Source: Gemmatimonadota bacterium (lineage in GTDB: Bacteria; Gemmatimonadota; Gemmatimonadetes; Palauibacterales; KS3-K002). From it: 59,729 nt of DNA. Both the position numbers and the translations under genes were made by a program. Under the pieces are notes generated by a model. That model was not told the DNA's origin. It did no database searches and saw nothing but the letters and a program-made list of their open reading frames with translations. The stretch is from contig JBFJOD010000003.1 in assembly GCA_041617795.1 (NCBI GenBank), forward strand, positions 1 through 59,729, read 5' to 3'. Shown here piece by piece: positions 1 through 59,729 of this stretch (position 1 is its first letter; each line of letters starts with the position of its first letter).

Positions 1-443
1 CGCTGGTCATCCTCGACGAGCCGACCACCGCGCTCGACGTGATCGTGGAGCGCGAGATCCTCGAGCAGATCCGCGCGCTGCAGCAGCGGCTCGGCTTTGC
101 GGTCCTCTTCATCACCCACGACCTTGCCCGCATGCTGGAGTTCTCCGACCGTGTGGCGGTCTTCTACGCCGCTCGCCTGGTCGAGGTGGGACCGGCCGGC
201 GAACTGCGCCGCGCTCCGCGGCACCCCTACACGCAAGGTCTGCTGCGTGCCTTTCCAACCATGCGTGGTGACAGCGTCGAGCTGGAGAGTATTCCCGGTT
301 CGCCGCCCAGCCTCGAGAATCCGCCGCCAGGCTGCCGCTTCCACCCACGTTGTCCACTGGCCGTGGACCTCTGCCGCCAGCGTGAGCCGGAACTGGTCGA
401 GCTCGCTCCTGGCCACGCCGCCGCTTGCCACCTAGCGGAGTAG
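1..443 (+). CDS. Opp/Dpp-family ABC transporter ATP-binding subunit (5'-truncated by window edge)
   Basis: Frame is open from position 3: LVILDEPTTALDV (Walker B/D-loop), FITHDL (H-loop), C-terminal HPYT and GCRFHPRCP..C..ACH oligopeptide-ABC tail. Confidence 0.93.
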   Translation, partial: LVILDEPTTALDVIVEREILEQIRALQQRLGFAVLFITHDLARMLEFSDRVAVFYAARLVEVGPAGELRRAPRHPYTQGLLRAFPTMRGDSVELESIPGSPPSLENPPPGCRFHPRCPLAVDLCRQREPELVELAPGHAAACHLAE

Positions 444-460
444 ACCGGCGCAGCCCTTCA

Positions 461-3400
461 CTACATGGCGAGGTGCAGGTAGCTGCGGATCTCCCACTCG
501 TTACCGTTGGATCCCGGTGCCCCCGGGTCGCAGCGTGGCGTGCCCGTCGCGTCAGGTACTTCGGCCGGGCAGTAGCGGGGCGAGTAGCGGTTTAGCGATC
601 GCCAGTTAGCGCGCACGCCGAAGCGCGTTTGCGGGAGACCGAACCAGCGCGGCGAGCCGAGCGTGTGCGACAGATCCGCCATGAGCTGTACAGGGAAGGT
701 AAGGTTGAAGTCGCGGTGATAGTCGTACGGCCCCCAATCGTTGAATTTGGCGAACGTCGCGAACGCGATCGAGCCTACGGCGATGCGGGCGTCGGCGCCG
801 TAGCGATGGATGAGTCGCTGGTCGTCGCCGTTCGGTTCGCCCGTGCCGGCGTAGAGGTGCGCTACAAGGCGCGCGTCGCTGCTCAGCCGCGACACCAGGC
901 GGCCGTTCAACTCCCAGAGATCGCGCGGCGGAGTGGCACCCGGGAAGGCGAAGGGCGTACGGCCGTCCGCCAGGATGCCGATGCTGGCGTCCTGGGTGGT
1001 CGGCAGATGCCGGAAGACGAGGCCGAGACTCGCGGCAAGCCGCGCGTCTTCACGGATGTCGTTATCCCACAGCCACATCCATGACGCTGGCGTCGGGTCG
1101 TAGCTCACCAGGAATTCCGCTGCGACCATCTCGCGATTGGCGCGCACCGCGAAGGGATCGTCGAGGATGTTGCGTGGCCGGCCGGGTGCTGGAGCGTCGC
1201 TCGGCACCGGACCGATGATCGGTTTCTGCCACAGGAAGTTCGGTCCGACTTGGAAGTTGCCCAGGTTGAGGGCGAGGCCGCTGATGGCGTTCACTTGGTT
1301 GCCGGATCCGCTGTCCTTGAGGCTCCAGCCTGTGTATGTGATGGTCGCGGTGGGACCACCGTCCGCGACGACTCCCATGTAGGCGCCTTGGGCGTACCAG
1401 TGCCAGCGTCCGCGTTCCAACGTGACCTTGGCTTTGGCGCCGAACGCATCGGACGAACGGACGCTGTCCTGAAGGACGCGGTAGCCGCCATCCTCTCTCT
1501 CTGCGACCTGGAAGCGATCGCCGACCTTGGTGGATCCAGACCAGATGCCGCCCAGCTCGAAGCCGAGGTTGCCCAAGGCGCCCGTCAACTGGAGCGTTGC
1601 CTTGCGCGTCGGTGGAAGGGGCACCGCGATCGAGCTAAACACCGCGGACTGCGCGGCGATATCTTCCTGAAAGATCGCGGTAGCCTGGAGCGAGCCGATG
1701 TTGCGGCTGTACTTGATCAGGAACGCAGGGTTGGCGCCCCACCAGAGCTGCGGGCCGACGGCTAGCTTCAGCCCCTCCAGCGACTTCTTGCCACTCAACT
1801 CCAAGCCAACCGGCGCTTCGGCATTATAGATGTCGGTGTTCGGGCCGTAGAAGGCGTCCCGGTACAGCCCAAAGAAGTCGCCCTCGTAGCCCCAGTGGGT
1901 GTGGCCGGTGCGGTAGAAACCGTCCAGCAGGAACCAGCGATCATCCCAGGACACGGTCGCGCCGTAGACCTTAACCCGCTCGATTCCTTCGAAGGGCAAG
2001 CTTTCGCCGTCAACTTCTACAGCGCGGGTGCGGCCGCGGTTCTCGTAGAAGATCTCGTCGATCGGATTGACCGGCACATGGCCGAGGATATTGAGAGAGA
2101 GGGTGCCCGTGACGTTGTCGCGGGGGCGGGCTTCGATGTCGGCATAGAACGATTCTAGATGGTCGAAGCCGCGGAAGGCGGGCAGCGTTGTCTGCGGCGT
2201 CTCGTCGCTAGGCGTGCTTATCCGGTCACCGCCCGTGCTGTAGGTCTCGAGCTGGAGCCGCAACCCGCTCAAGCGGACGCGCTCGAGGATATCGCCGGAA
2301 CGGCCGGCGAGGTCGGCCCGCGCTTCGAGAGCGACCGACGCCAGGTCGATGGCGGCGAAGTGGGCTTGGATCGCCGCGAGGTCCGTCTCTGGCGCGTAGG
2401 GGTCCAGCTGGAACGCTCGGCGCAGGGCGTAATAGGCGGCCCGCGGGTAAAGCTCGAACAGCCCGCGGTCGTCGGGCGACCCCTTGGCGACGATCCCCCA
2501 CCACTCTTCGTTCATGTTGTTCTCGCCCTCGACGAAGTCGTGGGGGTAGGCGGCGTTGGGCCAGGTGGCGTTCGTGTCGTGGATGTCGAGGCGATAATCT
2601 TGGCCGAACTTCCACCAGCCGTCGCTCCACTGGAAGACGAAACCGCCGATGGCGTTCCCGACCCGCCCCTTGCCACTCGACTGCTCGTAGATCTCCTGCC
2701 ACTGGCCGAGCAGGTAGCGCGCTTGGGCCGCCTGGTCTTCACGCATCTCCCTGGCGTTCCAAGCGTCGGCGCCGAACTCGGTGAACATGACCGGGACGCC
2801 GAGCTTGTCCCTGACCACCTGGAACAGATCGCGGGCCGAGATTCCGCGGTAGACGTTGGTGCCGAAGATGTCCAGCTCCTCGCACTCCTCGGCGATGATG
2901 TCGAGGTACTGCGCGTCGCCGTTGGCGATGGCGACCGGCCGGTTGGGGTCTCGCGCTTTCACGGCACGAATGACCTGGCCGAAGAGCGAGTAGAGGTGGC
3001 GGGCGCGGGCGGCGTCGCGCTCGCCCTCGGGCAGTGCCTCGATCTCGAAGGAGGTCCACGACAGCCCGTAGTTGTTCTCGTTCCCGAGCAACCACATGAG
3101 GAGGCCAGGTGTGCCGCGGAACTCATCCACTAGCGCGACGATTTCCGCCGTCACGGCCGCGCGCAGGCGCGGATTGGAGTAGTCGACCTGCGGGATCCAC
3201 ACGCCATCGAGCGTGAACCCGTAGCGTGCCATCGGATGGTTGAGGACGGTGTAGATGCCGTACTCCTCGTAGATGTAGCGGACCCAGCGCGGCGGGATGC
3301 CGACATACTGCCGGATGGCGTTCACCCCCATCGCTTTTAGCAGTGGCATCTCACGGGCGAGGGCCGCTTCGATGACATCGTCCGGCTGATTCCAGAGGCT

Positions 3401-3634
3401 GTAGAGGTAATTTTCGTTGATCGGTATGTAATCCCAGTTCATTCCGAAGATCATGAAGTCCCGACCGTCCACCTGAAGCCGCCAGCCTGCCGCATCCGAG
3501 ACCACGCGGATGTCGGCTTGGGTGCGCGCGGCCTCCTGTGACCAGGCCAACGCTGGCGTCAGGGCCAAGGCAGCGGCGATTGCGGCCCAGAGCCCTGGAG
3601 CGAACCGGGTGGGGTGTCTTCGAATCGAGTTCAT
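461..3634 (-). CDS. Exported glycoside hydrolase (clan GH-A TIM barrel, GH2/GH158-like) fused to a large C-terminal probable outer-membrane beta-barrel
   Basis: ATG at 3634 with GAGGAGG RBS (shorter than the ORF-track start). Signal peptide ending ALA-WSQ; LKAMGVNAIRQY, LGNENN (acid/base), FTEFGAD (nucleophile), GGFVFQWSDGWWK. C-terminal ~600 aa is rich in amphipathic strands and ends EWEIRSYLHLAM. Confidence 0.8.
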   Translation of the reverse strand: MNSIRRHPTRFAPGLWAAIAAALALTPALAWSQEAARTQADIRVVSDAAGWRLQVDGRDFMIFGMNWDYIPINENYLYSLWNQPDDVIEAALAREMPLLKAMGVNAIRQYVGIPPRWVRYIYEEYGIYTVLNHPMARYGFTLDGVWIPQVDYSNPRLRAAVTAEIVALVDEFRGTPGLLMWLLGNENNYGLSWTSFEIEALPEGERDAARARHLYSLFGQVIRAVKARDPNRPVAIANGDAQYLDIIAEECEELDIFGTNVYRGISARDLFQVVRDKLGVPVMFTEFGADAWNAREMREDQAAQARYLLGQWQEIYEQSSGKGRVGNAIGGFVFQWSDGWWKFGQDYRLDIHDTNATWPNAAYPHDFVEGENNMNEEWWGIVAKGSPDDRGLFELYPRAAYYALRRAFQLDPYAPETDLAAIQAHFAAIDLASVALEARADLAGRSGDILERVRLSGLRLQLETYSTGGDRISTPSDETPQTTLPAFRGFDHLESFYADIEARPRDNVTGTLSLNILGHVPVNPIDEIFYENRGRTRAVEVDGESLPFEGIERVKVYGATVSWDDRWFLLDGFYRTGHTHWGYEGDFFGLYRDAFYGPNTDIYNAEAPVGLELSGKKSLEGLKLAVGPQLWWGANPAFLIKYSRNIGSLQATAIFQEDIAAQSAVFSSIAVPLPPTRKATLQLTGALGNLGFELGGIWSGSTKVGDRFQVAEREDGGYRVLQDSVRSSDAFGAKAKVTLERGRWHWYAQGAYMGVVADGGPTATITYTGWSLKDSGSGNQVNAISGLALNLGNFQVGPNFLWQKPIIGPVPSDAPAPGRPRNILDDPFAVRANREMVAAEFLVSYDPTPASWMWLWDNDIREDARLAASLGLVFRHLPTTQDASIGILADGRTPFAFPGATPPRDLWELNGRLVSRLSSDARLVAHLYAGTGEPNGDDQRLIHRYGADARIAVGSIAFATFAKFNDWGPYDYHRDFNLTFPVQLMADLSHTLGSPRWFGLPQTRFGVRANWRSLNRYSPRYCPAEVPDATGTPRCDPGAPGSNGNEWEIRSYLHLAM

Positions 3635-3644
3635 GCCAGCCTCC

Positions 3645-5021
3645 TCAGGGGCACCGTTTTGCGCCGTCGTCCAAGGCGCGCGCGATCGCAACGTCGCGAT
3701 ACCAGAAGGCGCTGTCTCTCGGGCTACGCTGCTGTGTAGCAAAGTCGACTTTGTAAAGGCCGAAGCGCTTGGTATAGCCGAACGCCCACTCGAAGTTGTC
3801 GAGGAGCGACCAGACGAAGTAGCCGCCGAGCGGTACGCCGTCGGCGAGGGCGCGATTAGCCGCTACAAGGTGGCTGCGCAGGTAATCGACGCGGCGCCGG
3901 TCGGCGATGCGGCCCCCGCCGTCCGATGCGTCCGGGTAGGCGGCACCGTTCTCGGTGATGTAGATCTTCGGCGGCCGGTAATCACGCGTGAGCCTCACGA
4001 GCAGATCGTAAAGCCCCTGCGGGAACACCTCCCAGCCCATGTCGGTGAGTTCCTCCTCCGGAGCCACCGGCACGGCGACGGGCTCGCCGTTCCCGTCAGC
4101 CCGCACCACCACGCGGCTGTAGTAGTTGACGCCCAGGAAGTCGAGCGGCGCTGCGATAGCTTGCATGTCGCCATCACACACGAATGCGAGCTCGTGTCCG
4201 CTCAAGTGGCCACGGCGGACCCGGTCCTCGACCGCGTCCTCTGGGTAACGCCCGAAAAAGATAGGATCGAGGTACCAGCGGTTGAACGACCCGTCGAGCC
4301 GACGTACCGCCTCGCGGTCGGCCTCCGTCGCTGTGGCGGGCCAAACCGGCACAAGGTTTAGCGTGATGCCGACCTCGGCGTTCGGCGCGTTCCGCCGCAA
4401 CGCCTCGGCAGCCCAGCCGTGGGAAAGCAGTACGTGGTGGGCGACGCACAGCGCCTCGAGAGAGTCGCAGTGGCCCGGAGCATGCTCGCCCTGCTCGTGG
4501 CCCAGCGTGGCGATACACCAGGGCTCGTTGTGCGTTATCCAGTCGCAAACGCGGTCGCCAATCTGCCTGCTAACGACGTCGGCGTACTCCACGAAGGCCT
4601 CGGCCGTGTCGCGTGCGCCCCAGCCGCCCCGTTCCTGAAGCGCCTGCGGGAGGTCCCAGTGGTAGAGCGTGACGAAGGGTCGGATACCCGCCTCGAGTAG
4701 CGAATCGATTAGCGCGTTATAGAAGTCGAGGCCAGCCGCGTTGATCGCGCCGCGGCCGTCCGGCAACACCCGGGGCCAGGAGATGGATAGACGGTACGCG
4801 TCGAGGCCGAGCCAGCGCAGCAAGCTGATGTCCTCACGCCACCGGTGGTAGTGGTCGCAGGCGACGTGAGCGTCCGAGCCGTCGGCGATCCGCCCGGGCG
4901 TCGCGGCGAAGCGGTCCCAGATCGACTCGCCGCGCCCTCCTTCACCATAACCCCCTTCGATCTGCTGAGCTGAGGTGGCAACGCCCCAGAGAAATCCGTC
5001 AGGAAAAGCGATCCTGGCCAT
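3645..5021 (-). CDS. bglA: GH1 beta-glucosidase (cytoplasmic)
   Basis: FPDGFLWGVATSAQQIEG, CDHYHRW, TLYHWDLP, THNEP (acid/base), ITENG (nucleophile), WSLLDNFEW; no signal peptide. Confidence 0.96.
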   Translation of the reverse strand: MARIAFPDGFLWGVATSAQQIEGGYGEGGRGESIWDRFAATPGRIADGSDAHVACDHYHRWREDISLLRWLGLDAYRLSISWPRVLPDGRGAINAAGLDFYNALIDSLLEAGIRPFVTLYHWDLPQALQERGGWGARDTAEAFVEYADVVSRQIGDRVCDWITHNEPWCIATLGHEQGEHAPGHCDSLEALCVAHHVLLSHGWAAEALRRNAPNAEVGITLNLVPVWPATATEADREAVRRLDGSFNRWYLDPIFFGRYPEDAVEDRVRRGHLSGHELAFVCDGDMQAIAAPLDFLGVNYYSRVVVRADGNGEPVAVPVAPEEELTDMGWEVFPQGLYDLLVRLTRDYRPPKIYITENGAAYPDASDGGGRIADRRRVDYLRSHLVAANRALADGVPLGGYFVWSLLDNFEWAFGYTKRFGLYKVDFATQQRSPRDSAFWYRDVAIARALDDGAKRCP

Positions 5022-5027
5022 CGCTGC

Positions 5028-6023
5028 TCAGCCCTCCGGGTAGAGGTGACAGCGGACCCGCCGCCCCTCGAAAATCCGGGGTGATGGGTCGCTGCTGCGG
5101 CAGATGTCGTGCACGTCCGGGCAACGGGGTGCGAACGGGCAACCTGCCACCGTTCCGTCATCCGCCAGCGCTCCGGCGTCCGCTGCTGGTCGCCGGGCTT
5201 CCGGCTTTGCCTCGGCATCGGCGATGGAGGCGAGCAAGGCGCGGGTGTATGGGTGGGCCGGTGTTCCCACCAGAGCGCTGCTTGGCCCGTCCTCTACCAC
5301 CCGGCCGCGGTAGAGTACGAGGATGCGGTTCGCCAGATAGCGGGCCGAGGCGAGGTCGTGTGTGATGAGCAGAATCGCGAGCTGGCGCTCTCGCTTGAGC
5401 TCGGCGAGCAGGTTCAGCACGCCCATGCGGATCGAGACATCGAGCATCGAAGTCGGCTCGTCCGCGACGAGCAGGTCGGGATCGACGGCGAGGGCGCGAG
5501 CGATGGCAACGCGTTGCCGCTGACCGCCCGACAGCTCGTACGGGTAGCGGTCGATGAACTCCTCAGCCGGTTCGAGCCCGACGGTACGCAGCAGCTCAAT
5601 TGCCCGAGCGCGGGCTTCGCCGCGCTTCGCCTGGTTGTGCCGGAGGAGCGGTCGCACCAGGTGATGGGCGACGTTGTGCACGGGGTTTAGGGAGCCGAAG
5701 GGATCTTGGAACACCATTTGTACACGGCCGCGGTAGCCGAGGGAGGCCCGGCGCCGCTCGCGGGCAAAGACGTCCTCTCCATCGAGGTAGATCACGCCGC
5801 CGTCGGGCGGCTCGAGCCGCAGCAGCAAGCGCGCTACGGTACTCTTGCCGCTCCCCGACTCGCCCACTAAGGCGACCGCCTCGCCCCGGTCGATTCGGAA
5901 CGAGACGTCCTCGGCTGCCACCACCCGGCGGGCCTCGCCGAAGAGGGCCCGGGAGGTGAAGGTCTTGCGGATTCCGCGCACCTCGAGGAGGGTGTGGCGC
6001 GGAGGTGTGGTGTGGGTTTGCAC
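5028..6023 (-). CDS. Opp/Dpp-family ABC transporter ATP-binding subunit (OppF-like)
   Basis: GESGSGKS, LSGGQRQR, DEPTSMLDVSIR, HPYT, GCPFAPRCP; GTG start with GGGAGAG upstream. Confidence 0.95.
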   Translation of the reverse strand: MQTHTTPPRHTLLEVRGIRKTFTSRALFGEARRVVAAEDVSFRIDRGEAVALVGESGSGKSTVARLLLRLEPPDGGVIYLDGEDVFARERRRASLGYRGRVQMVFQDPFGSLNPVHNVAHHLVRPLLRHNQAKRGEARARAIELLRTVGLEPAEEFIDRYPYELSGGQRQRVAIARALAVDPDLLVADEPTSMLDVSIRMGVLNLLAELKRERQLAILLITHDLASARYLANRILVLYRGRVVEDGPSSALVGTPAHPYTRALLASIADAEAKPEARRPAADAGALADDGTVAGCPFAPRCPDVHDICRSSDPSPRIFEGRRVRCHLYPEG

Positions 6024-6047
6024 CGGCTCTCCCGCTTTGGCAGCTAC

Positions 6048-6068
6048 TTTGTTCGGTCACCGAACAAA
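6048..6068. promoter_or_regulatory. 21-bp palindromic operator, ROK-family-like
   Basis: TTTGTTCGGT-C-ACCGAACAAA: perfect 10-bp arms, 24 bp upstream of the oppF-like start and overlapping the predicted -10. Confidence 0.75.
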
Positions 6069-6094
6069 CTGCTGGGCGGGCGGTCTCCTGTCAA
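6066..6094 (-). promoter_or_regulatory. sigma70-type promoter of the ATPase-GH1-GH/barrel operon
   Basis: Minus strand TTGACA (6094-6089), 17-bp spacer, CAGTTT (6071-6066). Confidence 0.6.
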
Positions 6095-6143
6095 GAGGCC
6101 GTCGGAAGACTCGATTCTTGCAAGATCGGTGGGGGTTCGGCGT

Positions 6144-9100
6144 TCAAGACTCCCCGTCATATCCCGGCCGCACGATCACAAACAGCCCCTGGTTGGCGGG
6201 GACCGGCACACGCGACACGTCGATCTCGGCCGCTGACTGGAGGCCCTCAACAGCCGGTGCCTGCGCACGCATGCCTGACGCCACGCCGAGCGCGTCCGGA
6301 TCGAGGGTCAGGCTCACGATTTCGTCTTCCCCCGACCACGATGCCAGAGCGATCAGGAGCCCATCTGAACGGACGTAGGTGGTCGCGAGCACGCGAGGAT
6401 GATCCGTCGTGACCGGCGCATCGTCCAGCCAGTATCCCAACATGCGACTCTCGGCGATCCCGAACTCGTCCATCAGGCGCCACACGGGACGCGGATCTAC
6501 GTCACCGTAAATGCGCGCCGTCATGCCGTACAACATGCCGCGGTACGGATGCCCGCCGTCCTGCAGCATCTCGCCCATCAAACCGAACGGCAGGCCGGAC
6601 ACCTCGGTGAGCCAGTAGTCCTCGTCCCGGTCGTACTCGAAGTACTCGCCGAACCAGAGCCGCGAGATGAACGGGAAATGTTCCATGTACAGCATGGCGC
6701 TGTTGATGTATCCGTCACGCGGGTTGAACTGGTTGGCCGAGTGCAGATCGATGACGACCTCGTCGCGATGCTCGTGGAGGACGGAGATCATGCGCTTCAC
6801 CGTCTCGCGGCTGAAGGCGATGTCATCGAGATACAGGCCGTCGATGTGTTGGTTGGCGGCCAGCCAGGCGAGCCCCTCGATGTAGTAGTTGGTCCAGCGC
6901 GATGTACCCTTGTTGAGCATCGCCGCATCGTCCACCCGCCATGCGTGCCAGGCCGAGTGGTAGTTGGTCTTGAGGTGCTCCTGCATCCACGAGTGCCCTC
7001 CACCCTCGCCGTCGTTCAAGATCTCGTCGCCGAGGCTCCGCAGCGCAAACAGCTCGTGCGCGCGATAAGTCAGCTCGCGAATGGTGTTGTAGAGCTTGAC
7101 CTTGATGCCTTTCGCGTGCGCTTCCTCGATGTACCTGGTCTGCCGGTCCAGGTTGAAGAACGGGTAGTTGATGTAGGGATTGATCTCGTTGGCATGGTGG
7201 ATGTTGACCACCGTGCCGCCCCACGCCATGACCGAATCGACGGGCACGTAGCGATGCACGAACCGAGTGCGGAAATGCGCCCGGGTGTCGATCGGCTTGA
7301 ACGGTGTGAGCAGGAACCGGATGTTGAACTGCAGCGTGTCACCTGCGGCCATCCATCGAGCGCCCGAGTAGTTGCGGGCGGTGACATCGTCGGCGCCCGT
7401 CTCGATCCGAATGCCGCCGTGCCCGCCGTTGAACCACGACGCCGGCATCCGCAGCGGTTGATTCTGGTAGAAGTTCGTGTTGAGCGGTCGCACATACGAA
7501 TCATCCCGCAACACGTACTGAAGCCCCGCGTTGATTCCGCCGAGCCAGACGCCCTCCTGGTTATTCTCGACCTTCCAAGTCCAATCGACGTGCTGTGGGC
7601 GCTTCCCGCCGCGGAATCCCAACCCCAGCATGTACTCGGCGGCGGTGGGAACCAGGGCGATGGGGAGGGCTATGTCGTCCAGCTGGAGATCGCGCAACGC
7701 TTGCACACGGATGCGATAGTCGAGCATGCCATCGTATTCCAGGGCACCCTCCACCTGTACGCTCACCCGCTCGGATCGGCTTTCGGTGGACCAGGCGGCG
7801 CGACCGCGTGCCTCCTGCCGCACCGTATACGCAGATGGCTCCAACTGCTCCGGTCGGCCGTCCATGACGATCTCGAGGTCGATCGGGCGCGCAAGGATCG
7901 GCTGTGGCGTCTCGGCGAGGTGGGTGAGCTCGGGGCTGAAGTAGCTGATCAGGCGGTCCGGCAGGCCCGACGCTCCCAGCTCGACCGTCCGGCCCAAGAT
8001 TGAAAGTGAGTGCCCCTCGATGCGAACCGGCTGGTATGGCTCGATGATGAAGTCGGGATCGGTTCCGGCGGTCGAGTTCAACCAGGCAAGCCGAGTCATG
8101 AACTCGGGCGAGTCGAATCCGCGATTGGCGATCCGGCCTGGTTGGACGTCGAGCACGATGCGTACAGCCTTGCTGCCCCGGTCAGCGGTCGACACCGTCA
8201 CGTTGCCGGCGTATATCCCCGGGTCCTGATCCTCGGGCATCGCGAGCCCCATCCAAAGCGGCTGCACGCTACCCGCCGGCACCGAAACGTCGGTCACGAA
8301 GCGCTGTCCCTTTTCGTCGATACCGCCGCAGTTAAAGCAGGTGAATCTCTCTTGGAATGCGGCTGGGAAACCGTCGAAGGCCACGCCAACCCCGCTCAGC
8401 GGGTCAGCGCCGGCGATCACCGCGAGTTGAAACGCGAAGTACTCGCCCCGTAGCACGCGGCTGCTGAATTCGCCCAGGTGTCCGCGCTCTGTCCAGTGGT
8501 GCGGCAAGAAGTGCTGCATGCGTACGGGATAGTCGCGATGTTCTGGGACTAGCGCCCACCCATCTGGAACCTGGGAAATGAACGCGGCGGTCTCGGAGTC
8601 GCTGGCAATCACCTCCATCGGAAAGAAGCTGTGGAACGCATTTACCGATTGGATATGCGTGGTCCGCGCTCGCGGCAAACTCGACGGATACGCGGCGCGG
8701 ACACGCCGTTCCCAGGCCACTTCCGCTGTCGACGCAGGCTTCGGGTAAGTGATCCTTGGGTAGTAACCCCCGGTCGATTCCCACGGCATGTAGTAGACGT
8801 GATAGGTGGCGGATCCCGGGTTCGGCTGGAACACGATGTCGCCCGACAAGTTCTCCACGCGTAACGCGAGGACGTTCGAGATGGGATCGTTGGAGGCCGC
8901 GTCGACCACCACGACGCTCTTGGCCGCGGGATCCCGATCGCGTCGCCGCCACGGGATTGTGACCAGCACCGCCTCACCGCCAGCCCCGTCGAGTACGACC
9001 ACGGCTCGGTGATTCCCCCACGAGCTGCCCTCCGCGCCCGCCGCGAGCTGCGGCTCCCAATTACCGGCCTCGAACACCACACCATCGATGGTGTTGTTGA

Positions 9101-9209
9101 TCTCTGGTGCGCGGTATAGCTCTCCCGATCCTCCCGGCTCGTTGCATGAGATCAGCAGCAGCGCGGCTGCTGCGGCAAGGAAGCGTTGTGTCATTCGCTT
9201 GTGCGTCAT
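6144..9209 (-). CDS. Large lipoprotein, DUF6067/GH123-like putative glycoside hydrolase
   Basis: Lipobox LLISC; SWGNHRAVV, FFPMEVIA, NIHHANEINPYINYPF, KVKLYNTIREL, IDGLYLDD, LWFGEYF resemble the DUF6067 family; ATGA overlap with the upstream gene. Confidence 0.72.
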   Translation of the reverse strand: MTHKRMTQRFLAAAAALLLISCNEPGGSGELYRAPEINNTIDGVVFEAGNWEPQLAAGAEGSSWGNHRAVVVLDGAGGEAVLVTIPWRRRDRDPAAKSVVVVDAASNDPISNVLALRVENLSGDIVFQPNPGSATYHVYYMPWESTGGYYPRITYPKPASTAEVAWERRVRAAYPSSLPRARTTHIQSVNAFHSFFPMEVIASDSETAAFISQVPDGWALVPEHRDYPVRMQHFLPHHWTERGHLGEFSSRVLRGEYFAFQLAVIAGADPLSGVGVAFDGFPAAFQERFTCFNCGGIDEKGQRFVTDVSVPAGSVQPLWMGLAMPEDQDPGIYAGNVTVSTADRGSKAVRIVLDVQPGRIANRGFDSPEFMTRLAWLNSTAGTDPDFIIEPYQPVRIEGHSLSILGRTVELGASGLPDRLISYFSPELTHLAETPQPILARPIDLEIVMDGRPEQLEPSAYTVRQEARGRAAWSTESRSERVSVQVEGALEYDGMLDYRIRVQALRDLQLDDIALPIALVPTAAEYMLGLGFRGGKRPQHVDWTWKVENNQEGVWLGGINAGLQYVLRDDSYVRPLNTNFYQNQPLRMPASWFNGGHGGIRIETGADDVTARNYSGARWMAAGDTLQFNIRFLLTPFKPIDTRAHFRTRFVHRYVPVDSVMAWGGTVVNIHHANEINPYINYPFFNLDRQTRYIEEAHAKGIKVKLYNTIRELTYRAHELFALRSLGDEILNDGEGGGHSWMQEHLKTNYHSAWHAWRVDDAAMLNKGTSRWTNYYIEGLAWLAANQHIDGLYLDDIAFSRETVKRMISVLHEHRDEVVIDLHSANQFNPRDGYINSAMLYMEHFPFISRLWFGEYFEYDRDEDYWLTEVSGLPFGLMGEMLQDGGHPYRGMLYGMTARIYGDVDPRPVWRLMDEFGIAESRMLGYWLDDAPVTTDHPRVLATTYVRSDGLLIALASWSGEDEIVSLTLDPDALGVASGMRAQAPAVEGLQSAAEIDVSRVPVPANQGLFVIVRPGYDGES

Positions 9210-12200
9210 GGTGATAGCGAGAGAGCTCGCAGCAGCAAGTGACCGTCCAGGCCGTCGAATAAAGCGGCGTGGTCGGCGGCGAGTCGTAAAGCGACCGCAC
9301 CTACATCCTTGCCGCGTTCGATGGCGCTCACCAATTCAACCGCGAACGCGCCAACAGCGGTTTCTGCGTTGAAGCTGTTTGCGTGCAACGCTTCGGTACG
9401 GCCGAGCGCCGCCAAGGCGGGAATCGCGAGCAGGTCGAGTGGGTCAACCGCATCCGTTGGGTTCGTGGCATCGACCACCGCTTGAAACGCCGCGCGTGCA
9501 CGATCGCGCTCGCCGAGTCGTCGCTCCGTGTGTCCCAGCAGATACTGCACGAGTCGCTCCTCCGGCTCGTACGGACGGCCCTGTCCCAGGTGCTCGGGCC
9601 AGTCGAGGGCGGCACGCAGGTGCTGCCGCGCGTCGGCGAACGCATCACGCTCAAGCGCGTCGAGAGCAGCCAACGTGTATGCCTGCTCGTACAGTAAGTG
9701 GCTGGTGCGCGCGCTTTCGGACGGAAGGACGTGAGTGGCATTCAGGATATCGATCGCCTCGCGCGATCGTCCGAGCTCGTTGAGCGACCGCACGTGCAAG
9801 AGATCCAGATTGAAATCGCCGGCGAACAACGTCCGGCCCCGGTCCGACTGGGCCAGTGCGTCTTCCCACCGCCCCCGATCTTGCAGATGCCGGACCAGAT
9901 GGATGCGAATCGTCCGGTCAGCGCCGTCAATCTGCACGGCGCGGCGCAAGTCCGCCTCCGGGTCCCGCCCGGAAAGGCGCTGGAGCAAGTGCGCGCGTGT
10001 CACGTAGAAAGGAGCGAAATCCGGCCGTTCGCCCAAGCCCACCAGCAGCTCGGCCAACTCGGCCTCCCGATCCAGGGCCCAGAGATTGAGCGCCAACAGA
10101 TAGGTCCACGACCAGTGGTCGTCATGTTCCGCAGCCCAGCGAATCACCGGAAGGGTCTCGCGCCGGAACGGAAAGACGAATATCGGGTCGGCGCCACCCG
10201 CAAGCACCGACGGGTCGTCCTCCAGCCACCCGCGCCAGACCCGGAGCAGCGGGTTTGACGAGACAGCCATGCCGAGGCGGAGCAGCGCAACGGCATCAGC
10301 GGGCGCGCCCCGTCGGACGTAGTCGACGGCGAGTTCCAGGATCGTCTGGTCGGGGTACTCGCTCCGCAACGTTGCGATCATCGCCTGCGCCGACGTCTGG
10401 CTCGGCGCTGCGAGAAAGGCCTCGGCCGTCGCGAGGTGATGCAGCGGATCGATCTCGAGCAGTTCCTCACGCATTGACGCGACCAGTGCCGAGTCGCCCC
10501 GCTTCCGACCGACCATCGCCAGCACCTGCCGTGCCGGCAGGTTGTACCGATCGTAGTCCAGCGCGAGCCGGGCGTACCGCGTGGTTTCAAGATCGTCACC
10601 GCCGGCGAGCGCCAATTCGGCCAGCTGGACGTAGGCGGCGGAGCGATACGCCATCGCCCGGGCTGCCCAGCCGTACGCCTCCCGCGCGTCGCTGGCACGG
10701 TTCAACGCTCGATAAAGGTTCCCGGCAGTGAAGTTCGCCGCGGCATCGTAGGTGTCGAGCTGCAATACACGAGTCACGTGTGTCAGCCCCGAGTCGTACC
10801 GGCCGCGGCGGTACTCCAGATCGCCGAGGCCGAGCAACGCGTCGCGATGCCACGGCTCTGCGGCGAGCGCCCGCTCGAACGATTTGCGGGCGGCGGCGTA
10901 GCGACGGCCCTGGGCCAACTCGCGTCCCTCCGCGACCCAGCGATCGGCGTCCGGGATCTGCGGCCATGCGGACGGGTCGGTCACGAACGGCCTGGCCAGG
11001 GCGCGCGTGGCGGCGTCGGACGTGTAATCCAGGCCGAGTGCGGGAAGCTCCACCCGGTAAATGGCTTCATCGGCCAGGTCGATGGTTCGTGTGACAGGTG
11101 CAAGGGCCGAGAACGCAATGGGTTGGGAGGCGATGACGCGGCCGCCGGATGAGATGCGCAGCGTGTCCGTGGTGTCACCGAACGCATTCACGCTCACGCT
11201 CAAGCGTCCGTCAGCGTGTCGAACGTGCATGGCGCCGTCGCGCGAGGCATCCGTGAGTCCGCCGATGCCCTCCAAAGGAAACCAGGTCTCGGTCCAGCGA
11301 TCGGCGACCCCGGGATCGAATCCTACCTGCGTGATCGGATTGCGCTCCGGCCCCGGCGCGTACTGGACGAGCAGCCGCCCGGCCTGGAATTCGATGTACT
11401 GCCCATCGCTATCGGTGAGCAGATCCTCCCACACACCCCCTTCACGGGACAGCGCCCAGAGCCAGAGCTTCTGCCCCGGCATTTCTTCGTAGCGCGCCCA
11501 GTGACCGAACCCGTACTCGTCGTCGTGGTAGTAACCGCCGAAAAAGTCGTCCAACTCTCCGACGACATGGTAGGACTTGTGTCCGGCGAACGTGTTGTTG
11601 GCATAGGCGGGCAGGTAGCGGCCCATGCTGTCGACGGGCCAGTCTCGTCGGGCTCCGGAATGTGCGAGAAAGGCGTTGCCCGGGATGGACATCTCGAGAT
11701 CACCGCGCGCGAAAGCCGCTGCCGTCATCCAGTTATAGTAAGGTTGTTCGAGCGGGGTCGGGTTGTACCAGAAAACGTGCGTCTCGAAATACGCGCGGTC
11801 GGCGGGCAGGCGGATCTCGACGCGCCAGTGGGTGCGGGATGGCAGATCCATCGCTCCGACGAAGCAACTCACGCTTCCGTCGGGATTCTCGCGCAAGACG
11901 TAATCGACTGGCGTGGCGGTCGACGGCGTGTGGCCGATGACCCCGAAGTTGAATTCGATCCCGCCCGAGGTCCACGGACCGCGCAGCGCGATATTCCGGA
12001 ACTTCATCACCTCGTTGCGATAGATGAACTCGTGTCCCGTGCGCTTCACGACGGCGCCCCACACCTTGCCGCCGGCCTGGGGGAGCACGAACACCTCGAT
12101 GAGGTCGTTCTCAAGGTGAACGACCTTCCATTCCTGCTGGACCCCGTCCCTCGCGTATCCTTCGAAGGAGTGGTAGGGGTACAGGCGGACATCACGCGTG

Positions 12201-12349
12201 AGGATCGGGATCGGATTGGGCTCCGAGAACGGGTAGGTCGTGATGACCCGCGTTGCCTCTGAGACGCGGGCGGTCTGGGCGGCGGACGGGGTGGCCAGCG
12301 ACGTGAGCGCGGCAATCAGCACGATCGTGGTGCGACACGACATAGGCAT
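9206..12349 (-). CDS. Exported DUF5107 domain plus TPR repeat protein
   Basis: Signal peptide (PSAA-Q); TYPFSEPNPIP, LENDLIEVFVLPQAGGKVWGA, IALRGPWTSGGIEFNFG, GQYIEFQAGRL, then many TPR helices. Confidence 0.82.
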   Translation of the reverse strand: MPMSCRTTIVLIAALTSLATPSAAQTARVSEATRVITTYPFSEPNPIPILTRDVRLYPYHSFEGYARDGVQQEWKVVHLENDLIEVFVLPQAGGKVWGAVVKRTGHEFIYRNEVMKFRNIALRGPWTSGGIEFNFGVIGHTPSTATPVDYVLRENPDGSVSCFVGAMDLPSRTHWRVEIRLPADRAYFETHVFWYNPTPLEQPYYNWMTAAAFARGDLEMSIPGNAFLAHSGARRDWPVDSMGRYLPAYANNTFAGHKSYHVVGELDDFFGGYYHDDEYGFGHWARYEEMPGQKLWLWALSREGGVWEDLLTDSDGQYIEFQAGRLLVQYAPGPERNPITQVGFDPGVADRWTETWFPLEGIGGLTDASRDGAMHVRHADGRLSVSVNAFGDTTDTLRISSGGRVIASQPIAFSALAPVTRTIDLADEAIYRVELPALGLDYTSDAATRALARPFVTDPSAWPQIPDADRWVAEGRELAQGRRYAAARKSFERALAAEPWHRDALLGLGDLEYRRGRYDSGLTHVTRVLQLDTYDAAANFTAGNLYRALNRASDAREAYGWAARAMAYRSAAYVQLAELALAGGDDLETTRYARLALDYDRYNLPARQVLAMVGRKRGDSALVASMREELLEIDPLHHLATAEAFLAAPSQTSAQAMIATLRSEYPDQTILELAVDYVRRGAPADAVALLRLGMAVSSNPLLRVWRGWLEDDPSVLAGGADPIFVFPFRRETLPVIRWAAEHDDHWSWTYLLALNLWALDREAELAELLVGLGERPDFAPFYVTRAHLLQRLSGRDPEADLRRAVQIDGADRTIRIHLVRHLQDRGRWEDALAQSDRGRTLFAGDFNLDLLHVRSLNELGRSREAIDILNATHVLPSESARTSHLLYEQAYTLAALDALERDAFADARQHLRAALDWPEHLGQGRPYEPEERLVQYLLGHTERRLGERDRARAAFQAVVDATNPTDAVDPLDLLAIPALAALGRTEALHANSFNAETAVGAFAVELVSAIERGKDVGAVALRLAADHAALFDGLDGHLLLRALSLSP

Positions 12350-12499
12350 GGCGTTGTCGAGGTTCTGGTGGGAGCGGGGGATCGTTAGGCAATCTACGGG
12401 TCAATCAGTGCCATATCCACCGGCGATTCGCAGAGGATATGACCCTATTCCGATGTTCACGCCAAGGCTCCGTGAGCGATGACTGTGGGGTTTCGTCCC

Positions 12500-12528
12500 T
12501 TGACGGCGAGAGGCCGCAACGGGATAAT
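12500..12528 (+). promoter_or_regulatory. sigma70-type promoter, probably giving a leaderless transcript
   Basis: TTGACG (12500-12505), 17 bp, GATAAT (12523-12528), then ATG 7 nt later with no SD. Confidence 0.6.
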
Positions 12529-12535
12529 GTGCGGT

Positions 12536-12757
12536 ATGGATCCCGACACGGTGGAAGCATTACTGGTATTCGGCAAGACCGGTGCGATAATAGGAGCGGG
12601 CTGCGCCTTCACCTTGGGGAGCATCTGGGGTATGTGCGCAGCCGGAATAAACTACTTCCAAAGGAAGGACCGCAGAGACGAATTGATGAAGTTATACGAA
12701 GAAGGGAAAATCACGACAAGACCGACAATCCTGAACGCAGACAAGATCGTAGTTTAG
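12536..12757 (+). CDS. Small single-pass membrane protein (73 aa), unknown function
   Basis: MDPDTVEALLVFGKTGAIIGAGCAFTLGSIWGMCAAGINYF plus a charged tail; fills an intergenic gap directly behind a promoter; atypical codons. Confidence 0.55.
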   Translation: MDPDTVEALLVFGKTGAIIGAGCAFTLGSIWGMCAAGINYFQRKDRRDELMKLYEEGKITTRPTILNADKIVV

Positions 12758-12924
12758 GCAAAGCGGCAGCTAGAAGCGCAGCGAGCAGCACCCCTAACCG
12801 CCAACTTCCCAATACCTCACAGCAGGCTCCCGGTCCAGGATGCCGAACACCATTCTTGCGGTGAGGCACGCGTCTGCAGGTGCTCGGATACGCGTCCGGC
12901 GCGGCGGAGCTATGAATCGAAGCG

Positions 12925-14976
12925 TCAGTTGCCAGTGACCAGAGCCCGGAAGCCGGGGCGATCCTTCAGGACGTCGAAGCGTGGATCGAGTGCGATCGCC
13001 TTCGCCGACCAGATGTGCGCACCTGAGAGGTATTGCTCCAACTGCGCCACCGCGGAGTCGGGCTCGCCGACGCCCGCATAGATGTAGGCGAGCGCCAGTT
13101 GGGACTCGGGATTGAAGTAGGCGTCCATCGAGGCGGGGAACAGCTCGATCGCGCGTCGCCCGCTGCGAATCGCTTCGGCCTTGCGGCCCAGACCGGCCAG
13201 AGCGTGGCCTAAGGCCGCGTGCATGCGGTAATCGGCTGGGTGCTCGGCGAGCTCAACCTCCAAAACCGTCCGTGCGGAGTCGAACGCCGCCTGCGCGGAA
13301 GCGGGCGAGCCGGAAAACTGGTGAATCCAGCCGGAGAGCAGCGGCTTGGGGTAATAGAGCCATTGGGTCCTTAACGCGTCGTCAGGGTTCGAGGCCACCG
13401 TCTCGCGCGCGGCCGTGTAGTCGCGTGCGAGAAGGTCCCCGTGGAATCGACCCCAGAACACCATGAATGACAGGGCGGGGTCGATGCGACGGGTCACCTG
13501 GCGAAGGGGTCCAGGATCCCCGTCGCGGTTCAGCGCGAGCAAGGCGATGTCGACTTCGGCCGGGTAGTTCTCCGGGGCCAAGTCCAATGCCCGTCTAAAC
13601 TGACGTTCCGCCTCGTCGTAGCGATGCAGGGCGGCGTAGGTCTCGCCGATCTCCACCGGCATGTTCGAGTCGCGCGGGTCAATTTCGGCGGCGCGTTGCA
13701 AGGTCGTCAGCGCCTCCTCCCAACGCCCCTGTCGCCGGTAGATGTACGCTCGCAGCTTCACCAGTTCGACGTCGCCTGGCAGCCCCCGTTCGGCGATCGC
13801 CAGCTCCTCCAGCGCCGCGTCGAACTCGCGAAAGACCCAGTAGTGGAAGTAGCTCTGCGCCAGATGCGCTTCGGGCAGTTGCGGGTCGATGGTCAGTGCA
13901 CGCTCCGCTGCGGCGCGGGCAGCACGCAACCGCTCGTCGGAGCGATCGAAGTAGAAGTGGTAGTAGCGGGAGTGGATGATCGACAGCCAGGCGTGGGCCG
14001 CGGCGAACTCGGGATCGATCTCCACGGCCTGCTCGAACAGGCGCTGGGCGCTGCTGAAGTCGTTCACCTGCCAGCCCGGACGATTGAAGTACTCCTTACC
14101 GCGCAGGTAGAAATCGTAGGCGCGTAGGTCGTCCGTCGGTCGCGCTTCGATCCGCCGGAGTTCTTCTGGACTCAGCCTGGCGCGAAGCGCGTCGGTGATA
14201 GCGCTGGCGATCTCACTCTGGATGGCGAAGATGTTGGCCACCGAGAGCGTTCGGTTGTAAGTCTCCGCCCAGAGATGCTGGTCGCTGCTGGCGTCGATGA
14301 GCTGGACGTTGATTCGCACCTGGTCGCCGGCGCGCTGCACGCCGCCCTCCAGCACGGCGGCCACGCCCAGCTCCATGCCGATCTCACGCAGGTTCTTGGT
14401 CGTGTTCCGATACTCCTGCACCGAGGTGCGCGAGATGACTTTCAGGTCTCTGATCTTGGACAGCTGGGTGAGCAGGTCGTCGTGGATGCCGTCGGTGAAC
14501 GGCTGGTTCGCCTCGTCGCGGCTCAGGTTGGTGAAGGGGAGAACGGCGACGGAGCGGCGATCGACGGCGGCAAGGTCCTCATCGGCGGTACCGACCCCGC
14601 CGCCCAGCACCCACCAGCCGCCGCCGGCCATCAGGACGACGCCAGCCAGCGCCAGGATCCCCGCCGGCCAGCGGCGCCCGCGTGGCTGGGCGACGATTGC
14701 CTCCAGTTCAGCGCTCGAGGCGGACCGCTCGCGCTGCACCCCTTCCGGCGTCCGCTCGAACGCCCAGGCTAGGACCAGCGCCAGCGGGAAGCCGAGGATA
14801 GCGACGAGCGCGATGGCGGTGGCCACAGCCTCGGGAAGCCGCAAGGCGGGGACGAGAAAATCGGCCGCCTGCATCACGGCGAAGGCGACGGCGCCGTAGA
14901 CGGCGGCCACCTTGAAAACCTGGCGCCGCTTGAGCTCGGCGAAAAATGTCTGGTAAGGCCTGGGGCGGTCCGTCAT
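12925..14976 (-). CDS. Membrane-anchored TolB-N/FlgO-like plus TPR protein
   Basis: FFAELKRRQVFKVAAVY three-TM module; SVAVLPFTNLS, LKVISRTSV, VRINVQLIDA..HLWAETY; TPRs; LDPRFDVLKDRPGF end. ATG 14976 preferred over the track start. Confidence 0.85.
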   Translation of the reverse strand: MTDRPRPYQTFFAELKRRQVFKVAAVYGAVAFAVMQAADFLVPALRLPEAVATAIALVAILGFPLALVLAWAFERTPEGVQRERSASSAELEAIVAQPRGRRWPAGILALAGVVLMAGGGWWVLGGGVGTADEDLAAVDRRSVAVLPFTNLSRDEANQPFTDGIHDDLLTQLSKIRDLKVISRTSVQEYRNTTKNLREIGMELGVAAVLEGGVQRAGDQVRINVQLIDASSDQHLWAETYNRTLSVANIFAIQSEIASAITDALRARLSPEELRRIEARPTDDLRAYDFYLRGKEYFNRPGWQVNDFSSAQRLFEQAVEIDPEFAAAHAWLSIIHSRYYHFYFDRSDERLRAARAAAERALTIDPQLPEAHLAQSYFHYWVFREFDAALEELAIAERGLPGDVELVKLRAYIYRRQGRWEEALTTLQRAAEIDPRDSNMPVEIGETYAALHRYDEAERQFRRALDLAPENYPAEVDIALLALNRDGDPGPLRQVTRRIDPALSFMVFWGRFHGDLLARDYTAARETVASNPDDALRTQWLYYPKPLLSGWIHQFSGSPASAQAAFDSARTVLEVELAEHPADYRMHAALGHALAGLGRKAEAIRSGRRAIELFPASMDAYFNPESQLALAYIYAGVGEPDSAVAQLEQYLSGAHIWSAKAIALDPRFDVLKDRPGFRALVTGN

Positions 14977-15118
14977 CTGCGCTCGCGTGTAATGGCTGTC
15001 CGGGGGTCGCTCGGCGGCCAAATATGCATTCCGGGGGGTCGGGTATCAACGCGGAGGCGCGGCGGAGCCCCTGGCCTAAGGCCGACCCATTTCGGTAGGC
15101 ATATTCGGACTGGCGGAA

Positions 15119-15712
15119 TCAGGTAACCCTCAGGCCCCCCAGGAGTAGATCGTTCACGGGATCCGAGCGCGACGCCAGGCGCGTGTTCTTGCTCGAGAGA
15201 ACCCAGTCGGTGGCCATCTCGTCCAGAATGCCGAACACCACCTTGGCAGCGAACAAGGCGTCCAGATCGTGCTTGAAGACTCCCTCCTGTTTGCCTTGTT
15301 CCACGACCCGGGCGATCAGGGCGAGATAGTCGCGCATGCGGCTGCGGGACAGCCGCTCCAGGATGTGCAGTGTGTGACGGAACTCCACTTGGAAGATCAC
15401 CGCCAGGTCACGGTCCTCACCCAGCAGAGACAGATGGAGGGCAACGAGGCGACGCAGCTTGTCCTCAGCGCCGGCACCGTCCTCCTCCACGATGCAGGCC
15501 GCCTCCTCGTTGAAGCGCTGCATGGCGCGCTCGAAGATGGAAACCAGCAGGTCTTCCTTGCTCTTGAAGTAGAGGTAGATGGTCCCGTCGGCCACCCCGG
15601 CGCGGCGGGCGATGGTCGACACCGTCGTGCCGTAATAGCCGCGCCGGGCGATCTCCAGCACGGCCGCGTCCAGGATCTGCTCCCGCCTGGCCTCTTTCCG
15701 CTCGCCGCTCAA
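15119..15712 (-). CDS. fadR: TetR-family fatty acid degradation repressor (Bacillus FadR/YsiA type)
   Basis: IARRAGVADGTIYLYFKSKEDLL HTH and YsiA-like C-terminus; divergent from fadNAE. Confidence 0.85.
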   Translation of the reverse strand: MSGERKEARREQILDAAVLEIARRGYYGTTVSTIARRAGVADGTIYLYFKSKEDLLVSIFERAMQRFNEEAACIVEEDGAGAEDKLRRLVALHLSLLGEDRDLAVIFQVEFRHTLHILERLSRSRMRDYLALIARVVEQGKQEGVFKHDLDALFAAKVVFGILDEMATDWVLSSKNTRLASRSDPVNDLLLGGLRVT

Positions 15713-15742
15713 GCTGCCACTCCCGACTTGGAAGGCTTCAAA

Positions 15743-15756
15743 TGAATACCTACTCA
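15743..15756. promoter_or_regulatory. Second FadR box (autoregulatory)
   Basis: TGAATACCTACTCA; its reverse complement matches 11/14 positions of the box at 15895; lies in the fadR leader. Confidence 0.6.
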
Positions 15757-15806
15757 GTGCCGTAAGGCGCTGGCGGGCACACCCATCGCTTGGCCCACAC
15801 CAGCCT

Positions 15807-15835
15807 ATTATAGGTCAGGATAGCCTTTTGCACAA
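15807..15835 (-). promoter_or_regulatory. sigma70 promoter of fadR
   Basis: Minus strand TTGTGC, 17 bp, perfect TATAAT (15812-15807). Confidence 0.6.
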
Positions 15836-15863
15836 AGGGACACGCTGCGGCGAGCCGAGAAGG

Positions 15864-15892
15864 TTGACAAGCGAGGCAATCGAAGGTAGCCT
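15864..15892 (+). promoter_or_regulatory. sigma70 promoter of fadNAE
   Basis: TTGACA (15864-15869), 17 bp, TAGCCT (15887-15892). Confidence 0.72.
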
Positions 15893-15910
15893 ACTGAATG
15901 AGTATTCAGT
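15893..15910. promoter_or_regulatory. FadR operator
   Basis: ACTGAATGAGTATTCAGT, a near-palindrome that fits the Bacillus FadR box TGAATGAnTAnTCA and covers the predicted +1. Confidence 0.82.
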
Positions 15911-15932
15911 TTTCCGGCCGCGGAGGGTCCCA

Positions 15933-18335
15933 ATGAAGAGGCACGTTAGCAAGGTTGCAGTACTCGGGTCTGGTGTGATGGGCAGCGCCATCGCCGCTCA
16001 TTTCGCCAACGCCGGTGTCCCGTCACTGGTTTTGGACATCGTCCCCAGAGAGCCCAGCGAGGCGGAGAAGGCCGCCGGGCTCACCCTGAAGGACCGAGCG
16101 GTCCGCGACCGGCTGGCGGCGAATTCGGTGAAGGCACTGCTCAAGGCCAAGCCGGCGCCCTTGTTCACGGCGGAGCGGCTGGGCCTCATCGAGGTCGGCA
16201 ATCTCGAGGACGATCTGCCGCGCCTCAAGGAGGCGGACTGGGTCGTTGAGGTTGTGAAGGAGGATCTGGAGATCAAGAAGAAGGTGCTGGCCGCCGCGGC
16301 CCCTCACATTGGACCCGAGGCAATCCTGACCAGCAACACCTCGGGCCTGTCGCTGGCCGAGATGGCTTCCGTGCTGCCGGACTCGCTCAAGCCACGCTTC
16401 CTCGGCACCCACTTCTTCAACCCGCCCCGCTACATGAAGCTGCTGGAGGTGATCTCCACCGCCGACACCGCGCCGGAGGTGTTCGCCTTCGTGGATAGCT
16501 ACTCGACGACGCGACTGGGGAAGGGGGTCGTTCCGGCCAAGGATACGCCCAACTTCATCGCCAATCGCATCGGCATACAGGCTGTGATGGTAACGCTGCA
16601 GGTGATGCGGGAGATGGGCTTCACGGTGGAGGAGGTGGACGCGCTAACGGGCCCGGCGCTGGGCCGTCCCAAGACCGCCACCTTCCGACTGATGGACCTG
16701 GTGGGTCTCGATACTTTCCTGCACGTGGCTGAAAACGTGCGCAAGAATGCTCCGGACGACGAGAGCCGCGACGTCTTCGCCGACACCGCGCTGCTCGAGA
16801 AGATGGTGGAGAAGGGCCTGCTGGGCCGTAAGGTCGGCGCCGGCTTCTATAAGAAGGTCAAAGGTGCGAACGGTTCACAGATCCTCACACTCGACCTGGA
16901 GACGCTGGAGTATCGAGAGGGTAAGAAGGCGTCATTCTCGGAACTCGAGGCGGTCAAGGCCATCGACGACCCGGTGGAGCGGGTGAGCAAGCTCATCTTC
17001 GGGAAGGGCCGCGCGGCCGAGGCGGTGTGGAAGATGCTGGCGGCCACGCTGTCTTACTCGGCGATGCGCGTCGGCGGGATCTGTGACGACGTCTCGGCCA
17101 TCGACCGAGCCATCCGCTGGGGGTTCAACTGGACTTTGGGGCCATTCGAGGCTTGGGATGCCCTGGGGTTCCGCGCCGTCACCGAGCGGCTCAAAGCCGA
17201 CAAGTATGCGCTCCCCGAGTGGGTGGGCGCACTGTACGATGCGGGCGCGAAGTCGATCTACCAGCGTGAGAACGGCGCGCTCCAGGTGCCCACCGCGAAG
17301 GCGGGAGCCCTGGCGTCCGTGCCCGTCGACCCGCGGGTCTTCGAGTTCGAGATCTTGCGTTCTGCCGGCAAGGAGATCCGCCGCAACGCCGGCGCTAGCC
17401 TGCTGGACTTAGGCGATGGCGTCTTCGCGCTCGAGTTCCATTCGAAGATGAACGTCATCGGCGCCGACACGATCTCGATGATGATGACCGCCTGTAAAGA
17501 GGCGGAAACGCAGGGGCAGGCACTGGTGGTGGCCAACTACGGAGAGAACTTCAGCGCCGGTGCCAACCTGATGCTGCTGCTGATGGAAGCCCAGGAAGGC
17601 AACTGGGACGAGATCGACGTGATCGTCCGCCAGTTCCAGGCGGCCACCAACCGGCTAGAACAGTGTGCTGTCCCGGTGGTGACTGTCCCGCATGGCTTGA
17701 CCCTGGGTGGCGGCTGCGAGGTGACCATGGCCGGCAACGCGGTCCGGGCCGCCGCCGAGACCTATATCGGGCTGGTGGAGTTCGGCGCCGGCGTGATCCC
17801 CGCCGGAGGCGGCTGCTTACGGCTTTACAAACGCAACGTGGCTACGCTGACCGACCCGACGGACGTCTACCCGGCGCTGCGCAAGACCTTCGAGACCATC
17901 GGTATGGCGAAGGTGGCGACGTCCGCCGAAGAGGGGCGGGATCTTGGCTTCTTGCGGCCCCAGGACACCTGGTCGATGAACGGCGACCATCGCGTGGCCG
18001 ACGCCCGGGATCTGGCGCTGGCGATGGCCCGTGCCGGTTTCGAGCCGCCGCTGCCCGAGCGGGCGATCCCGGTGATGGGCAAGGCAGGAGTGGCGCTGGT
18101 GGAGTCGGTGCTCTTCAACATGGAGCAGGGCGGCTACATCTCGGAGCACGACCGCAAGATCGGGCGCGAACTGGGGCGGATCCTGAGTGGCGGCGACGTT
18201 CCCGGCCCAACCAAGGTGTCGGAGCAACACATCCTCGATCTGGAACGCGAGAGCTTTCTGCGGCTCTGCGGCGAGCGGAAGAGCCTCGAGCGCATGCAGG
18301 CGATACTCAAGACGGGGAAACCCCTGCGGAACTGA
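15933..18335 (+). CDS. fadN: 3-hydroxyacyl-CoA dehydrogenase / enoyl-CoA hydratase
   Basis: ATG 15933 after GGAGG; GSGVMG, SNTSGL, HFFNPPRYMKLLE, crotonase NFSAGANL and GGGCE, C-terminal GKPLRN. Confidence 0.93.
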   Translation: MKRHVSKVAVLGSGVMGSAIAAHFANAGVPSLVLDIVPREPSEAEKAAGLTLKDRAVRDRLAANSVKALLKAKPAPLFTAERLGLIEVGNLEDDLPRLKEADWVVEVVKEDLEIKKKVLAAAAPHIGPEAILTSNTSGLSLAEMASVLPDSLKPRFLGTHFFNPPRYMKLLEVISTADTAPEVFAFVDSYSTTRLGKGVVPAKDTPNFIANRIGIQAVMVTLQVMREMGFTVEEVDALTGPALGRPKTATFRLMDLVGLDTFLHVAENVRKNAPDDESRDVFADTALLEKMVEKGLLGRKVGAGFYKKVKGANGSQILTLDLETLEYREGKKASFSELEAVKAIDDPVERVSKLIFGKGRAAEAVWKMLAATLSYSAMRVGGICDDVSAIDRAIRWGFNWTLGPFEAWDALGFRAVTERLKADKYALPEWVGALYDAGAKSIYQRENGALQVPTAKAGALASVPVDPRVFEFEILRSAGKEIRRNAGASLLDLGDGVFALEFHSKMNVIGADTISMMMTACKEAETQGQALVVANYGENFSAGANLMLLLMEAQEGNWDEIDVIVRQFQAATNRLEQCAVPVVTVPHGLTLGGGCEVTMAGNAVRAAAETYIGLVEFGAGVIPAGGGCLRLYKRNVATLTDPTDVYPALRKTFETIGMAKVATSAEEGRDLGFLRPQDTWSMNGDHRVADARDLALAMARAGFEPPLPERAIPVMGKAGVALVESVLFNMEQGGYISEHDRKIGRELGRILSGGDVPGPTKVSEQHILDLERESFLRLCGERKSLERMQAILKTGKPLRN

Positions 18336-18358
18336 CGGAAGGAAAAAGGAGAACGGCG

Positions 18359-19543
18359 ATGCGAGACGTTGTAGTGGTCCTGGCGCTGCGAACTCCCGGC
18401 GGCCGGGCGAACAAAGGAACCTTCCGGCAGACGCGTCCTGATGATCTGGGTGCGACGGTGATCCGCGCGCTGCTCGAGCGGGCCCCGAACCTCGACCCGG
18501 CGCGGATCGACGACGTGGTGCTGGGTTGCGCGATGCCCGAGGGCGAGCAGGGGATGAATGTGGGCCGGAACGTGGTGCTGCTAGCCGGGCTGCCTGACAG
18601 CGTGCCCGGCATGACGGTGAATCGCTTCTGTTCCTCCGGTCTGGAAACGGTCAACCTGGCCGCCGCCGAGATCGCGTTGGGGCAGAAAGATGTCGTGATC
18701 GCGGGCGGCGTGGAATCGATGACGCTGGTGCCGATGGGCGGTATGCGCTACTTGCCTAATCCCACGATGGCCGCCGAGGCGCCGGGAACCTACCTGAACA
18801 TGGGCCTCACCGCGGAGCGGCTGGCTGATCGAGATGGCATCAGCCGGGAAGCCCAGGACGCCTTCGCCTATCACAGCCACGCGAAAGCCCTTGATGCCCA
18901 AAAGCACGGCAAGTTCGATACGGAGTTGGTGGCGGTGAAGACCGCGGTAAGCGAACCCGGACCAAACGGCAAGCCAGCGGTTCGCGAAGTTGTTCTGGAC
19001 CGGGACGAAGGCCCACGGGCCGACACTACCCTCGAGGCGCTGGCCAAGCTGAAGCCCGCGTTCAAGGCGGGCGGCACGGTGACGGCGGGGAACGCCAGCC
19101 AGATGACGGACGGCGCCGCCGCCGTGCTGCTGACCACGCCGGAAATCGCTGCCGAGCTCGAGCTCCAGCCGTTGGCGCGCTGGGTCGGCTACGCCGTGGC
19201 GGGCGTGCCACCCGAGATCATGGGAATCGGCCCGGTGAAGGCGGTGCCAAAGGTTCTCGACCGCGTCGGGTTGAAGTTGGCCGACATGGACGTGATCGAA
19301 TTGAACGAGGCGTTTGCCGCTCAGAGCCTGGCCGTGCTTAAGGGCCTGGATCTGGAAGCCGAGGACCCGCGGCTCAACCCCAATGGTGGGGCGATCGCGC
19401 TGGGCCACCCGCTCGGCTGCACGGGCACCAAGCTGACGGCCACCGCCCTACACGAGTTACGGCGCCGCAAGGGGCGCTATGCCATGGTGACCATGTGCAT
19501 CGGCACCGGCATGGGTGCCGCGGGCATTTTCGAGGCAATGTAA
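18359..19543 (+). CDS. fadA: Acetyl-CoA C-acyltransferase (thiolase)
   Basis: ATG 18359 after AGGAG; [26 protein letters not shown]. Confidence 0.95.
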
Positions 19544-19570
19544 ACGCGCGGTTCAGCGCAGGAGATCGTC

Positions 19571-21361
19571 ATGTCCACAGTGATAGCCTATCCCACCGGC
19601 GGCCAATTCCTGCTGGAGGATACCGCGCCAGCCGACGTCTTCACCCCCGAGGACTTCGACGAGACCCAGCGGATGATCGCGGACTCGGTGAAAGAGTTCA
19701 TCGAGCGGAGCGTGCTGCCGCACCGCGAGGAGTTCGAGTTCGGTAAGAAGATCGAGCTGGGGAAGCCGATGCTGCAGGAGGCCGGGCAAGCGGGTCTGCT
19801 GTCGGTGGACATACCCGAGGCCTACGGCGGGATGGGCTCCGACAAGGCGACCACCATGCTGGTAACCGAGATGATCTCCTGGTCGGGCAGCTTCTCCTGC
19901 TGGCACGGCGCCCAGACGGGCATCGGCACGCTTCCGATCGTCTACTTCGGGACCAGGGAACAGAAAGAGAAGTATCTGCCCAAGCTGGCGGTCGGCGAGC
20001 TGATTTCGGCCTATGCGCTGAGCGAGCCGGGCGCAGGCACCGACGCGCTGGCAGCCCGCACGACCGCGGTGCTCAACGATCAGAAGACGCACTACAAGCT
20101 CAGCGGCACCAAGCAGTATATCACCAACGCCGGCCTGGCCGACGTGTTCATCGTCTTCGCCAAGATCGACGGCGACAAGTTCACAGCGTTCATCGTCGAT
20201 CGCGATACCCCGGGTCTGAGCATCGGTCCCGAGGAACGCAAGATGGGGATCAAGGGCTCCTCCACCTGTGCCGTGATTTTGGAGGACGCAGAAGTTCCGA
20301 CGGACAACGTCCTGGGCGAGATCGGCCGCGGGCACGTCGTGGCGTTCAACATCTTGAACGTCGGCCGCTTCAAGTTGGGCGCCGGCACCGTGGGCGGCTG
20401 CAAGGTCGCCCTCGAGCATGCGGTCCCCTATGTGAACGAGCGTCAGCAGTTCGGGCGCCCGCTCAGCGACTTCGGACTGATCCGCGCTAAGATCGCTGAC
20501 ATCGCCGCCCGTACCTTCGTGGCGGAGTCGATGGTTTACCGCACCGCCGGGCTCATGGACCGGGCGATCGAGACACTCGATCCGGGCGCCGAGGACTTCG
20601 ACCGCCAGATCATCGAAAAGGTCGAGGAATTCACCATCGAGTGCTCGATGATTAAGGTCTTCGCCACCGAGTCGCTGGCGCTGGCCGCCGAGGAAGGCCT
20701 GCAGATGTTGGGCGGCTACGGCTTCTGCGAGGACTACCCGTTGGAACAGATCTACCGGGACGAGCGGATCAACCGGATCTTCGAAGGGACCAACGAGATC
20801 AACCGCATGTTGATCCCCGGGATGATCCTTAAGAAGGCGCTGAAGAAAGAGCTACCGTTCTTCGCCGCCGCCAAGCAGGTGGCTGAGGATCTGCTGGGGC
20901 CGCCGTCGTTCGCAGAAGCGGGCGAGCCCGGGTTCCTGGAGGATGAGGTTGAACTCGTCAACGCGATGAAGCAGGCGTGCGTGGCGGCACTGGGCTTCGC
21001 CGCCCAGAAGCACGGAGAGCACATCAAGGACCAGCAGGAGGTCCTCTCGGATGCCGCCGACATGGTGATGGAGACCTACGCCTGCGAGAGCGGTCTGCTG
21101 CGCGCGCTCAAGAGGGTGGCCGCGGAGGGCGAAGCTGCCGCCCGTCCGATGGCGGACATGCTGACGTTGTACGTCCACGATGCGATGGACCGCGTCGCGG
21201 TCTGGGGCCGCAACGTCCTGGCCCAGAGTGCCGAGGGGGATGAACTGCGGACGATGATGGCGGGGCTACGCCGGCTGGCGAAGCACGTGCCGGTCAATCG
21301 AGCGAAGCTCCACGACGAGATTGCCGCGCGCATCATCGAGGCGGAGCACTACGTGGTCTGA
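19571..21361 (+). CDS. fadE: Acyl-CoA dehydrogenase (594-aa Bacillus FadE type)
   Basis: YALSEPGAGTD, KMGIKGSST, RQQFGRPL, GGYGF, RINRIFEGTNEINR plus C-terminal helical extension. Confidence 0.93.
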   Translation: MSTVIAYPTGGQFLLEDTAPADVFTPEDFDETQRMIADSVKEFIERSVLPHREEFEFGKKIELGKPMLQEAGQAGLLSVDIPEAYGGMGSDKATTMLVTEMISWSGSFSCWHGAQTGIGTLPIVYFGTREQKEKYLPKLAVGELISAYALSEPGAGTDALAARTTAVLNDQKTHYKLSGTKQYITNAGLADVFIVFAKIDGDKFTAFIVDRDTPGLSIGPEERKMGIKGSSTCAVILEDAEVPTDNVLGEIGRGHVVAFNILNVGRFKLGAGTVGGCKVALEHAVPYVNERQQFGRPLSDFGLIRAKIADIAARTFVAESMVYRTAGLMDRAIETLDPGAEDFDRQIIEKVEEFTIECSMIKVFATESLALAAEEGLQMLGGYGFCEDYPLEQIYRDERINRIFEGTNEINRMLIPGMILKKALKKELPFFAAAKQVAEDLLGPPSFAEAGEPGFLEDEVELVNAMKQACVAALGFAAQKHGEHIKDQQEVLSDAADMVMETYACESGLLRALKRVAAEGEAAARPMADMLTLYVHDAMDRVAVWGRNVLAQSAEGDELRTMMAGLRRLAKHVPVNRAKLHDEIAARIIEAEHYVV

Positions 21362-21371
21362 CGTTACGTGC

Positions 21372-21737
21372 TCAAGCTTCGAGAAGCCAGGCGCGGGCGC
21401 TGTCGATATCGTTAAAGATCTCTATCTCCATGTTGCTGGCATAAGCGGCAAACATCCGGCTCATGCCGACCTGCACAGGCTGCGACACGACAAAGGCCAG
21501 CCGTGATCCGGCGACCCGCTCGACGCCGTGGAGCTGACGTCCCATCTCCTGAACCAGCTCGGCCGACGGGATGTTTTCTTGCTCGCGACGATCGCTCAGA
21601 ATCCGGAAGGGGCGTCGCATTTCCGGATCCGTCAGCAGGCGGGAGACGTGCTCCCGCTGCTCCTGCGCTGTGACGATACCCCGAATCGTCACGAGGGCGA
21701 TGCCCGCTTCGCCATCTATCTCGTATGAAATCGGCAA
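21372..21737 (-). CDS. STAS/SEC14-like (SpoIIAA-like) small protein
   Basis: TTG start with GAGGAG; RILSDRR, RLAFVVS..VGMSRMF, IEIFNDIDSARAWL pattern. Confidence 0.7.
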   Translation of the reverse strand: MPISYEIDGEAGIALVTIRGIVTAQEQREHVSRLLTDPEMRRPFRILSDRREQENIPSAELVQEMGRQLHGVERVAGSRLAFVVSQPVQVGMSRMFAAYASNMEIEIFNDIDSARAWLLEA

Positions 21738-21953
21738 CTAGCCACTCCTCTAGAAGCTCCAGCCTCAATCCTCTGGACGAATATTAGGCCGTCGGCCCCG
21801 GGGTTGGTAGAAGGGTCTGCTGGCGGCAAGAGAGAGACCGCCGAACCGGCGGGCGGGGCTTGGACGTGCCTGCGGTGGCCGTAGTTATTAGCTTGTCCAG
21901 ACACTAGGCACGAGAGCCAAGCGACCCTTCAGACTTCCACGCGGCGGCCGGCG

Positions 21954-23465
21954 GTGGACCTACGGACCAAGCTCGTCTTTGCCCTGGTGGCGGTTTCCCT
22001 GGCCAGCATGCTGGCGCTGGGTGCCGCCGCCTACAGACTTGCCAGCGAGTTCTTGACCGATAAGACGGAACGCCAGCTAATCTCGCTTGCCGAGACGAAG
22101 AAAGATGACCTGGAGAAGGTCATCAAGGGTTGGAAGGAACGCGTCTCACTCATCGCCAGTCGGACCCAGCTACGCGAAAGTCTCAAGAACTACAACGAAA
22201 CGCTGAGCAGCGAACACCAGAGGCGGATTTGGCGAATCCTCAGCGATGCGAGGCTGTCGGTCGACGCCTTCCACTCACTCGCGGTCTACGACATCGAGAA
22301 CCGTCTCGTCGCGGCGGCCGGGGTCGCGCCGGACCATCAGCATACGAGCCTGCCGGCCGCTCGGTTGACCGCTGGCGACACCATCAGTGCTCCGCAGATC
22401 CTCTTCAGCGATGATAACGAACTCTTGGCAGACTTCGTCGCGCCCATGACGCTGAATGCGGAGCGGATCGGCTCCCTCCACGTCGTCTCGAGAGCTCAGG
22501 AACTGATCGAATTGACCGAGAGTGTCACTGGGTTGGGTGAGACGGGCGAGACGATGATCGTGCTGCGCGACGCGTCGGGTACGACGCGGATGCTGCATTC
22601 GGCACGCCACACGAGCGATCAGCGCGGTGCGGTACTCGAGGGACCGGACGATCCGGCGGAGCGGGCGCTGCGCGGCGAGCCGGGCCCCTTCACTGAGGGA
22701 CTGGTCGACTATCGTGGCGAACAGGTCTGGGTGGCCACACGCTTGCTGGAGGAGGTGGGATGGGGCGTGGTCGTGAAGTTCGACGCGGCGGAGGAGCATG
22801 AGCCGATTCTGGAGTTCCGGCGGCGGCTGACGCGGCTTGGCCTCTCGCTTTCGGCCTTCGCGATTCTGCTTGGGGTCTTTCTGGGTCTGCGCTTCGCAAA
22901 GCCGATTCACCAATTGGCCGGTGTGGCGAACCGCATTCGACTCGGCGAACTGGACGCTCGAGCCGAGGTGGCCCGGGAGGACGAGATCGGGCTGCTTGCT
23001 CGCACGTTCAATCAGATGGCGGAGGAGTTAGAGCAGAGGATGACGCTGTTGCGTGAGTTCCAGAAATACTTCGACGTCTCGCTGGACATGCTCTGCATAG
23101 CCGACACAGACGGTTACTTCAAGCGAGTCAACCCGGCCTTCGAACGGATCTTGGGCTGGTCGACCCAAGAGTTGTTGAGCCGGCCGTTCATCGACTTCGT
23201 GCACCCGGACGATGTCGAGCCGACTTTACGGGAGGTCGAGAAACTCGCCCACGGCATCCCCACCATATCGTTTGAAAACCGTTACCGCTGCGCCGACGGC
23301 ACCTACAAACATTTGCTGTGGAACTCCTATCCTGAGCCGCAGACCGGGGTGCTGTATGCAATCGCCCGTGACGTGACCGAACTCAAGCAGGTGCACGAGC
23401 GGCTGCAGGCAGCAGACGAGCGCAAATCCTCGGATCAAACCCCACCGAACAGCGCTGCCACGTAA
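21954..23465 (+). CDS. Membrane sensor: TM-periplasmic (Cache-like)-TM-HAMP-PAS, no output domain
   Basis: Two TM helices; HAMP KPIHQLA..REDEIGLLARTFNQMAEEL; PAS DMLCIADTDGYFKRVNPAF..VHPDD..ARDVTE; stops about 25 aa later. Confidence 0.82.
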   Translation: MDLRTKLVFALVAVSLASMLALGAAAYRLASEFLTDKTERQLISLAETKKDDLEKVIKGWKERVSLIASRTQLRESLKNYNETLSSEHQRRIWRILSDARLSVDAFHSLAVYDIENRLVAAAGVAPDHQHTSLPAARLTAGDTISAPQILFSDDNELLADFVAPMTLNAERIGSLHVVSRAQELIELTESVTGLGETGETMIVLRDASGTTRMLHSARHTSDQRGAVLEGPDDPAERALRGEPGPFTEGLVDYRGEQVWVATRLLEEVGWGVVVKFDAAEEHEPILEFRRRLTRLGLSLSAFAILLGVFLGLRFAKPIHQLAGVANRIRLGELDARAEVAREDEIGLLARTFNQMAEELEQRMTLLREFQKYFDVSLDMLCIADTDGYFKRVNPAFERILGWSTQELLSRPFIDFVHPDDVEPTLREVEKLAHGIPTISFENRYRCADGTYKHLLWNSYPEPQTGVLYAIARDVTELKQVHERLQAADERKSSDQTPPNSAAT

Positions 23466-24385
23466 AACGCATAGCCCACCAGCAATACCACTCCCTCGCC
23501 GCGGCCGATCGCGGGCCGCCGCCACGCTAGATACGTCAGGACCAAGGCTGAAAAGAGCATCACCGGCAGGTCGAGCGTCAGAAAGCCGGGAGGCACCGGG
23601 ATCGGAACGGGACTGGCCAGCGCCGCGACACCCATGATGGCCAAGATGTTGAAGACGTTGCTGCCGATCGCCGTCCCAAGAGCGACTTCAGTTTGCCGCC
23701 GGGTGGCCGCGATCAGTGTCGTGGCAAGCTCCGGGAGTGATGTTCCGACCGCGATGATCGTGAGTCCCACAACGGTTTCGGAGACTCCCAGCTGACCCGC
23801 GACCTCAACCGCCGCCTCAACCATCATCCTCGCCCCAACCGGCAGTCCGATCGCTCCCACCACGATGAACAGCGCGATCATCCCGGCGGTGGTTGGCAGC
23901 CCGAGCACCCATTCCAGCGGAGCCGACTTCGTACTTTTCTGGGTACGGGCGGTCTCGCGCGCCGTGAACCCCGTCACCGCGGCTAGTCCCGCGAGCAGGA
24001 TGACACCTGTGACACGTGTCAGGTCTCCCGCCAGACAAAGAAGCATGAAGAGTACGCTGACGCCGAGCATGAACGTGCTGTCACGCTTCAACGACGGCTG
24101 GTTGCAGACTAACGGGTAAACGATGGCGGGTGCTCCGATGACCAGGAACGCGTTTGCGATGTTGCTGCCAACGACGTTTCCAATGGCGATACCGGGGAAG
24201 CCGCCGAGCGCGGCCAGCAAGCTGACGATCAACTCGGGTAACGACGTTCCGAAAGCGACGACGGTCAGTGCCACGACCATCTGGGACACACGGGCCCGGC
24301 GGGCGAAAGCGACGGCTCCTCTGACCAGCAGATCGCCACCCATCACGAGGTAGATGAGTCCACCGACGAACTGGATATAGATCAC
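23435..24385 (-). CDS. Ca2+/Na+ antiporter (CaCA, YrbG-like)
   Basis: Two alpha repeats GTSLPEL...GSN; about 10 TM helices. Confidence 0.93.
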   Translation of the reverse strand: MIYIQFVGGLIYLVMGGDLLVRGAVAFARRARVSQMVVALTVVAFGTSLPELIVSLLAALGGFPGIAIGNVVGSNIANAFLVIGAPAIVYPLVCNQPSLKRDSTFMLGVSVLFMLLCLAGDLTRVTGVILLAGLAAVTGFTARETARTQKSTKSAPLEWVLGLPTTAGMIALFIVVGAIGLPVGARMMVEAAVEVAGQLGVSETVVGLTIIAVGTSLPELATTLIAATRRQTEVALGTAIGSNVFNILAIMGVAALASPVPIPVPPGFLTLDLPVMLFSALVLTYLAWRRPAIGRGEGVVLLVGYAFYVAALFGGV

Positions 24386-24637
24386 GAGCCGCCGCGGGTG
24401 GGGGGGCCGGCCGTGTTAGTGAAGGCGGCACTGAGAGCAGGCGTAGTGCCCGGGAGTACGGCTACGAAACTGAAGACGAGCTGAGCGTAAAGGTTCATCT
24501 TCCAGAGCCGCGAGGATGGTTGGGTTCCCAATCTAACAGCCCCGACAAGTTAGTAATAACAGGCTGGCTGGGCACGCCGCATTCTGAATGGCTTCCACTG
24601 ACTCACCAGCTTATTGCCCGCGGTAAGTCGGCTGGCC

Positions 24638-25666
24638 TCAGGCGATCCGCAGCACCTTGGCCCCGCGGATCTTCCGAGTCTTGAGCTCCAGCAAAGCCCG
24701 ATTCGCTTCTTCAAGCGGGTATTCCTGGAACTCGGGCTTTATCTCGATCTCTGCCGCCAGCGTCAGCAACTCCGCCACATCCCGGCGCGTCACGTTTGCG
24801 ACGCTCTTGATTTCCTTCTCCGACCAGAGATGGGCTTGATAGTCCAGGTTTAGCAGATAGTCCTTGTCCACGTCCTCTTTGCGAATGGCGTTGATCACCA
24901 GTCGACCAGCGGGCTCCAGGTGGCGGAGCGCCTCGACGACAGGCTTCCAAACCGGGGTCGTGTCGATGATCGCCTTCAGCATGACGGGTGGTGTGTCCGT
25001 GGTGTCGCCGGCCCAAGCGGCGCCGAGCTCTTTGGCGAATAACCTTTCTTGTCCGCTCCGCGCGAATACGAAAACCTCGGTGTCGGGATAGCGGTGGCGA
25101 ACCATCTTGAGCACGAGGTGCGCCGACGCTCCGAACCCGGTCAGCCCGAGTGATTGGCCGTTTGTCAGTCCGGTCAGTCGGAGGGATCGATACCCGATCG
25201 CCCCGGCACAGAGGAGAGGTGCTGCCTGGCCGGCCGAGAAAGCCTCGGGGATTCTGTGGGCGAAGGTCTGCGGGACGGTCATGTACTCGGCATAGCCGCC
25301 GTTCACATCTCGGCCTGTCGCCCTGAACTCACCACAGAGGTTCTCATCCCCTTCACGACAATGCCGGCAACTTCCGCAGGCCGAGTAGATCCAGGCGATG
25401 CCCACCCGGTCACCAGGAGCGAAAGCGCCGGTGCCGCGGCCGAGCGCCTCCACGGTGCCAACCGCCTGGTGGCCCAGCACGATTGGAAGTCGAGGTGGGG
25501 GTGCTCGACCTTCGATTTCGTCTAGCTCGGTGTGACAGACTCCGCAGCAATGTACTTTTAAGAGGAGTTCGCCGGGTCCCGGCTCCGGGACCGGCAGCTC
25601 GACCATCGTCAGGGGATCAGATCGATCGGCGAGATCGCACAGCTTCTCCAAGATCATCGCCTTCAT
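24638..25666 (-). CDS. Zinc-dependent alcohol dehydrogenase family protein
   Basis: ATG 25666 (MKAMIL); CGVCHTELD, LGHQAVG, CGSCRHC..ENLC, PLLCAGAIGYR, GFGASAH. Confidence 0.93.
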   Translation of the reverse strand: MKAMILEKLCDLADRSDPLTMVELPVPEPGPGELLLKVHCCGVCHTELDEIEGRAPPPRLPIVLGHQAVGTVEALGRGTGAFAPGDRVGIAWIYSACGSCRHCREGDENLCGEFRATGRDVNGGYAEYMTVPQTFAHRIPEAFSAGQAAPLLCAGAIGYRSLRLTGLTNGQSLGLTGFGASAHLVLKMVRHRYPDTEVFVFARSGQERLFAKELGAAWAGDTTDTPPVMLKAIIDTTPVWKPVVEALRHLEPAGRLVINAIRKEDVDKDYLLNLDYQAHLWSEKEIKSVANVTRRDVAELLTLAAEIEIKPEFQEYPLEEANRALLELKTRKIRGAKVLRIA

Positions 25667-25776
25667 GGATCCACCCCCGCTAAACCGATTCGCTGCTGAA
25701 CCTGTCATTAGTCTGATGCCGCAGGCCGTTGGTCAGTCTAGACTGCCGGCGACCACCGATCAACTGGAGTGACGAG

Positions 25777-26007
25777 ATGCCTCTTGCTTTGCGATTTTGG
25801 CGCAATGCCCTGCTCTGGGGTAGCGGTCTCACTCTACTTCTCGTGGTGGTATCGCTGCTGGCCGGCCAGGCGCCGACCGAGGTTCTGCTGCACCTGCCGA
25901 CGTGGGCGGGCCTGGCCTTGGCCATCGCGACATTTCCCGCCGGAGCGGCAGTGCCTGCAGAAGTGCTATCTGACAGCGGAAGCTGGAGCAGAAGTGTAAA
26001 TGGGTAG
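25777..26007 (+). CDS. Short hypothetical membrane protein or gene fragment
   Basis: ATG 25777; two hydrophobic helices followed by an abrupt end. Confidence 0.4.
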   Translation: MPLALRFWRNALLWGSGLTLLLVVVSLLAGQAPTEVLLHLPTWAGLALAIATFPAGAAVPAEVLSDSGSWSRSVNG

Positions 26008-26302
26008 GGCCTCGATTCGCCAGCTCGATCAGGAAATCGAGCCGGCTCTCGGCTTCAGCAACGATGTGATGCGTAAGTTGGCGAACGCCGAGGCAGCGAA
26101 GCCGGGAAAAGTATCCGGCGGTTTGTTCGGCCTGATCAACCCGGTTCTGGCCGGCGCGACCGCGTTCTTCGCCCTTGCTCACGCCTACGCAGTCGGACCT
26201 CGGGTTCAATCCCTGACACCGATGCTACTTGCTTCGCTTGTCGTGGCCGTTGCTGTCTTCGTCCAGAGCCGCCTGAGCCGAGTCAAGCTTGCTCAAAATT
26301 GA
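26000..26302 (+). CDS. Short hypothetical membrane protein or gene fragment
   Basis: Overlaps the previous ORF by 8 bp; two C-terminal hydrophobic helices. Confidence 0.45.
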   Translation: MGRASIRQLDQEIEPALGFSNDVMRKLANAEAAKPGKVSGGLFGLINPVLAGATAFFALAHAYAVGPRVQSLTPMLLASLVVAVAVFVQSRLSRVKLAQN

Positions 26303-26953
26303 ATTGGAAGCGTCGTTCTAGGCGGGCAGTCTAAAAGTCGATCAACTCGAATACATCATCGAAATCTGGTAGCCAATCGCCGGCTTTGCCGACGGCCATC
26401 GCAGCATGATACGTCGCACACGCGTCTTGGCGGGTCGTCGTACCGCTGGGTGCGACCGGTACCCCCCGGGCGCAATCCGTATCGCCAGGCCGCCGGCTCT
26501 GTTGTGAAACGTCGTGATCAGTCATCTGGGGTCGCCGAACGTACCCTGACTTGCTGAATCGGTAGCGCCGCCGGGGGGCCGGACATACTCAACTAAAAGA
26601 CGATTAAGACCGGTCCACGGTCACCGACGGGCGTTTTCTCCCCAAAAAGGTAAGCGGGCCGACCGGCTGCGCACCGTTCGGCCCGTTCCCCAACTCTCTC
26701 TAGGCTGTGGGCTTGGGGTCCCATCACCTGTATAGACGAGCAAGGCGGCGAAAAGGTCACCAGCGCGGGTGGCGGTCTGCCAGCTTAGCCTGGCTGCAAT
26801 GCGGTAGGGCGCGGCGTCCTTGTATCTCGGGTTCAACTGTCCCATTTTTCTTTGGCCCTTCCAAGAGAAAAGAGGCTCGAGCTTGGTGCACCGCGCGGGC
26901 TGCGCGTCTTGAGCCGTTGCGGATTCGGTCATCGCAGTGAAGGAGGTGTAACC

Positions 26954-28405
26954 GTGCGTTGCCAGGAATTCCTCGCGGCAGTCGGTCTCTTGCTCGTAGG
27001 TGCGACAACAACGCTGCAGGCACAGCAGGCCCAGCGGCCCCGAATGGGTGCCGAAGGGGTGGAAGTCGAGCTTTACGGCGGTGTGTTCATCCCAAACGAG
27101 CCGGCTTTCCTGCCGACAGAGCCGCCATTCAATCTCGATCCTCGGGACCCGATCTTCGGTGCACGTCTCGGCTACACGTTCCCGCTCAACTTCTTCTTAC
27201 AGGGAGAGGTCGGCTACTCACCGCTGGCGTTCGTCCGTTCGGGTAGCGCGCGGAACGTGAACATGCTCGTCTACGGCGGTTCGTTGGGTTATAACCTTCA
27301 ACTGGCCCGACCGCTACAGTTCTTCTTGCTAGGTGGCGCCGGTGTGATTCACTGGGATGCTGACGGCCTGCGGCAAGAAAACAAGCTGAGGCTGCATGCG
27401 GGCGGTGGTTTTCGCGCTTTTCTCAGCCGCGCCGTGGCCATCCGTGTGGAATTCCGTGATCATATCGTTCCAGCGACGATGACTCAGATCCGTGAGGACC
27501 TGGTGCCGGGTTTGGTCGCGCCGGACGAGGCAACGCACAACTTCGAGATCAGTGGTGGTATCTCGCTGTTCTTCGACACACGCCGCGACAACGATGGCGA
27601 TGGGATCAGCAACGATTCCGACAGGTGCCCGAATACGGTCCGCGGTGTGCTGACCGACTCGCGTGGCTGTCCGCTGGATGGTGATGCTGATGGGGTGGCC
27701 GATCATCTGGATCGCTGTCCGGCCACGACGGCGGGAGTTCCGGTCGACGCGAGCGGCTGCCCGCTGGACGGCGACGGCGACGGTGTAGTCGATGGACGTG
27801 ACCTGTGTCCGAACACACCGATCGGCACCTCGGTCGATGAACGGGGCTGTGAGAAAGACAGCGATTCCGACGGGGTGCCCGACGGGCGCGACCTCTGCCC
27901 GAGAACGGCTGAGGGAATCGCAGTCAACGAAACGGGGTGTCCACTGGACGCCGACGACGACGGCATTCCGGATGGGCGTGACCGTTGTCCCAGCACGCCG
28001 CGGGGAAGAGCGATTAACGAAGAAGGCTGCAGTCGGATCGAATCAGGTCTGGAAGCGGGTCGGCTTATCCTATCGGAGATCTCGTTCCAAACCGGTAGCT
28101 CAGCGTTGCAGGCTGAATCCAGACGTGTGCTGGACGAAGTGGCCGAAGCCCTGACGGCACGGCCGAACATGGAAATCGAGATCCAGGGTCATACGGACTC
28201 GCAGGGCTCTGCGGCGGCAAACCTGCGACTGAGCGACCGGCGGGCGCGAGCAGTGTATGATTACCTGATCGGCACGTATCCGGGCCTCAATCGCAGCCGA
28301 TTCGTGGTACGGGGCTACGGCGAGACATCACCGATCGCGTCGAACGACACCGCGTCGGGTCGGCGGGCCAATCGGAGAGTTGAGTTCCTAGTGCTCAACC
28401 GGTGA
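26954..28405 (+). CDS. OmpA-family protein: beta-barrel, TSP3-like repeats, OmpA C-terminal peptidoglycan-binding domain
   Basis: GTG 26954 after AGGAGG; signal peptide; eight-strand barrel pattern; IQGHTDSQG..NLRLSDRRA..NRRVEF. Confidence 0.92.
   Translation: MRCQEFLAAVGLLLVGATTTLQAQQAQRPRMGAEGVEVELYGGVFIPNEPAFLPTEPPFNLDPRDPIFGARLGYTFPLNFFLQGEVGYSPLAFVRSGSARNVNMLVYGGSLGYNLQLARPLQFFLLGGAGVIHWDADGLRQENKLRLHAGGGFRAFLSRAVAIRVEFRDHIVPATMTQIREDLVPGLVAPDEATHNFEISGGISLFFDTRRDNDGDGISNDSDRCPNTVRGVLTDSRGCPLDGDADGVADHLDRCPATTAGVPVDASGCPLDGDGDGVVDGRDLCPNTPIGTSVDERGCEKDSDSDGVPDGRDLCPRTAEGIAVNETGCPLDADDDGIPDGRDRCPSTPRGRAINEEGCSRIESGLEAGRLILSEISFQTGSSALQAESRRVLDEVAEALTARPNMEIEIQGHTDSQGSAAANLRLSDRRARAVYDYLIGTYPGLNRSRFVVRGYGETSPIASNDTASGRRANRRVEFLVLNR
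27587..28030 (+). repeat. Five tandem ~90-bp coding repeats (DxDxDG..D.CP.T...GC; TSP type-3-like Ca-binding)
   Basis: DNDGDG..DRCPNT, DGDADG..DRCPAT, DGDGDG..DLCPNT, DSDSDG..DLCPRT, DADDDG..DRCPST at 30-aa period. Confidence 0.9.
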
Positions 28406-28485
28406 TTACCGGAGAGCGCAAAAGAGCGAGTCGCCGCCATGGTGCTGGAGCTTGATTAGCTGGTCACCATGGCGGCGTTTTTCCA

Positions 28486-28872
28486 TTGAGACCGGAGAGT
28501 GAGTTGACGTCCGAACCAGGCTCATCAACGGCCGCCCCGCAACCTCCTCGCCCCCGCGCCTTGAGTTGGTTCTGTGTGCTGTGCTGGGCTGCCCTGGCCC
28601 TCGCCGCACTGCCCATCTTGGGGCAGTTTGATGTCCTCGTATCAGCGGCACCCGCGCGACTGATCAGCGGATTAGGTGTTCTCGCATTGGCTGCGGCAGC
28701 TTTGTGGGGCTACTGGTCGCTGCGGCGCTGGGGGCTCTGGCTGAGCTTGCTCATCCTCGCGGTCAGGGTGGTTGTGGGAACGACCGGGGTGCTGACGTTG
28801 CGGCTCACCGACCTGGCGTGGCCCGCTGTCCTTGTTTCTGTCGGGCTCGTCTATTTTGGGCGGCTGCGTTAG
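28486..28872 (+). CDS. Hypothetical 4-TM membrane protein
   Basis: Four hydrophobic segments; co-oriented between ompA and the oxidase; start codon uncertain. Confidence 0.65.
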   Translation: MRPESELTSEPGSSTAAPQPPRPRALSWFCVLCWAALALAALPILGQFDVLVSAAPARLISGLGVLALAAAALWGYWSLRRWGLWLSLLILAVRVVVGTTGVLTLRLTDLAWPAVLVSVGLVYFGRLR

Positions 28873-28908
28873 CGATTCTACTGACCGCTCCAATTATTTG
28901 ATCCGGTT

Positions 28909-30018
28909 ATGCTCGAAGTCGTCGTTGTCGGTGCAGGGATCGCGGGCGTGGCCACGGCCCTCGCGCTCTGGGAGCGCGGAGCTGGCGTAACGGTTCTCGA
29001 GGTGAGCCGGCCGGGAGCTGAAGCGACGGGCGCGTCGGCCGGGATGCTGGCGGCACAGTACGAGGCAGCAGGGCAGACAGCGAAGTTCCGATTTGGTGTC
29101 GAGAGCCGCGCCCGCTACCCGGAGTTCGCCGCCAAGCTGGAGGAACTGTCCGGACACGATCTGCAGGTCCGCTGGGACGGTATCCTGGTAGCGAATCTGA
29201 CGGCGGAGGAACACGAGGCAGCGGCGGCGGACACGCGGTGGCAGCGCCAGGCGGGACTGAGGGCGGAACTTCTGGATGCCTCACAAGCTGCGAAGCTGCA
29301 GCCTGGCGTCACCCGGCAGGCCGTCTCGTATGTCTGGTTGGCAGATGACGGCTGGCTGGATAGCCAGCGCCTGGCGGTGGCGCTGAACGACGCGTTGGCC
29401 CGTGCCGGGATCAGACTGATCAGCGGCAACGCCGTCGAGGCGCTGCTGGCCGAGCAGGGTCGAGTGGTGGGTGTGTCGATGGCCGATGGACGTCGGCTGG
29501 AGGCCGATCGGGTGGTTCTGGCCGCCGGCGCCTGGAGCGGCACGATCGCGGGCCTCCCGCGCGCGTTGCCCGTGAGGCCGATGCGCGGACAGATACTGCG
29601 ATTCCCGCCCACGGCCCTGGACCTCGATCACGTCGTTGCTAGCCACGTGGGCCGCTACCTGGTTCCGCGTGGAGACGGTTCGGTGTTGGCCGGCAGCACC
29701 ATGGAAGACGTCGGCTTCGATCGCTCCCTAACCGACGCGGGACTTCGTGCGGTGCACGATTCGGTTACGCAGCTTGTGCCGGATCTGGCTGGTTTCAAAT
29801 CGGTCGAACGCTGGTCAGGCTTGCGGCCGATCAGCGGGGACTCGTGTCCAGTGATCGGACCGGACCCAGCGCTGGACGGCCTGCTATACGCCACGGGCTA
29901 CGGACGCGACGGGATACTGGTGGCGCCGCTGGCCGGAAGCGTCGTGGCCGACTTGGCGGTGAGCGGACGGTCGGAGATCGACTGGCGGCCGTTCCGGCCG
30001 GACCGTTTCGAGAATTAG
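28909..30018 (+). CDS. thiO: FAD-dependent glycine/D-amino acid oxidase (ThiO-like)
   Basis: VVGAGIAG, ATGASAGMLAA, VRPMRGQIL, WSGLRP, ATGYGRDGILVAP; no other thi genes nearby. Confidence 0.78.
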   Translation: MLEVVVVGAGIAGVATALALWERGAGVTVLEVSRPGAEATGASAGMLAAQYEAAGQTAKFRFGVESRARYPEFAAKLEELSGHDLQVRWDGILVANLTAEEHEAAAADTRWQRQAGLRAELLDASQAAKLQPGVTRQAVSYVWLADDGWLDSQRLAVALNDALARAGIRLISGNAVEALLAEQGRVVGVSMADGRRLEADRVVLAAGAWSGTIAGLPRALPVRPMRGQILRFPPTALDLDHVVASHVGRYLVPRGDGSVLAGSTMEDVGFDRSLTDAGLRAVHDSVTQLVPDLAGFKSVERWSGLRPISGDSCPVIGPDPALDGLLYATGYGRDGILVAPLAGSVVADLAVSGRSEIDWRPFRPDRFEN

Positions 30019-30133
30019 CCGGGAGGCGAAGCCTGCGACGGTTGGGTGGCTTTGCGCATCTGAAATGGTGGAAGCGTCGGGTGCGGTCTCGGCGGCACTT
30101 GGACGAAGTCAACAGACGGGAGATCGAAGAAAG

Positions 30134-31306
30134 ATGACTCGAAACGGAATTGGCATCCTCTTATCCATTGGCGCCCTGGGCATTGCAGGCGCAAACCTGC
30201 AGGCTCAGGTGCGCGAACAGTTGCTCGAGCGGCCCAACGCCACCTTCCCGGAGGCTTTCAGTTTGATCCAGGGTGTGCGTGAGCTGGCGGATGGACGAGT
30301 GATGGTCGCTGACCCGCTGGGACAGGCGCTGGTGGTTGCCGACTTGGGGACCGGCCGTGCCGATACCCTGGGCGGTGTGGGCCAGGGGCCGGCAGAGTAC
30401 CGGCAACCTGACGGCCTGTTTGCACTGCCGGGTGATTCAACGTTGTTGGTCGATCTGGGTAACGCGCGGCTGACGGTGGTGGGGCCGGACGGTGGCTTTG
30501 CCGAAACGATGCCAATCACCCAAGGCGAGCCGGGGCCGGGTGGCAACTTGCTGATCATCTTGCCGCGAGGGATCGACGCGGAGGGCCGCATCTACTTTCA
30601 ACCGTTTGGAGCCAGGGGACCACAATTGCCTGACTCGGCGGTGATCGTCCGCTGGGATCGTGCGAGTGGCGTGATGGATACGGTAGCGAAGGTGGGGCTT
30701 CCGAAGATGAAAAGCGCGACATCGGGCGGTGCCGGTAATCGAAGTGTGATGATTCGGCCGATTCCGCTCAGTCCGGAAGATGCGTGGGCGGTGGCCCCGG
30801 ATGGCCGGATAGCGACGGCGCGAGCCATCGACTACCACGTGGAGTGGATACACCCGACCGGCAAGGTGGCAAAGGGTCCCGCCATTGAGTACAAGCCCGT
30901 CAAGATCCGTCAAGCCGACAAGGAAGAGTGGGCCGAGGGTCTTAGCAACGGATTGCGCGTTGGAATGATGATCAACAACGGTGAGCGGCGGATTTCACTG
31001 GGCCGTGGCGGAGGCGGCGGCGACGGTCCCGATCTCGACAGCTTCGAGTGGCCGGATGCCAAGCCCGCCTTTGCCTCGAATGGCGTCCGGGTAACGCCAG
31101 ATGGAGAAATGTGGGTCGAACGCCATGTCACCGCCGGTACGCCGGTTCAGTTTGATGTCTTCGACGGCGCGGGGAATTTGAAAGGCCGAGTCTTTCTCCC
31201 AGCCGGGCGCGAGCTCGTCGGGTTTGGGAGCGGCGTCGTCTACGCCGTGCGAACCGATGACCTCGGGCTGCAGTGGTTGGAGCGCTACACCCGGTCAAGC
31301 ACCTAG
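30134..31306 (+). CDS. Exported probable beta-propeller protein
   Basis: ATG 30134; signal peptide; VRELADGRVMVAD, GQGPAEY, AWAVAPDG, final YAVRTDDLGLQWLERY blade-like repeats. Confidence 0.75.
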   Translation: MTRNGIGILLSIGALGIAGANLQAQVREQLLERPNATFPEAFSLIQGVRELADGRVMVADPLGQALVVADLGTGRADTLGGVGQGPAEYRQPDGLFALPGDSTLLVDLGNARLTVVGPDGGFAETMPITQGEPGPGGNLLIILPRGIDAEGRIYFQPFGARGPQLPDSAVIVRWDRASGVMDTVAKVGLPKMKSATSGGAGNRSVMIRPIPLSPEDAWAVAPDGRIATARAIDYHVEWIHPTGKVAKGPAIEYKPVKIRQADKEEWAEGLSNGLRVGMMINNGERRISLGRGGGGGDGPDLDSFEWPDAKPAFASNGVRVTPDGEMWVERHVTAGTPVQFDVFDGAGNLKGRVFLPAGRELVGFGSGVVYAVRTDDLGLQWLERYTRSST

Positions 31307-31387
31307 CGCTGCTTGTCGAAGTAGAGTATCCAGCTTCGGGGGCGGTCGGTGGTTCGGCCCCCGAAGCTGGCCTAACAAACGGCCCTG

Positions 31388-31594
31388 CTACTCGATCTTG
31401 AACGACAGGGTTACGCGCGCGCGGTAGCGGACGATGTTGCCTTCCTCCATCGTCATGTCGAGCTTGTTGATCTCGGCAATCCTCAGGTTCTTGAGGCTCT
31501 CGCCCGCTTTGTTCACAGCGGCCTTGGCTGCTTCCTCCCAACCCTTGGTGCTTGTTCCGACCAGTTCGATGACTTTGTAGGTGCTGTCAGCCAT
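31388..31594 (-). CDS. Dodecin (flavin-binding) family protein
   Basis: ATG 31594 after GGAGGA; YKVIELVGTS..WEEAA..SLKNLR..YRARVTLSFK. Confidence 0.92.
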   Translation of the reverse strand: MADSTYKVIELVGTSTKGWEEAAKAAVNKAGESLKNLRIAEINKLDMTMEEGNIVRYRARVTLSFKIE

Positions 31595-31687
31595 TTTGTT
31601 CTCCTCCACGTGTGACGGGTGCGGCCCTTCGCCTGCCGGGCTCGTGGTGACCGCGGCCTCGTGAACGGGCGCGGTCTGGTGTCTCGT

Positions 31688-32425
31688 TTAGAGCAGCTGC
31701 TCCAGCAGCCGCTTCGCTTCTTCGCGACCTTCCCGGGTAAGCGCGATCCGTCCTTCACCGGTGAACTCGAAAAGGTGTCGCGCCGCTTCGATCCGTTGCC
31801 GCAAGATCCGCTCTGACCCTGTCAATTTGGGCGTGTAATCCAGTCTCCGAAAGACGCGACCCACGTCCTTGGGTGCCACCGCCTTGCGGTGGTGGGCCAT
31901 CACCAGTAGCAGCTCCTCCTCGAATGTCTGGGTTCGCGGCAGCAGCTCGAGTGTAAGCGTCTCATCATCAAGTTCCTCAAAAGACAAAAGGCGCTTACGG
32001 GACGGTGCCTGCGTTACCGGCGGTGGATCGAAAGGCTCGACGAATTGAATATCTTCGAGTTCATCTTCAGCAGCGGCCTCAGCGGCGACGTCTTCATCAA
32101 TCGGCGTGTCAGGAGCTGCGGCATCCGCGGCCACGATCGGCTCGTTGTTGTCCGTGGATGGAGTGGAAGAATCGAACTTCGCCTCGTCCGCCGTGGCCAT
32201 GGCGATATACTGGCGTAGCAGAGAGATCCGCTTCTCGATTGACTGTGCTTGCTCGCGCAGTCCTGCGATCTGTTTCTGGCCTACCTCGATCTGCCGGTTG
32301 GCTGACTGGATTTCGCCGCGCAGCGCCTCGATTCGCCTTTCGGCCGACTCGACCTGCTCGTGCGTGGCTGCCAGTATCGCTTCTTCTTTGGCAAGCCTGC
32401 TGTGGAGGCTATCCGAATCGTGCAT
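31688..32425 (-). CDS. Hypothetical protein: coiled coil, acidic linker, possible winged-helix C-terminus
   Basis: Heptad pattern over residues ~5-78, D/E/A/P-rich linker, C-terminal GRIALTREGREEAKRLL. Confidence 0.72.
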   Translation of the reverse strand: MHDSDSLHSRLAKEEAILAATHEQVESAERRIEALRGEIQSANRQIEVGQKQIAGLREQAQSIEKRISLLRQYIAMATADEAKFDSSTPSTDNNEPIVAADAAAPDTPIDEDVAAEAAAEDELEDIQFVEPFDPPPVTQAPSRKRLLSFEELDDETLTLELLPRTQTFEEELLLVMAHHRKAVAPKDVGRVFRRLDYTPKLTGSERILRQRIEAARHLFEFTGEGRIALTREGREEAKRLLEQLL

Positions 32426-32615
32426 TTACACTTGTAGTTGTCCGGCGGGCAGGTTGAGGGGGTCGTGAGCTAAATTGTCGGCGGCGGCCACTTCTAGCAA
32501 GGGCCGGCCTCGCGCCAAGTTGTCGGGGCGCGGCCGGGCCCCTAGATTGCCCTGCCTTCCCCGCCAGGCCAAACTTGTTCGATCCGAGTGGCTTCATCCA
32601 GACAAGGAGAGGATA

Positions 32616-33257
32616 ATGCTCCGTCGCTGGAAAAGTTGTGCCTTGCTGGTTGCCGGTGCGGCAGTGCTGGTTGGCTGTGATAGCTTCGAGAAGGATAACG
32701 CGGCGTTACAGATCCGGGAACGTTTCTGTAACGAGTGGCCGTACGGTTGTACCGACAGCACGCGAGTGGTGATTGAGAAAGTCAACGAGACGCGCAACGG
32801 CAGGCAGGTTGAATTTCGCGTTGTCGATCGCGAAGACCGGACCGCAATATTATCTGCCGCCTACTTCGAGCCAAGCGATGATGGCTGGGGTTTCCTGCTG
32901 TTCGAGAATCCCTTTAACGACGCCTTCAAATCCGAGGCGAGCCGCTTTGCCAGTGATAGCCGGCGGTTCGATGAGGTGCTGAGCGAATTAAAGGCTGCAC
33001 AACGTTGGTTCGTATCTATCTATGGCCGCTACGCGCAAAGCTTCGCCGAGCTGGACAGCGTGAGCTATAAACGGCCGGAGCTGCCTCTCGAGATGGATGT
33101 GGACGAGGAAAGTTGGCACGCCGATATATCCAGCAGCTACGTTCAATGCGAGCTCGAGGTTCCCCAGCAGCAGCTACCCACCTGTACCGGGCTGGCGGCT
33201 CGCAACGCAGGCACGAAATCGGGGCCGCTGTCGGAAGCGTTCGGCGAACCGAATTGA
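32616..33257 (+). CDS. Hypothetical lipoprotein
   Basis: ATG 32616 after AGGAGAGG; lipobox LVGC; two further Cys pairs. Confidence 0.75.
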   Translation: MLRRWKSCALLVAGAAVLVGCDSFEKDNAALQIRERFCNEWPYGCTDSTRVVIEKVNETRNGRQVEFRVVDREDRTAILSAAYFEPSDDGWGFLLFENPFNDAFKSEASRFASDSRRFDEVLSELKAAQRWFVSIYGRYAQSFAELDSVSYKRPELPLEMDVDEESWHADISSSYVQCELEVPQQQLPTCTGLAARNAGTKSGPLSEAFGEPN

Positions 33258-33269
33258 AGTGCTGGTAAC

Positions 33270-33433
33270 CCAACCAGCGCCGGAGAGTGGCCGCGGGACG
33301 AGGCTTGCAACCCTGAGGCGTGCCCAGACCTTCTAACGGTAGGGTAGGCAAGCTGTCTTGTTAAGTGAGTGGAGCTGTACCAGCTTGCCGCATGAAGGCA
33401 AAGCCTCGAGTTAACCACCGTCCAGCGGGTTGG
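33270..33433. ncRNA. Candidate structured RNA or leader
   Basis: Nested complementary arms CCAACC/GGTTGG, GTGG/CCAC, CGAGGCTT/AAGCCTCG, GGCAAGCTG/CAGCTTGCC spanning most of the intergenic gap. Confidence 0.3.
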
Positions 33434-33440
33434 CGGTCTC

Positions 33441-34985
33441 ATGAATGATAACGGGTCGCGGCTTCGCTCGTTCGTCGCGGAGCTGAGGCGCCGACGCGTT
33501 TTTCGGGTCGCCGTCGTCTATGCAATCGCCACCTTCGGCGTCTTGCAGGTGGCGGACATCGCCTTTCCCGCCTTGAAACTGCCCGAGTGGTCGGTCACCC
33601 TCATCGTGGCAGTCGCCCTGCTTGGATTCCCCGTCGCACTGGTGCTGGCCTGGGCCTTCGATATCACGCCGCGGGGCGTGATACGCACGGAGCCGCTGGC
33701 CGATTCGGGCTCGAAATTCCAACGGCACGGGCGCGTTTTGGCATTGGTGTCGGCGGGGCTGGTGACGATACTGACGATCGCGGTCGGCTGGTACGTCCTG
33801 CCAAAGCTCCCCGGATGGTGGGGTGACACATCGATCGCGGCAGCCAGCGAACCGGCCAAGCCCAAGCTCGTGGTCCTGCCGTTCGAAAACCTCGGGTCCC
33901 CCGTCGATGAGTACTTTGCCGACGGTGTAACCGAGGAGATAACGGCACGCCTGGCGACCACCGGCCACCTTGGAGTCATTGCCCGGACCAGCGCGATTCG
34001 ATACAAGGGCACGGACAAGAGCGTGCCCCAGATCGGGGAAGAGCTCGGTGTCGACTACATCCTCGAAGGTACCGTTCGTTGGGAGAACCAGCCGGACGGT
34101 CAGAGCCGGGTTCGCGTCACTCCTCAGCTCATCAAGGTGAGCGATGCGACACACCTTTGGGCCGATATCTACGAGGAGCCTCTATCCAGCGTGTTCGAAG
34201 TGCAGTCCGAGATCGCCGAGAAGGTGGTCGAGGCACTGGGCGTGACGCTGCGCGAACAAGAGCGCCTTGCCCTGCGAGCGGAACCTACGCGGAACCTCGA
34301 GGCCTATAACCTCTATCTGCTAGGTAACGAGTATCTGTCTTCCAGCTCGTCGCCCACCAGCGCCCAGGAGGCCCTCGAGCTGCTGGAGCGGGCGGTGGCC
34401 CTCGACCCCGGCTTCGACCTCGCCCAGAGAAAGCTAGCCGAGGCCCATGCCAATCTTTACTGGGCCAATTTCAAGACGCGATTCGGCGTCAGGATCGCTG
34501 AGCCCGACGTGATTTTGGAACGCCTCCGACCGGGGTCCTTCGGTGCTGACACCGCGTCTTATCTGCTGGCTCGGGCGTTGCTGCTTCGGCGAGCCGGGCG
34601 AAGCACTGAGGCGCGAGCGTATTTCGATTCGGCCCGGGTGGTGCTGGAAGCTCGGGTGGCGGAGAGCCCGGCGGCGTCGCGACTGCACTCGCAGCTGGGA
34701 CTCGCCTACGCCGGTCTTGGTCTCCGCGCTGAAGCAATCCGCGAAGGTCGGCTGGCGGTCGAACAACTTTCCATCGCCGATGACCCTTATGCGGGCGCGG
34801 CTCTACTCGACAACCTGGCCCACATCTATGTGATTGTCGGAGAGCCTGATGCCGCAATCGAGGCGCTCGAGTCGCTGCTCACCACCGATTCGCCCGTCAC
34901 CCGCGCCTGGCTGATGGCGGATCCGACTTGGGATCCTCTGCGATCGAGCCCCAAGTTCCAGGCCCTGGTCGAGGGCGACCGTTAG
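33441..34985 (+). CDS. Membrane-anchored TolB-N/FlgO-like plus TPR protein (shorter paralog of 12925-14976)
   Basis: FVAELRRRRVFRVAVVY, LVVLPFENLG, VIARTSA, RVTPQLIKVSDATHLWADIY, DPTWDPLRSSPKF. Confidence 0.85.
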   Translation: MNDNGSRLRSFVAELRRRRVFRVAVVYAIATFGVLQVADIAFPALKLPEWSVTLIVAVALLGFPVALVLAWAFDITPRGVIRTEPLADSGSKFQRHGRVLALVSAGLVTILTIAVGWYVLPKLPGWWGDTSIAAASEPAKPKLVVLPFENLGSPVDEYFADGVTEEITARLATTGHLGVIARTSAIRYKGTDKSVPQIGEELGVDYILEGTVRWENQPDGQSRVRVTPQLIKVSDATHLWADIYEEPLSSVFEVQSEIAEKVVEALGVTLREQERLALRAEPTRNLEAYNLYLLGNEYLSSSSSPTSAQEALELLERAVALDPGFDLAQRKLAEAHANLYWANFKTRFGVRIAEPDVILERLRPGSFGADTASYLLARALLLRRAGRSTEARAYFDSARVVLEARVAESPAASRLHSQLGLAYAGLGLRAEAIREGRLAVEQLSIADDPYAGAALLDNLAHIYVIVGEPDAAIEALESLLTTDSPVTRAWLMADPTWDPLRSSPKFQALVEGDR

Positions 34986-35294
34986 GCGTCCCGGCCATCC
35001 CGGGCCTCCACACCTTCCACGCGCTCGCCGCTGGAGTTAGTATCAGGGCCCACGACGCCGCCGAATGGGCAAAATGTCCCGGGGCGCCCTCAGGAGACGT
35101 GCTCCGGCGGCCTGGCCGAACCTCAGCAGAGGGGCCAGAAGTGAAGGCTTGCAGCGGCTTTGTTGGCTGTCCAGCGCCGTAGGAAAGGCCAAATTGACCG
35201 GCATAGAACGTGCGTGTTGGATGGCGTCCAGCGTGACGGCAGCGGCGGGTCTCGCTGGTGCGCAGTTCGCCCAGATCCCAGATAACGAGTAAAG

Positions 35295-35909
35295 ATGAGC
35301 GATCGGTCGCTCCCTGCCAGAGTGCCGACGGAAGACCAGCGAGAGCGAGTGACGGCTGAGCTATGCGAGCACTTCTCTGCCGGCAACCTCGAGCTGGACG
35401 TGCTGGAGTTTCGGTTGGCAGTGGTGGACGAGGCGAAGACGGAGACGGAACTGCTCGATCTGGTGAAGGACCTGCCAGAGTTGGAGGCGGTAGCTCCGGC
35501 GGTGGTCGAGCCACCGAAACGGTGGGGTTGGGCGCTGGCGCTGCTGGGGGGCAGTTCACGTAAAGGTGAATGGGCACCGCCACGACAGCTGAATGCCATC
35601 GCCCTGATGGGAGGCGTTGAGCTGGATTTTCGCGATGCGCGGCTGGCGCCCGGGGACACGCATGTGACCGCCGTGGCCGTAATGGGAGGAATCAATATCG
35701 TCGTTCCGCCGGGGCTATCAGTAACGGTACGGGGTTTGGGACTGCTGGGTGGGGTGGATCAGGTGGAGCATTTGTCCGGCGAACGACGCCCGAACATGCC
35801 TCAACTCACAGTGACTGCATTCGCGTGCATGGGTGGAGTCGGAATCGAGACACGAGCGAGCAAGAAGGCCGAGTTGCTCGCTGCGAAGCGGAGTGAAAAG
35901 AGAAGATGA
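35295..35909 (+). CDS. DUF1707 (SHOCT-like) plus LiaF/DUF2154-like protein
   Basis: QRERVTAELCEHFSAGNLELDVLEFRL..LVKDLP; ALMGGVELDFRDA, MGGINIVVPPG, FACMGGVGI. Confidence 0.8.
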   Translation: MSDRSLPARVPTEDQRERVTAELCEHFSAGNLELDVLEFRLAVVDEAKTETELLDLVKDLPELEAVAPAVVEPPKRWGWALALLGGSSRKGEWAPPRQLNAIALMGGVELDFRDARLAPGDTHVTAVAVMGGINIVVPPGLSVTVRGLGLLGGVDQVEHLSGERRPNMPQLTVTAFACMGGVGIETRASKKAELLAAKRSEKRR

Positions 35910-37030
35910 AGATAGGAGTACCGAAGGAAATCGCCGAAGGCGAGCGCAGGGTGGCCCTTGTGCCGCAAACGGTTGGAAAGCTCGTTGAGGGCGGCTTCGA
36001 GGTGGTTGTGGAAGCGGGCGCCGGTTCCGGCTCCCATTTCAGCGACGCGGAGTACCGCGAGGCCGGGGCGACGATCGTTGAGGGGCCGGCAGCGGTGTAC
36101 GGCTCGGATGTCGTACTAAAGGTCCGCAAACCGACGTCTGCCGAGGTCGGACAAATGCGCGAGGGCCTGGTGCTAATCGGTTTCCTAGAGCCGCTGACCA
36201 GCCTGGAGCTGGTCAAGCAGTTGATGAGCCGAAAGGTCACGTCGTTCGCCATGGAAACCGTCCCGCGGATAAGCCGGGCGCAGAAGATGGATGCGCTATC
36301 ATCGCAAGCGAACATCGCCGGCTATAAGGCTGCGCTTATCGCTGCTGACTCGTTGCCGAAGTTTCTACCGATGTCGATGACTGCGGCGGGCACGATTCCG
36401 CCCGCGAAGGCTCTTGTGCTCGGCGCGGGTGTCGCAGGATTGCAGGCCATTGCCACTTTGCGGCGGCTGGGTGCGCGGGTGGAGGCATTCGACATCCGGC
36501 CGGCGGTCAAGGAAGAGGTTCAGAGCCTCGGGGCTAAGTTCATCGAGATCCAGCTCGAAGAAAAAGAGCTGGAAGATGCGGGCGGTTACGGAAAAGAGCT
36601 TTCCGAGGAATCTCAGCGACGCGAGAAAGAAGTTTTGGCGGAACACACCAAGGCTTCGGATATCGTCATAACGACGGCCGCGATCCCGGGAAAGCCGGCG
36701 CCGCGTCTTGTTGAGGAAGAAGCCGTCAAAGAGATGAAAGAGGGCTCGGTGATCGTCGATCTGGCAGCGGAGACGGGCGGCAACTGCGCGCTCACCGAGC
36801 CGGGCAAGATCGTCGTGAAGCACGGCGTTACCATTCATGGGCCGCTGAACCTTGTCAGCGACCTGGCAACGAACGCCAGTCAGCTATATGCGAAGAACAT
36901 CACTAGCCTGTTCAATGAGTTCGTGAAGGACGGCCAACTCAACTTGGATTTTGACGATGAGGTTGTGAGCGGCAGCTGCATCACTCACAACGGAGAGGTC
37001 TTGAACGAGCGCGTGAAGGCGCAGCTGTGA
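35906..37030 (+). CDS. pntAA: NAD(P) transhydrogenase subunit alpha part 1
   Basis: MKIGVPKE..ERRVAL, RAQKMDALSSQANIAGYKA, GAGVAGLQAI, DLAAETGGNC. Confidence 0.96.
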   Translation: MKIGVPKEIAEGERRVALVPQTVGKLVEGGFEVVVEAGAGSGSHFSDAEYREAGATIVEGPAAVYGSDVVLKVRKPTSAEVGQMREGLVLIGFLEPLTSLELVKQLMSRKVTSFAMETVPRISRAQKMDALSSQANIAGYKAALIAADSLPKFLPMSMTAAGTIPPAKALVLGAGVAGLQAIATLRRLGARVEAFDIRPAVKEEVQSLGAKFIEIQLEEKELEDAGGYGKELSEESQRREKEVLAEHTKASDIVITTAAIPGKPAPRLVEEEAVKEMKEGSVIVDLAAETGGNCALTEPGKIVVKHGVTIHGPLNLVSDLATNASQLYAKNITSLFNEFVKDGQLNLDFDDEVVSGSCITHNGEVLNERVKAQL

Positions 37031-37040
37031 GGTTGGTCAA

Positions 37041-37352
37041 ATGCCAGAAGCACTACTAAACAACCTGTATATCTTCGTGCTCGCGATGTTCACTGGATTC
37101 GAGGTCATCACGAAGGTGCCTCCACTGCTCCACACGCCGTTGATGTCCGGCTCGAACGCGATCTCCGGAATATCGGTGATCGGCGCTCTGGTCATCACCG
37201 CGTTGGCGGCGGGTGAAAGCGATTTGATTCTCGCGCTGGGCATCGTCGCTGTGGCCATGGGCATGATCAACGTGGTGGGCGGTTTCTTGGTTACCGACCG
37301 GATGCTGCAGATGTTCAAGAAGAAGCCGACCGGCGAAGCCAGCAAGACGTAG
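37041..37352 (+). CDS. pntAB: NAD(P) transhydrogenase subunit alpha part 2
   Basis: VPPLLHTPLMSGSNAISG, NVVGGFLVTDRMLQMF. Confidence 0.96.
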   Translation: MPEALLNNLYIFVLAMFTGFEVITKVPPLLHTPLMSGSNAISGISVIGALVITALAAGESDLILALGIVAVAMGMINVVGGFLVTDRMLQMFKKKPTGEASKT

Positions 37353-37422
37353 CACGTTGTTGTTCTGGAAGCACGAAGCCTGAAACTGAATCTTGAATGC
37401 TTAGCTTAGCGGATCTGCGAAA

Positions 37423-38820
37423 ATGAGTTTCTTTACTCTTGCGAATCTGAGCTACCTGGTCGCCGCGGCGCTGTTCATCTTCGGCTTGAAGAGGTTGCAG
37501 TCGCCAACCACAGCCAGGTCGGGGAATGCGATGGCCGCCGTCGGAATGGCGCTGGCCATCATCGTGACGCTGCTGGAAACGAACTTCGCCAACTGGCAGC
37601 TCATCCTCGTCGGCGGTGTGATCGGATCGTTGATTGGCGCCGTGTCGGCGCAGGCGGTCCAGATGACCGCCATGCCGCAGATGGTGGGGATCTTCAACGG
37701 TTTCGGTGGCGGTGCGTCGGCATTGGTGGCCATTTCGGAGTTCTTCCGACTGGCGGGAACCACCGAGGTGATGACAGTCGACGCCGGTGTCAGCATCATG
37801 GCGGGCACACTGATCGGGACGGTGACGTTCTCCGGCAGCATTGTCGCCTTTGGCAAACTGCAGAACCTGATTACCGGCGCACCGGTCACCTGGCCGCTGC
37901 AGAAATCCTTGAACACAATGCTGCTGGTCGTGTCGGCCGGGGTCGCGACCTATATCATCGGGTTCGATCAGAGCGTGAGCGTGTTCCTGGTATTCGCCGC
38001 TCTCGGTTTGGTGCTCGGGGTTACCTCGGTGATTCCGATCGGTGGCGCTGACATGCCCGTGGTGATCTCGTTGCTCAACTCGTACTCCGGGCTGGCTGCG
38101 GCGGCGGCGGGTTTCGTCGTCGACAACCGCGTCCTGATCATCGCGGGATCACTAGTCGGGGCCTCCGGCTTGATCCTGACCAATATCATGTGCGTTGGCA
38201 TGAACCGCTCACTGGCGAACGTTCTGTTCGGGGCGGTGGGAACGGCCGACGTCGTGGCCGGCAGCGTCGGTGTCGGTGATGCCAAGGTATCGGTGCGTGA
38301 TGTGTCGGCTGAAGAGGCCGGGATGATACTTGCCTACGCCAGCTCGGTGGTCTTCGTTCCGGGATACGGGATGGCCGTGGCTCAGGCTCAGCACGCCGTG
38401 CGCGAATTGGCGGACGTACTGAAAGAGCGCGGAGTGGACGTCAAGTACGCGATACACCCCGTCGCCGGCCGCATGCCGGGTCATATGAACGTGCTATTGG
38501 CCGAGGCTAACGTGCCGTACGACGAATTATTCGACATGGATGACATTAACGCCGAGTTCAAGAGAACCACTGTGTCGGTGGTGATCGGCGCGAATGATGT
38601 CGTCAATCCGGCGGCCCGGCATGATACCAGCAGCCCGCTCTACGGCATGCCGATACTGGACGTCGACGAATCGGAGCACATTATTGTAATGAAGCGCAGT
38701 TTACGGGCTGGTTTCGCCGGCGTCGACAACGAGTTGTTCTACCACCCAAAGACGATGATGCTGTTCGGCGACGCGAAGGACTCGGTCACCAAGCTGGTCT
38801 CCGAGGCCAAGGCCGCCTGA
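37423..38820 (+). CDS. pntB: NAD(P) transhydrogenase subunit beta
   Basis: MTAMPQMV, IGGADMPVVISLLNSYSG, PGYGMAVAQAQH, HPVAGRMPGHMNVLLAEA. Confidence 0.97.
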   Translation: MSFFTLANLSYLVAAALFIFGLKRLQSPTTARSGNAMAAVGMALAIIVTLLETNFANWQLILVGGVIGSLIGAVSAQAVQMTAMPQMVGIFNGFGGGASALVAISEFFRLAGTTEVMTVDAGVSIMAGTLIGTVTFSGSIVAFGKLQNLITGAPVTWPLQKSLNTMLLVVSAGVATYIIGFDQSVSVFLVFAALGLVLGVTSVIPIGGADMPVVISLLNSYSGLAAAAAGFVVDNRVLIIAGSLVGASGLILTNIMCVGMNRSLANVLFGAVGTADVVAGSVGVGDAKVSVRDVSAEEAGMILAYASSVVFVPGYGMAVAQAQHAVRELADVLKERGVDVKYAIHPVAGRMPGHMNVLLAEANVPYDELFDMDDINAEFKRTTVSVVIGANDVVNPAARHDTSSPLYGMPILDVDESEHIIVMKRSLRAGFAGVDNELFYHPKTMMLFGDAKDSVTKLVSEAKAA

Positions 38821-38832
38821 TCACTCGCGATA

Positions 38833-38866
38833 CCCTCGGCCGGCTCTAAGAGCGGCCGGCCGAGGG
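38833..38866 (+). terminator. Hairpin after pntB
   Basis: CCCTCGGCCGGC / GCCGGCCGAGGG 12-bp stem; no U-tract on the + strand. Confidence 0.5.
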
Positions 38867-38929
38867 CAAACCAGTCGAATACGCGTTCCAACCGCCACGA
38901 CCGACAATCTCGAATAGGAGCGACCCTTC

Positions 38930-39235
38930 ATGTGGCTACGGCTTCTCGTCCCCCTGACGCTGATCTGGCCGGTCCTCGCCCTGGCCGCCGAGGGAACGCG
39001 ACTGCGCTACTACCGGGGAACGACCGCTAGGGAGTCGCTTGCACTGGTCTTCAGCATCGTCGCCTACGGTCTTCTGTGGTTCGCGTTGCATCGCGTTGGC
39101 ATGAGCCTGACCGGCTCGGAATTGACCGCGCTTGTCGTGGCCTCGATCCTCTCCCTGCTCGCCGTTCCGGTGCTACTTTTTGCCGGCTACAAGTTGTTCG
39201 GCATGAAGCGCCAGGCAGCCCCGGCAGCCCACTGA
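38930..39235 (+). CDS. Small 3-TM hypothetical protein
   Basis: AGGAG RBS, ATG, three hydrophobic helices. Confidence 0.7.
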   Translation: MWLRLLVPLTLIWPVLALAAEGTRLRYYRGTTARESLALVFSIVAYGLLWFALHRVGMSLTGSELTALVVASILSLLAVPVLLFAGYKLFGMKRQAAPAAH

Positions 39236-39279
39236 CGGCCGGACGAGCAGCACCTGGCGCGATAAAGCCATCCCGGTCG

Positions 39280-40803
39280 ATGCCAGCACACGTCTTGGTG
39301 CTCGGCGATCAGCTGACACGCCAGGTCGGTCCGCTCGCCAGGGCGCATCCCAAACTCACAAACGTTCTGATGATCGAGTCGCACGCGCTCGCATCAGCCT
39401 ATAAGCATCACAAGCAGAAGCTCGTGCTTTTCTTCTCGGCGATGCGCCATTTCGCTCGCGACCTTCAAGCGGACGGCTTTGCAGTCGATTACCTGCAAGC
39501 GGAAAGCTTCGAGACCGGCATCGCCGATTACCTGCGAAAACACCCCGGCGCCACCCTCACAATGATGCGCCCTTCTGATTGGGGCTACGAAGATGCTCTT
39601 GCGGACGCCGCCCGGCAGGCAGGGGGAAGCCTCGAAGTGCTTCCCAATGACCTGTGGCTGACAACGCCGGCGGACTTTGATGAGTGGGCGGGTGAGAAGA
39701 AGAGCCTCAGGCTCGAGTCGTTCTATCGGTTCATGCGGAGGCGCACGGGCTGGCTGATGGACGGGGACGAGCCACACGGCGGTACTTGGAACTTCGATGC
39801 CGAGAATCGCGAGACACCCGGTAGCGATCATGCGTTCCCCGAGGTCCTGCGGTTAGAAGCTGATGAGCTTAGCCTCGAGGTGATGGAACATGTAGAGTCG
39901 ACATACCCCGATCACTTCGGGTCAGTCGAGCATTTCAATTGGCCGGTCACGCGCCCGCAAGCGCTGGAGTCGTTGCAGGATTTCTGCCAGAATCGCCTTC
40001 GCTGGTTCGGTCCCTACGAGGATGCCATGGTAACCGGTCAGCACGCCCTTTATCATAGCTTGCTGAGTCCTGCCATCAACATGGGCCTCCTGACGCCGAA
40101 GGAGGTCTGTGAAACGGCACTCGAGTTTGCGGCGGATGGGCGGCGAAAGATCCCCCTCAACAGCATCGAAGGGTTCATCCGGCAAATCCTCGGCTGGCGC
40201 GAGTTCATGTACCACGTTTATCGCCGGAACATGCCCGCGTTGCGGAAGGCCAACGGGCTGAACCACCGCCGCCGCTTACCCTGGCTATATTGGAGCGGCG
40301 CGACCGGCATGAACTGTCTGAGACAGACGGTGCGCCAGCTTGAGGAGAGCGGGCATACCCACCACATCCAGCGTTTGATGGTTTTGGGCAACTTCGCCCT
40401 CATCGCCCAGGTCAACCCGCAGGAGCTGAACGATTGGTTCCTGTCCTGCTACGTCGATGCACTCGACTGGGTCGTGACTCCCAACGTCCTCGGCATGAGT
40501 CAGTTCGCCGATCTCGGCTCGTTCACTAGCAAGCCCTACGCGGCCAGCGCCAATTACATCAACCGGATGAGCGATTACTGCCGCAGCTGTCAGTACGACC
40601 GCAAAGCCACCGTCGGCGAAAAAGCCTGCCCCTTCAACAGCCTCTACTGGGACTTCATCGACCGACACGCCGACCGCTTCGCAGCGAACCCGCGCATGGC
40701 ACTGGTGCTGCGAAATTGGCAAAAGCGCACGCCGGAAACGCAGCAGGGAATCCGGGAGCAGGCCGAACGTGTGAAGCGGGCGCTGACACGCGACCGCCTG
40801 TGA
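39280..40803 (+). CDS. Cryptochrome/photolyase, FeS-BCP class (PhrB/CryB-like (6-4) photolyase)
   Basis: ATG 39280; VLGDQL, HKQKLVLFFSAMRHFA, WNFDAENR, FGPYEDAM, HHIQRLMV; four Fe-S cysteines MNC, YCRSC, ACPFN. Confidence 0.92.
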   Translation: MPAHVLVLGDQLTRQVGPLARAHPKLTNVLMIESHALASAYKHHKQKLVLFFSAMRHFARDLQADGFAVDYLQAESFETGIADYLRKHPGATLTMMRPSDWGYEDALADAARQAGGSLEVLPNDLWLTTPADFDEWAGEKKSLRLESFYRFMRRRTGWLMDGDEPHGGTWNFDAENRETPGSDHAFPEVLRLEADELSLEVMEHVESTYPDHFGSVEHFNWPVTRPQALESLQDFCQNRLRWFGPYEDAMVTGQHALYHSLLSPAINMGLLTPKEVCETALEFAADGRRKIPLNSIEGFIRQILGWREFMYHVYRRNMPALRKANGLNHRRRLPWLYWSGATGMNCLRQTVRQLEESGHTHHIQRLMVLGNFALIAQVNPQELNDWFLSCYVDALDWVVTPNVLGMSQFADLGSFTSKPYAASANYINRMSDYCRSCQYDRKATVGEKACPFNSLYWDFIDRHADRFAANPRMALVLRNWQKRTPETQQGIREQAERVKRALTRDRL

Positions 40804-40810
40804 GCCGGCC

Positions 40811-40863
40811 TTGACCGTAGCCACGCTGCGACTAGCTTAACGGCGTTCACTTAACACCGTTAA
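40811..40863 (+). promoter_or_regulatory. Promoter and tandem TetR operator of the efflux operon
   Basis: TTGACC-16 bp-TAGCTT, overlapped by TTAACGGCGTTCA-C-TTAACACCGTTAA (two TTAAC-N3-GTTAA-like units, 40837-40863). Confidence 0.72.
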
Positions 40864-40876
40864 CCGGGAGAGGGCG

Positions 40877-41539
40877 ATGACGCCAAGGCTAGCGGAGCCG
40901 CCGCGGGCGACCGACACGGAGACCGCCATACTGGTCGCGGCTCGCGATCTGTTGGCGGAGGGCGGGTTGGACGCGCTCTCGATGCGGGCTGTCGCGGGGC
41001 GGGTCGGAATCAGCGCGACCGCAATCTACAACTACTTCACAAACAAGCAGGCGCTGGTCCGCCGGGTGGTGACGCGGGGGTTCGAGCGGTTTGTCGGCTA
41101 CCTGGAGGAAGCGATTGTCGCTGAGCCGGTGGGATCGATGGAGCGGCTCTCGGCTTTGGGCGAAGCCTACATACGCTTCGCGCTGGAGAATCGAGAGTAT
41201 TTCTTCGTGATCTTCGCCGCGCACGGCGACTGTCCCCGGGAGATCGAGGAGTTGCCTGCCGGGGGTGGTTACCAGCTGTTCCGGGAAACTGTGGTGGAGG
41301 CGATGGACGCGGGAACGATTCGTCGAGCCGATCCTGACTTGCTGGTGCTCTATATGTGGACCCACGTGCATGGGCTTGTGACGCTGCTGCTCTCCTGCGA
41401 TCCGGATGCGCGTTGCCGCCATTCGGGTGAGAAGTTGAGCGCGCCGGGGTTGTTCGCGCAATTTGGTGATTTCGTATTCAACGGTCTAAGGCCGTCAGGT
41501 GGCGGAGCGGGCGAAACGGAGGCGGGTGCATCTTCGTAG
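40877..41539 (+). CDS. TetR/AcrR family regulator
   Basis: LSMRAVAGRVGISATAIYNYFTNKQAL; WHG-like WTHVHG C-terminus. Confidence 0.92.
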   Translation: MTPRLAEPPRATDTETAILVAARDLLAEGGLDALSMRAVAGRVGISATAIYNYFTNKQALVRRVVTRGFERFVGYLEEAIVAEPVGSMERLSALGEAYIRFALENREYFFVIFAAHGDCPREIEELPAGGGYQLFRETVVEAMDAGTIRRADPDLLVLYMWTHVHGLVTLLLSCDPDARCRHSGEKLSAPGLFAQFGDFVFNGLRPSGGGAGETEAGASS

Positions 41540-41574
41540 TTCAAGGAGCGAAGCCCTCCTGAGAAACGACGATC

Positions 41575-43092
41575 GTGATGCTCACAAATGGAGACAGATT
41601 CGTGCAGAACGGAATCAGAGTCCTGAGTCGTGGCATAGCCGCAGGCCTAACCGGTCTGCTGGTGGCGGGAAGCCTGGCGGCGCAAAGCGTGGATCGGCCG
41701 TCCTATTCTCTTGAGGATGCGATTGCGTTGGCGCTGGAGAGCAATCGCGACCTGCAGGATGCCCGGCTCGGTTTGGAGACCGCGGACCAGCAGGTGCGCG
41801 AGGCCTGGGGCAGCCTGTTTCCCACCGTGGACGCTTCGCTCAGCGTGCAGCGAAACCTGGAGGTCCAGGAAGCGTTTCTGCCAAAGATCATTTTTGACCC
41901 CAACGCCTCACCGGATGAACTCGTCCCGGTACGTTTCGGTGCGGACAACAATTGGTCGGCTTGGCTGAACATCTCGCAGCCGCTGTTCGACGCTGGCGCT
42001 CTAGTTGGCGTAGGGACGGCGGGACGCTTTCGTGGTTTGCAGCGTGAGATCGTGCGCGGGCAGGCCCAGGCGATTACCTCGCGAGTAAGGCGGGCCTACT
42101 ATCAGGCGCTGCTGGCTCACGAGCAGGTGCGGGTGACGGAAGAAAGCGTTCGCCGAACAGAGACGACGCTGAAAGAGACGGAAGGTCTACAGCGCGCGGG
42201 GCTGGCCAGCAGTTACGACGTCTTGCGACTCGAGGTCAGGTTGGCCAACCTCAGACCCAACCTCCGACGAGCGGCCAATGCTGCTCTTGCCGCCGAGCGT
42301 GACTTGGCGGTGCAGCTGGGGCGCGACGACGTGACTGCTGTTCATGTGGCCGGTCGATTGTACGAAGTCGACCTCGCCGCGCCGGACGCGAATGAAGGTC
42401 CCAATCGGGATCTGCTGCGTCTCGTCGGCTATCGTAACGCGCTCGAGGCGCCTTACGAAGGTGTGTATGAATTGGCGCGCCGAATGCGTTCCGATATCCG
42501 GCAGGCGCGTCTCAATCGCGAGCTCGAGAATGCCCGAGTGCGGTTCGAGCGCACCAGCCTCTTTCCGCGTCTGTCGGCCTTCTTTGCCTACGGCATCATA
42601 GCGCAGGAAGATGGATCGCTGGATCCGTTCGGTGAGAACGCGAACCAGCGAACGACCAGCGTCTACCTAGGTGTTCAGCTTGAGGTCCCGATATTTTCTG
42701 GCTTTCAACGCCTGGCGCGCGTGCAGCAGCGGAAGCTGGCGCAGCGGCAGGCAGAGGTCCGTCTGGATTTGCTGGAGCAGCAAGCCGCAAACCAGATCCG
42801 CACGGCGCTGGAAGCGCTCGAAGAGGCGCGGCTGAGGGCCGAGGCTCAAGGCCAGGCGGTCGGCGAAGCGCAGCGCGGGTTCGAGATCGTGACATCTCAA
42901 TACCTGGCGGGAATCAGTTCGCAGCTCGAGGTAACCGAAGGCGAGGTACTGCTGCGCGAGTCTGAGTTCAACTATGCGCAGGCCATCTACGATTATCTCG
43001 TCGCGCAGGCCGATCTGGATGATGCGGTGGGTGTCGTTCCAGTGATCGATGTGCCGCCCAATGTGGAAGCAGAGCTTAGTGTCTCCGAATGA
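41575..43092 (+). CDS. TolC-family outer membrane efflux protein
   Basis: SLEDAIALALESN, duplicated OEP pattern, LEVPIFSGF, YLAGISSQLEV; start approximate. Confidence 0.9.
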   Translation: MMLTNGDRFVQNGIRVLSRGIAAGLTGLLVAGSLAAQSVDRPSYSLEDAIALALESNRDLQDARLGLETADQQVREAWGSLFPTVDASLSVQRNLEVQEAFLPKIIFDPNASPDELVPVRFGADNNWSAWLNISQPLFDAGALVGVGTAGRFRGLQREIVRGQAQAITSRVRRAYYQALLAHEQVRVTEESVRRTETTLKETEGLQRAGLASSYDVLRLEVRLANLRPNLRRAANAALAAERDLAVQLGRDDVTAVHVAGRLYEVDLAAPDANEGPNRDLLRLVGYRNALEAPYEGVYELARRMRSDIRQARLNRELENARVRFERTSLFPRLSAFFAYGIIAQEDGSLDPFGENANQRTTSVYLGVQLEVPIFSGFQRLARVQQRKLAQRQAEVRLDLLEQQAANQIRTALEALEEARLRAEAQGQAVGEAQRGFEIVTSQYLAGISSQLEVTEGEVLLRESEFNYAQAIYDYLVAQADLDDAVGVVPVIDVPPNVEAELSVSE

Positions 43093-43137
43093 CGGTGTGA
43101 CGACGATGACAGCAAACGCAACTAGAAGGCTTGGCTC

Positions 43138-44238
43138 GTGATGATGAATGGAACAGTTGAGCGTGTCGCTTGCCTCTTGCTGACCGTGGCCGCGGTGCTG
43201 CCGCTGGCGGCTTGTGGCTCCTCCGGTCAGGAGAGCGAGGCTGCCGAGGCGAACGGTGAATTCATAAAGACCGTGAACGTCGAGGTGGCCGCGGTCGCGC
43301 CCGTGGACTTCACCAGCTTCATCCGTTTGACCGGCGAAGTTGAAGCCTTGAACGACGTGACGATGAGCGCCGAGGAGAGCGGTGTGATCGAGCGCTTCTA
43401 TGTCGAGAAGGGCCAGTTCGTACGTCAGGGGACGGAAATCGCCAAGATCCGCGACCGGGTGCTACAGGCTCAGGTGGACGAAGCGGCCGCAGCGTCCGGT
43501 CTGGCGACGGAACGCTACGAGCGGCAGCGGCGTCTCTGGGAGGAGGAGGAGATCGGCAGCGAGATCACATATCTGGAGGCCAAATACCAGGCGGAGCTCC
43601 AACTGGCGCGGCTCGAGACGCTGCGTGCCCGGCTTCAGCGGACCACGCTGAGATCGCCGATCTCGGGGATCTTCGACGAACGCTATGTCGATGTCGGTGA
43701 GATGGTCGCGCCCGGCACGCCGGTGGTGCGTATCGTCGAAATGGCCCGGCTCAAAGTCACCGGCGGGGTGCCGGAACGCTTTGCCCTGCAGGTCCGCCCC
43801 GGTGTCGAGGCTCGCATTGGCTTGGACGTGCTGCCGGGGCAGGAGTTTAGAGGCGTTATCCTTTATGTGGGTAGCGCTATCGACCAGCGTAACCGCACGT
43901 TTCCGATAGAGATCGAGTTTGAAAACCCGGGGCGCGTCATCAAGCCGCGCATGGTCGCGAACGTCGAGGTACCCGCCGATCGAATGACAGAAGTCCTCGT
44001 CGTCCCGCAGGCGGCGGTGCTCCGCACGGAGGCCGGTTACCAAATATTCGTGGCAGTCCAGCGTGACGGCGAGCTCGTCGCGGAGGCGCGCCCCGTCAAA
44101 CTCGGACCATCTTATGCCAACCGTACCGTGATCGCCGAAGGTATCGAAGCCGGCGATCAAGTCGTGGTACGCGGCCAGCAGTTGGTGGAGTCGGGGAATC
44201 GGGTTCGCATCGTGAACTCCGACACGGCCTCTTCTTGA
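43138..44238 (+). CDS. RND efflux periplasmic adaptor (lipoprotein)
   Basis: Lipobox LAAC; VEKGQFV, LRSPISG, VVPQAAV, GDQVVVRGQ. Confidence 0.92.
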   Translation: MMMNGTVERVACLLLTVAAVLPLAACGSSGQESEAAEANGEFIKTVNVEVAAVAPVDFTSFIRLTGEVEALNDVTMSAEESGVIERFYVEKGQFVRQGTEIAKIRDRVLQAQVDEAAAASGLATERYERQRRLWEEEEIGSEITYLEAKYQAELQLARLETLRARLQRTTLRSPISGIFDERYVDVGEMVAPGTPVVRIVEMARLKVTGGVPERFALQVRPGVEARIGLDVLPGQEFRGVILYVGSAIDQRNRTFPIEIEFENPGRVIKPRMVANVEVPADRMTEVLVVPQAAVLRTEAGYQIFVAVQRDGELVAEARPVKLGPSYANRTVIAEGIEAGDQVVVRGQQLVESGNRVRIVNSDTASS

Positions 44239-44263
44239 TCCGAATCCGTTAGCGAGAAGCGAA

Positions 44264-47200
44264 ATGTCCAGAGATCCAGATCGCAGGTCAGAGAGCGGTT
44301 CCGGGAATTCACCTATACGAGACGATGGCAAAGGTCACGGCGTCTTTAAGCAGTTCTGGCTGACGTCGTTCGCGGTCGACCATCCGACCAGCGTGTTGGT
44401 CCTCACGCTGATCGTCATCATCGCGGGGTTCATCTCCTATATAACCGTTCCGAAGGAGGCCGCACCGGAGATCACCGTCCCCTTCATCGCTGTCAACACG
44501 GTCTATCCTGGGGTGGCGCCTGAAGACATCGAGTCACTGATCACACGCGAACTCGAGGATGAGCTGAACAAGATCGGCGATGTCGAGGAGATCACGTCGA
44601 CCTCTGTCGAAGGGTATTCCAGCATCGTCGTCGAGTTTGTGGCCGGCATGGACATGACCGAAGCGCTGCAGTTGATGCGCGAGAAGGTAGATATCGCTAA
44701 GCCTGATCTGCCGCCGGCGGCCGAAGAGCCGATGATCATCGAGTTCAACTTCGCCGAATTCCCGATCATGCAGGTGAACATCTCGGGGGAATATGGGCTC
44801 GCCCGCCTGAAGCGGCTGGCGGAAGACGTGCAGGAACGGTTGGAACAGATCCCCTCGGTGTTGGAGGTCACTCTGTCAGGTGGCTTGGAACGCGAGGTTC
44901 AGGTCGATGTCGATTTAGCGAAGCTCAAGTACTATGGCCTGGCGTTCGACGACGTAATCGACGTGATCCGCGAGGAGAACGTCACAACGCCGGGTGGAAC
45001 CATTGATGTGGGCGACGTCAAGTATCTGGTCCGTGTACCGGGCGAATTTGAGGACGCCAAGCTAATCGAAGACATCGTGATCACTGCGCCCGGTGACCGG
45101 CCCGTGTACATCCGTGACGTTGCCACTGTGGATTTCGGCTTCAAGGAGCGTGACAGCTACGCCAGATTAGACGGAAATCCCGTCGTAACACTCGGCGTCA
45201 AGAAGCGCGTGGGTCGCAACATCATCGAGACGGCAGATGCCGTGAGGGTGGCTATCGCCGAGATGCAGCCAGAATTCCCGCCGACCACCGTCGTGAAGAT
45301 CACCTCCGATATGTCGGAGGAGGTTCACAAGATGGTCAGCAGCTTGGAGAACAATATCATCTCTGGGCTGATACTCGTCGTTGCGGTTCTGCTGTTCGCG
45401 CTGGGTCTGCGGAATGCGTCGTTTGTCGGGGTAGCGATTCCACTCTCGATGCTCGTGTCGTTCAGCGTCATCCAGCTGGTGGGCATGACGATGAACTTCA
45501 TCGTCCTGTTTAGCTTAATTCTGGCTTTGGGGATGTTGGTGGACAACGCCATCGTTGTTGTGGAAAACATCTATCGTTTCCGCGAACGAGGCTATGACAA
45601 GAAGGAAGCTGCAAAGCTCGCCACCGCGGAGGTCGCGGTCCCGGTGATTGCCGCGACGGCGACGACGTTGGCAGCTTTTGCGCCCATGGCGTTCTGGCCG
45701 GGCATCGTCGGCGAATTCATGGGTTATCTGCCGAAGACACTGATCATCACGCTCAGCTCGTCGCTGTTCGTCGGTCTCGTGATCAATCCGACGCTCTGCT
45801 CGCTCTGGATGCGTCCCGAAGGCGAAAAAAGCCCTGGCCTGACCCGCGAAATGAAGTGGGCCATGGGCGCCGCCGCCGCTGTGGCGGGCCTGGTAGTTTT
45901 CGTCAGCCAGCCGCTGGCTGCGATTCTCTTGACGCTGACCGGCGTGGCGCTGTACATGCTGCACCGCCACGTGCTGGCGCCGGCCGCGCACTGGCTGCAG
46001 AACGTGAACTTGCCAGCGACCCTGCGCAGGTACGAGCGGGTCCTCCGCTGGGCGTTAGCTCATCGTGGCATCGTCGCGGGTCAGGCCGTGTTGACGTTGG
46101 TGCTGGCCGTTGTTGCCTTTGGCGTCTTCAGCAAAGGCGTGGTGTTTTTCCCAGAGGACATCCCACCCAGCACGATCTATGTACAGGTGGAAGGGCCGAC
46201 CGGCACCCGTGCCGATGTGACGGATGCCACGGTGAAGGAGATCGAGGCGGAGTTAAGAGAGCTAGCGGGCCATGAGGACTTCGAGTCCGTTGTGGCGACC
46301 GCTGGGGCCAGCACAGGCGATTTGTTTTCGGGTGGCTCAGGCACGCACATGGGTACGGCCGCTGTGAACTTTGCGGACTATGAGGAGCGTCGTCACGACG
46401 TGTTCGAGACGCTCGAGCTCATGCGGAATACGATCGGTGCTCGTGTGGCCGGGGCCGACGTGACGGTGGAGAAGCCCCAGGAAGGCCCGCCGACCGGTCT
46501 GCCCGTCACCATCGAGATTGTCGGTGAAGACGCAAAGTTGCTGAAGCGCTTGGGCGATCAGGTGGTAACCATCCTGTCGAACTCTGCAGTCGCCCCGAAG
46601 TTGGAGGGTCTCGAGAACGACATGGCCGATGCACGGCCCGAGCTAACGGTCGAAGTCGACCGTGAGAAGGCCAAGCTGTTTGGGGTCAACACCCAGAAGA
46701 TTGGCTTCATGGTGCGGAGCGCGATCAACGGCGTCGAGGCGTCCAAGTTTCGGGATGGAAAAGACGAATACGACATCGTCGTCCGTCTGGCCGAGCCGTA
46801 TCGGCAGGACATTAACTCGCTGGCCGACCTGACGGTCGTATCCGAAGATGGAAACCAGGTGCCGCTGCCATCCGTAGCGAACTGGAGCGTGAACGAAAGC
46901 TTCAGTGGTATCAACCGCAAGGATTTGAATCGCATCGTCACGGTTTCGTCTGACGTGCGGTCGGGTTACAATGCCAACGCCGTGCTCGCCGAGGTGCAGG
47001 GCGAGCTGGCCCAATTCGCCAGCGCGCTTCCGCGCGGCTACGAGTTGCGTTACACGGGACAGCAAGAAGAGCAGCAGGAGTCCGCGGCATTTCTATTCGG
47101 TGCCTTTATCACAGCGCTCCTGCTGATCGCGTTCATCCTGGTGTCGCAGTTCGACTCGGTGCTAAAACCGGCGATCATCCTTAGCTCGGTCCTCCTATCA

Positions 47201-47737
47201 ACGGTCGGCGTATTGATTGGACTGATGGTGTTCGACATGCCGTTCGGGATCATCATGAGCGGGGTCGGGGTGATCAGCTTGGCAGGCGTGGTGGTTAATA
47301 ATGCCATCGTACTGATGGACTATATCGATGTCTTGCGTACTCGCGACGGGTTGAGCAGGCTGGAATCACTCGTTCAAGGCGGTCTGACTCGGTTCCGGCC
47401 GGTGACTTTGACGGCGATCACGACGGTTATGGGTCTGATCCCGCTCGCGATTGGCCTAAACATCGATTTTTACGGTTTCTATCTACGTCTCAATCCCAAC
47501 TTTTTCTGGGGCGGCGAACAAGCGGCGTGGTGGGGGCCGATGGCAATCGCGGTCATCGCGGGGCTGACGTTCGCGACCTTCTTGACTTTAATTCTGGTAC
47601 CAGTCATGTACTCACTCACCGACGATCTCGCAGACTTCTTCGAGCGGCACTTCACGCATCCTAAGGACCGAGCCGAAGTGTCGGATGAAGCGAGGCCCGC
47701 GATCGAAGTTCCAGAAGCTGAGACCGTAACGGCGTAG
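44264..47737 (+). CDS. RND efflux permease (AcrB/MdtB-like)
   Basis: GMLVDNAIVVVEN, GVVVNNAIVLMD, RFRPVTLTAITT; two periplasmic lobes. Confidence 0.95.
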   Translation: MSRDPDRRSESGSGNSPIRDDGKGHGVFKQFWLTSFAVDHPTSVLVLTLIVIIAGFISYITVPKEAAPEITVPFIAVNTVYPGVAPEDIESLITRELEDELNKIGDVEEITSTSVEGYSSIVVEFVAGMDMTEALQLMREKVDIAKPDLPPAAEEPMIIEFNFAEFPIMQVNISGEYGLARLKRLAEDVQERLEQIPSVLEVTLSGGLEREVQVDVDLAKLKYYGLAFDDVIDVIREENVTTPGGTIDVGDVKYLVRVPGEFEDAKLIEDIVITAPGDRPVYIRDVATVDFGFKERDSYARLDGNPVVTLGVKKRVGRNIIETADAVRVAIAEMQPEFPPTTVVKITSDMSEEVHKMVSSLENNIISGLILVVAVLLFALGLRNASFVGVAIPLSMLVSFSVIQLVGMTMNFIVLFSLILALGMLVDNAIVVVENIYRFRERGYDKKEAAKLATAEVAVPVIAATATTLAAFAPMAFWPGIVGEFMGYLPKTLIITLSSSLFVGLVINPTLCSLWMRPEGEKSPGLTREMKWAMGAAAAVAGLVVFVSQPLAAILLTLTGVALYMLHRHVLAPAAHWLQNVNLPATLRRYERVLRWALAHRGIVAGQAVLTLVLAVVAFGVFSKGVVFFPEDIPPSTIYVQVEGPTGTRADVTDATVKEIEAELRELAGHEDFESVVATAGASTGDLFSGGSGTHMGTAAVNFADYEERRHDVFETLELMRNTIGARVAGADVTVEKPQEGPPTGLPVTIEIVGEDAKLLKRLGDQVVTILSNSAVAPKLEGLENDMADARPELTVEVDREKAKLFGVNTQKIGFMVRSAINGVEASKFRDGKDEYDIVVRLAEPYRQDINSLADLTVVSEDGNQVPLPSVANWSVNESFSGINRKDLNRIVTVSSDVRSGYNANAVLAEVQGELAQFASALPRGYELRYTGQQEEQQESAAFLFGAFITALLLIAFILVSQFDSVLKPAIILSSVLLSTVGVLIGLMVFDMPFGIIMSGVGVISLAGVVVNNAIVLMDYIDVLRTRDGLSRLESLVQGGLTRFRPVTLTAITTVMGLIPLAIGLNIDFYGFYLRLNPNFFWGGEQAAWWGPMAIAVIAGLTFATFLTLILVPVMYSLTDDLADFFERHFTHPKDRAEVSDEARPAIEVPEAETVTA

Positions 47738-47769
47738 TTCGGCTGCCAGTTCACTCACGCTTGGAAGCA

Positions 47770-47805
47770 AAGCGCGCCGCCTCCGGGTCAGGGGGGCGGC
47801 GCGTT
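47770..47805. terminator. Probable bidirectional terminator hairpin
   Basis: GCGCGCCGCCTCC / GGGGGCGGCGCGT stem between convergent genes. Confidence 0.6.
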
Positions 47806-47834
47806 CATCTCGAGCCTGCCGGTTGTGCCGTTGA

Positions 47835-49058
47835 TTAATTGCCGACGCTGGTCAACGCCTCGAAGATCGGCAGGTAAAGCGCGACGACCATTCCTCCAAG
47901 AATGACACCCACCACGACGATCAGCGCGGGTTCCAGCGCCTTCATCAGCCGCTGCACGGCGGTGTCTACCTCCGATTCGTAAAAGATTGCCACCTTGTCG
48001 AACATCTCATCGAGCCGGCCCGTTTGCTCGCCCACTTGGACCATTCGGGCGACCAAGCGCGGTATGACGCCGGTCTGCGACAGCGGTCCACTGATGCCTT
48101 CGCCGGCCTCAATGGCCGGACGGCTGCGGAGCAGCGCCTGCTCGATGACGACGTTGTTCGCGGTGGCGGCAGAGGCGACCAGCGAATCGATCAAATTGGT
48201 GCCCGCGGTCAGTAGCGACGACATGCTCTGCGAGAAGCGCGCCACTGCCGTCTTGCGCAACAGGTCACCGAGAACGGGAACACGAAGTAGCAGCCCATCG
48301 AAGAAGAGTCGCCCGGGCGGTGTTTTGTAAGACTGCCGGATCAGGATCATCGCGCCGACGATGACAGCCAACATCACCAGCCAGTAATTCTGCACGAAGT
48401 CCGACATGTTGACCAGAACTTGTGTGGGGTAAGGCAACGACAGGCCACCGGAGGAGAACATGCCCTCGAAGGTTGGAACCACGAAGGTGAGCATGACGGC
48501 GGCGCTGGAGATCGCGACGAAGAATATGATCGCCGGGTAGACCATGGCGGTCTTCACCTTGCCGACCAATTCCTGGCTCTTCTCGAGATAGCTCGCCAGA
48601 CGCTCGAGGATCGTGTCGAGCATCCCGCCCTGTTCCCCCGCGTCCACCATATTAATGAACACGTCGTTGAAGATTGCGGGCTGCGTTTTCATCGCGCCGG
48701 CCAGTCCCTTACCGGACTGCAGGTCGATCGTCACCTGTTCCAACGCCTTCTTCAGCGCCTTGTCATCGCTCAAGTCCTGGGCGATCTCGAGGCTTTGGAC
48801 AACGGGCACGCCAGCATCGATCAGCGTAGCCAGCTGTCGCGTGAAAAGCGCCAGAGATTTTGGCTTGGCGGACCGACGGACTTGAAAGCTGCGCGGCTTG
48901 GGGGCCGGGCGGACCCATTCGGGGATCAGCCGGTTCCTGACCAGCGCCCGCGTCGCGTCATCTAGGCTGGGCGCTTGGATGACACCCTCGCGCATCTGAC
49001 CGTCGATGGTGCGAGCGCGGTAAGTCCAACCAGTTAGGGTCGCGCCGTGTGCGGCCAC
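47835..49058 (-). CDS. pilC: Type IV pilus / T2SS inner-membrane platform protein (PilC/GspF)
   Basis: GTG 49058 overlapping the upstream TAG; FTRQLATLIDAGVP, GEQGGMLD, AMVYP, VGEQTGRLDEM, LEP..ALYLPIF. Confidence 0.92.
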   Translation of the reverse strand: MAAHGATLTGWTYRARTIDGQMREGVIQAPSLDDATRALVRNRLIPEWVRPAPKPRSFQVRRSAKPKSLALFTRQLATLIDAGVPVVQSLEIAQDLSDDKALKKALEQVTIDLQSGKGLAGAMKTQPAIFNDVFINMVDAGEQGGMLDTILERLASYLEKSQELVGKVKTAMVYPAIIFFVAISSAAVMLTFVVPTFEGMFSSGGLSLPYPTQVLVNMSDFVQNYWLVMLAVIVGAMILIRQSYKTPPGRLFFDGLLLRVPVLGDLLRKTAVARFSQSMSSLLTAGTNLIDSLVASAATANNVVIEQALLRSRPAIEAGEGISGPLSQTGVIPRLVARMVQVGEQTGRLDEMFDKVAIFYESEVDTAVQRLMKALEPALIVVVGVILGGMVVALYLPIFEALTSVGN

Positions 49059-50233
49059 TATTCCATCACCTCGAACCAGTGTCTCCCGTCGAGAGGGCGA
49101 GCGACGAGCGCCTCGGTCAGCGCTTTCGCCGTCGCGCAACTGGAGTACTGCAGCGTGGTGCCACCTCTTAAGAAGCTTTGACTATCGGCATTGATTCCGT
49201 TCCGCACAAGGATGCCGCCGTGAATATCGGTTGTACCACGGAAGTCGGCGCTTCCCTGAACGACGACCACGCCATAAAACTCGAACTCACCTGTGACGAT
49301 CAGATCGCCGTCAACCAGGAGGATGCCCTGGCCATAGCCGTTACCCGAGACGTGCACGTCGCCGGACACGTGGATGATAGGCAGATAGTCCCAGCACGGC
49401 GCGTTCGGTATTAGCGGGTCGCCCCAGTTGAACGATGCACCTTCGACGCAGTTGCCGCCGGATGTCACAGGTGAGAGGTTCGTGAACGTCTGGTTGCCCT
49501 CATACCGTTTGTTAGCTACCGCCACCAGGTCGTCATACGAGATATCGTCGAACTGGGTAAAGTCCTGGTCCTGGATACTCCCGTCCTCCTGCAGGGGCGG
49601 TGATCCCTCTATTTCCGGACGCCCATTGATACGAACATCGTCGTCGTCCTGTACCAGCACCCCAGGCACGTCGCTGGTCGCTCCGCTGCATTGGCCCACC
49701 CAGGTGGGTGGAATGCTGTCGGCGCCGGATACCTTCACGCCGCTGCCGGTACCCTGAATGCGCAAGTTCCCCTGGACCTTGAGCGCTCCATCGCAGCACA
49801 ATGCGTCGGCCCGGTTGACTCTGACCATCATGTTGATGACGCGTTGCGCGCTGATACCGTGGCCGGGTCGTCCCGTCGTTCGGAGTCGGTAGAGCGTCGA
49901 GCGGCCTGTGACGTCATTGTCGACCCGGAGGACCGCTGTCTGGTACTGAGAACCGTCCGGTAGGTCGAGCCATTCGGAGCTGTGGCCGCCACCGGGTTCG
50001 AGGGGACGATACGTCTTCTTGTCCCAGGTCGCGAGGACCCGGGCGGCACCAGCGTTGGCGGCATAGAAAGCCTTCCAGCTGCGCCGCAGTCCTTTATTGG
50101 CGTCGGCGTTGTTCTGCGCCACGTAGAGGCCAGTGAGTGCGAGCAGTGAGACGATCACGATTACGAAGATTGCCACCGGTATCGCAAAGCCGCGCTCGCC
50201 GGCAACGGCCGCTAGAAGTCTTCTAGTAATCAT
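49058..50233 (-). CDS. PilX-like minor pilin with large C-terminal domain
   Basis: ERG|FAIPVAI prepilin site lacking E5 (PilX hallmark), AFYAANAG, GQGILLVDGDL beta-rich C-terminus. Confidence 0.8.
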   Translation of the reverse strand: MITRRLLAAVAGERGFAIPVAIFVIVIVSLLALTGLYVAQNNADANKGLRRSWKAFYAANAGAARVLATWDKKTYRPLEPGGGHSSEWLDLPDGSQYQTAVLRVDNDVTGRSTLYRLRTTGRPGHGISAQRVINMMVRVNRADALCCDGALKVQGNLRIQGTGSGVKVSGADSIPPTWVGQCSGATSDVPGVLVQDDDDVRINGRPEIEGSPPLQEDGSIQDQDFTQFDDISYDDLVAVANKRYEGNQTFTNLSPVTSGGNCVEGASFNWGDPLIPNAPCWDYLPIIHVSGDVHVSGNGYGQGILLVDGDLIVTGEFEFYGVVVVQGSADFRGTTDIHGGILVRNGINADSQSFLRGGTTLQYSSCATAKALTEALVARPLDGRHWFEVME

Positions 50234-51024
50234 TGGTTTCTGGGTCTTACCGAGGCGACTAGAGTGTCGCGCCGTTCGCTGGCTGCGCCGCTCACAGCCA
50301 CCATGTTCAGGTCGACACGCGCTACCAGGGCGGGGTCGGCCGTCGGTTCGCCGCTCGTGTCGAAGTAAGAGAAAGCCAGGCCCAGGCTGTCACCGCTGAA
50401 AGGCCCCGCCAACACCTCCGTTACCGTGCCATCGTCTCTGGCCAGCCACCAGGAGTTGCCTTCCTGGTCGAGACGGTAGGAGTACGGGTGAAAAGCGCGA
50501 AGGGGTGCACCGACCGGCACGCCAGCGATGCTGCCGCTCACTACCAGCGTGGCTTGAGGTGCGACACCGGCGCCGTACGGGCAAGTGAGGGATGCGGCGG
50601 TCGGGTTAACGTCGACGGGTGCGCGCACCAGCCAGCCGTCCGGGTGGTAGATCAGAACGCTGTCGCCGGCCTCAACACTCAATCGCCCGGTAACATCAAT
50701 CAAGCCAAGCGTGTTGTTGAACGAATCGGCCGCGCAGACGATCGCGAAACCGACCGGTGATCTTACGGTGATGCTGTCCGGTCCCAAAGCGCTGAAATCG
50801 CCGTCGGCACCGTTAGCCTCCATCAGATCCGCGGCCAACACTGAACCGGCCAGGCGTAGCGCGTCGTGCCGGGCAACCGTCGCGCGCTCGTGTCGATAGG
50901 CCCGCTGCTGGTAGCGCAGCACCTGCAGGAAGCCGGCGGCGATGAACCCGGCCAGCACCAGGAAAATCGTCAGCTCGACCAGCGTGAAGCCGAGTTGGCC
51001 ACTGTGTCGGGATTCGGCTTTCAC
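50230..51024 (-). CDS. PilW-like minor pilin
   Basis: LG|FTLVELT; LAFSYFD..G..VARVDL..VRPRN C-terminus; 4-bp overlaps with neighbours. Confidence 0.8.
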   Translation of the reverse strand: MKAESRHSGQLGFTLVELTIFLVLAGFIAAGFLQVLRYQQRAYRHERATVARHDALRLAGSVLAADLMEANGADGDFSALGPDSITVRSPVGFAIVCAADSFNNTLGLIDVTGRLSVEAGDSVLIYHPDGWLVRAPVDVNPTAASLTCPYGAGVAPQATLVVSGSIAGVPVGAPLRAFHPYSYRLDQEGNSWWLARDDGTVTEVLAGPFSGDSLGLAFSYFDTSGEPTADPALVARVDLNMVAVSGAASERRDTLVASVRPRNQ

Positions 51025-51389
51025 GGGCGTAACCGGTAAGCGACGACCGTATCCCGGACCGAAATATCCTGCGTCGGAGAATACGTCGTCACGAGTAGTA
51101 TCCTGCGATACGTGAAGCTGTCCACGACCGCCCAGCTCGACTTGCCTTTCGTCGCGTCTCGAGAGCCGCTCTCCAGGTCGCTGTAAGAGACAGCCATAAC
51201 CCGTTCGAGCTCGGACTGCTGAAACTCGGCGGCCTCCAACTGCAGGCGCGAGCGCGTGATGGCTTGCGACGAGTAGAGACTGGCGGCGACCAGCGAGACC
51301 ACCACCAATGACAGAAGCGTTATGCCAACGAGCAGCTCCACGATCGATATGCCCGCCCTGTTCATGCCATGCCGTGGCAGCTGGGTCAT
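51021..51389 (-). CDS. PilV-like minor pilin
   Basis: RAG|ISIVELLVGITLL class III signal; 122 aa. Confidence 0.78.
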   Translation of the reverse strand: MTQLPRHGMNRAGISIVELLVGITLLSLVVVSLVAASLYSSQAITRSRLQLEAAEFQQSELERVMAVSYSDLESGSRDATKGKSSWAVVDSFTYRRILLVTTYSPTQDISVRDTVVAYRLRP

Positions 51390-51955
51390 TCGACTACCCT
51401 TCCAACCGGGCTGACAGTAACGGTGTCGGCTTGGTCTTTGAGCGAAAGCAAAATGACACCGCCCGCTTGCGGACAGGCGGCGCCGGTTGTTCCGACGCCA
51501 CGCCCGTTGAAGCAGAAGGTTTCGCGGTTGCTGTCCAGATCAGTCTGCAGGCCTTCTCTGAAGCTGAAAAAGCCGAAGGTGTCAACCGCCGCGCCTGAGC
51601 CGGCCAGCGTGGTGTCGACCTCGACCCACAGCCAGTCGTTTTGGGAGTCGATATGCAGCACCGCCGGACGGCCGTAACGCATCGCCATGGCTCGTGCCAA
51701 CGAGAGCGACGAGACCACCGCGTGCCGCGAGTTGTGCACTGCGGCCGAGACCCGCGACCGGCCCAAAGAGGGCAGCGCGATCGAATACAGAACGATCAAC
51801 AGGAGCAGCGCGATCATGATCTCGATCAGCGTGAACCCCTGCCGTGAGCCAGTCAGGCGGTCCGGTTCAGACCCGAGACGTCCCCTACGCGGGGTGCTCT
51901 CGACGCGGCTAAGGCCCGGAAACCGCAACAATCTTCCGATCGCGATGTGTAGCAA
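51386..51955 (-). CDS. FimT/GspH-like minor pilin (true start probably downstream of 51955)
   Basis: QG|FTLIEIMIA; LSLARAMAM, FNGRG, VSPVGRV. Confidence 0.8.
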   Translation of the reverse strand: MLHIAIGRLLRFPGLSRVESTPRRGRLGSEPDRLTGSRQGFTLIEIMIALLLLIVLYSIALPSLGRSRVSAAVHNSRHAVVSSLSLARAMAMRYGRPAVLHIDSQNDWLWVEVDTTLAGSGAAVDTFGFFSFREGLQTDLDSNRETFCFNGRGVGTTGAACPQAGGVILLSLKDQADTVTVSPVGRVVE

Positions 51956-52140
51956 GTGCAGTGCAAACCCTGAACAGGGCGGGGGAAAAAGCGACTGCAG
52001 TCGCTTATCAGGAGTTGCAATCCCTGTGCCCGCTTTGCTGCAGACGGGCTACTCCTGTAACATCATGTATTCTATAGATATAGCCGAATGGGGCGGCGGC
52101 CGGTTCGGTCAGGATGATCTTCGGCGACCGGTCAGGATGA
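51951..52140 (-). promoter_or_regulatory. Possible sigma54-type regulatory region of the pilin cluster
   Basis: Minus strand TTGCAC-N5-TTGCT (51966-51951; one mismatch to TGGCAC-N5-TTGCW), 18-bp perfect palindrome 51989-52006, AT-rich tract ~52057-52082, direct repeat CGGTCAGGATGA at 52106 and 52129. Confidence 0.4.
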
Positions 52141-52202
52141 CGGGATTTCTGGCGATTTGCACGAGCCCGGTCGGCGCGGAGGCCCGTCCGGCTGTGCTTT
52201 GT

Positions 52203-52622
52203 TTATTCGCGGGGCGCCAGCGTCGAGAATTCCACCGTGTCGACGGCCCAGGGATCGAGGGGGACGTGGTTACCCAGGGCGAGCACGGTGATCAAGCGGT
52301 GCCCACCGGGTTCCACGTCGCGGAAGACCACGACCGAGTCGCCAGTCCCGAGGTGCACCATGCCTGGGATGTTCCCCGGTATCGGCTGCCCGGCGGTGGG
52401 GAGCAGGTTGTCGAGGATCACATGGTGGTGGGCGCGGCCGGGCGTGGCCTGGCCGTCGGCGGCAGCGATCTCGATCCCACTGGCCGACAACACGACGCGC
52501 ACGGAATCGGACTGGATGATGGCGCCGTGCCGCGGCGAAACGATCTGTACCGTCGCCGCGGGTTCGCTGGTGCAGCCAGCGGTGCCGATGATCGCGAGGC
52601 AGGTAAGTAGCCTGCGGTGCAT
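52203..52622 (-). CDS. DUF4399-like lipoprotein
   Basis: GGAGG RBS; lipobox TAGC; AHHHVILD, VHLGTG, PGGHRL..GNHVP. Confidence 0.8.
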   Translation of the reverse strand: MHRRLLTCLAIIGTAGCTSEPAATVQIVSPRHGAIIQSDSVRVVLSASGIEIAAADGQATPGRAHHHVILDNLLPTAGQPIPGNIPGMVHLGTGDSVVVFRDVEPGGHRLITVLALGNHVPLDPWAVDTVEFSTLAPRE

Positions 52623-52807
52623 GAAGACCTCCGTGGTTAAGCCGCCTGCTAAGGACGAGGAGAAGTTACAGCCGCCGGGCGTGCCGGCAATGTCGACCGT
52701 GGCGCGGCGGGGTGGTGAAACCCTAGATTGACTCGGTTTCCAAAGCGGCCAAACAACAAGTCTCTAAGCTCCTTGCTGATTCCACCATACAGGAGGGAAG
52801 ATAGATC

Positions 52808-53326
52808 ATGGCGAGTTTCACGGAGCGGATGATGGGCGCAGCCACGCTCAACGTGCCGACCTATGAGGAGGTGGAGCACGATACGACGGCGACGGGGCAA
52901 GCGGCTGGGGTTGTGGCTCTGGTGGCGGTGGCGTCGGCCATCGGCGCCATCGGCGAGGGCCCCGGTGTGATGATCGGCGGCGTCATATCGGCCTTCGTTG
53001 GTTGGCTGATCTGGAGCGTGGTGACCCTGGTGATCGGCACCAAGGTCTTCGATGGTACCGCCGACATGGGGGAGATGCTGCGCACGCTCGGGTTTGCTCA
53101 AGCACCGGGAGTGCTCAACGTGCTGGGGGTGGTCCCCGTGCTGGGCTGGTTGGTGCAGATAGGTGTGGGCATCTGGATGTTGGTGTGCGGAGTCATCGCC
53201 GTACGGCAGGCGCTCGATTTCACGACGGGCAAGGCGGTGGGCACCGTACTGCTCGGCTGGCTGTGCTATATCGTAGTCGGCCTGCTGCTGGCCAGCTTCA
53301 TGGGGTTTTTTGGGATATTCTCCTAG
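52808..53326 (+). CDS. YIP1-family membrane protein
   Basis: AGGAGG RBS; YEEVEHD..TGQA, LRTLGFAQAPG, AVRQALDFTTGKAV; five TM helices. Confidence 0.85.
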   Translation: MASFTERMMGAATLNVPTYEEVEHDTTATGQAAGVVALVAVASAIGAIGEGPGVMIGGVISAFVGWLIWSVVTLVIGTKVFDGTADMGEMLRTLGFAQAPGVLNVLGVVPVLGWLVQIGVGIWMLVCGVIAVRQALDFTTGKAVGTVLLGWLCYIVVGLLLASFMGFFGIFS

Positions 53327-53359
53327 GCGCTACCCCCTGACGGCCGATACTCACCAACC

Positions 53360-53390
53360 GGGACCCGTGTCGGAACTTCCGCCGGGTCCC
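53360..53390 (+). terminator. Hairpin between YIP1 and lhr
   Basis: GGGACCCG / CGGGTCCC outer stem with inner CGGAA/TTCCG. Confidence 0.4.
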
Positions 53391-53407
53391 GGTACTATCT
53401 TAAAGAC

Positions 53408-56400
53408 ATGCACCAGAATTCCCCCGGACCCGCAGCTCCCGGCCTGGCCGGATTCCATCCGGCAGTAGCCGGCTGGTTCGGCCGGACGTTCAAGGCGCCG
53501 ACCGAGGCCCAGGTGCGGGGCTGGGCGGCGATTCGCTCCGCTCGGAGCACCCTGATCGCCGCGCCGACCGGGTCGGGCAAGACGTTGGCGGCCTTCCTGG
53601 CCAGTATCGACGATCTGCTGCGCCAGGGTCTGGCGGGTACGCTGACGGACGGGACCCAGATCCTCTACGTGTCGCCGCTGCGGGCGCTTTCCAATGACAT
53701 CCACAAGAACCTGGCGGAACCACGTCGTGGTATTCGCCAGGAGTTACGCCGGCTGGGACTCCCGGAGGTGGAGATCCGGGCTGCGGTGCGCAGCGGGGAC
53801 ACGCCGTCGTCGGAACGGCAGGCGATGGTCCGGAAGCCGCCCCACATCCTGGTGACCACGCCGGAGTCGCTCTACCTGCTGCTGACGTCGGATGGCGGCC
53901 GCAGCATGCTGGGCAGCGTGCGTACGCTGATCATCGATGAGATCCATGCGGTGGCTGACGACCGACGCGGTTCGCACCTGGCGCTGAGCGTCGAGCGGTT
54001 GGCGGAGCTGGTCGGTGGTAGGCTGACGCGAATCGGTCTGTCCGCGACACAGAAGCCGATCGAGGACATCGCTCGTTTCCTGGTTGGCAACGAAGGTCTT
54101 GATGAGCACGGCGAACCCCGTTGCGTGATCATCGACGAGGGCCACCGGCGCAAGCTCGATTTGGCCATCGAGGTGCCGGGGTCGTCGCAGCTAGAGGCGG
54201 TGATGTCCGCGGAGGTTTGGGAGGAGCTCTACGAGCGGATCGTGCAGCTCGTCGAGGAACATCGGACGACGCTGATCTTCGTGAATACGCGGCGTCTGGC
54301 CGAGCGGGCCACCCGCGATCTCAGCGAGCGCTTAGGCGAAGATCAGGTCGCGGCGCATCACGGAAGCCTGTCGAAGGAATTGCGGCTCGACGCGGAGCGA
54401 CGTCTGAAGGAAGGGAATCTGCGAGCCTTGGTGGCGACGGCGTCACTGGAGTTGGGGATCGACATCGGCGCCGTCGATCTGGTCATCCAGATAGGCACGC
54501 CGCGACGAATCGCCACGTTGCTGCAACGAGTCGGCCGCTCCGGTCACACGCTAGGAGGAACGCCAAAAGGCCGCATCTTTCCGCTCAGCCGCGACGAACT
54601 GGTGGAATGTGCGGCGTTACTACGCGCGGTTGGGCAGGGCGAGCTGGATCGGCTGTATATCCCGGAGAAGCCGCTGGACGTCTTGGCGCAGCAGATCGTG
54701 GCCGAGTCCTCGGCGGGTGAGCGGGCGGAGGTCGAGCTGTTCGATCTGGCACGACGCGCCTACCCGTACCGCGATCTCACGCGTCAGGAGTTCGACGAAG
54801 TCATCCACATGCTGGCCGACGGTTTCACCACGAAGCGTGGGCGTCGCGGCGCCCACATCCATCACGACGAAGTCAACCACCGCATCCGGGCACGACGGGG
54901 AGCGCGGCTGGCGGCGCTGACCTCGGGTGGCGCAATACCCGATGTGGCTGACTACGCGGTGATTCTCGAGCCGGAGGGTTCGCTGGTCGGGACGGTCAAC
55001 GAGGACTTCGCCATCGAGAGCATGCCCGGCGACATCTTTCAGCTGGGCAACCTGTCGTGGCGGATTCTGCGGATCGAGTCGGGCCGCCTGCGCGTCGAGG
55101 ATGCGCGGGGGCAGCCGCCAACGATCCCCTTCTGGTTCGGCGAGGCGCCGGAGCGGAGCCCCGAGCTGTCAACGGCCGTATCGGAGTTACGCCGCGAGAT
55201 CGATGAGCGGCTCGACGATCCCGAGGCGGCGGTGGAGTGGCTGAGCCAGGAAATCGGGCTGTCGCCCGCGGCGGCGCGGCAGATCGTCGAATACCTGGCG
55301 GCGGCCAAGCGGGTGCTGGGGGTGATGCCGACCCAGGGTACCGTGGTGTTGGAACGCTTCTTCGATGAGGCGGGCGGCATGCAGCTGGTCGTCCATGCGC
55401 CGTTCGGAAATCGCATCAACCGCGCTTGGGGCCTGGCGCTGCGCAAGCGTTTCTGCCGCAGCTTCAACTTCGAGCTGGAGGCGGCGGCCACCGAGGATGC
55501 CATCGTCCTCTCGCTCAGCACCTCGCATTCGTTTCCGCTCGAGGATGTCTTCAGTTACCTGAAGCCCGAGACGGCGCGCAACATCCTGATTCAGGCGATG
55601 CTGGATGCACCGGTTTTCCCGACCCGCTGGCGCTGGAACGCGACGCGTGCGCTGGCGGTGTTACGGGCGCGCGGCGGTCGCAGAGTTCCACCTCCGCTGC
55701 AGCGGATCGAATCGGATGATCTGTTGGCCTCCGTATTTCCCGATCAGGTCGCCTGCCTCGAAAACATCGTGGGCGATCGCGAGGTACCCGACCATCCATT
55801 GGTCAATCAGACCATCGAAGATTGCCTGATCGAAGCGATGAACATCGATGGGCTGACCGAGCTGCTCCGCGCCATGTCCGACGGCAGGATCGAGTGCGTG
55901 GCCTGCGACACACGCGAGCCGTCCCCGCTGGCTCACGAGGTTTTGAATGCGCGTCCCTACGCGTTTCTCGATGATGTCCCGCTGGAGGAACGCCGCACCC
56001 ACGCAGTCTACACACGCAGATCGCTGGATCCGACGTCGGCTGACGAACTGGGCGCGCTGGACGCTGCCGCCATCGCCCGGGTCCGCGAAGAGTCCTGGCC
56101 GGATGTCCGCGATGCCGAAGAGCTTCACGATGCACTCTTGACCTTCGCCTTTCTGACCGAGGCAGAAGGGAGAACGTCAGGCGGCGATGGAACCGGTTGG
56201 CTGCCGCTGCTCGATGCGCTTGCGGCGGTTGGCCGTGCGGGACGGCTGCGACCGGAGGGCGCTGGCACAGACAGAACGCTGTGGGTTGCGGCGGAGCGTC
56301 TACCGGAATTCGCAGCGGTGTTCGCGGACGCGGTCAGCGAGCCGCAGTTGGTGGCGCCCGAGCGGCGACGGGCCGTCGAGTGGGATCGTACCAGCGCGTT

Positions 56401-57844
56401 GCGCGAGCTCGTACGCGGCCGCGTCGAGCTGCTGGGTCCGACCAGCGCGGCAGCGCTCGGCGATTCGCTGGGGCTCCCGGAGACCGAGATCGACCTGGCG
56501 CTGCTGGCCCTTGAGAATGAGGGGTTCGTGCTGCGCGGTCGCTTTTCGCCGGACGTCGAAACGATCGAATGGTGCGAGCGGCGGCTGCTAGCGCGGATTC
56601 ATCGCTACACGCTCAACCGCCTGCGGGCCGAGATCGAGCCGGTCAGCTCCGCCGACTTCATGCGCTTCCTGTTTACCTGGAGTCGCGTGGAACCCGATCA
56701 GCGCGCCGCCGGGCCAGAGGGATTGAGCTCGGTGCTGGAGCTTCTGGATGGCTACGAGCTACCGGCGGCGGCGTGGGAGGCCGATGTCCTGGCCGCCCGG
56801 CTCGACGAATACGATCCGCTCTGGCTGGACGGTCTCTGCCTTTCGGGTCAGGCGTCGTGGGGGCGATTGTCGCCGCCAGCCTCGGCCAGCGGACGCGGCT
56901 TCAGCTCGGGTCCGTTGCGCTCGAGCCCCGTCTCGGTCTTTCTCAGGGAACATTCCGCTGCCTGGCTGGCGCTGGCGCCATCGGCCGCGGAGTTGGAGCT
57001 GTCGACGGATGCGAGGCAAGTGCTGCAAACGTTGGCACAGCGGGGTGCGCTGTTCTATGCCGAGCTAGTGCGGGCTTCGGGACTGCTCAAAACGCGAGTC
57101 GAGGCAGCGCTGGGTGAATTGGTCGCGCTGGGATTGGTGAACGCCGACAGCTTCGCGGGGCTGAGGGCGTTGCTGATCCCGGCCGCCCGGCGACGGCCGG
57201 TTGACGGGGCGCGGCGGCGACGCAGGCGCGTGGCGCCGTTCGGGGTCGAGTCGGCGGGACGCTGGTCGGTCTTTCGGCGCTTCGATGGCGATGGGGATGG
57301 CGATGGCGATGGTCGGCGCTCTCTCACATCGGCAGCTTGGAGTGAGCCTGACGGCGTGGCGGTGGAGACGCAGGCGCGGGTGCTGCTGCGGCGATACGGA
57401 GTGGTTTTCCGCCGACTGTTGGAGCGGGAGACGAACCTTGCCCCCTGGCGCGAGCTGACCCGTGTGTATCGACGGCTCGAGGCGCGCGGTGATATTCGGG
57501 GCGGCCGCTTTGTGGCGGGGTTCTCCGGCGAGCAGTTCGCGCTGCCGGAGGCGGTGGGCTTGCTGCGCTCGGTGCGACGCGAAGCGAAGCGGGGTCGCTT
57601 GTTGGCGGTGAGCGCCGCCGATCCTCTCAACCTGGTGGGGATCGCCACGCCGGGCCCACGCGTCGCGGCGTTGACTGGCAACCGAGTTCTTTACCGAGAT
57701 GGGGTGCCGGTGGCGGCTCACGAGGCAGGTAAGGTCAACTTGTTCCGCGCCATCGAAGGTGCCGACGAGCGGGAGGTGAGCGCGGCGCTCACGCGCCGGC
57801 CGGTGCCGCCGCAGCTGCGCGTTTATTTGGGTCGGGGGCGATGA
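53408..57844 (+). CDS. lhr: Lhr-family SF2 helicase, long form with C-terminal extension
   Basis: [31 protein letters not shown]; C-terminal [34 protein letters not shown]. Confidence 0.92.
57284..57313 (+). repeat. Hexanucleotide microsatellite (GATGGN)x5 encoding (DG)5
   Basis: GATGGC GATGGG GATGGC GATGGC GATGGT in an Lhr linker. Confidence 0.8.
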
Positions 57845-58515
57845 GGTCAAGCGATAAGATGAACCGAATCTTGGTTGGATTGTCCTTCCTGATAACCGTC
57901 GGGCTGACGATCGTCGTGCCCGCAGCGGCGCAGTCGGCCACGAAGCTTCCGATGGACACGTCATCCCTGAGTAGCGGTGCGCAGTGCTGCATGCACATGT
58001 TGCTCGAGAAGACCATCTTCAAGGTTGATGTGCTGACACTCGAGATCCGGTTCGGGCAAGAAGATGCTCTCAAGATCAGTCGCCTGGTCTCAGGCAGAGA
58101 CTACTCCCGGTCGGCGGCCGACGCCGTAGCCGACATAGCCGTAAACTCAAGGGACGCTTTTGCACGCATCGAATTCCTCCGCGATGTCAGCCTTAGCCAG
58201 TTTGTCGATGGGGTTCGGGAGGATCTTGGCCACGCGCGCGACGCCGGCATTATCGGCAGGTCGGACTACGAGATGGTCTCGGAGAACATTCCCAAGTGGT
58301 TCAGCTTTCTCGAGGAACGCGGGATACGGAAGGGCGATCGGATCCTTTACCGCATCAAGGGCGACACATTGAGGACCCAGTTCATCGGTGTAGATGGTGG
58401 GCTGGCGCTCGATCAGACGGATGTCGGCGCGGAGCGGAGGCTAGCAGTGTTGGGTAGCTACCTGGCTCCAAAGTCGAGCTTTCGCCGGGGACTGATCCAG
58501 TCGTTGTTCAGGTAG
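57841..58515 (+). CDS. Exported protein, chalcone-isomerase-like fold
   Basis: ATGA overlap with lhr; signal peptide (PAAA-Q); [29 protein letters not shown]. Confidence 0.62.
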
Positions 58516-58536
58516 CAGAAGTCAGGTGCCCGTTGT

Positions 58537-58565
58537 TTGACACGTAATTGTGACGCCCGTATGGT
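58537..58565 (+). promoter_or_regulatory. sigma70 promoter
   Basis: TTGACA (58537-58542), 17 bp, TATGGT (58560-58565). Confidence 0.68.
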
Positions 58566-58659
58566 GTCTGCGAATCTGATTAGTCTTAGCGTGTCTGCTT
58601 AATGACAAGAACGAGTCGCCGGTCAGTGATGATCGGGACTCCGCAGCCTTCAAAGATCG

Positions 58660-59661
58660 ATGAAAGTGGCGAGTCTCCAATCCAAATGGTCAGCGTATCC
58701 GACCCTATTCGCATTCCTGGTACTCCTCGCCGGCTGCGGGGATGACGAACCCAGCGGGCCGGGCAACTTCCCCGATATCCGCGGAACCTGGATCGGCCAG
58801 TACAGTGTAACCAGCTGTACCCTCTCGGGTGGCGCGGATCCGTTTTTCTGCGTGGACGTCTTCCCGAGCGGCGCGTCGCGAGTCATCGAGCTGGATCTGG
58901 GTCAAAGCAGCTCATCGTTGTCCGGCGTCGCGTTTCAGGGCACGATATCGGGCCGCATCGCGGGTACGGTCGATGAATTCGGTTTGGTCTCCATCTCCGG
59001 TACGCTCGGAACTGGTGATATATTCGAAGTGACGATCACCGGCTGGACGACACAGCTAGTGGGCGATTCGTTGATCGGGAGTTGGAGTTTCCGCGTCGAG
59101 GATAACACCGGCTCCGGATTCGCCACGGCCCAGATCAGCGCTAATATCGTGATCGTCGGGCCCAGTGTTCTCACGTACTTCAATTGCCCCGTCGAAGACT
59201 TCCTGGCGGCGGACGATGAGATCAACGGGACACTGACGGCCGGCGACTGCTGGCTCGATGATGAGAGCTTCTTCGATACCTTCGCGCTGGATGTGGTTCA
59301 GGGCGATCGGATCTCCATCGAGGTGAGCTCGGACGCCTACGATCCGTTCCTACTCATAACCGACGTGGATGAGAACCCGCTCGCCTCGGACGGTGAACTC
59401 GGGCGGGACACGGTGGGTGTGACGGGCGAAGCGGGTCAGCAAGAGACATGGCTGATCATCGCATCGTCGTGGTTTCCATACCAGTCCGGTGATTATCTGC
59501 TGACGACGACCCGAGTGAATGGAACCGGCGCAGTTACGCGCTTCACATCGGCTAGCCGCGTCGCTGGCCCTGGCAAACTGACAACAGAGCGGGTTTCATC
59601 CAGCCGGGAGACGCTGAAGCGGAGGCTAACGCAAGCCCGCCCGCTGGTGCTGCGCCGCTAA
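58660..59661 (+). CDS. Lipoprotein with beta-rich domain and PPC-like domain
   Basis: Lipobox LAGC; GTLTAGDC..FDTF..QGDRISIEVSSDAYDPFLLI..GDYLL. Confidence 0.75.
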   Translation: MKVASLQSKWSAYPTLFAFLVLLAGCGDDEPSGPGNFPDIRGTWIGQYSVTSCTLSGGADPFFCVDVFPSGASRVIELDLGQSSSSLSGVAFQGTISGRIAGTVDEFGLVSISGTLGTGDIFEVTITGWTTQLVGDSLIGSWSFRVEDNTGSGFATAQISANIVIVGPSVLTYFNCPVEDFLAADDEINGTLTAGDCWLDDESFFDTFALDVVQGDRISIEVSSDAYDPFLLITDVDENPLASDGELGRDTVGVTGEAGQQETWLIIASSWFPYQSGDYLLTTTRVNGTGAVTRFTSASRVAGPGKLTTERVSSSRETLKRRLTQARPLVLRR

Positions 59662-59729
59662 TCGGAGATGATGTAAGCCACCAGCGAGGCCTCGATCGCC
59701 CAATCGATTGTGTAATTCATCAAAGACGC

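Follow-up and report, generated by a model that had tools for sequence, protein, structure and literature searches.

A predicted clan GH-A glycosidase fused to a probable outer-membrane beta-barrel: a candidate entry route for laminarin

A single gene in the Gemmatimonadota window, by which we mean the whole stretch of 59,729 nucleotides analysed here, encodes what we propose to be a two-part envelope protein. The layout is strongly supported and comprises a signal peptide, a clan GH-A glycosidase, a linker helix and a plug-less barrel of approximately 24 strands. A first-pass annotation of this DNA had read the gene as a one-polypeptide fusion of a glycosidase with a probable outer-membrane barrel, and the open reading frame, the fold model and the relatives of the protein confirm this. 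As an overall explanation, to which we assign a probability of about 0.6, we propose that the barrel is an outer-membrane entry channel for laminarin with the enzyme docked at its periplasmic mouth, allowing TonB-free uptake.

To our knowledge, outer-membrane laminarin uptake is understood almost exclusively through SusC/SusD and TonB-dependent transporters. If our proposal is true, the fusion family represents an unrecognised laminarin entry route, and the tethering of an enzyme to its own channel would offer a compact and testable model of how hydrolysis is coupled to transport. Laminarin is described as ranking among the ocean's largest carbon fluxes (PMC6246565, PMC11345257). Genes for GH158 or GH2 proteins, which may or may not belong to the fusion family, are mentioned among laminarin-locus genes in MAG studies (PMC12175321, PMC11345257). 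Our literature search found no description of the barrel or the fusion, and the supplementary locus figures and tables of PMC12175321 may show such genes.

Gene layout and glycosidase domain

The fusion gene (461..3634, minus strand) encodes 1057 amino acids plus a stop. Within its open reading frame (461..3742, minus strand) the start was assigned to the ATG at 3634, which is preceded by a Shine-Dalgarno sequence (GAGGAGG, 3640-3646) overlapping the TGA (3645-3647) of the upstream gene. The latter, directly adjacent in the same operon, encodes a GH1 beta-glucosidase without a signal peptide (3645..5021, minus strand; PF00232, 528 bits; TIGR03356, 612.7 bits), and is itself preceded by an Opp/Dpp-type ABC ATPase gene with ABC_tran and oligo_HPY Pfam domains (5028..6023, minus strand). 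On the other side, a convergent Opp-type ABC ATPase gene is truncated by the contig end, leaving its 3' part (3..443, plus strand; oligo_HPY, E 2.1e-21). The annotated flanking by GH1 and Opp-type ABC ATPase genes is thus borne out by Pfam. A small downstream lipoprotein gene was considered and rejected, the candidate antisense frame (3-431) having no signal peptide and overlapping the genuine ABC ATPase gene. Among the sequencing runs listed with the fusion gene, 20 are DNA and none is RNA.

Inspection of the N-terminus, MNSIRRHPTRFAPGLWAAIAAALALTPALA followed by WSQ, suggests a Sec signal peptide spanning residues 1-30 with cleavage at ALA/WSQ (3545..3634, minus strand; read by eye). The AlphaFold2 model of the full-length protein has a pLDDT of 87.4, falling below 50 in the signal-peptide region, and its TIM barrel begins approximately 10 residues past the signal peptide. 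The short helical linker of the first-pass annotation corresponds to a helix at residues 431-450 (2285..2344, minus strand; DSSP of the AlphaFold model). Likewise, the domain boundary it placed at nucleotide 2283, residue 451, agrees with the first barrel strand in both the AlphaFold model (453-470) and the coevolution map (451-465). The protein ends in EWEIRSYLHLAM.

The N-terminal domain (residues ~38-430; 2345..3523, minus strand) is strongly supported as an intact retaining glycosidase of clan GH-A with a (beta/alpha)8 fold, based on Pfam (PF02836), profile matches to the PDB and VIA-align. It contains the motifs GNEN (residues 184-187) and TEFG (285-288). N185-E186, the predicted acid/base pair (3077..3082, minus strand), aligns with N136/E137 of BuGH158, and E286, the predicted nucleophile (2777..2779, minus strand), with its E220. 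The catalytic role of these BuGH158 residues is reported as proven by mutation (PMC7157763). All three positions are nearly invariant among 331 full-length relatives (N185 in 329, E186 and E286 each in 328), and together with the fold this upholds the annotated assignment to clan GH-A, with the catalytic pair intact.

By sequence, the enzyme domain is closest to the GH158 endo-beta-1,3-glucanases. A single-sequence search of the PDB with the fusion protein gave no match at E<=1; a profile search recovered two GH158 structures, 6pal (E 1.5e-11) and 9oro (E 3.8e-9), ahead of GH2 (9e-5). VIA-align scores of Z 24.8-27.9 were obtained to GH157, GH158, GH2 and GH5, and by this measure GH158 cannot be told apart from the other three, the highest score being to GH157 (9fz9, Z 27.9). 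The model aligned with 6pal_B over 303 residues (Z 24.8) and with 9oro_A over 302 (Z 26.3), at 20% identity. PF02836, the GH2 TIM barrel, matches at 29.5 bits (cut-off 21) and is found in 25 of 50 family members; the GH2 beta-sandwich domains PF02837 and PF00703 match neither the fusion protein at E<=0.01 nor any of the 50 members at E<=1.

BuGH158 (6PAL) and GH158(Pro) (9ORO) share with the fusion enzyme a clan GH-A TIM barrel and the aligned catalytic N-E and E residues. However, BuGH158 is a protein of 400 amino acids with a C-terminal Ig-like domain, encoded in a locus with SusC/SusD, whereas the fusion protein carries a 607-residue barrel instead and has only two short strands in residues 334-430. 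The BuGH158 locus is described as serving beta-1,3-glucan utilisation and includes GH16, GH3 and an HTCS regulator (PMC7157763). GH148 EngU was also considered as a comparison and set aside, its architecture as described in PMC5725463 being unlike that of the fusion protein.

A plug-less barrel of about 24 strands

The C-terminal domain (residues 451-1057; 464..2284, minus strand) is strongly supported as a plug-less barrel of the outer-membrane class with ~24 strands and outside any named family. AlphaFold2 models its 607 amino acids with a pLDDT of 92.2, a pTM of 0.89 and ~24 long strands. Foldseek searches of the PDB gave at least 410 matches at E<=1e-3, of which all 50 listed were outer-membrane barrels, with low TM-scores to solved barrels of 0.17-0.38. 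All 50 matches listed by VIA-align against 48,161 chains were likewise membrane barrels, including AlgE (Z 16.1), MOMP (15.6), OprD-type porins (14-15), Wzi (13.7), maltoporin (13.4) and PelB (10.1), and alignments over the full range were obtained with FimD/PapC, a SusC-like protein, MtrB and TonB-dependent transporters. No Pfam or NCBIfam family and no PDB sequence matched the domain. As a side observation and a lead only, the protein-feature neighbours of one stand-alone homologue (P0273) were Msp-type porins (0.95) and Porin_4 (0.94).

Mean-field direct coupling analysis (DCA; 397 sequences, Neff 316) likewise yielded a barrel topology. All 30 antiparallel ladder groups over threshold were pairs of neighbouring strands, in addition to a closure between residues 460-465 and 1050-1055, in which the pair 461-1054 ranked 20 of 172,578. 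Among the ladder cells with scores >20, 39 were antiparallel and 5 parallel, compared with 8 and 4 for a TIM-barrel control, which lacked a meander. Coevolution therefore describes an unbroken antiparallel meander whose first strand closes on the last to form a single sheet. The strand count is 22 from DCA alone and 24 from DSSP of the AlphaFold model, which adds 568-574 and splits 609-615 from 622-629. AlphaFold and DCA are not independent of each other, since both draw on the same coevolution signal.

The connections are strongly asymmetric. On the face of the termini, 11 turns have a median of 2 residues and invariant length, and on the opposite face 12 loops have a median of 26 residues and variable length. 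Some invariant acidic and aromatic loops, at 575-608, 805-835, 846-866 and 968-978, are candidates that may line or narrow the pore. The first (1811..1912, minus strand; HWGYEGDFFGL motif) lies on the long-loop face; its length is always 34, its entropy is low and its coupling 584-623 ranks 15th. The second (1130..1222, minus strand; RN..DDPFAV..NRE) is coupled by DCA to the distant wall residues 458 and 900 and is a candidate in-folded constriction. The third, a conserved connection of 21 residues (DPTPASWMWLWDNDIRED; 1037..1099, minus strand), is placed by the topology map on the face of the termini.

A soluble, beta-rich C-terminal half could be argued from the non-aromatic last residue and from an early crude scan, itself uninformative, in which alternation was weak. 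We consider this extremely improbable, as DCA, AlphaFold, Foldseek and VIA-align, the asymmetry of short turns and long loops, and the greater amphipathicity of strands than of connections (2.18 vs 1.13) all oppose it. We know of single closed sheets of more than 20 strands with such asymmetry only from membrane barrels. The C-terminal half folds as an outer-membrane-class barrel, so the soluble beta-sandwich or CBM fold that the first-pass annotation had set against its own reading is not what we find.

The last strand (residues 1044-1057; 464..505, minus strand) pairs with the first by DCA and shows alternating hydrophobic residues, ending in M rather than an aromatic residue. Among the 120 closest relatives, 104 end in L, I or M. 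F, W or Y terminates 107 of 239 fused relatives and 34 of 36 stand-alone forms; of the stand-alone barrels with a signal peptide, 32 of 36 have F as their last residue. In the source genome an aromatic end, mostly F, is found in 8 of the 9 TonB-dependent receptors that are complete and in 8 of 10 Omp85-family open reading frames, the genome having 13 matches to the Omp85/BamA-type family PF01103, 11 of them over the cut-off. The F ends of the stand-alone barrels and the Omp85/BamA-type genes of this diderm host speak for an outer-membrane protein, and the terminal M of the fusion protein speaks against it.

The closest known sugar barrels, namely maltoporin/ScrY, OprD/Occ, chitoporin, CymA and AlgE, are also plug-less and are the top structural matches (Z 13-16), but they have 14-18 strands and no fused enzyme, and alignments to them cover no more than 298 of the fusion barrel's 607 residues. 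The Pfam signatures of the LamB/ScrY, OprB, OprD/ChiP and AlgE families matched none of 50 members at E<=1. The barrel would merit its own family in Pfam and TCDB.

SusC/SusD importers of Bacteroidota resemble the fusion in locus place (regulator, large outer-membrane protein, lipoprotein, GH16), in size and in having a lipoprotein partner. In the susC position, the order is HTCS, fusion, lipoprotein and GH16. This likeness, together with the full-range alignments to FimD/PapC, the SusC-like protein and TonB-dependent transporters, favours a gated active transporter, a TonB-dependent- or usher-like pore with the enzyme domain or the lipoprotein as its plug or lid. However, SusC has a plug, the TonB-dependent-receptor signature and 22 strands, whereas the fusion barrel has ~24 strands, neither plug nor signature and no detectable homology, and its N-terminal module is an enzyme. 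The plug (PF07715), TonB-dependent-receptor (PF00593) and autotransporter (PF03797) families matched none of 50 members at E<=1, as the annotation had judged by eye. Comparison by hhalign of the barrel with the TonB-dependent receptors and Omp85 proteins of the source genome found no similarity, the probability against its nine TonB-dependent receptors being 0.1-0.2%. There is also no free N-terminal segment, as the chain past the signal peptide, starting DIRVV, folds directly into a beta-hairpin belonging to the enzyme domain. We therefore consider gating of this kind very unlikely.

Proposed docking and orientation of the enzyme

The best inter-domain pair in the coevolution analysis links E371 of the enzyme (2522..2524, minus strand) to R566 of the barrel (1937..1939, minus strand), and ranks 6 with a reduced alphabet (z 18.4) and 30 of 147,153 with the full one. 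Strands 4 and 5 are joined by a 3-residue turn that contains R566 and belongs to the face with both barrel termini. The pair shows charge swapping, with E-R (71), E-K (37) and D-R (32) on one side and Q-D (18), Q-E (15) and K-E (11) on the other. The remaining inter-domain couplings showed no enrichment on the termini face (P about 0.2-0.4).

In outer-membrane proteins the face with both barrel termini is, as a rule, periplasmic. Since E371 couples to a turn on this face, the enzyme is most likely positioned at the periplasmic mouth and not outside, a placement drawn from one residue pair and the topology rule.

Autotransporters likewise have a passenger, a helix and a C-terminal barrel in this order, and the fusion resembles them in its N-terminal enzyme, helix 431-450 and C-terminal barrel. 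The barrel might accordingly be a type V-like anchor or translocator that displays a laminarinase on the surface, with the linker helix passing through the pore. Such systems need a surface endo-glucanase. BuGH158 itself is regarded in PMC7157763 as predicted to act at the cell surface, which counts against a periplasmic placement. Surface display is nevertheless an unlikely reading, given that the barrel has ~24 strands rather than 12, that PF03797 is missing from all 50 members scanned, and that E371 couples to the termini face and not to an outer loop. In addition, 38 of 283 complete C-domains are barrels without an enzyme domain, and these passenger-free forms occur in loci with their own GH16.

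Distribution, loci and the proposed uptake route

Relatives at E<=1e-3 numbered 4508 among 8000 candidates scored, and the family extends to no fewer than 588 species genomes from many phyla (588 of 600 pattern matches confirmed), hence the feature is far beyond chance. Its members carry database labels such as 'glycosidase', 'GH2' and 'beta-galactosidase'. Both fused and stand-alone forms are located in beta-1,3-glucan loci with GH16, GH149, GH17, GH30, GH3, GH1 and MFS or Opp-type ABC importers, consistent with the laminarin loci that the annotation had named. Among 53 long loci, GH16 is found in the flanks of 49, a sugar-binding-type lipoprotein in 48, and at least one of GH16, GH3, GH30, GH17 or GH1 in all 53; in 22 of 80 loci the gene immediately upstream encodes GH1. 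Further neighbours include a GH149 beta-1,3-glucan phosphorylase (1759 bits), MFS_2 and SBP_bac_5 ABC importers, HTCS, LacI and ROK regulators, and glucokinase. From this context, specifically the GH16, GH149, GH17 and GH30 neighbours, we predict beta-1,3-glucan specificity for the enzyme domain. Counting against our preferred explanation, the GH16, ROK and sugar-binding-lipoprotein genes of the source genome are on another contig and do not adjoin the fusion gene.

Several polysaccharide export systems pair a pore with a hydrolase or lyase, including AlgE/AlgL, PgaA/PgaB and BcsC/BcsZ. The best single structural match of the barrel is the export porin AlgE, with Wzi and PelB also among the top matches, and sugar-nucleotide genes precede the family member in one locus (L032). 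These points run counter to an import function and suggest a pore that secretes self-made beta-glucan, which a periplasmic hydrolase would trim or clear. The loci speak against it, as all 53 long ones contain catabolic beta-glucan hydrolases, accompanied by importers, sugar-responsive regulators, glucokinase and GH149, and none of the 27 Pfam-scanned loci encodes a glycosyltransferase or synthase. Export thus appears a decidedly poor explanation.

We therefore favour import, in which the barrel would admit laminarin or beta-1,3-gluco-oligosaccharides through the outer membrane where a locus lacks SusC/SusD. The E371-R566 salt bridge would dock the enzyme domain at the periplasmic mouth, where it could shorten incoming chains to fragments of a size that the Opp-type ABC importer, or MFS_2 in other lineages, can accept. 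A cytoplasmic GH1 here, and a GH149 phosphorylase or GH3 elsewhere, would finish these to glucose or glucose-1-phosphate. Because cleavage inside would hinder back-diffusion, such uptake may proceed without TonB.

A more speculative extension, which we regard as possible though doubtful, is energy-independent polysaccharide import, with laminarin threading the plug-less 24-strand pore and the endo-glucanase at its exit acting as a one-way ratchet. In Gemmatimonadota, Krumholzibacteriota, Ignavibacteriota, Calditrichota, Bacteroidota, Myxococcota and Gammaproteobacteria, beta-glucan loci might then rely on the module and a sugar-binding lipoprotein instead of SusC/SusD and TonB.

A coupling of cleavage and uptake has been proposed for FbGH17B of Formosa, an MFS-GH17 fusion involved in laminarin use (PMC6246565). 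That protein belongs to the inner membrane and combines a helical transporter with a different GH family, whereas the barrel described here is of the outer-membrane type. Separately, an MFS_2-GH3 fusion is encoded beside a family member in one of the loci (L013).

Gene structure and fold of the C-terminal domain

The fusion gene that the first-pass annotation had placed at 461..3634 on the reverse strand was confirmed. Its ORF spans 461..3742 (-) with an internal ATG at 3634, which is preceded by GAGGAGG (3640-3646), taken as the Shine-Dalgarno site and overlapping the TGA (3645-3647) of the upstream GH1 gene. Counted from this ATG the product has 1057 aa, and residues 1-30 read as a predicted Sec signal peptide that, judged by eye, ends in ALA before WSQ. 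The host assembly (3.29 Mb, 72% complete) contains 13 Omp85-family matches, and we therefore regard the host as a diderm.

For residues 451-1057, Pfam and NCBIfam scans gave no family, the Pfam result holding even for 50 members scanned at E<=1, and a search with a 50-member family profile gave no PDB sequence covering this half. The same half, searched against 1.84 billion representatives, returned 470 relatives. Complete C-domain proteins (n=283) mostly carry the enzyme domain (240) or part of it (5), and the remaining 38 are barrels alone, some of them 5'-cut. True stand-alone barrels, for example those of an Oceanospirillaceae/Pseudomonadales cluster, have a signal peptide followed directly by the first strand, and tails of the ...YTYKF type. 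In a sample of the Gemmatimonadota, the barrel was present in 14 of 201 genomes.

To describe the fold we ran our own mean-field coevolution analysis (DCA) of the C-domain (397 sequences, Neff 316, 592 columns). The antiparallel ladder groups above threshold (30/30) pair sequence-neighbouring strands, save for one closure ladder that joins the first strand (460-465) with the last (1050-1055), where the pair 461-1054 takes rank 20 of 172,578. Cells scoring above 20 in the ladders comprised 39 antiparallel and 5 parallel ones, whereas the TIM-barrel domain, put through the same DCA as a control, gave 8 versus 4 and no meander. AlphaFold2 modelled residues 451-1057 from 100 sequences with a pLDDT of 92.2 and a pTM of 0.89, giving 24 long strands and four loop hairpins, two strands more than the 22 obtained from DCA alone. 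Among the top 200 DCA pairs, 97 lie inside the 24 wall strands: 68 connect neighbouring strands, 2 fall within one strand and 27 are non-neighbour pairs, six of which join next-nearest strands. The strands are amphipathic, with a score of 2.18; the connections score 1.13 and the enzyme domain 1.36.

With Foldseek, the PDB chains matched by the C-domain at E<=1e-3 number at least 410, and all 50 among the matches listed are outer-membrane barrels, with low TM-scores of 0.17-0.38. Against 48,161 chains, VIA-align likewise placed only membrane barrels among the 50 matches listed (Z of 16.1 for AlgE, 15.6 for MOMP, 14-15 for OprD-type, 13.7 for Wzi and 13.4 for maltoporin). Alignment over the whole 1-607 range is confined, among these listed matches, to 22- to 26-strand barrels: FimD, PapC, MtrB and a number of TonB-dependent transporters, FyuA and XusA among them. 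Although AlphaFold and DCA share one coevolution signal and are not mutually independent, the predicted barrel fold class is not in doubt, and the C-terminal beta-barrel proposed in the first-pass annotation is well supported by the 24-strand model, the closed DCA meander and the listed fold matches, all to membrane barrels. Sequence similarity to TonB-dependent transporters was absent in a Pfam scan of 50 members and in hhalign comparisons with receptors of the same genome, and the Pfam scan also gave no similarity to autotransporters.

Assuming 24 strands, the face carrying both barrel termini has 11 connections, with a median of 2 residues and a constant length among the 397 sequences. Two connections depart from this pattern: 846-866, which is conserved, and 993-1002, which has 10 residues. 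On the opposite face, the 12 connections are of variable length, with a median of 26 residues. This split is the textbook layout of outer-membrane proteins, in which turns are periplasmic and loops external. Four loops are near-invariant in length and sequence (575-608, with HWGYEGDFFGL; 630-636; 846-866; 968-978), while loop 805-835 (RN..DDPFAV..NRE) shows good sequence conservation and a variable length. The latter couples to far wall residues in the DCA (pairs 458-810 and 820-900), as would be expected if it folds into the lumen.

The C-terminal methionine of the fusion (last strand at 464-505 (-)) is the one feature at odds with an outer-membrane barrel. The last residue is L, I or M in 104 of the 120 closest relatives, whereas an aromatic last residue prevails in both the complete TonB-dependent receptors (8 of 9) and the Omp85-family ORFs (8 of 10) of the same genome. 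Family-wide, a terminal F, W or Y is present in 107 of 239 fused and 34 of 36 stand-alone forms. The last residue also splits by lineage, with proteobacterial fused and stand-alone forms ending in F.

The enzyme domain and its predicted placement

The only Pfam match of the enzyme domain is PF02836 (GH2 TIM barrel; 29.5 bits, residues 91-295), and an NCBIfam scan of the N-terminal domain gave nothing useful. When a 50-member family profile was searched against all PDB sequences, the best matches were the endo-beta-1,3-glucanase BuGH158 (6PAL, E 1.5e-11) and GH158(Pro) (9ORO, E 3.8e-9), with GH2 beta-galactosidases far behind (about 1e-4). Pfam scans of the fusion and 50 family members detected no GH2-type N-terminal sandwich domains. 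In the profile alignment, the GNE and TEFG motifs align with N136, E137 and E220 of BuGH158, and the available text of Dejean et al. (PMC7157763) states that mutants of these residues lost activity. Among 331 full-length relatives, N185 is kept in 329 and E186 and E286 in 328 each, in agreement with the earlier reading of both catalytic glutamates as intact. In a full-length AlphaFold model (pLDDT 87.4, pTM 0.64), residues 35-445 align with clan GH-A enzymes at Z 21-28. Since the scores spread over GH157 (9fz9, 27.9), a GH2 (27.0), a GH5 (26.5) and GH158 (9oro, 26.3; 6pal, 24.8), fold alone picks no GH family. We describe the domain provisionally as GH158-like.

Full-length DCA (331 sequences, reduced alphabet) has a noisy inter-domain signal, in which E371-R566 is the standout pair (rank 6, z 18.4). 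It also led the inter-domain pairs (rank 30 of 147,153) when the full alphabet was applied to a column subset, and its residues swap charge (E-R 71, E-K 37 and D-R 32 versus Q-D 18, Q-E 15 and K-E 11). R566 sits on the termini face, in the 3-residue turn joining strands 4 and 5. In known outer-membrane proteins both ends of the chain lie on the periplasmic side, and the enzyme domain should therefore be periplasmic, docked at the periplasmic rim of the barrel. Since an enrichment test of inter-domain couplings overall gave no excess on the termini face, this placement rests on the one coupled pair and the termini rule.

Gene neighbourhood and proposed function

The operon in the window runs from a DUF5107 and TPR-repeat protein (1047 aa; 9206-12349 (-)) through a PF19543 ('GH123_N') protein (1021 aa; 6144-9209 (-); end-to-end match, 1178 bits), an Opp-type ABC ATPase and a GH1 lacking a signal peptide to the fusion. 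Next to the fusion, the contig end truncates a convergent gene for an Opp-type ATPase. Neither of the first two proteins of the operon adjoins the fusion in 80 genome loci from Gemmatimonadota, Krumholzibacteriia, Eisenbacteria, GN15, Fibrobacteraceae, Ignavibacteriales, Rhodothermales, Calditrichota, Saprospiraceae, Chitinophagales, Bacteroidales and Myxococcales; GH1 lies directly upstream in 22 of the 80.

Long loci (53 of at least 15 kb) all encode at least one beta-glucan hydrolase (53/53), and their common neighbours are GH16 (49), a 640-aa lipoprotein (48), MFS_2 (30), ROK (28), GH149 (24) and GH3 (23), with a recurring order of HTCS, fusion, lipoprotein, GH16 and MFS_2. The lipoprotein, of a sugar-binding type and represented by P0416 (L046:11145-13079; 640 aa, lipobox LFTSC), has two tandem CBM-like repeats of ~170 aa and no match in Pfam, NCBIfam or PDB sequences. 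Lipoproteins of this type occur twice on another contig of the same genome (C8; 32744-35167 and 40940-42781), which also carries ROK and two GH16 genes. GH149 is a beta-1,3-glucan phosphorylase (NF058639, 1759 bits; L113:8369-11968), often accompanied by GH1 and glucokinase. Gammaproteobacterial stand-alone barrels adjoin GH16, a complete Opp-type SBP_bac_5 ABC importer and a LacI regulator. Taken together, the neighbour genes point to probable beta-1,3-glucan catabolism and import, not export.

The first-pass annotation had proposed a hydrolase tethered to its own outer-membrane channel. We consider the most likely mechanism, with a probability of roughly 0.6, to be a putative import in which the enzyme would cleave the glucan where the barrel opens to the periplasm.

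Several further genes lie near family members or in the window. Free-standing GH158-like enzymes of 332-352 aa lie just upstream of divergent fusion genes (L147:5159-6217, L150:5313-6311), so these two loci contain the enzyme in free as well as in tethered form. In proteobacterial-type loci, the fusion is directly followed by a 216-aa lipoprotein (P0428, L113:7650-8300; lipobox LTAGC), which tblastn matched in 41 of 80 metagenome loci and for which that query gave no match in the window or its genome. At 26852-28405 (+) the window also encodes a member of the OmpA family that combines thrombospondin type 3 repeats with an OMP_b-brl domain at its N-terminus.

The article text searched contained no description of the fusion or its barrel. 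In their available text, MAG studies name GH158 or GH2 among the genes of laminarin loci but make no mention of a barrel (PMC12175321, 10.1101/2024.06.04.597336, PMC11345257), and the terms outer membrane, porin and beta-barrel are absent from that of a GH158 mechanism paper (PMC13195107). The nearest published idea, as far as the available text conveys it, is an MFS-GH17 fusion of Formosa, which is an inner-membrane protein (PMC6246565). Beside one family member, L013:12411-15746 encodes a 1111-aa fusion of an MFS_2 sugar transporter with GH3, again an inner-membrane transporter-enzyme fusion.
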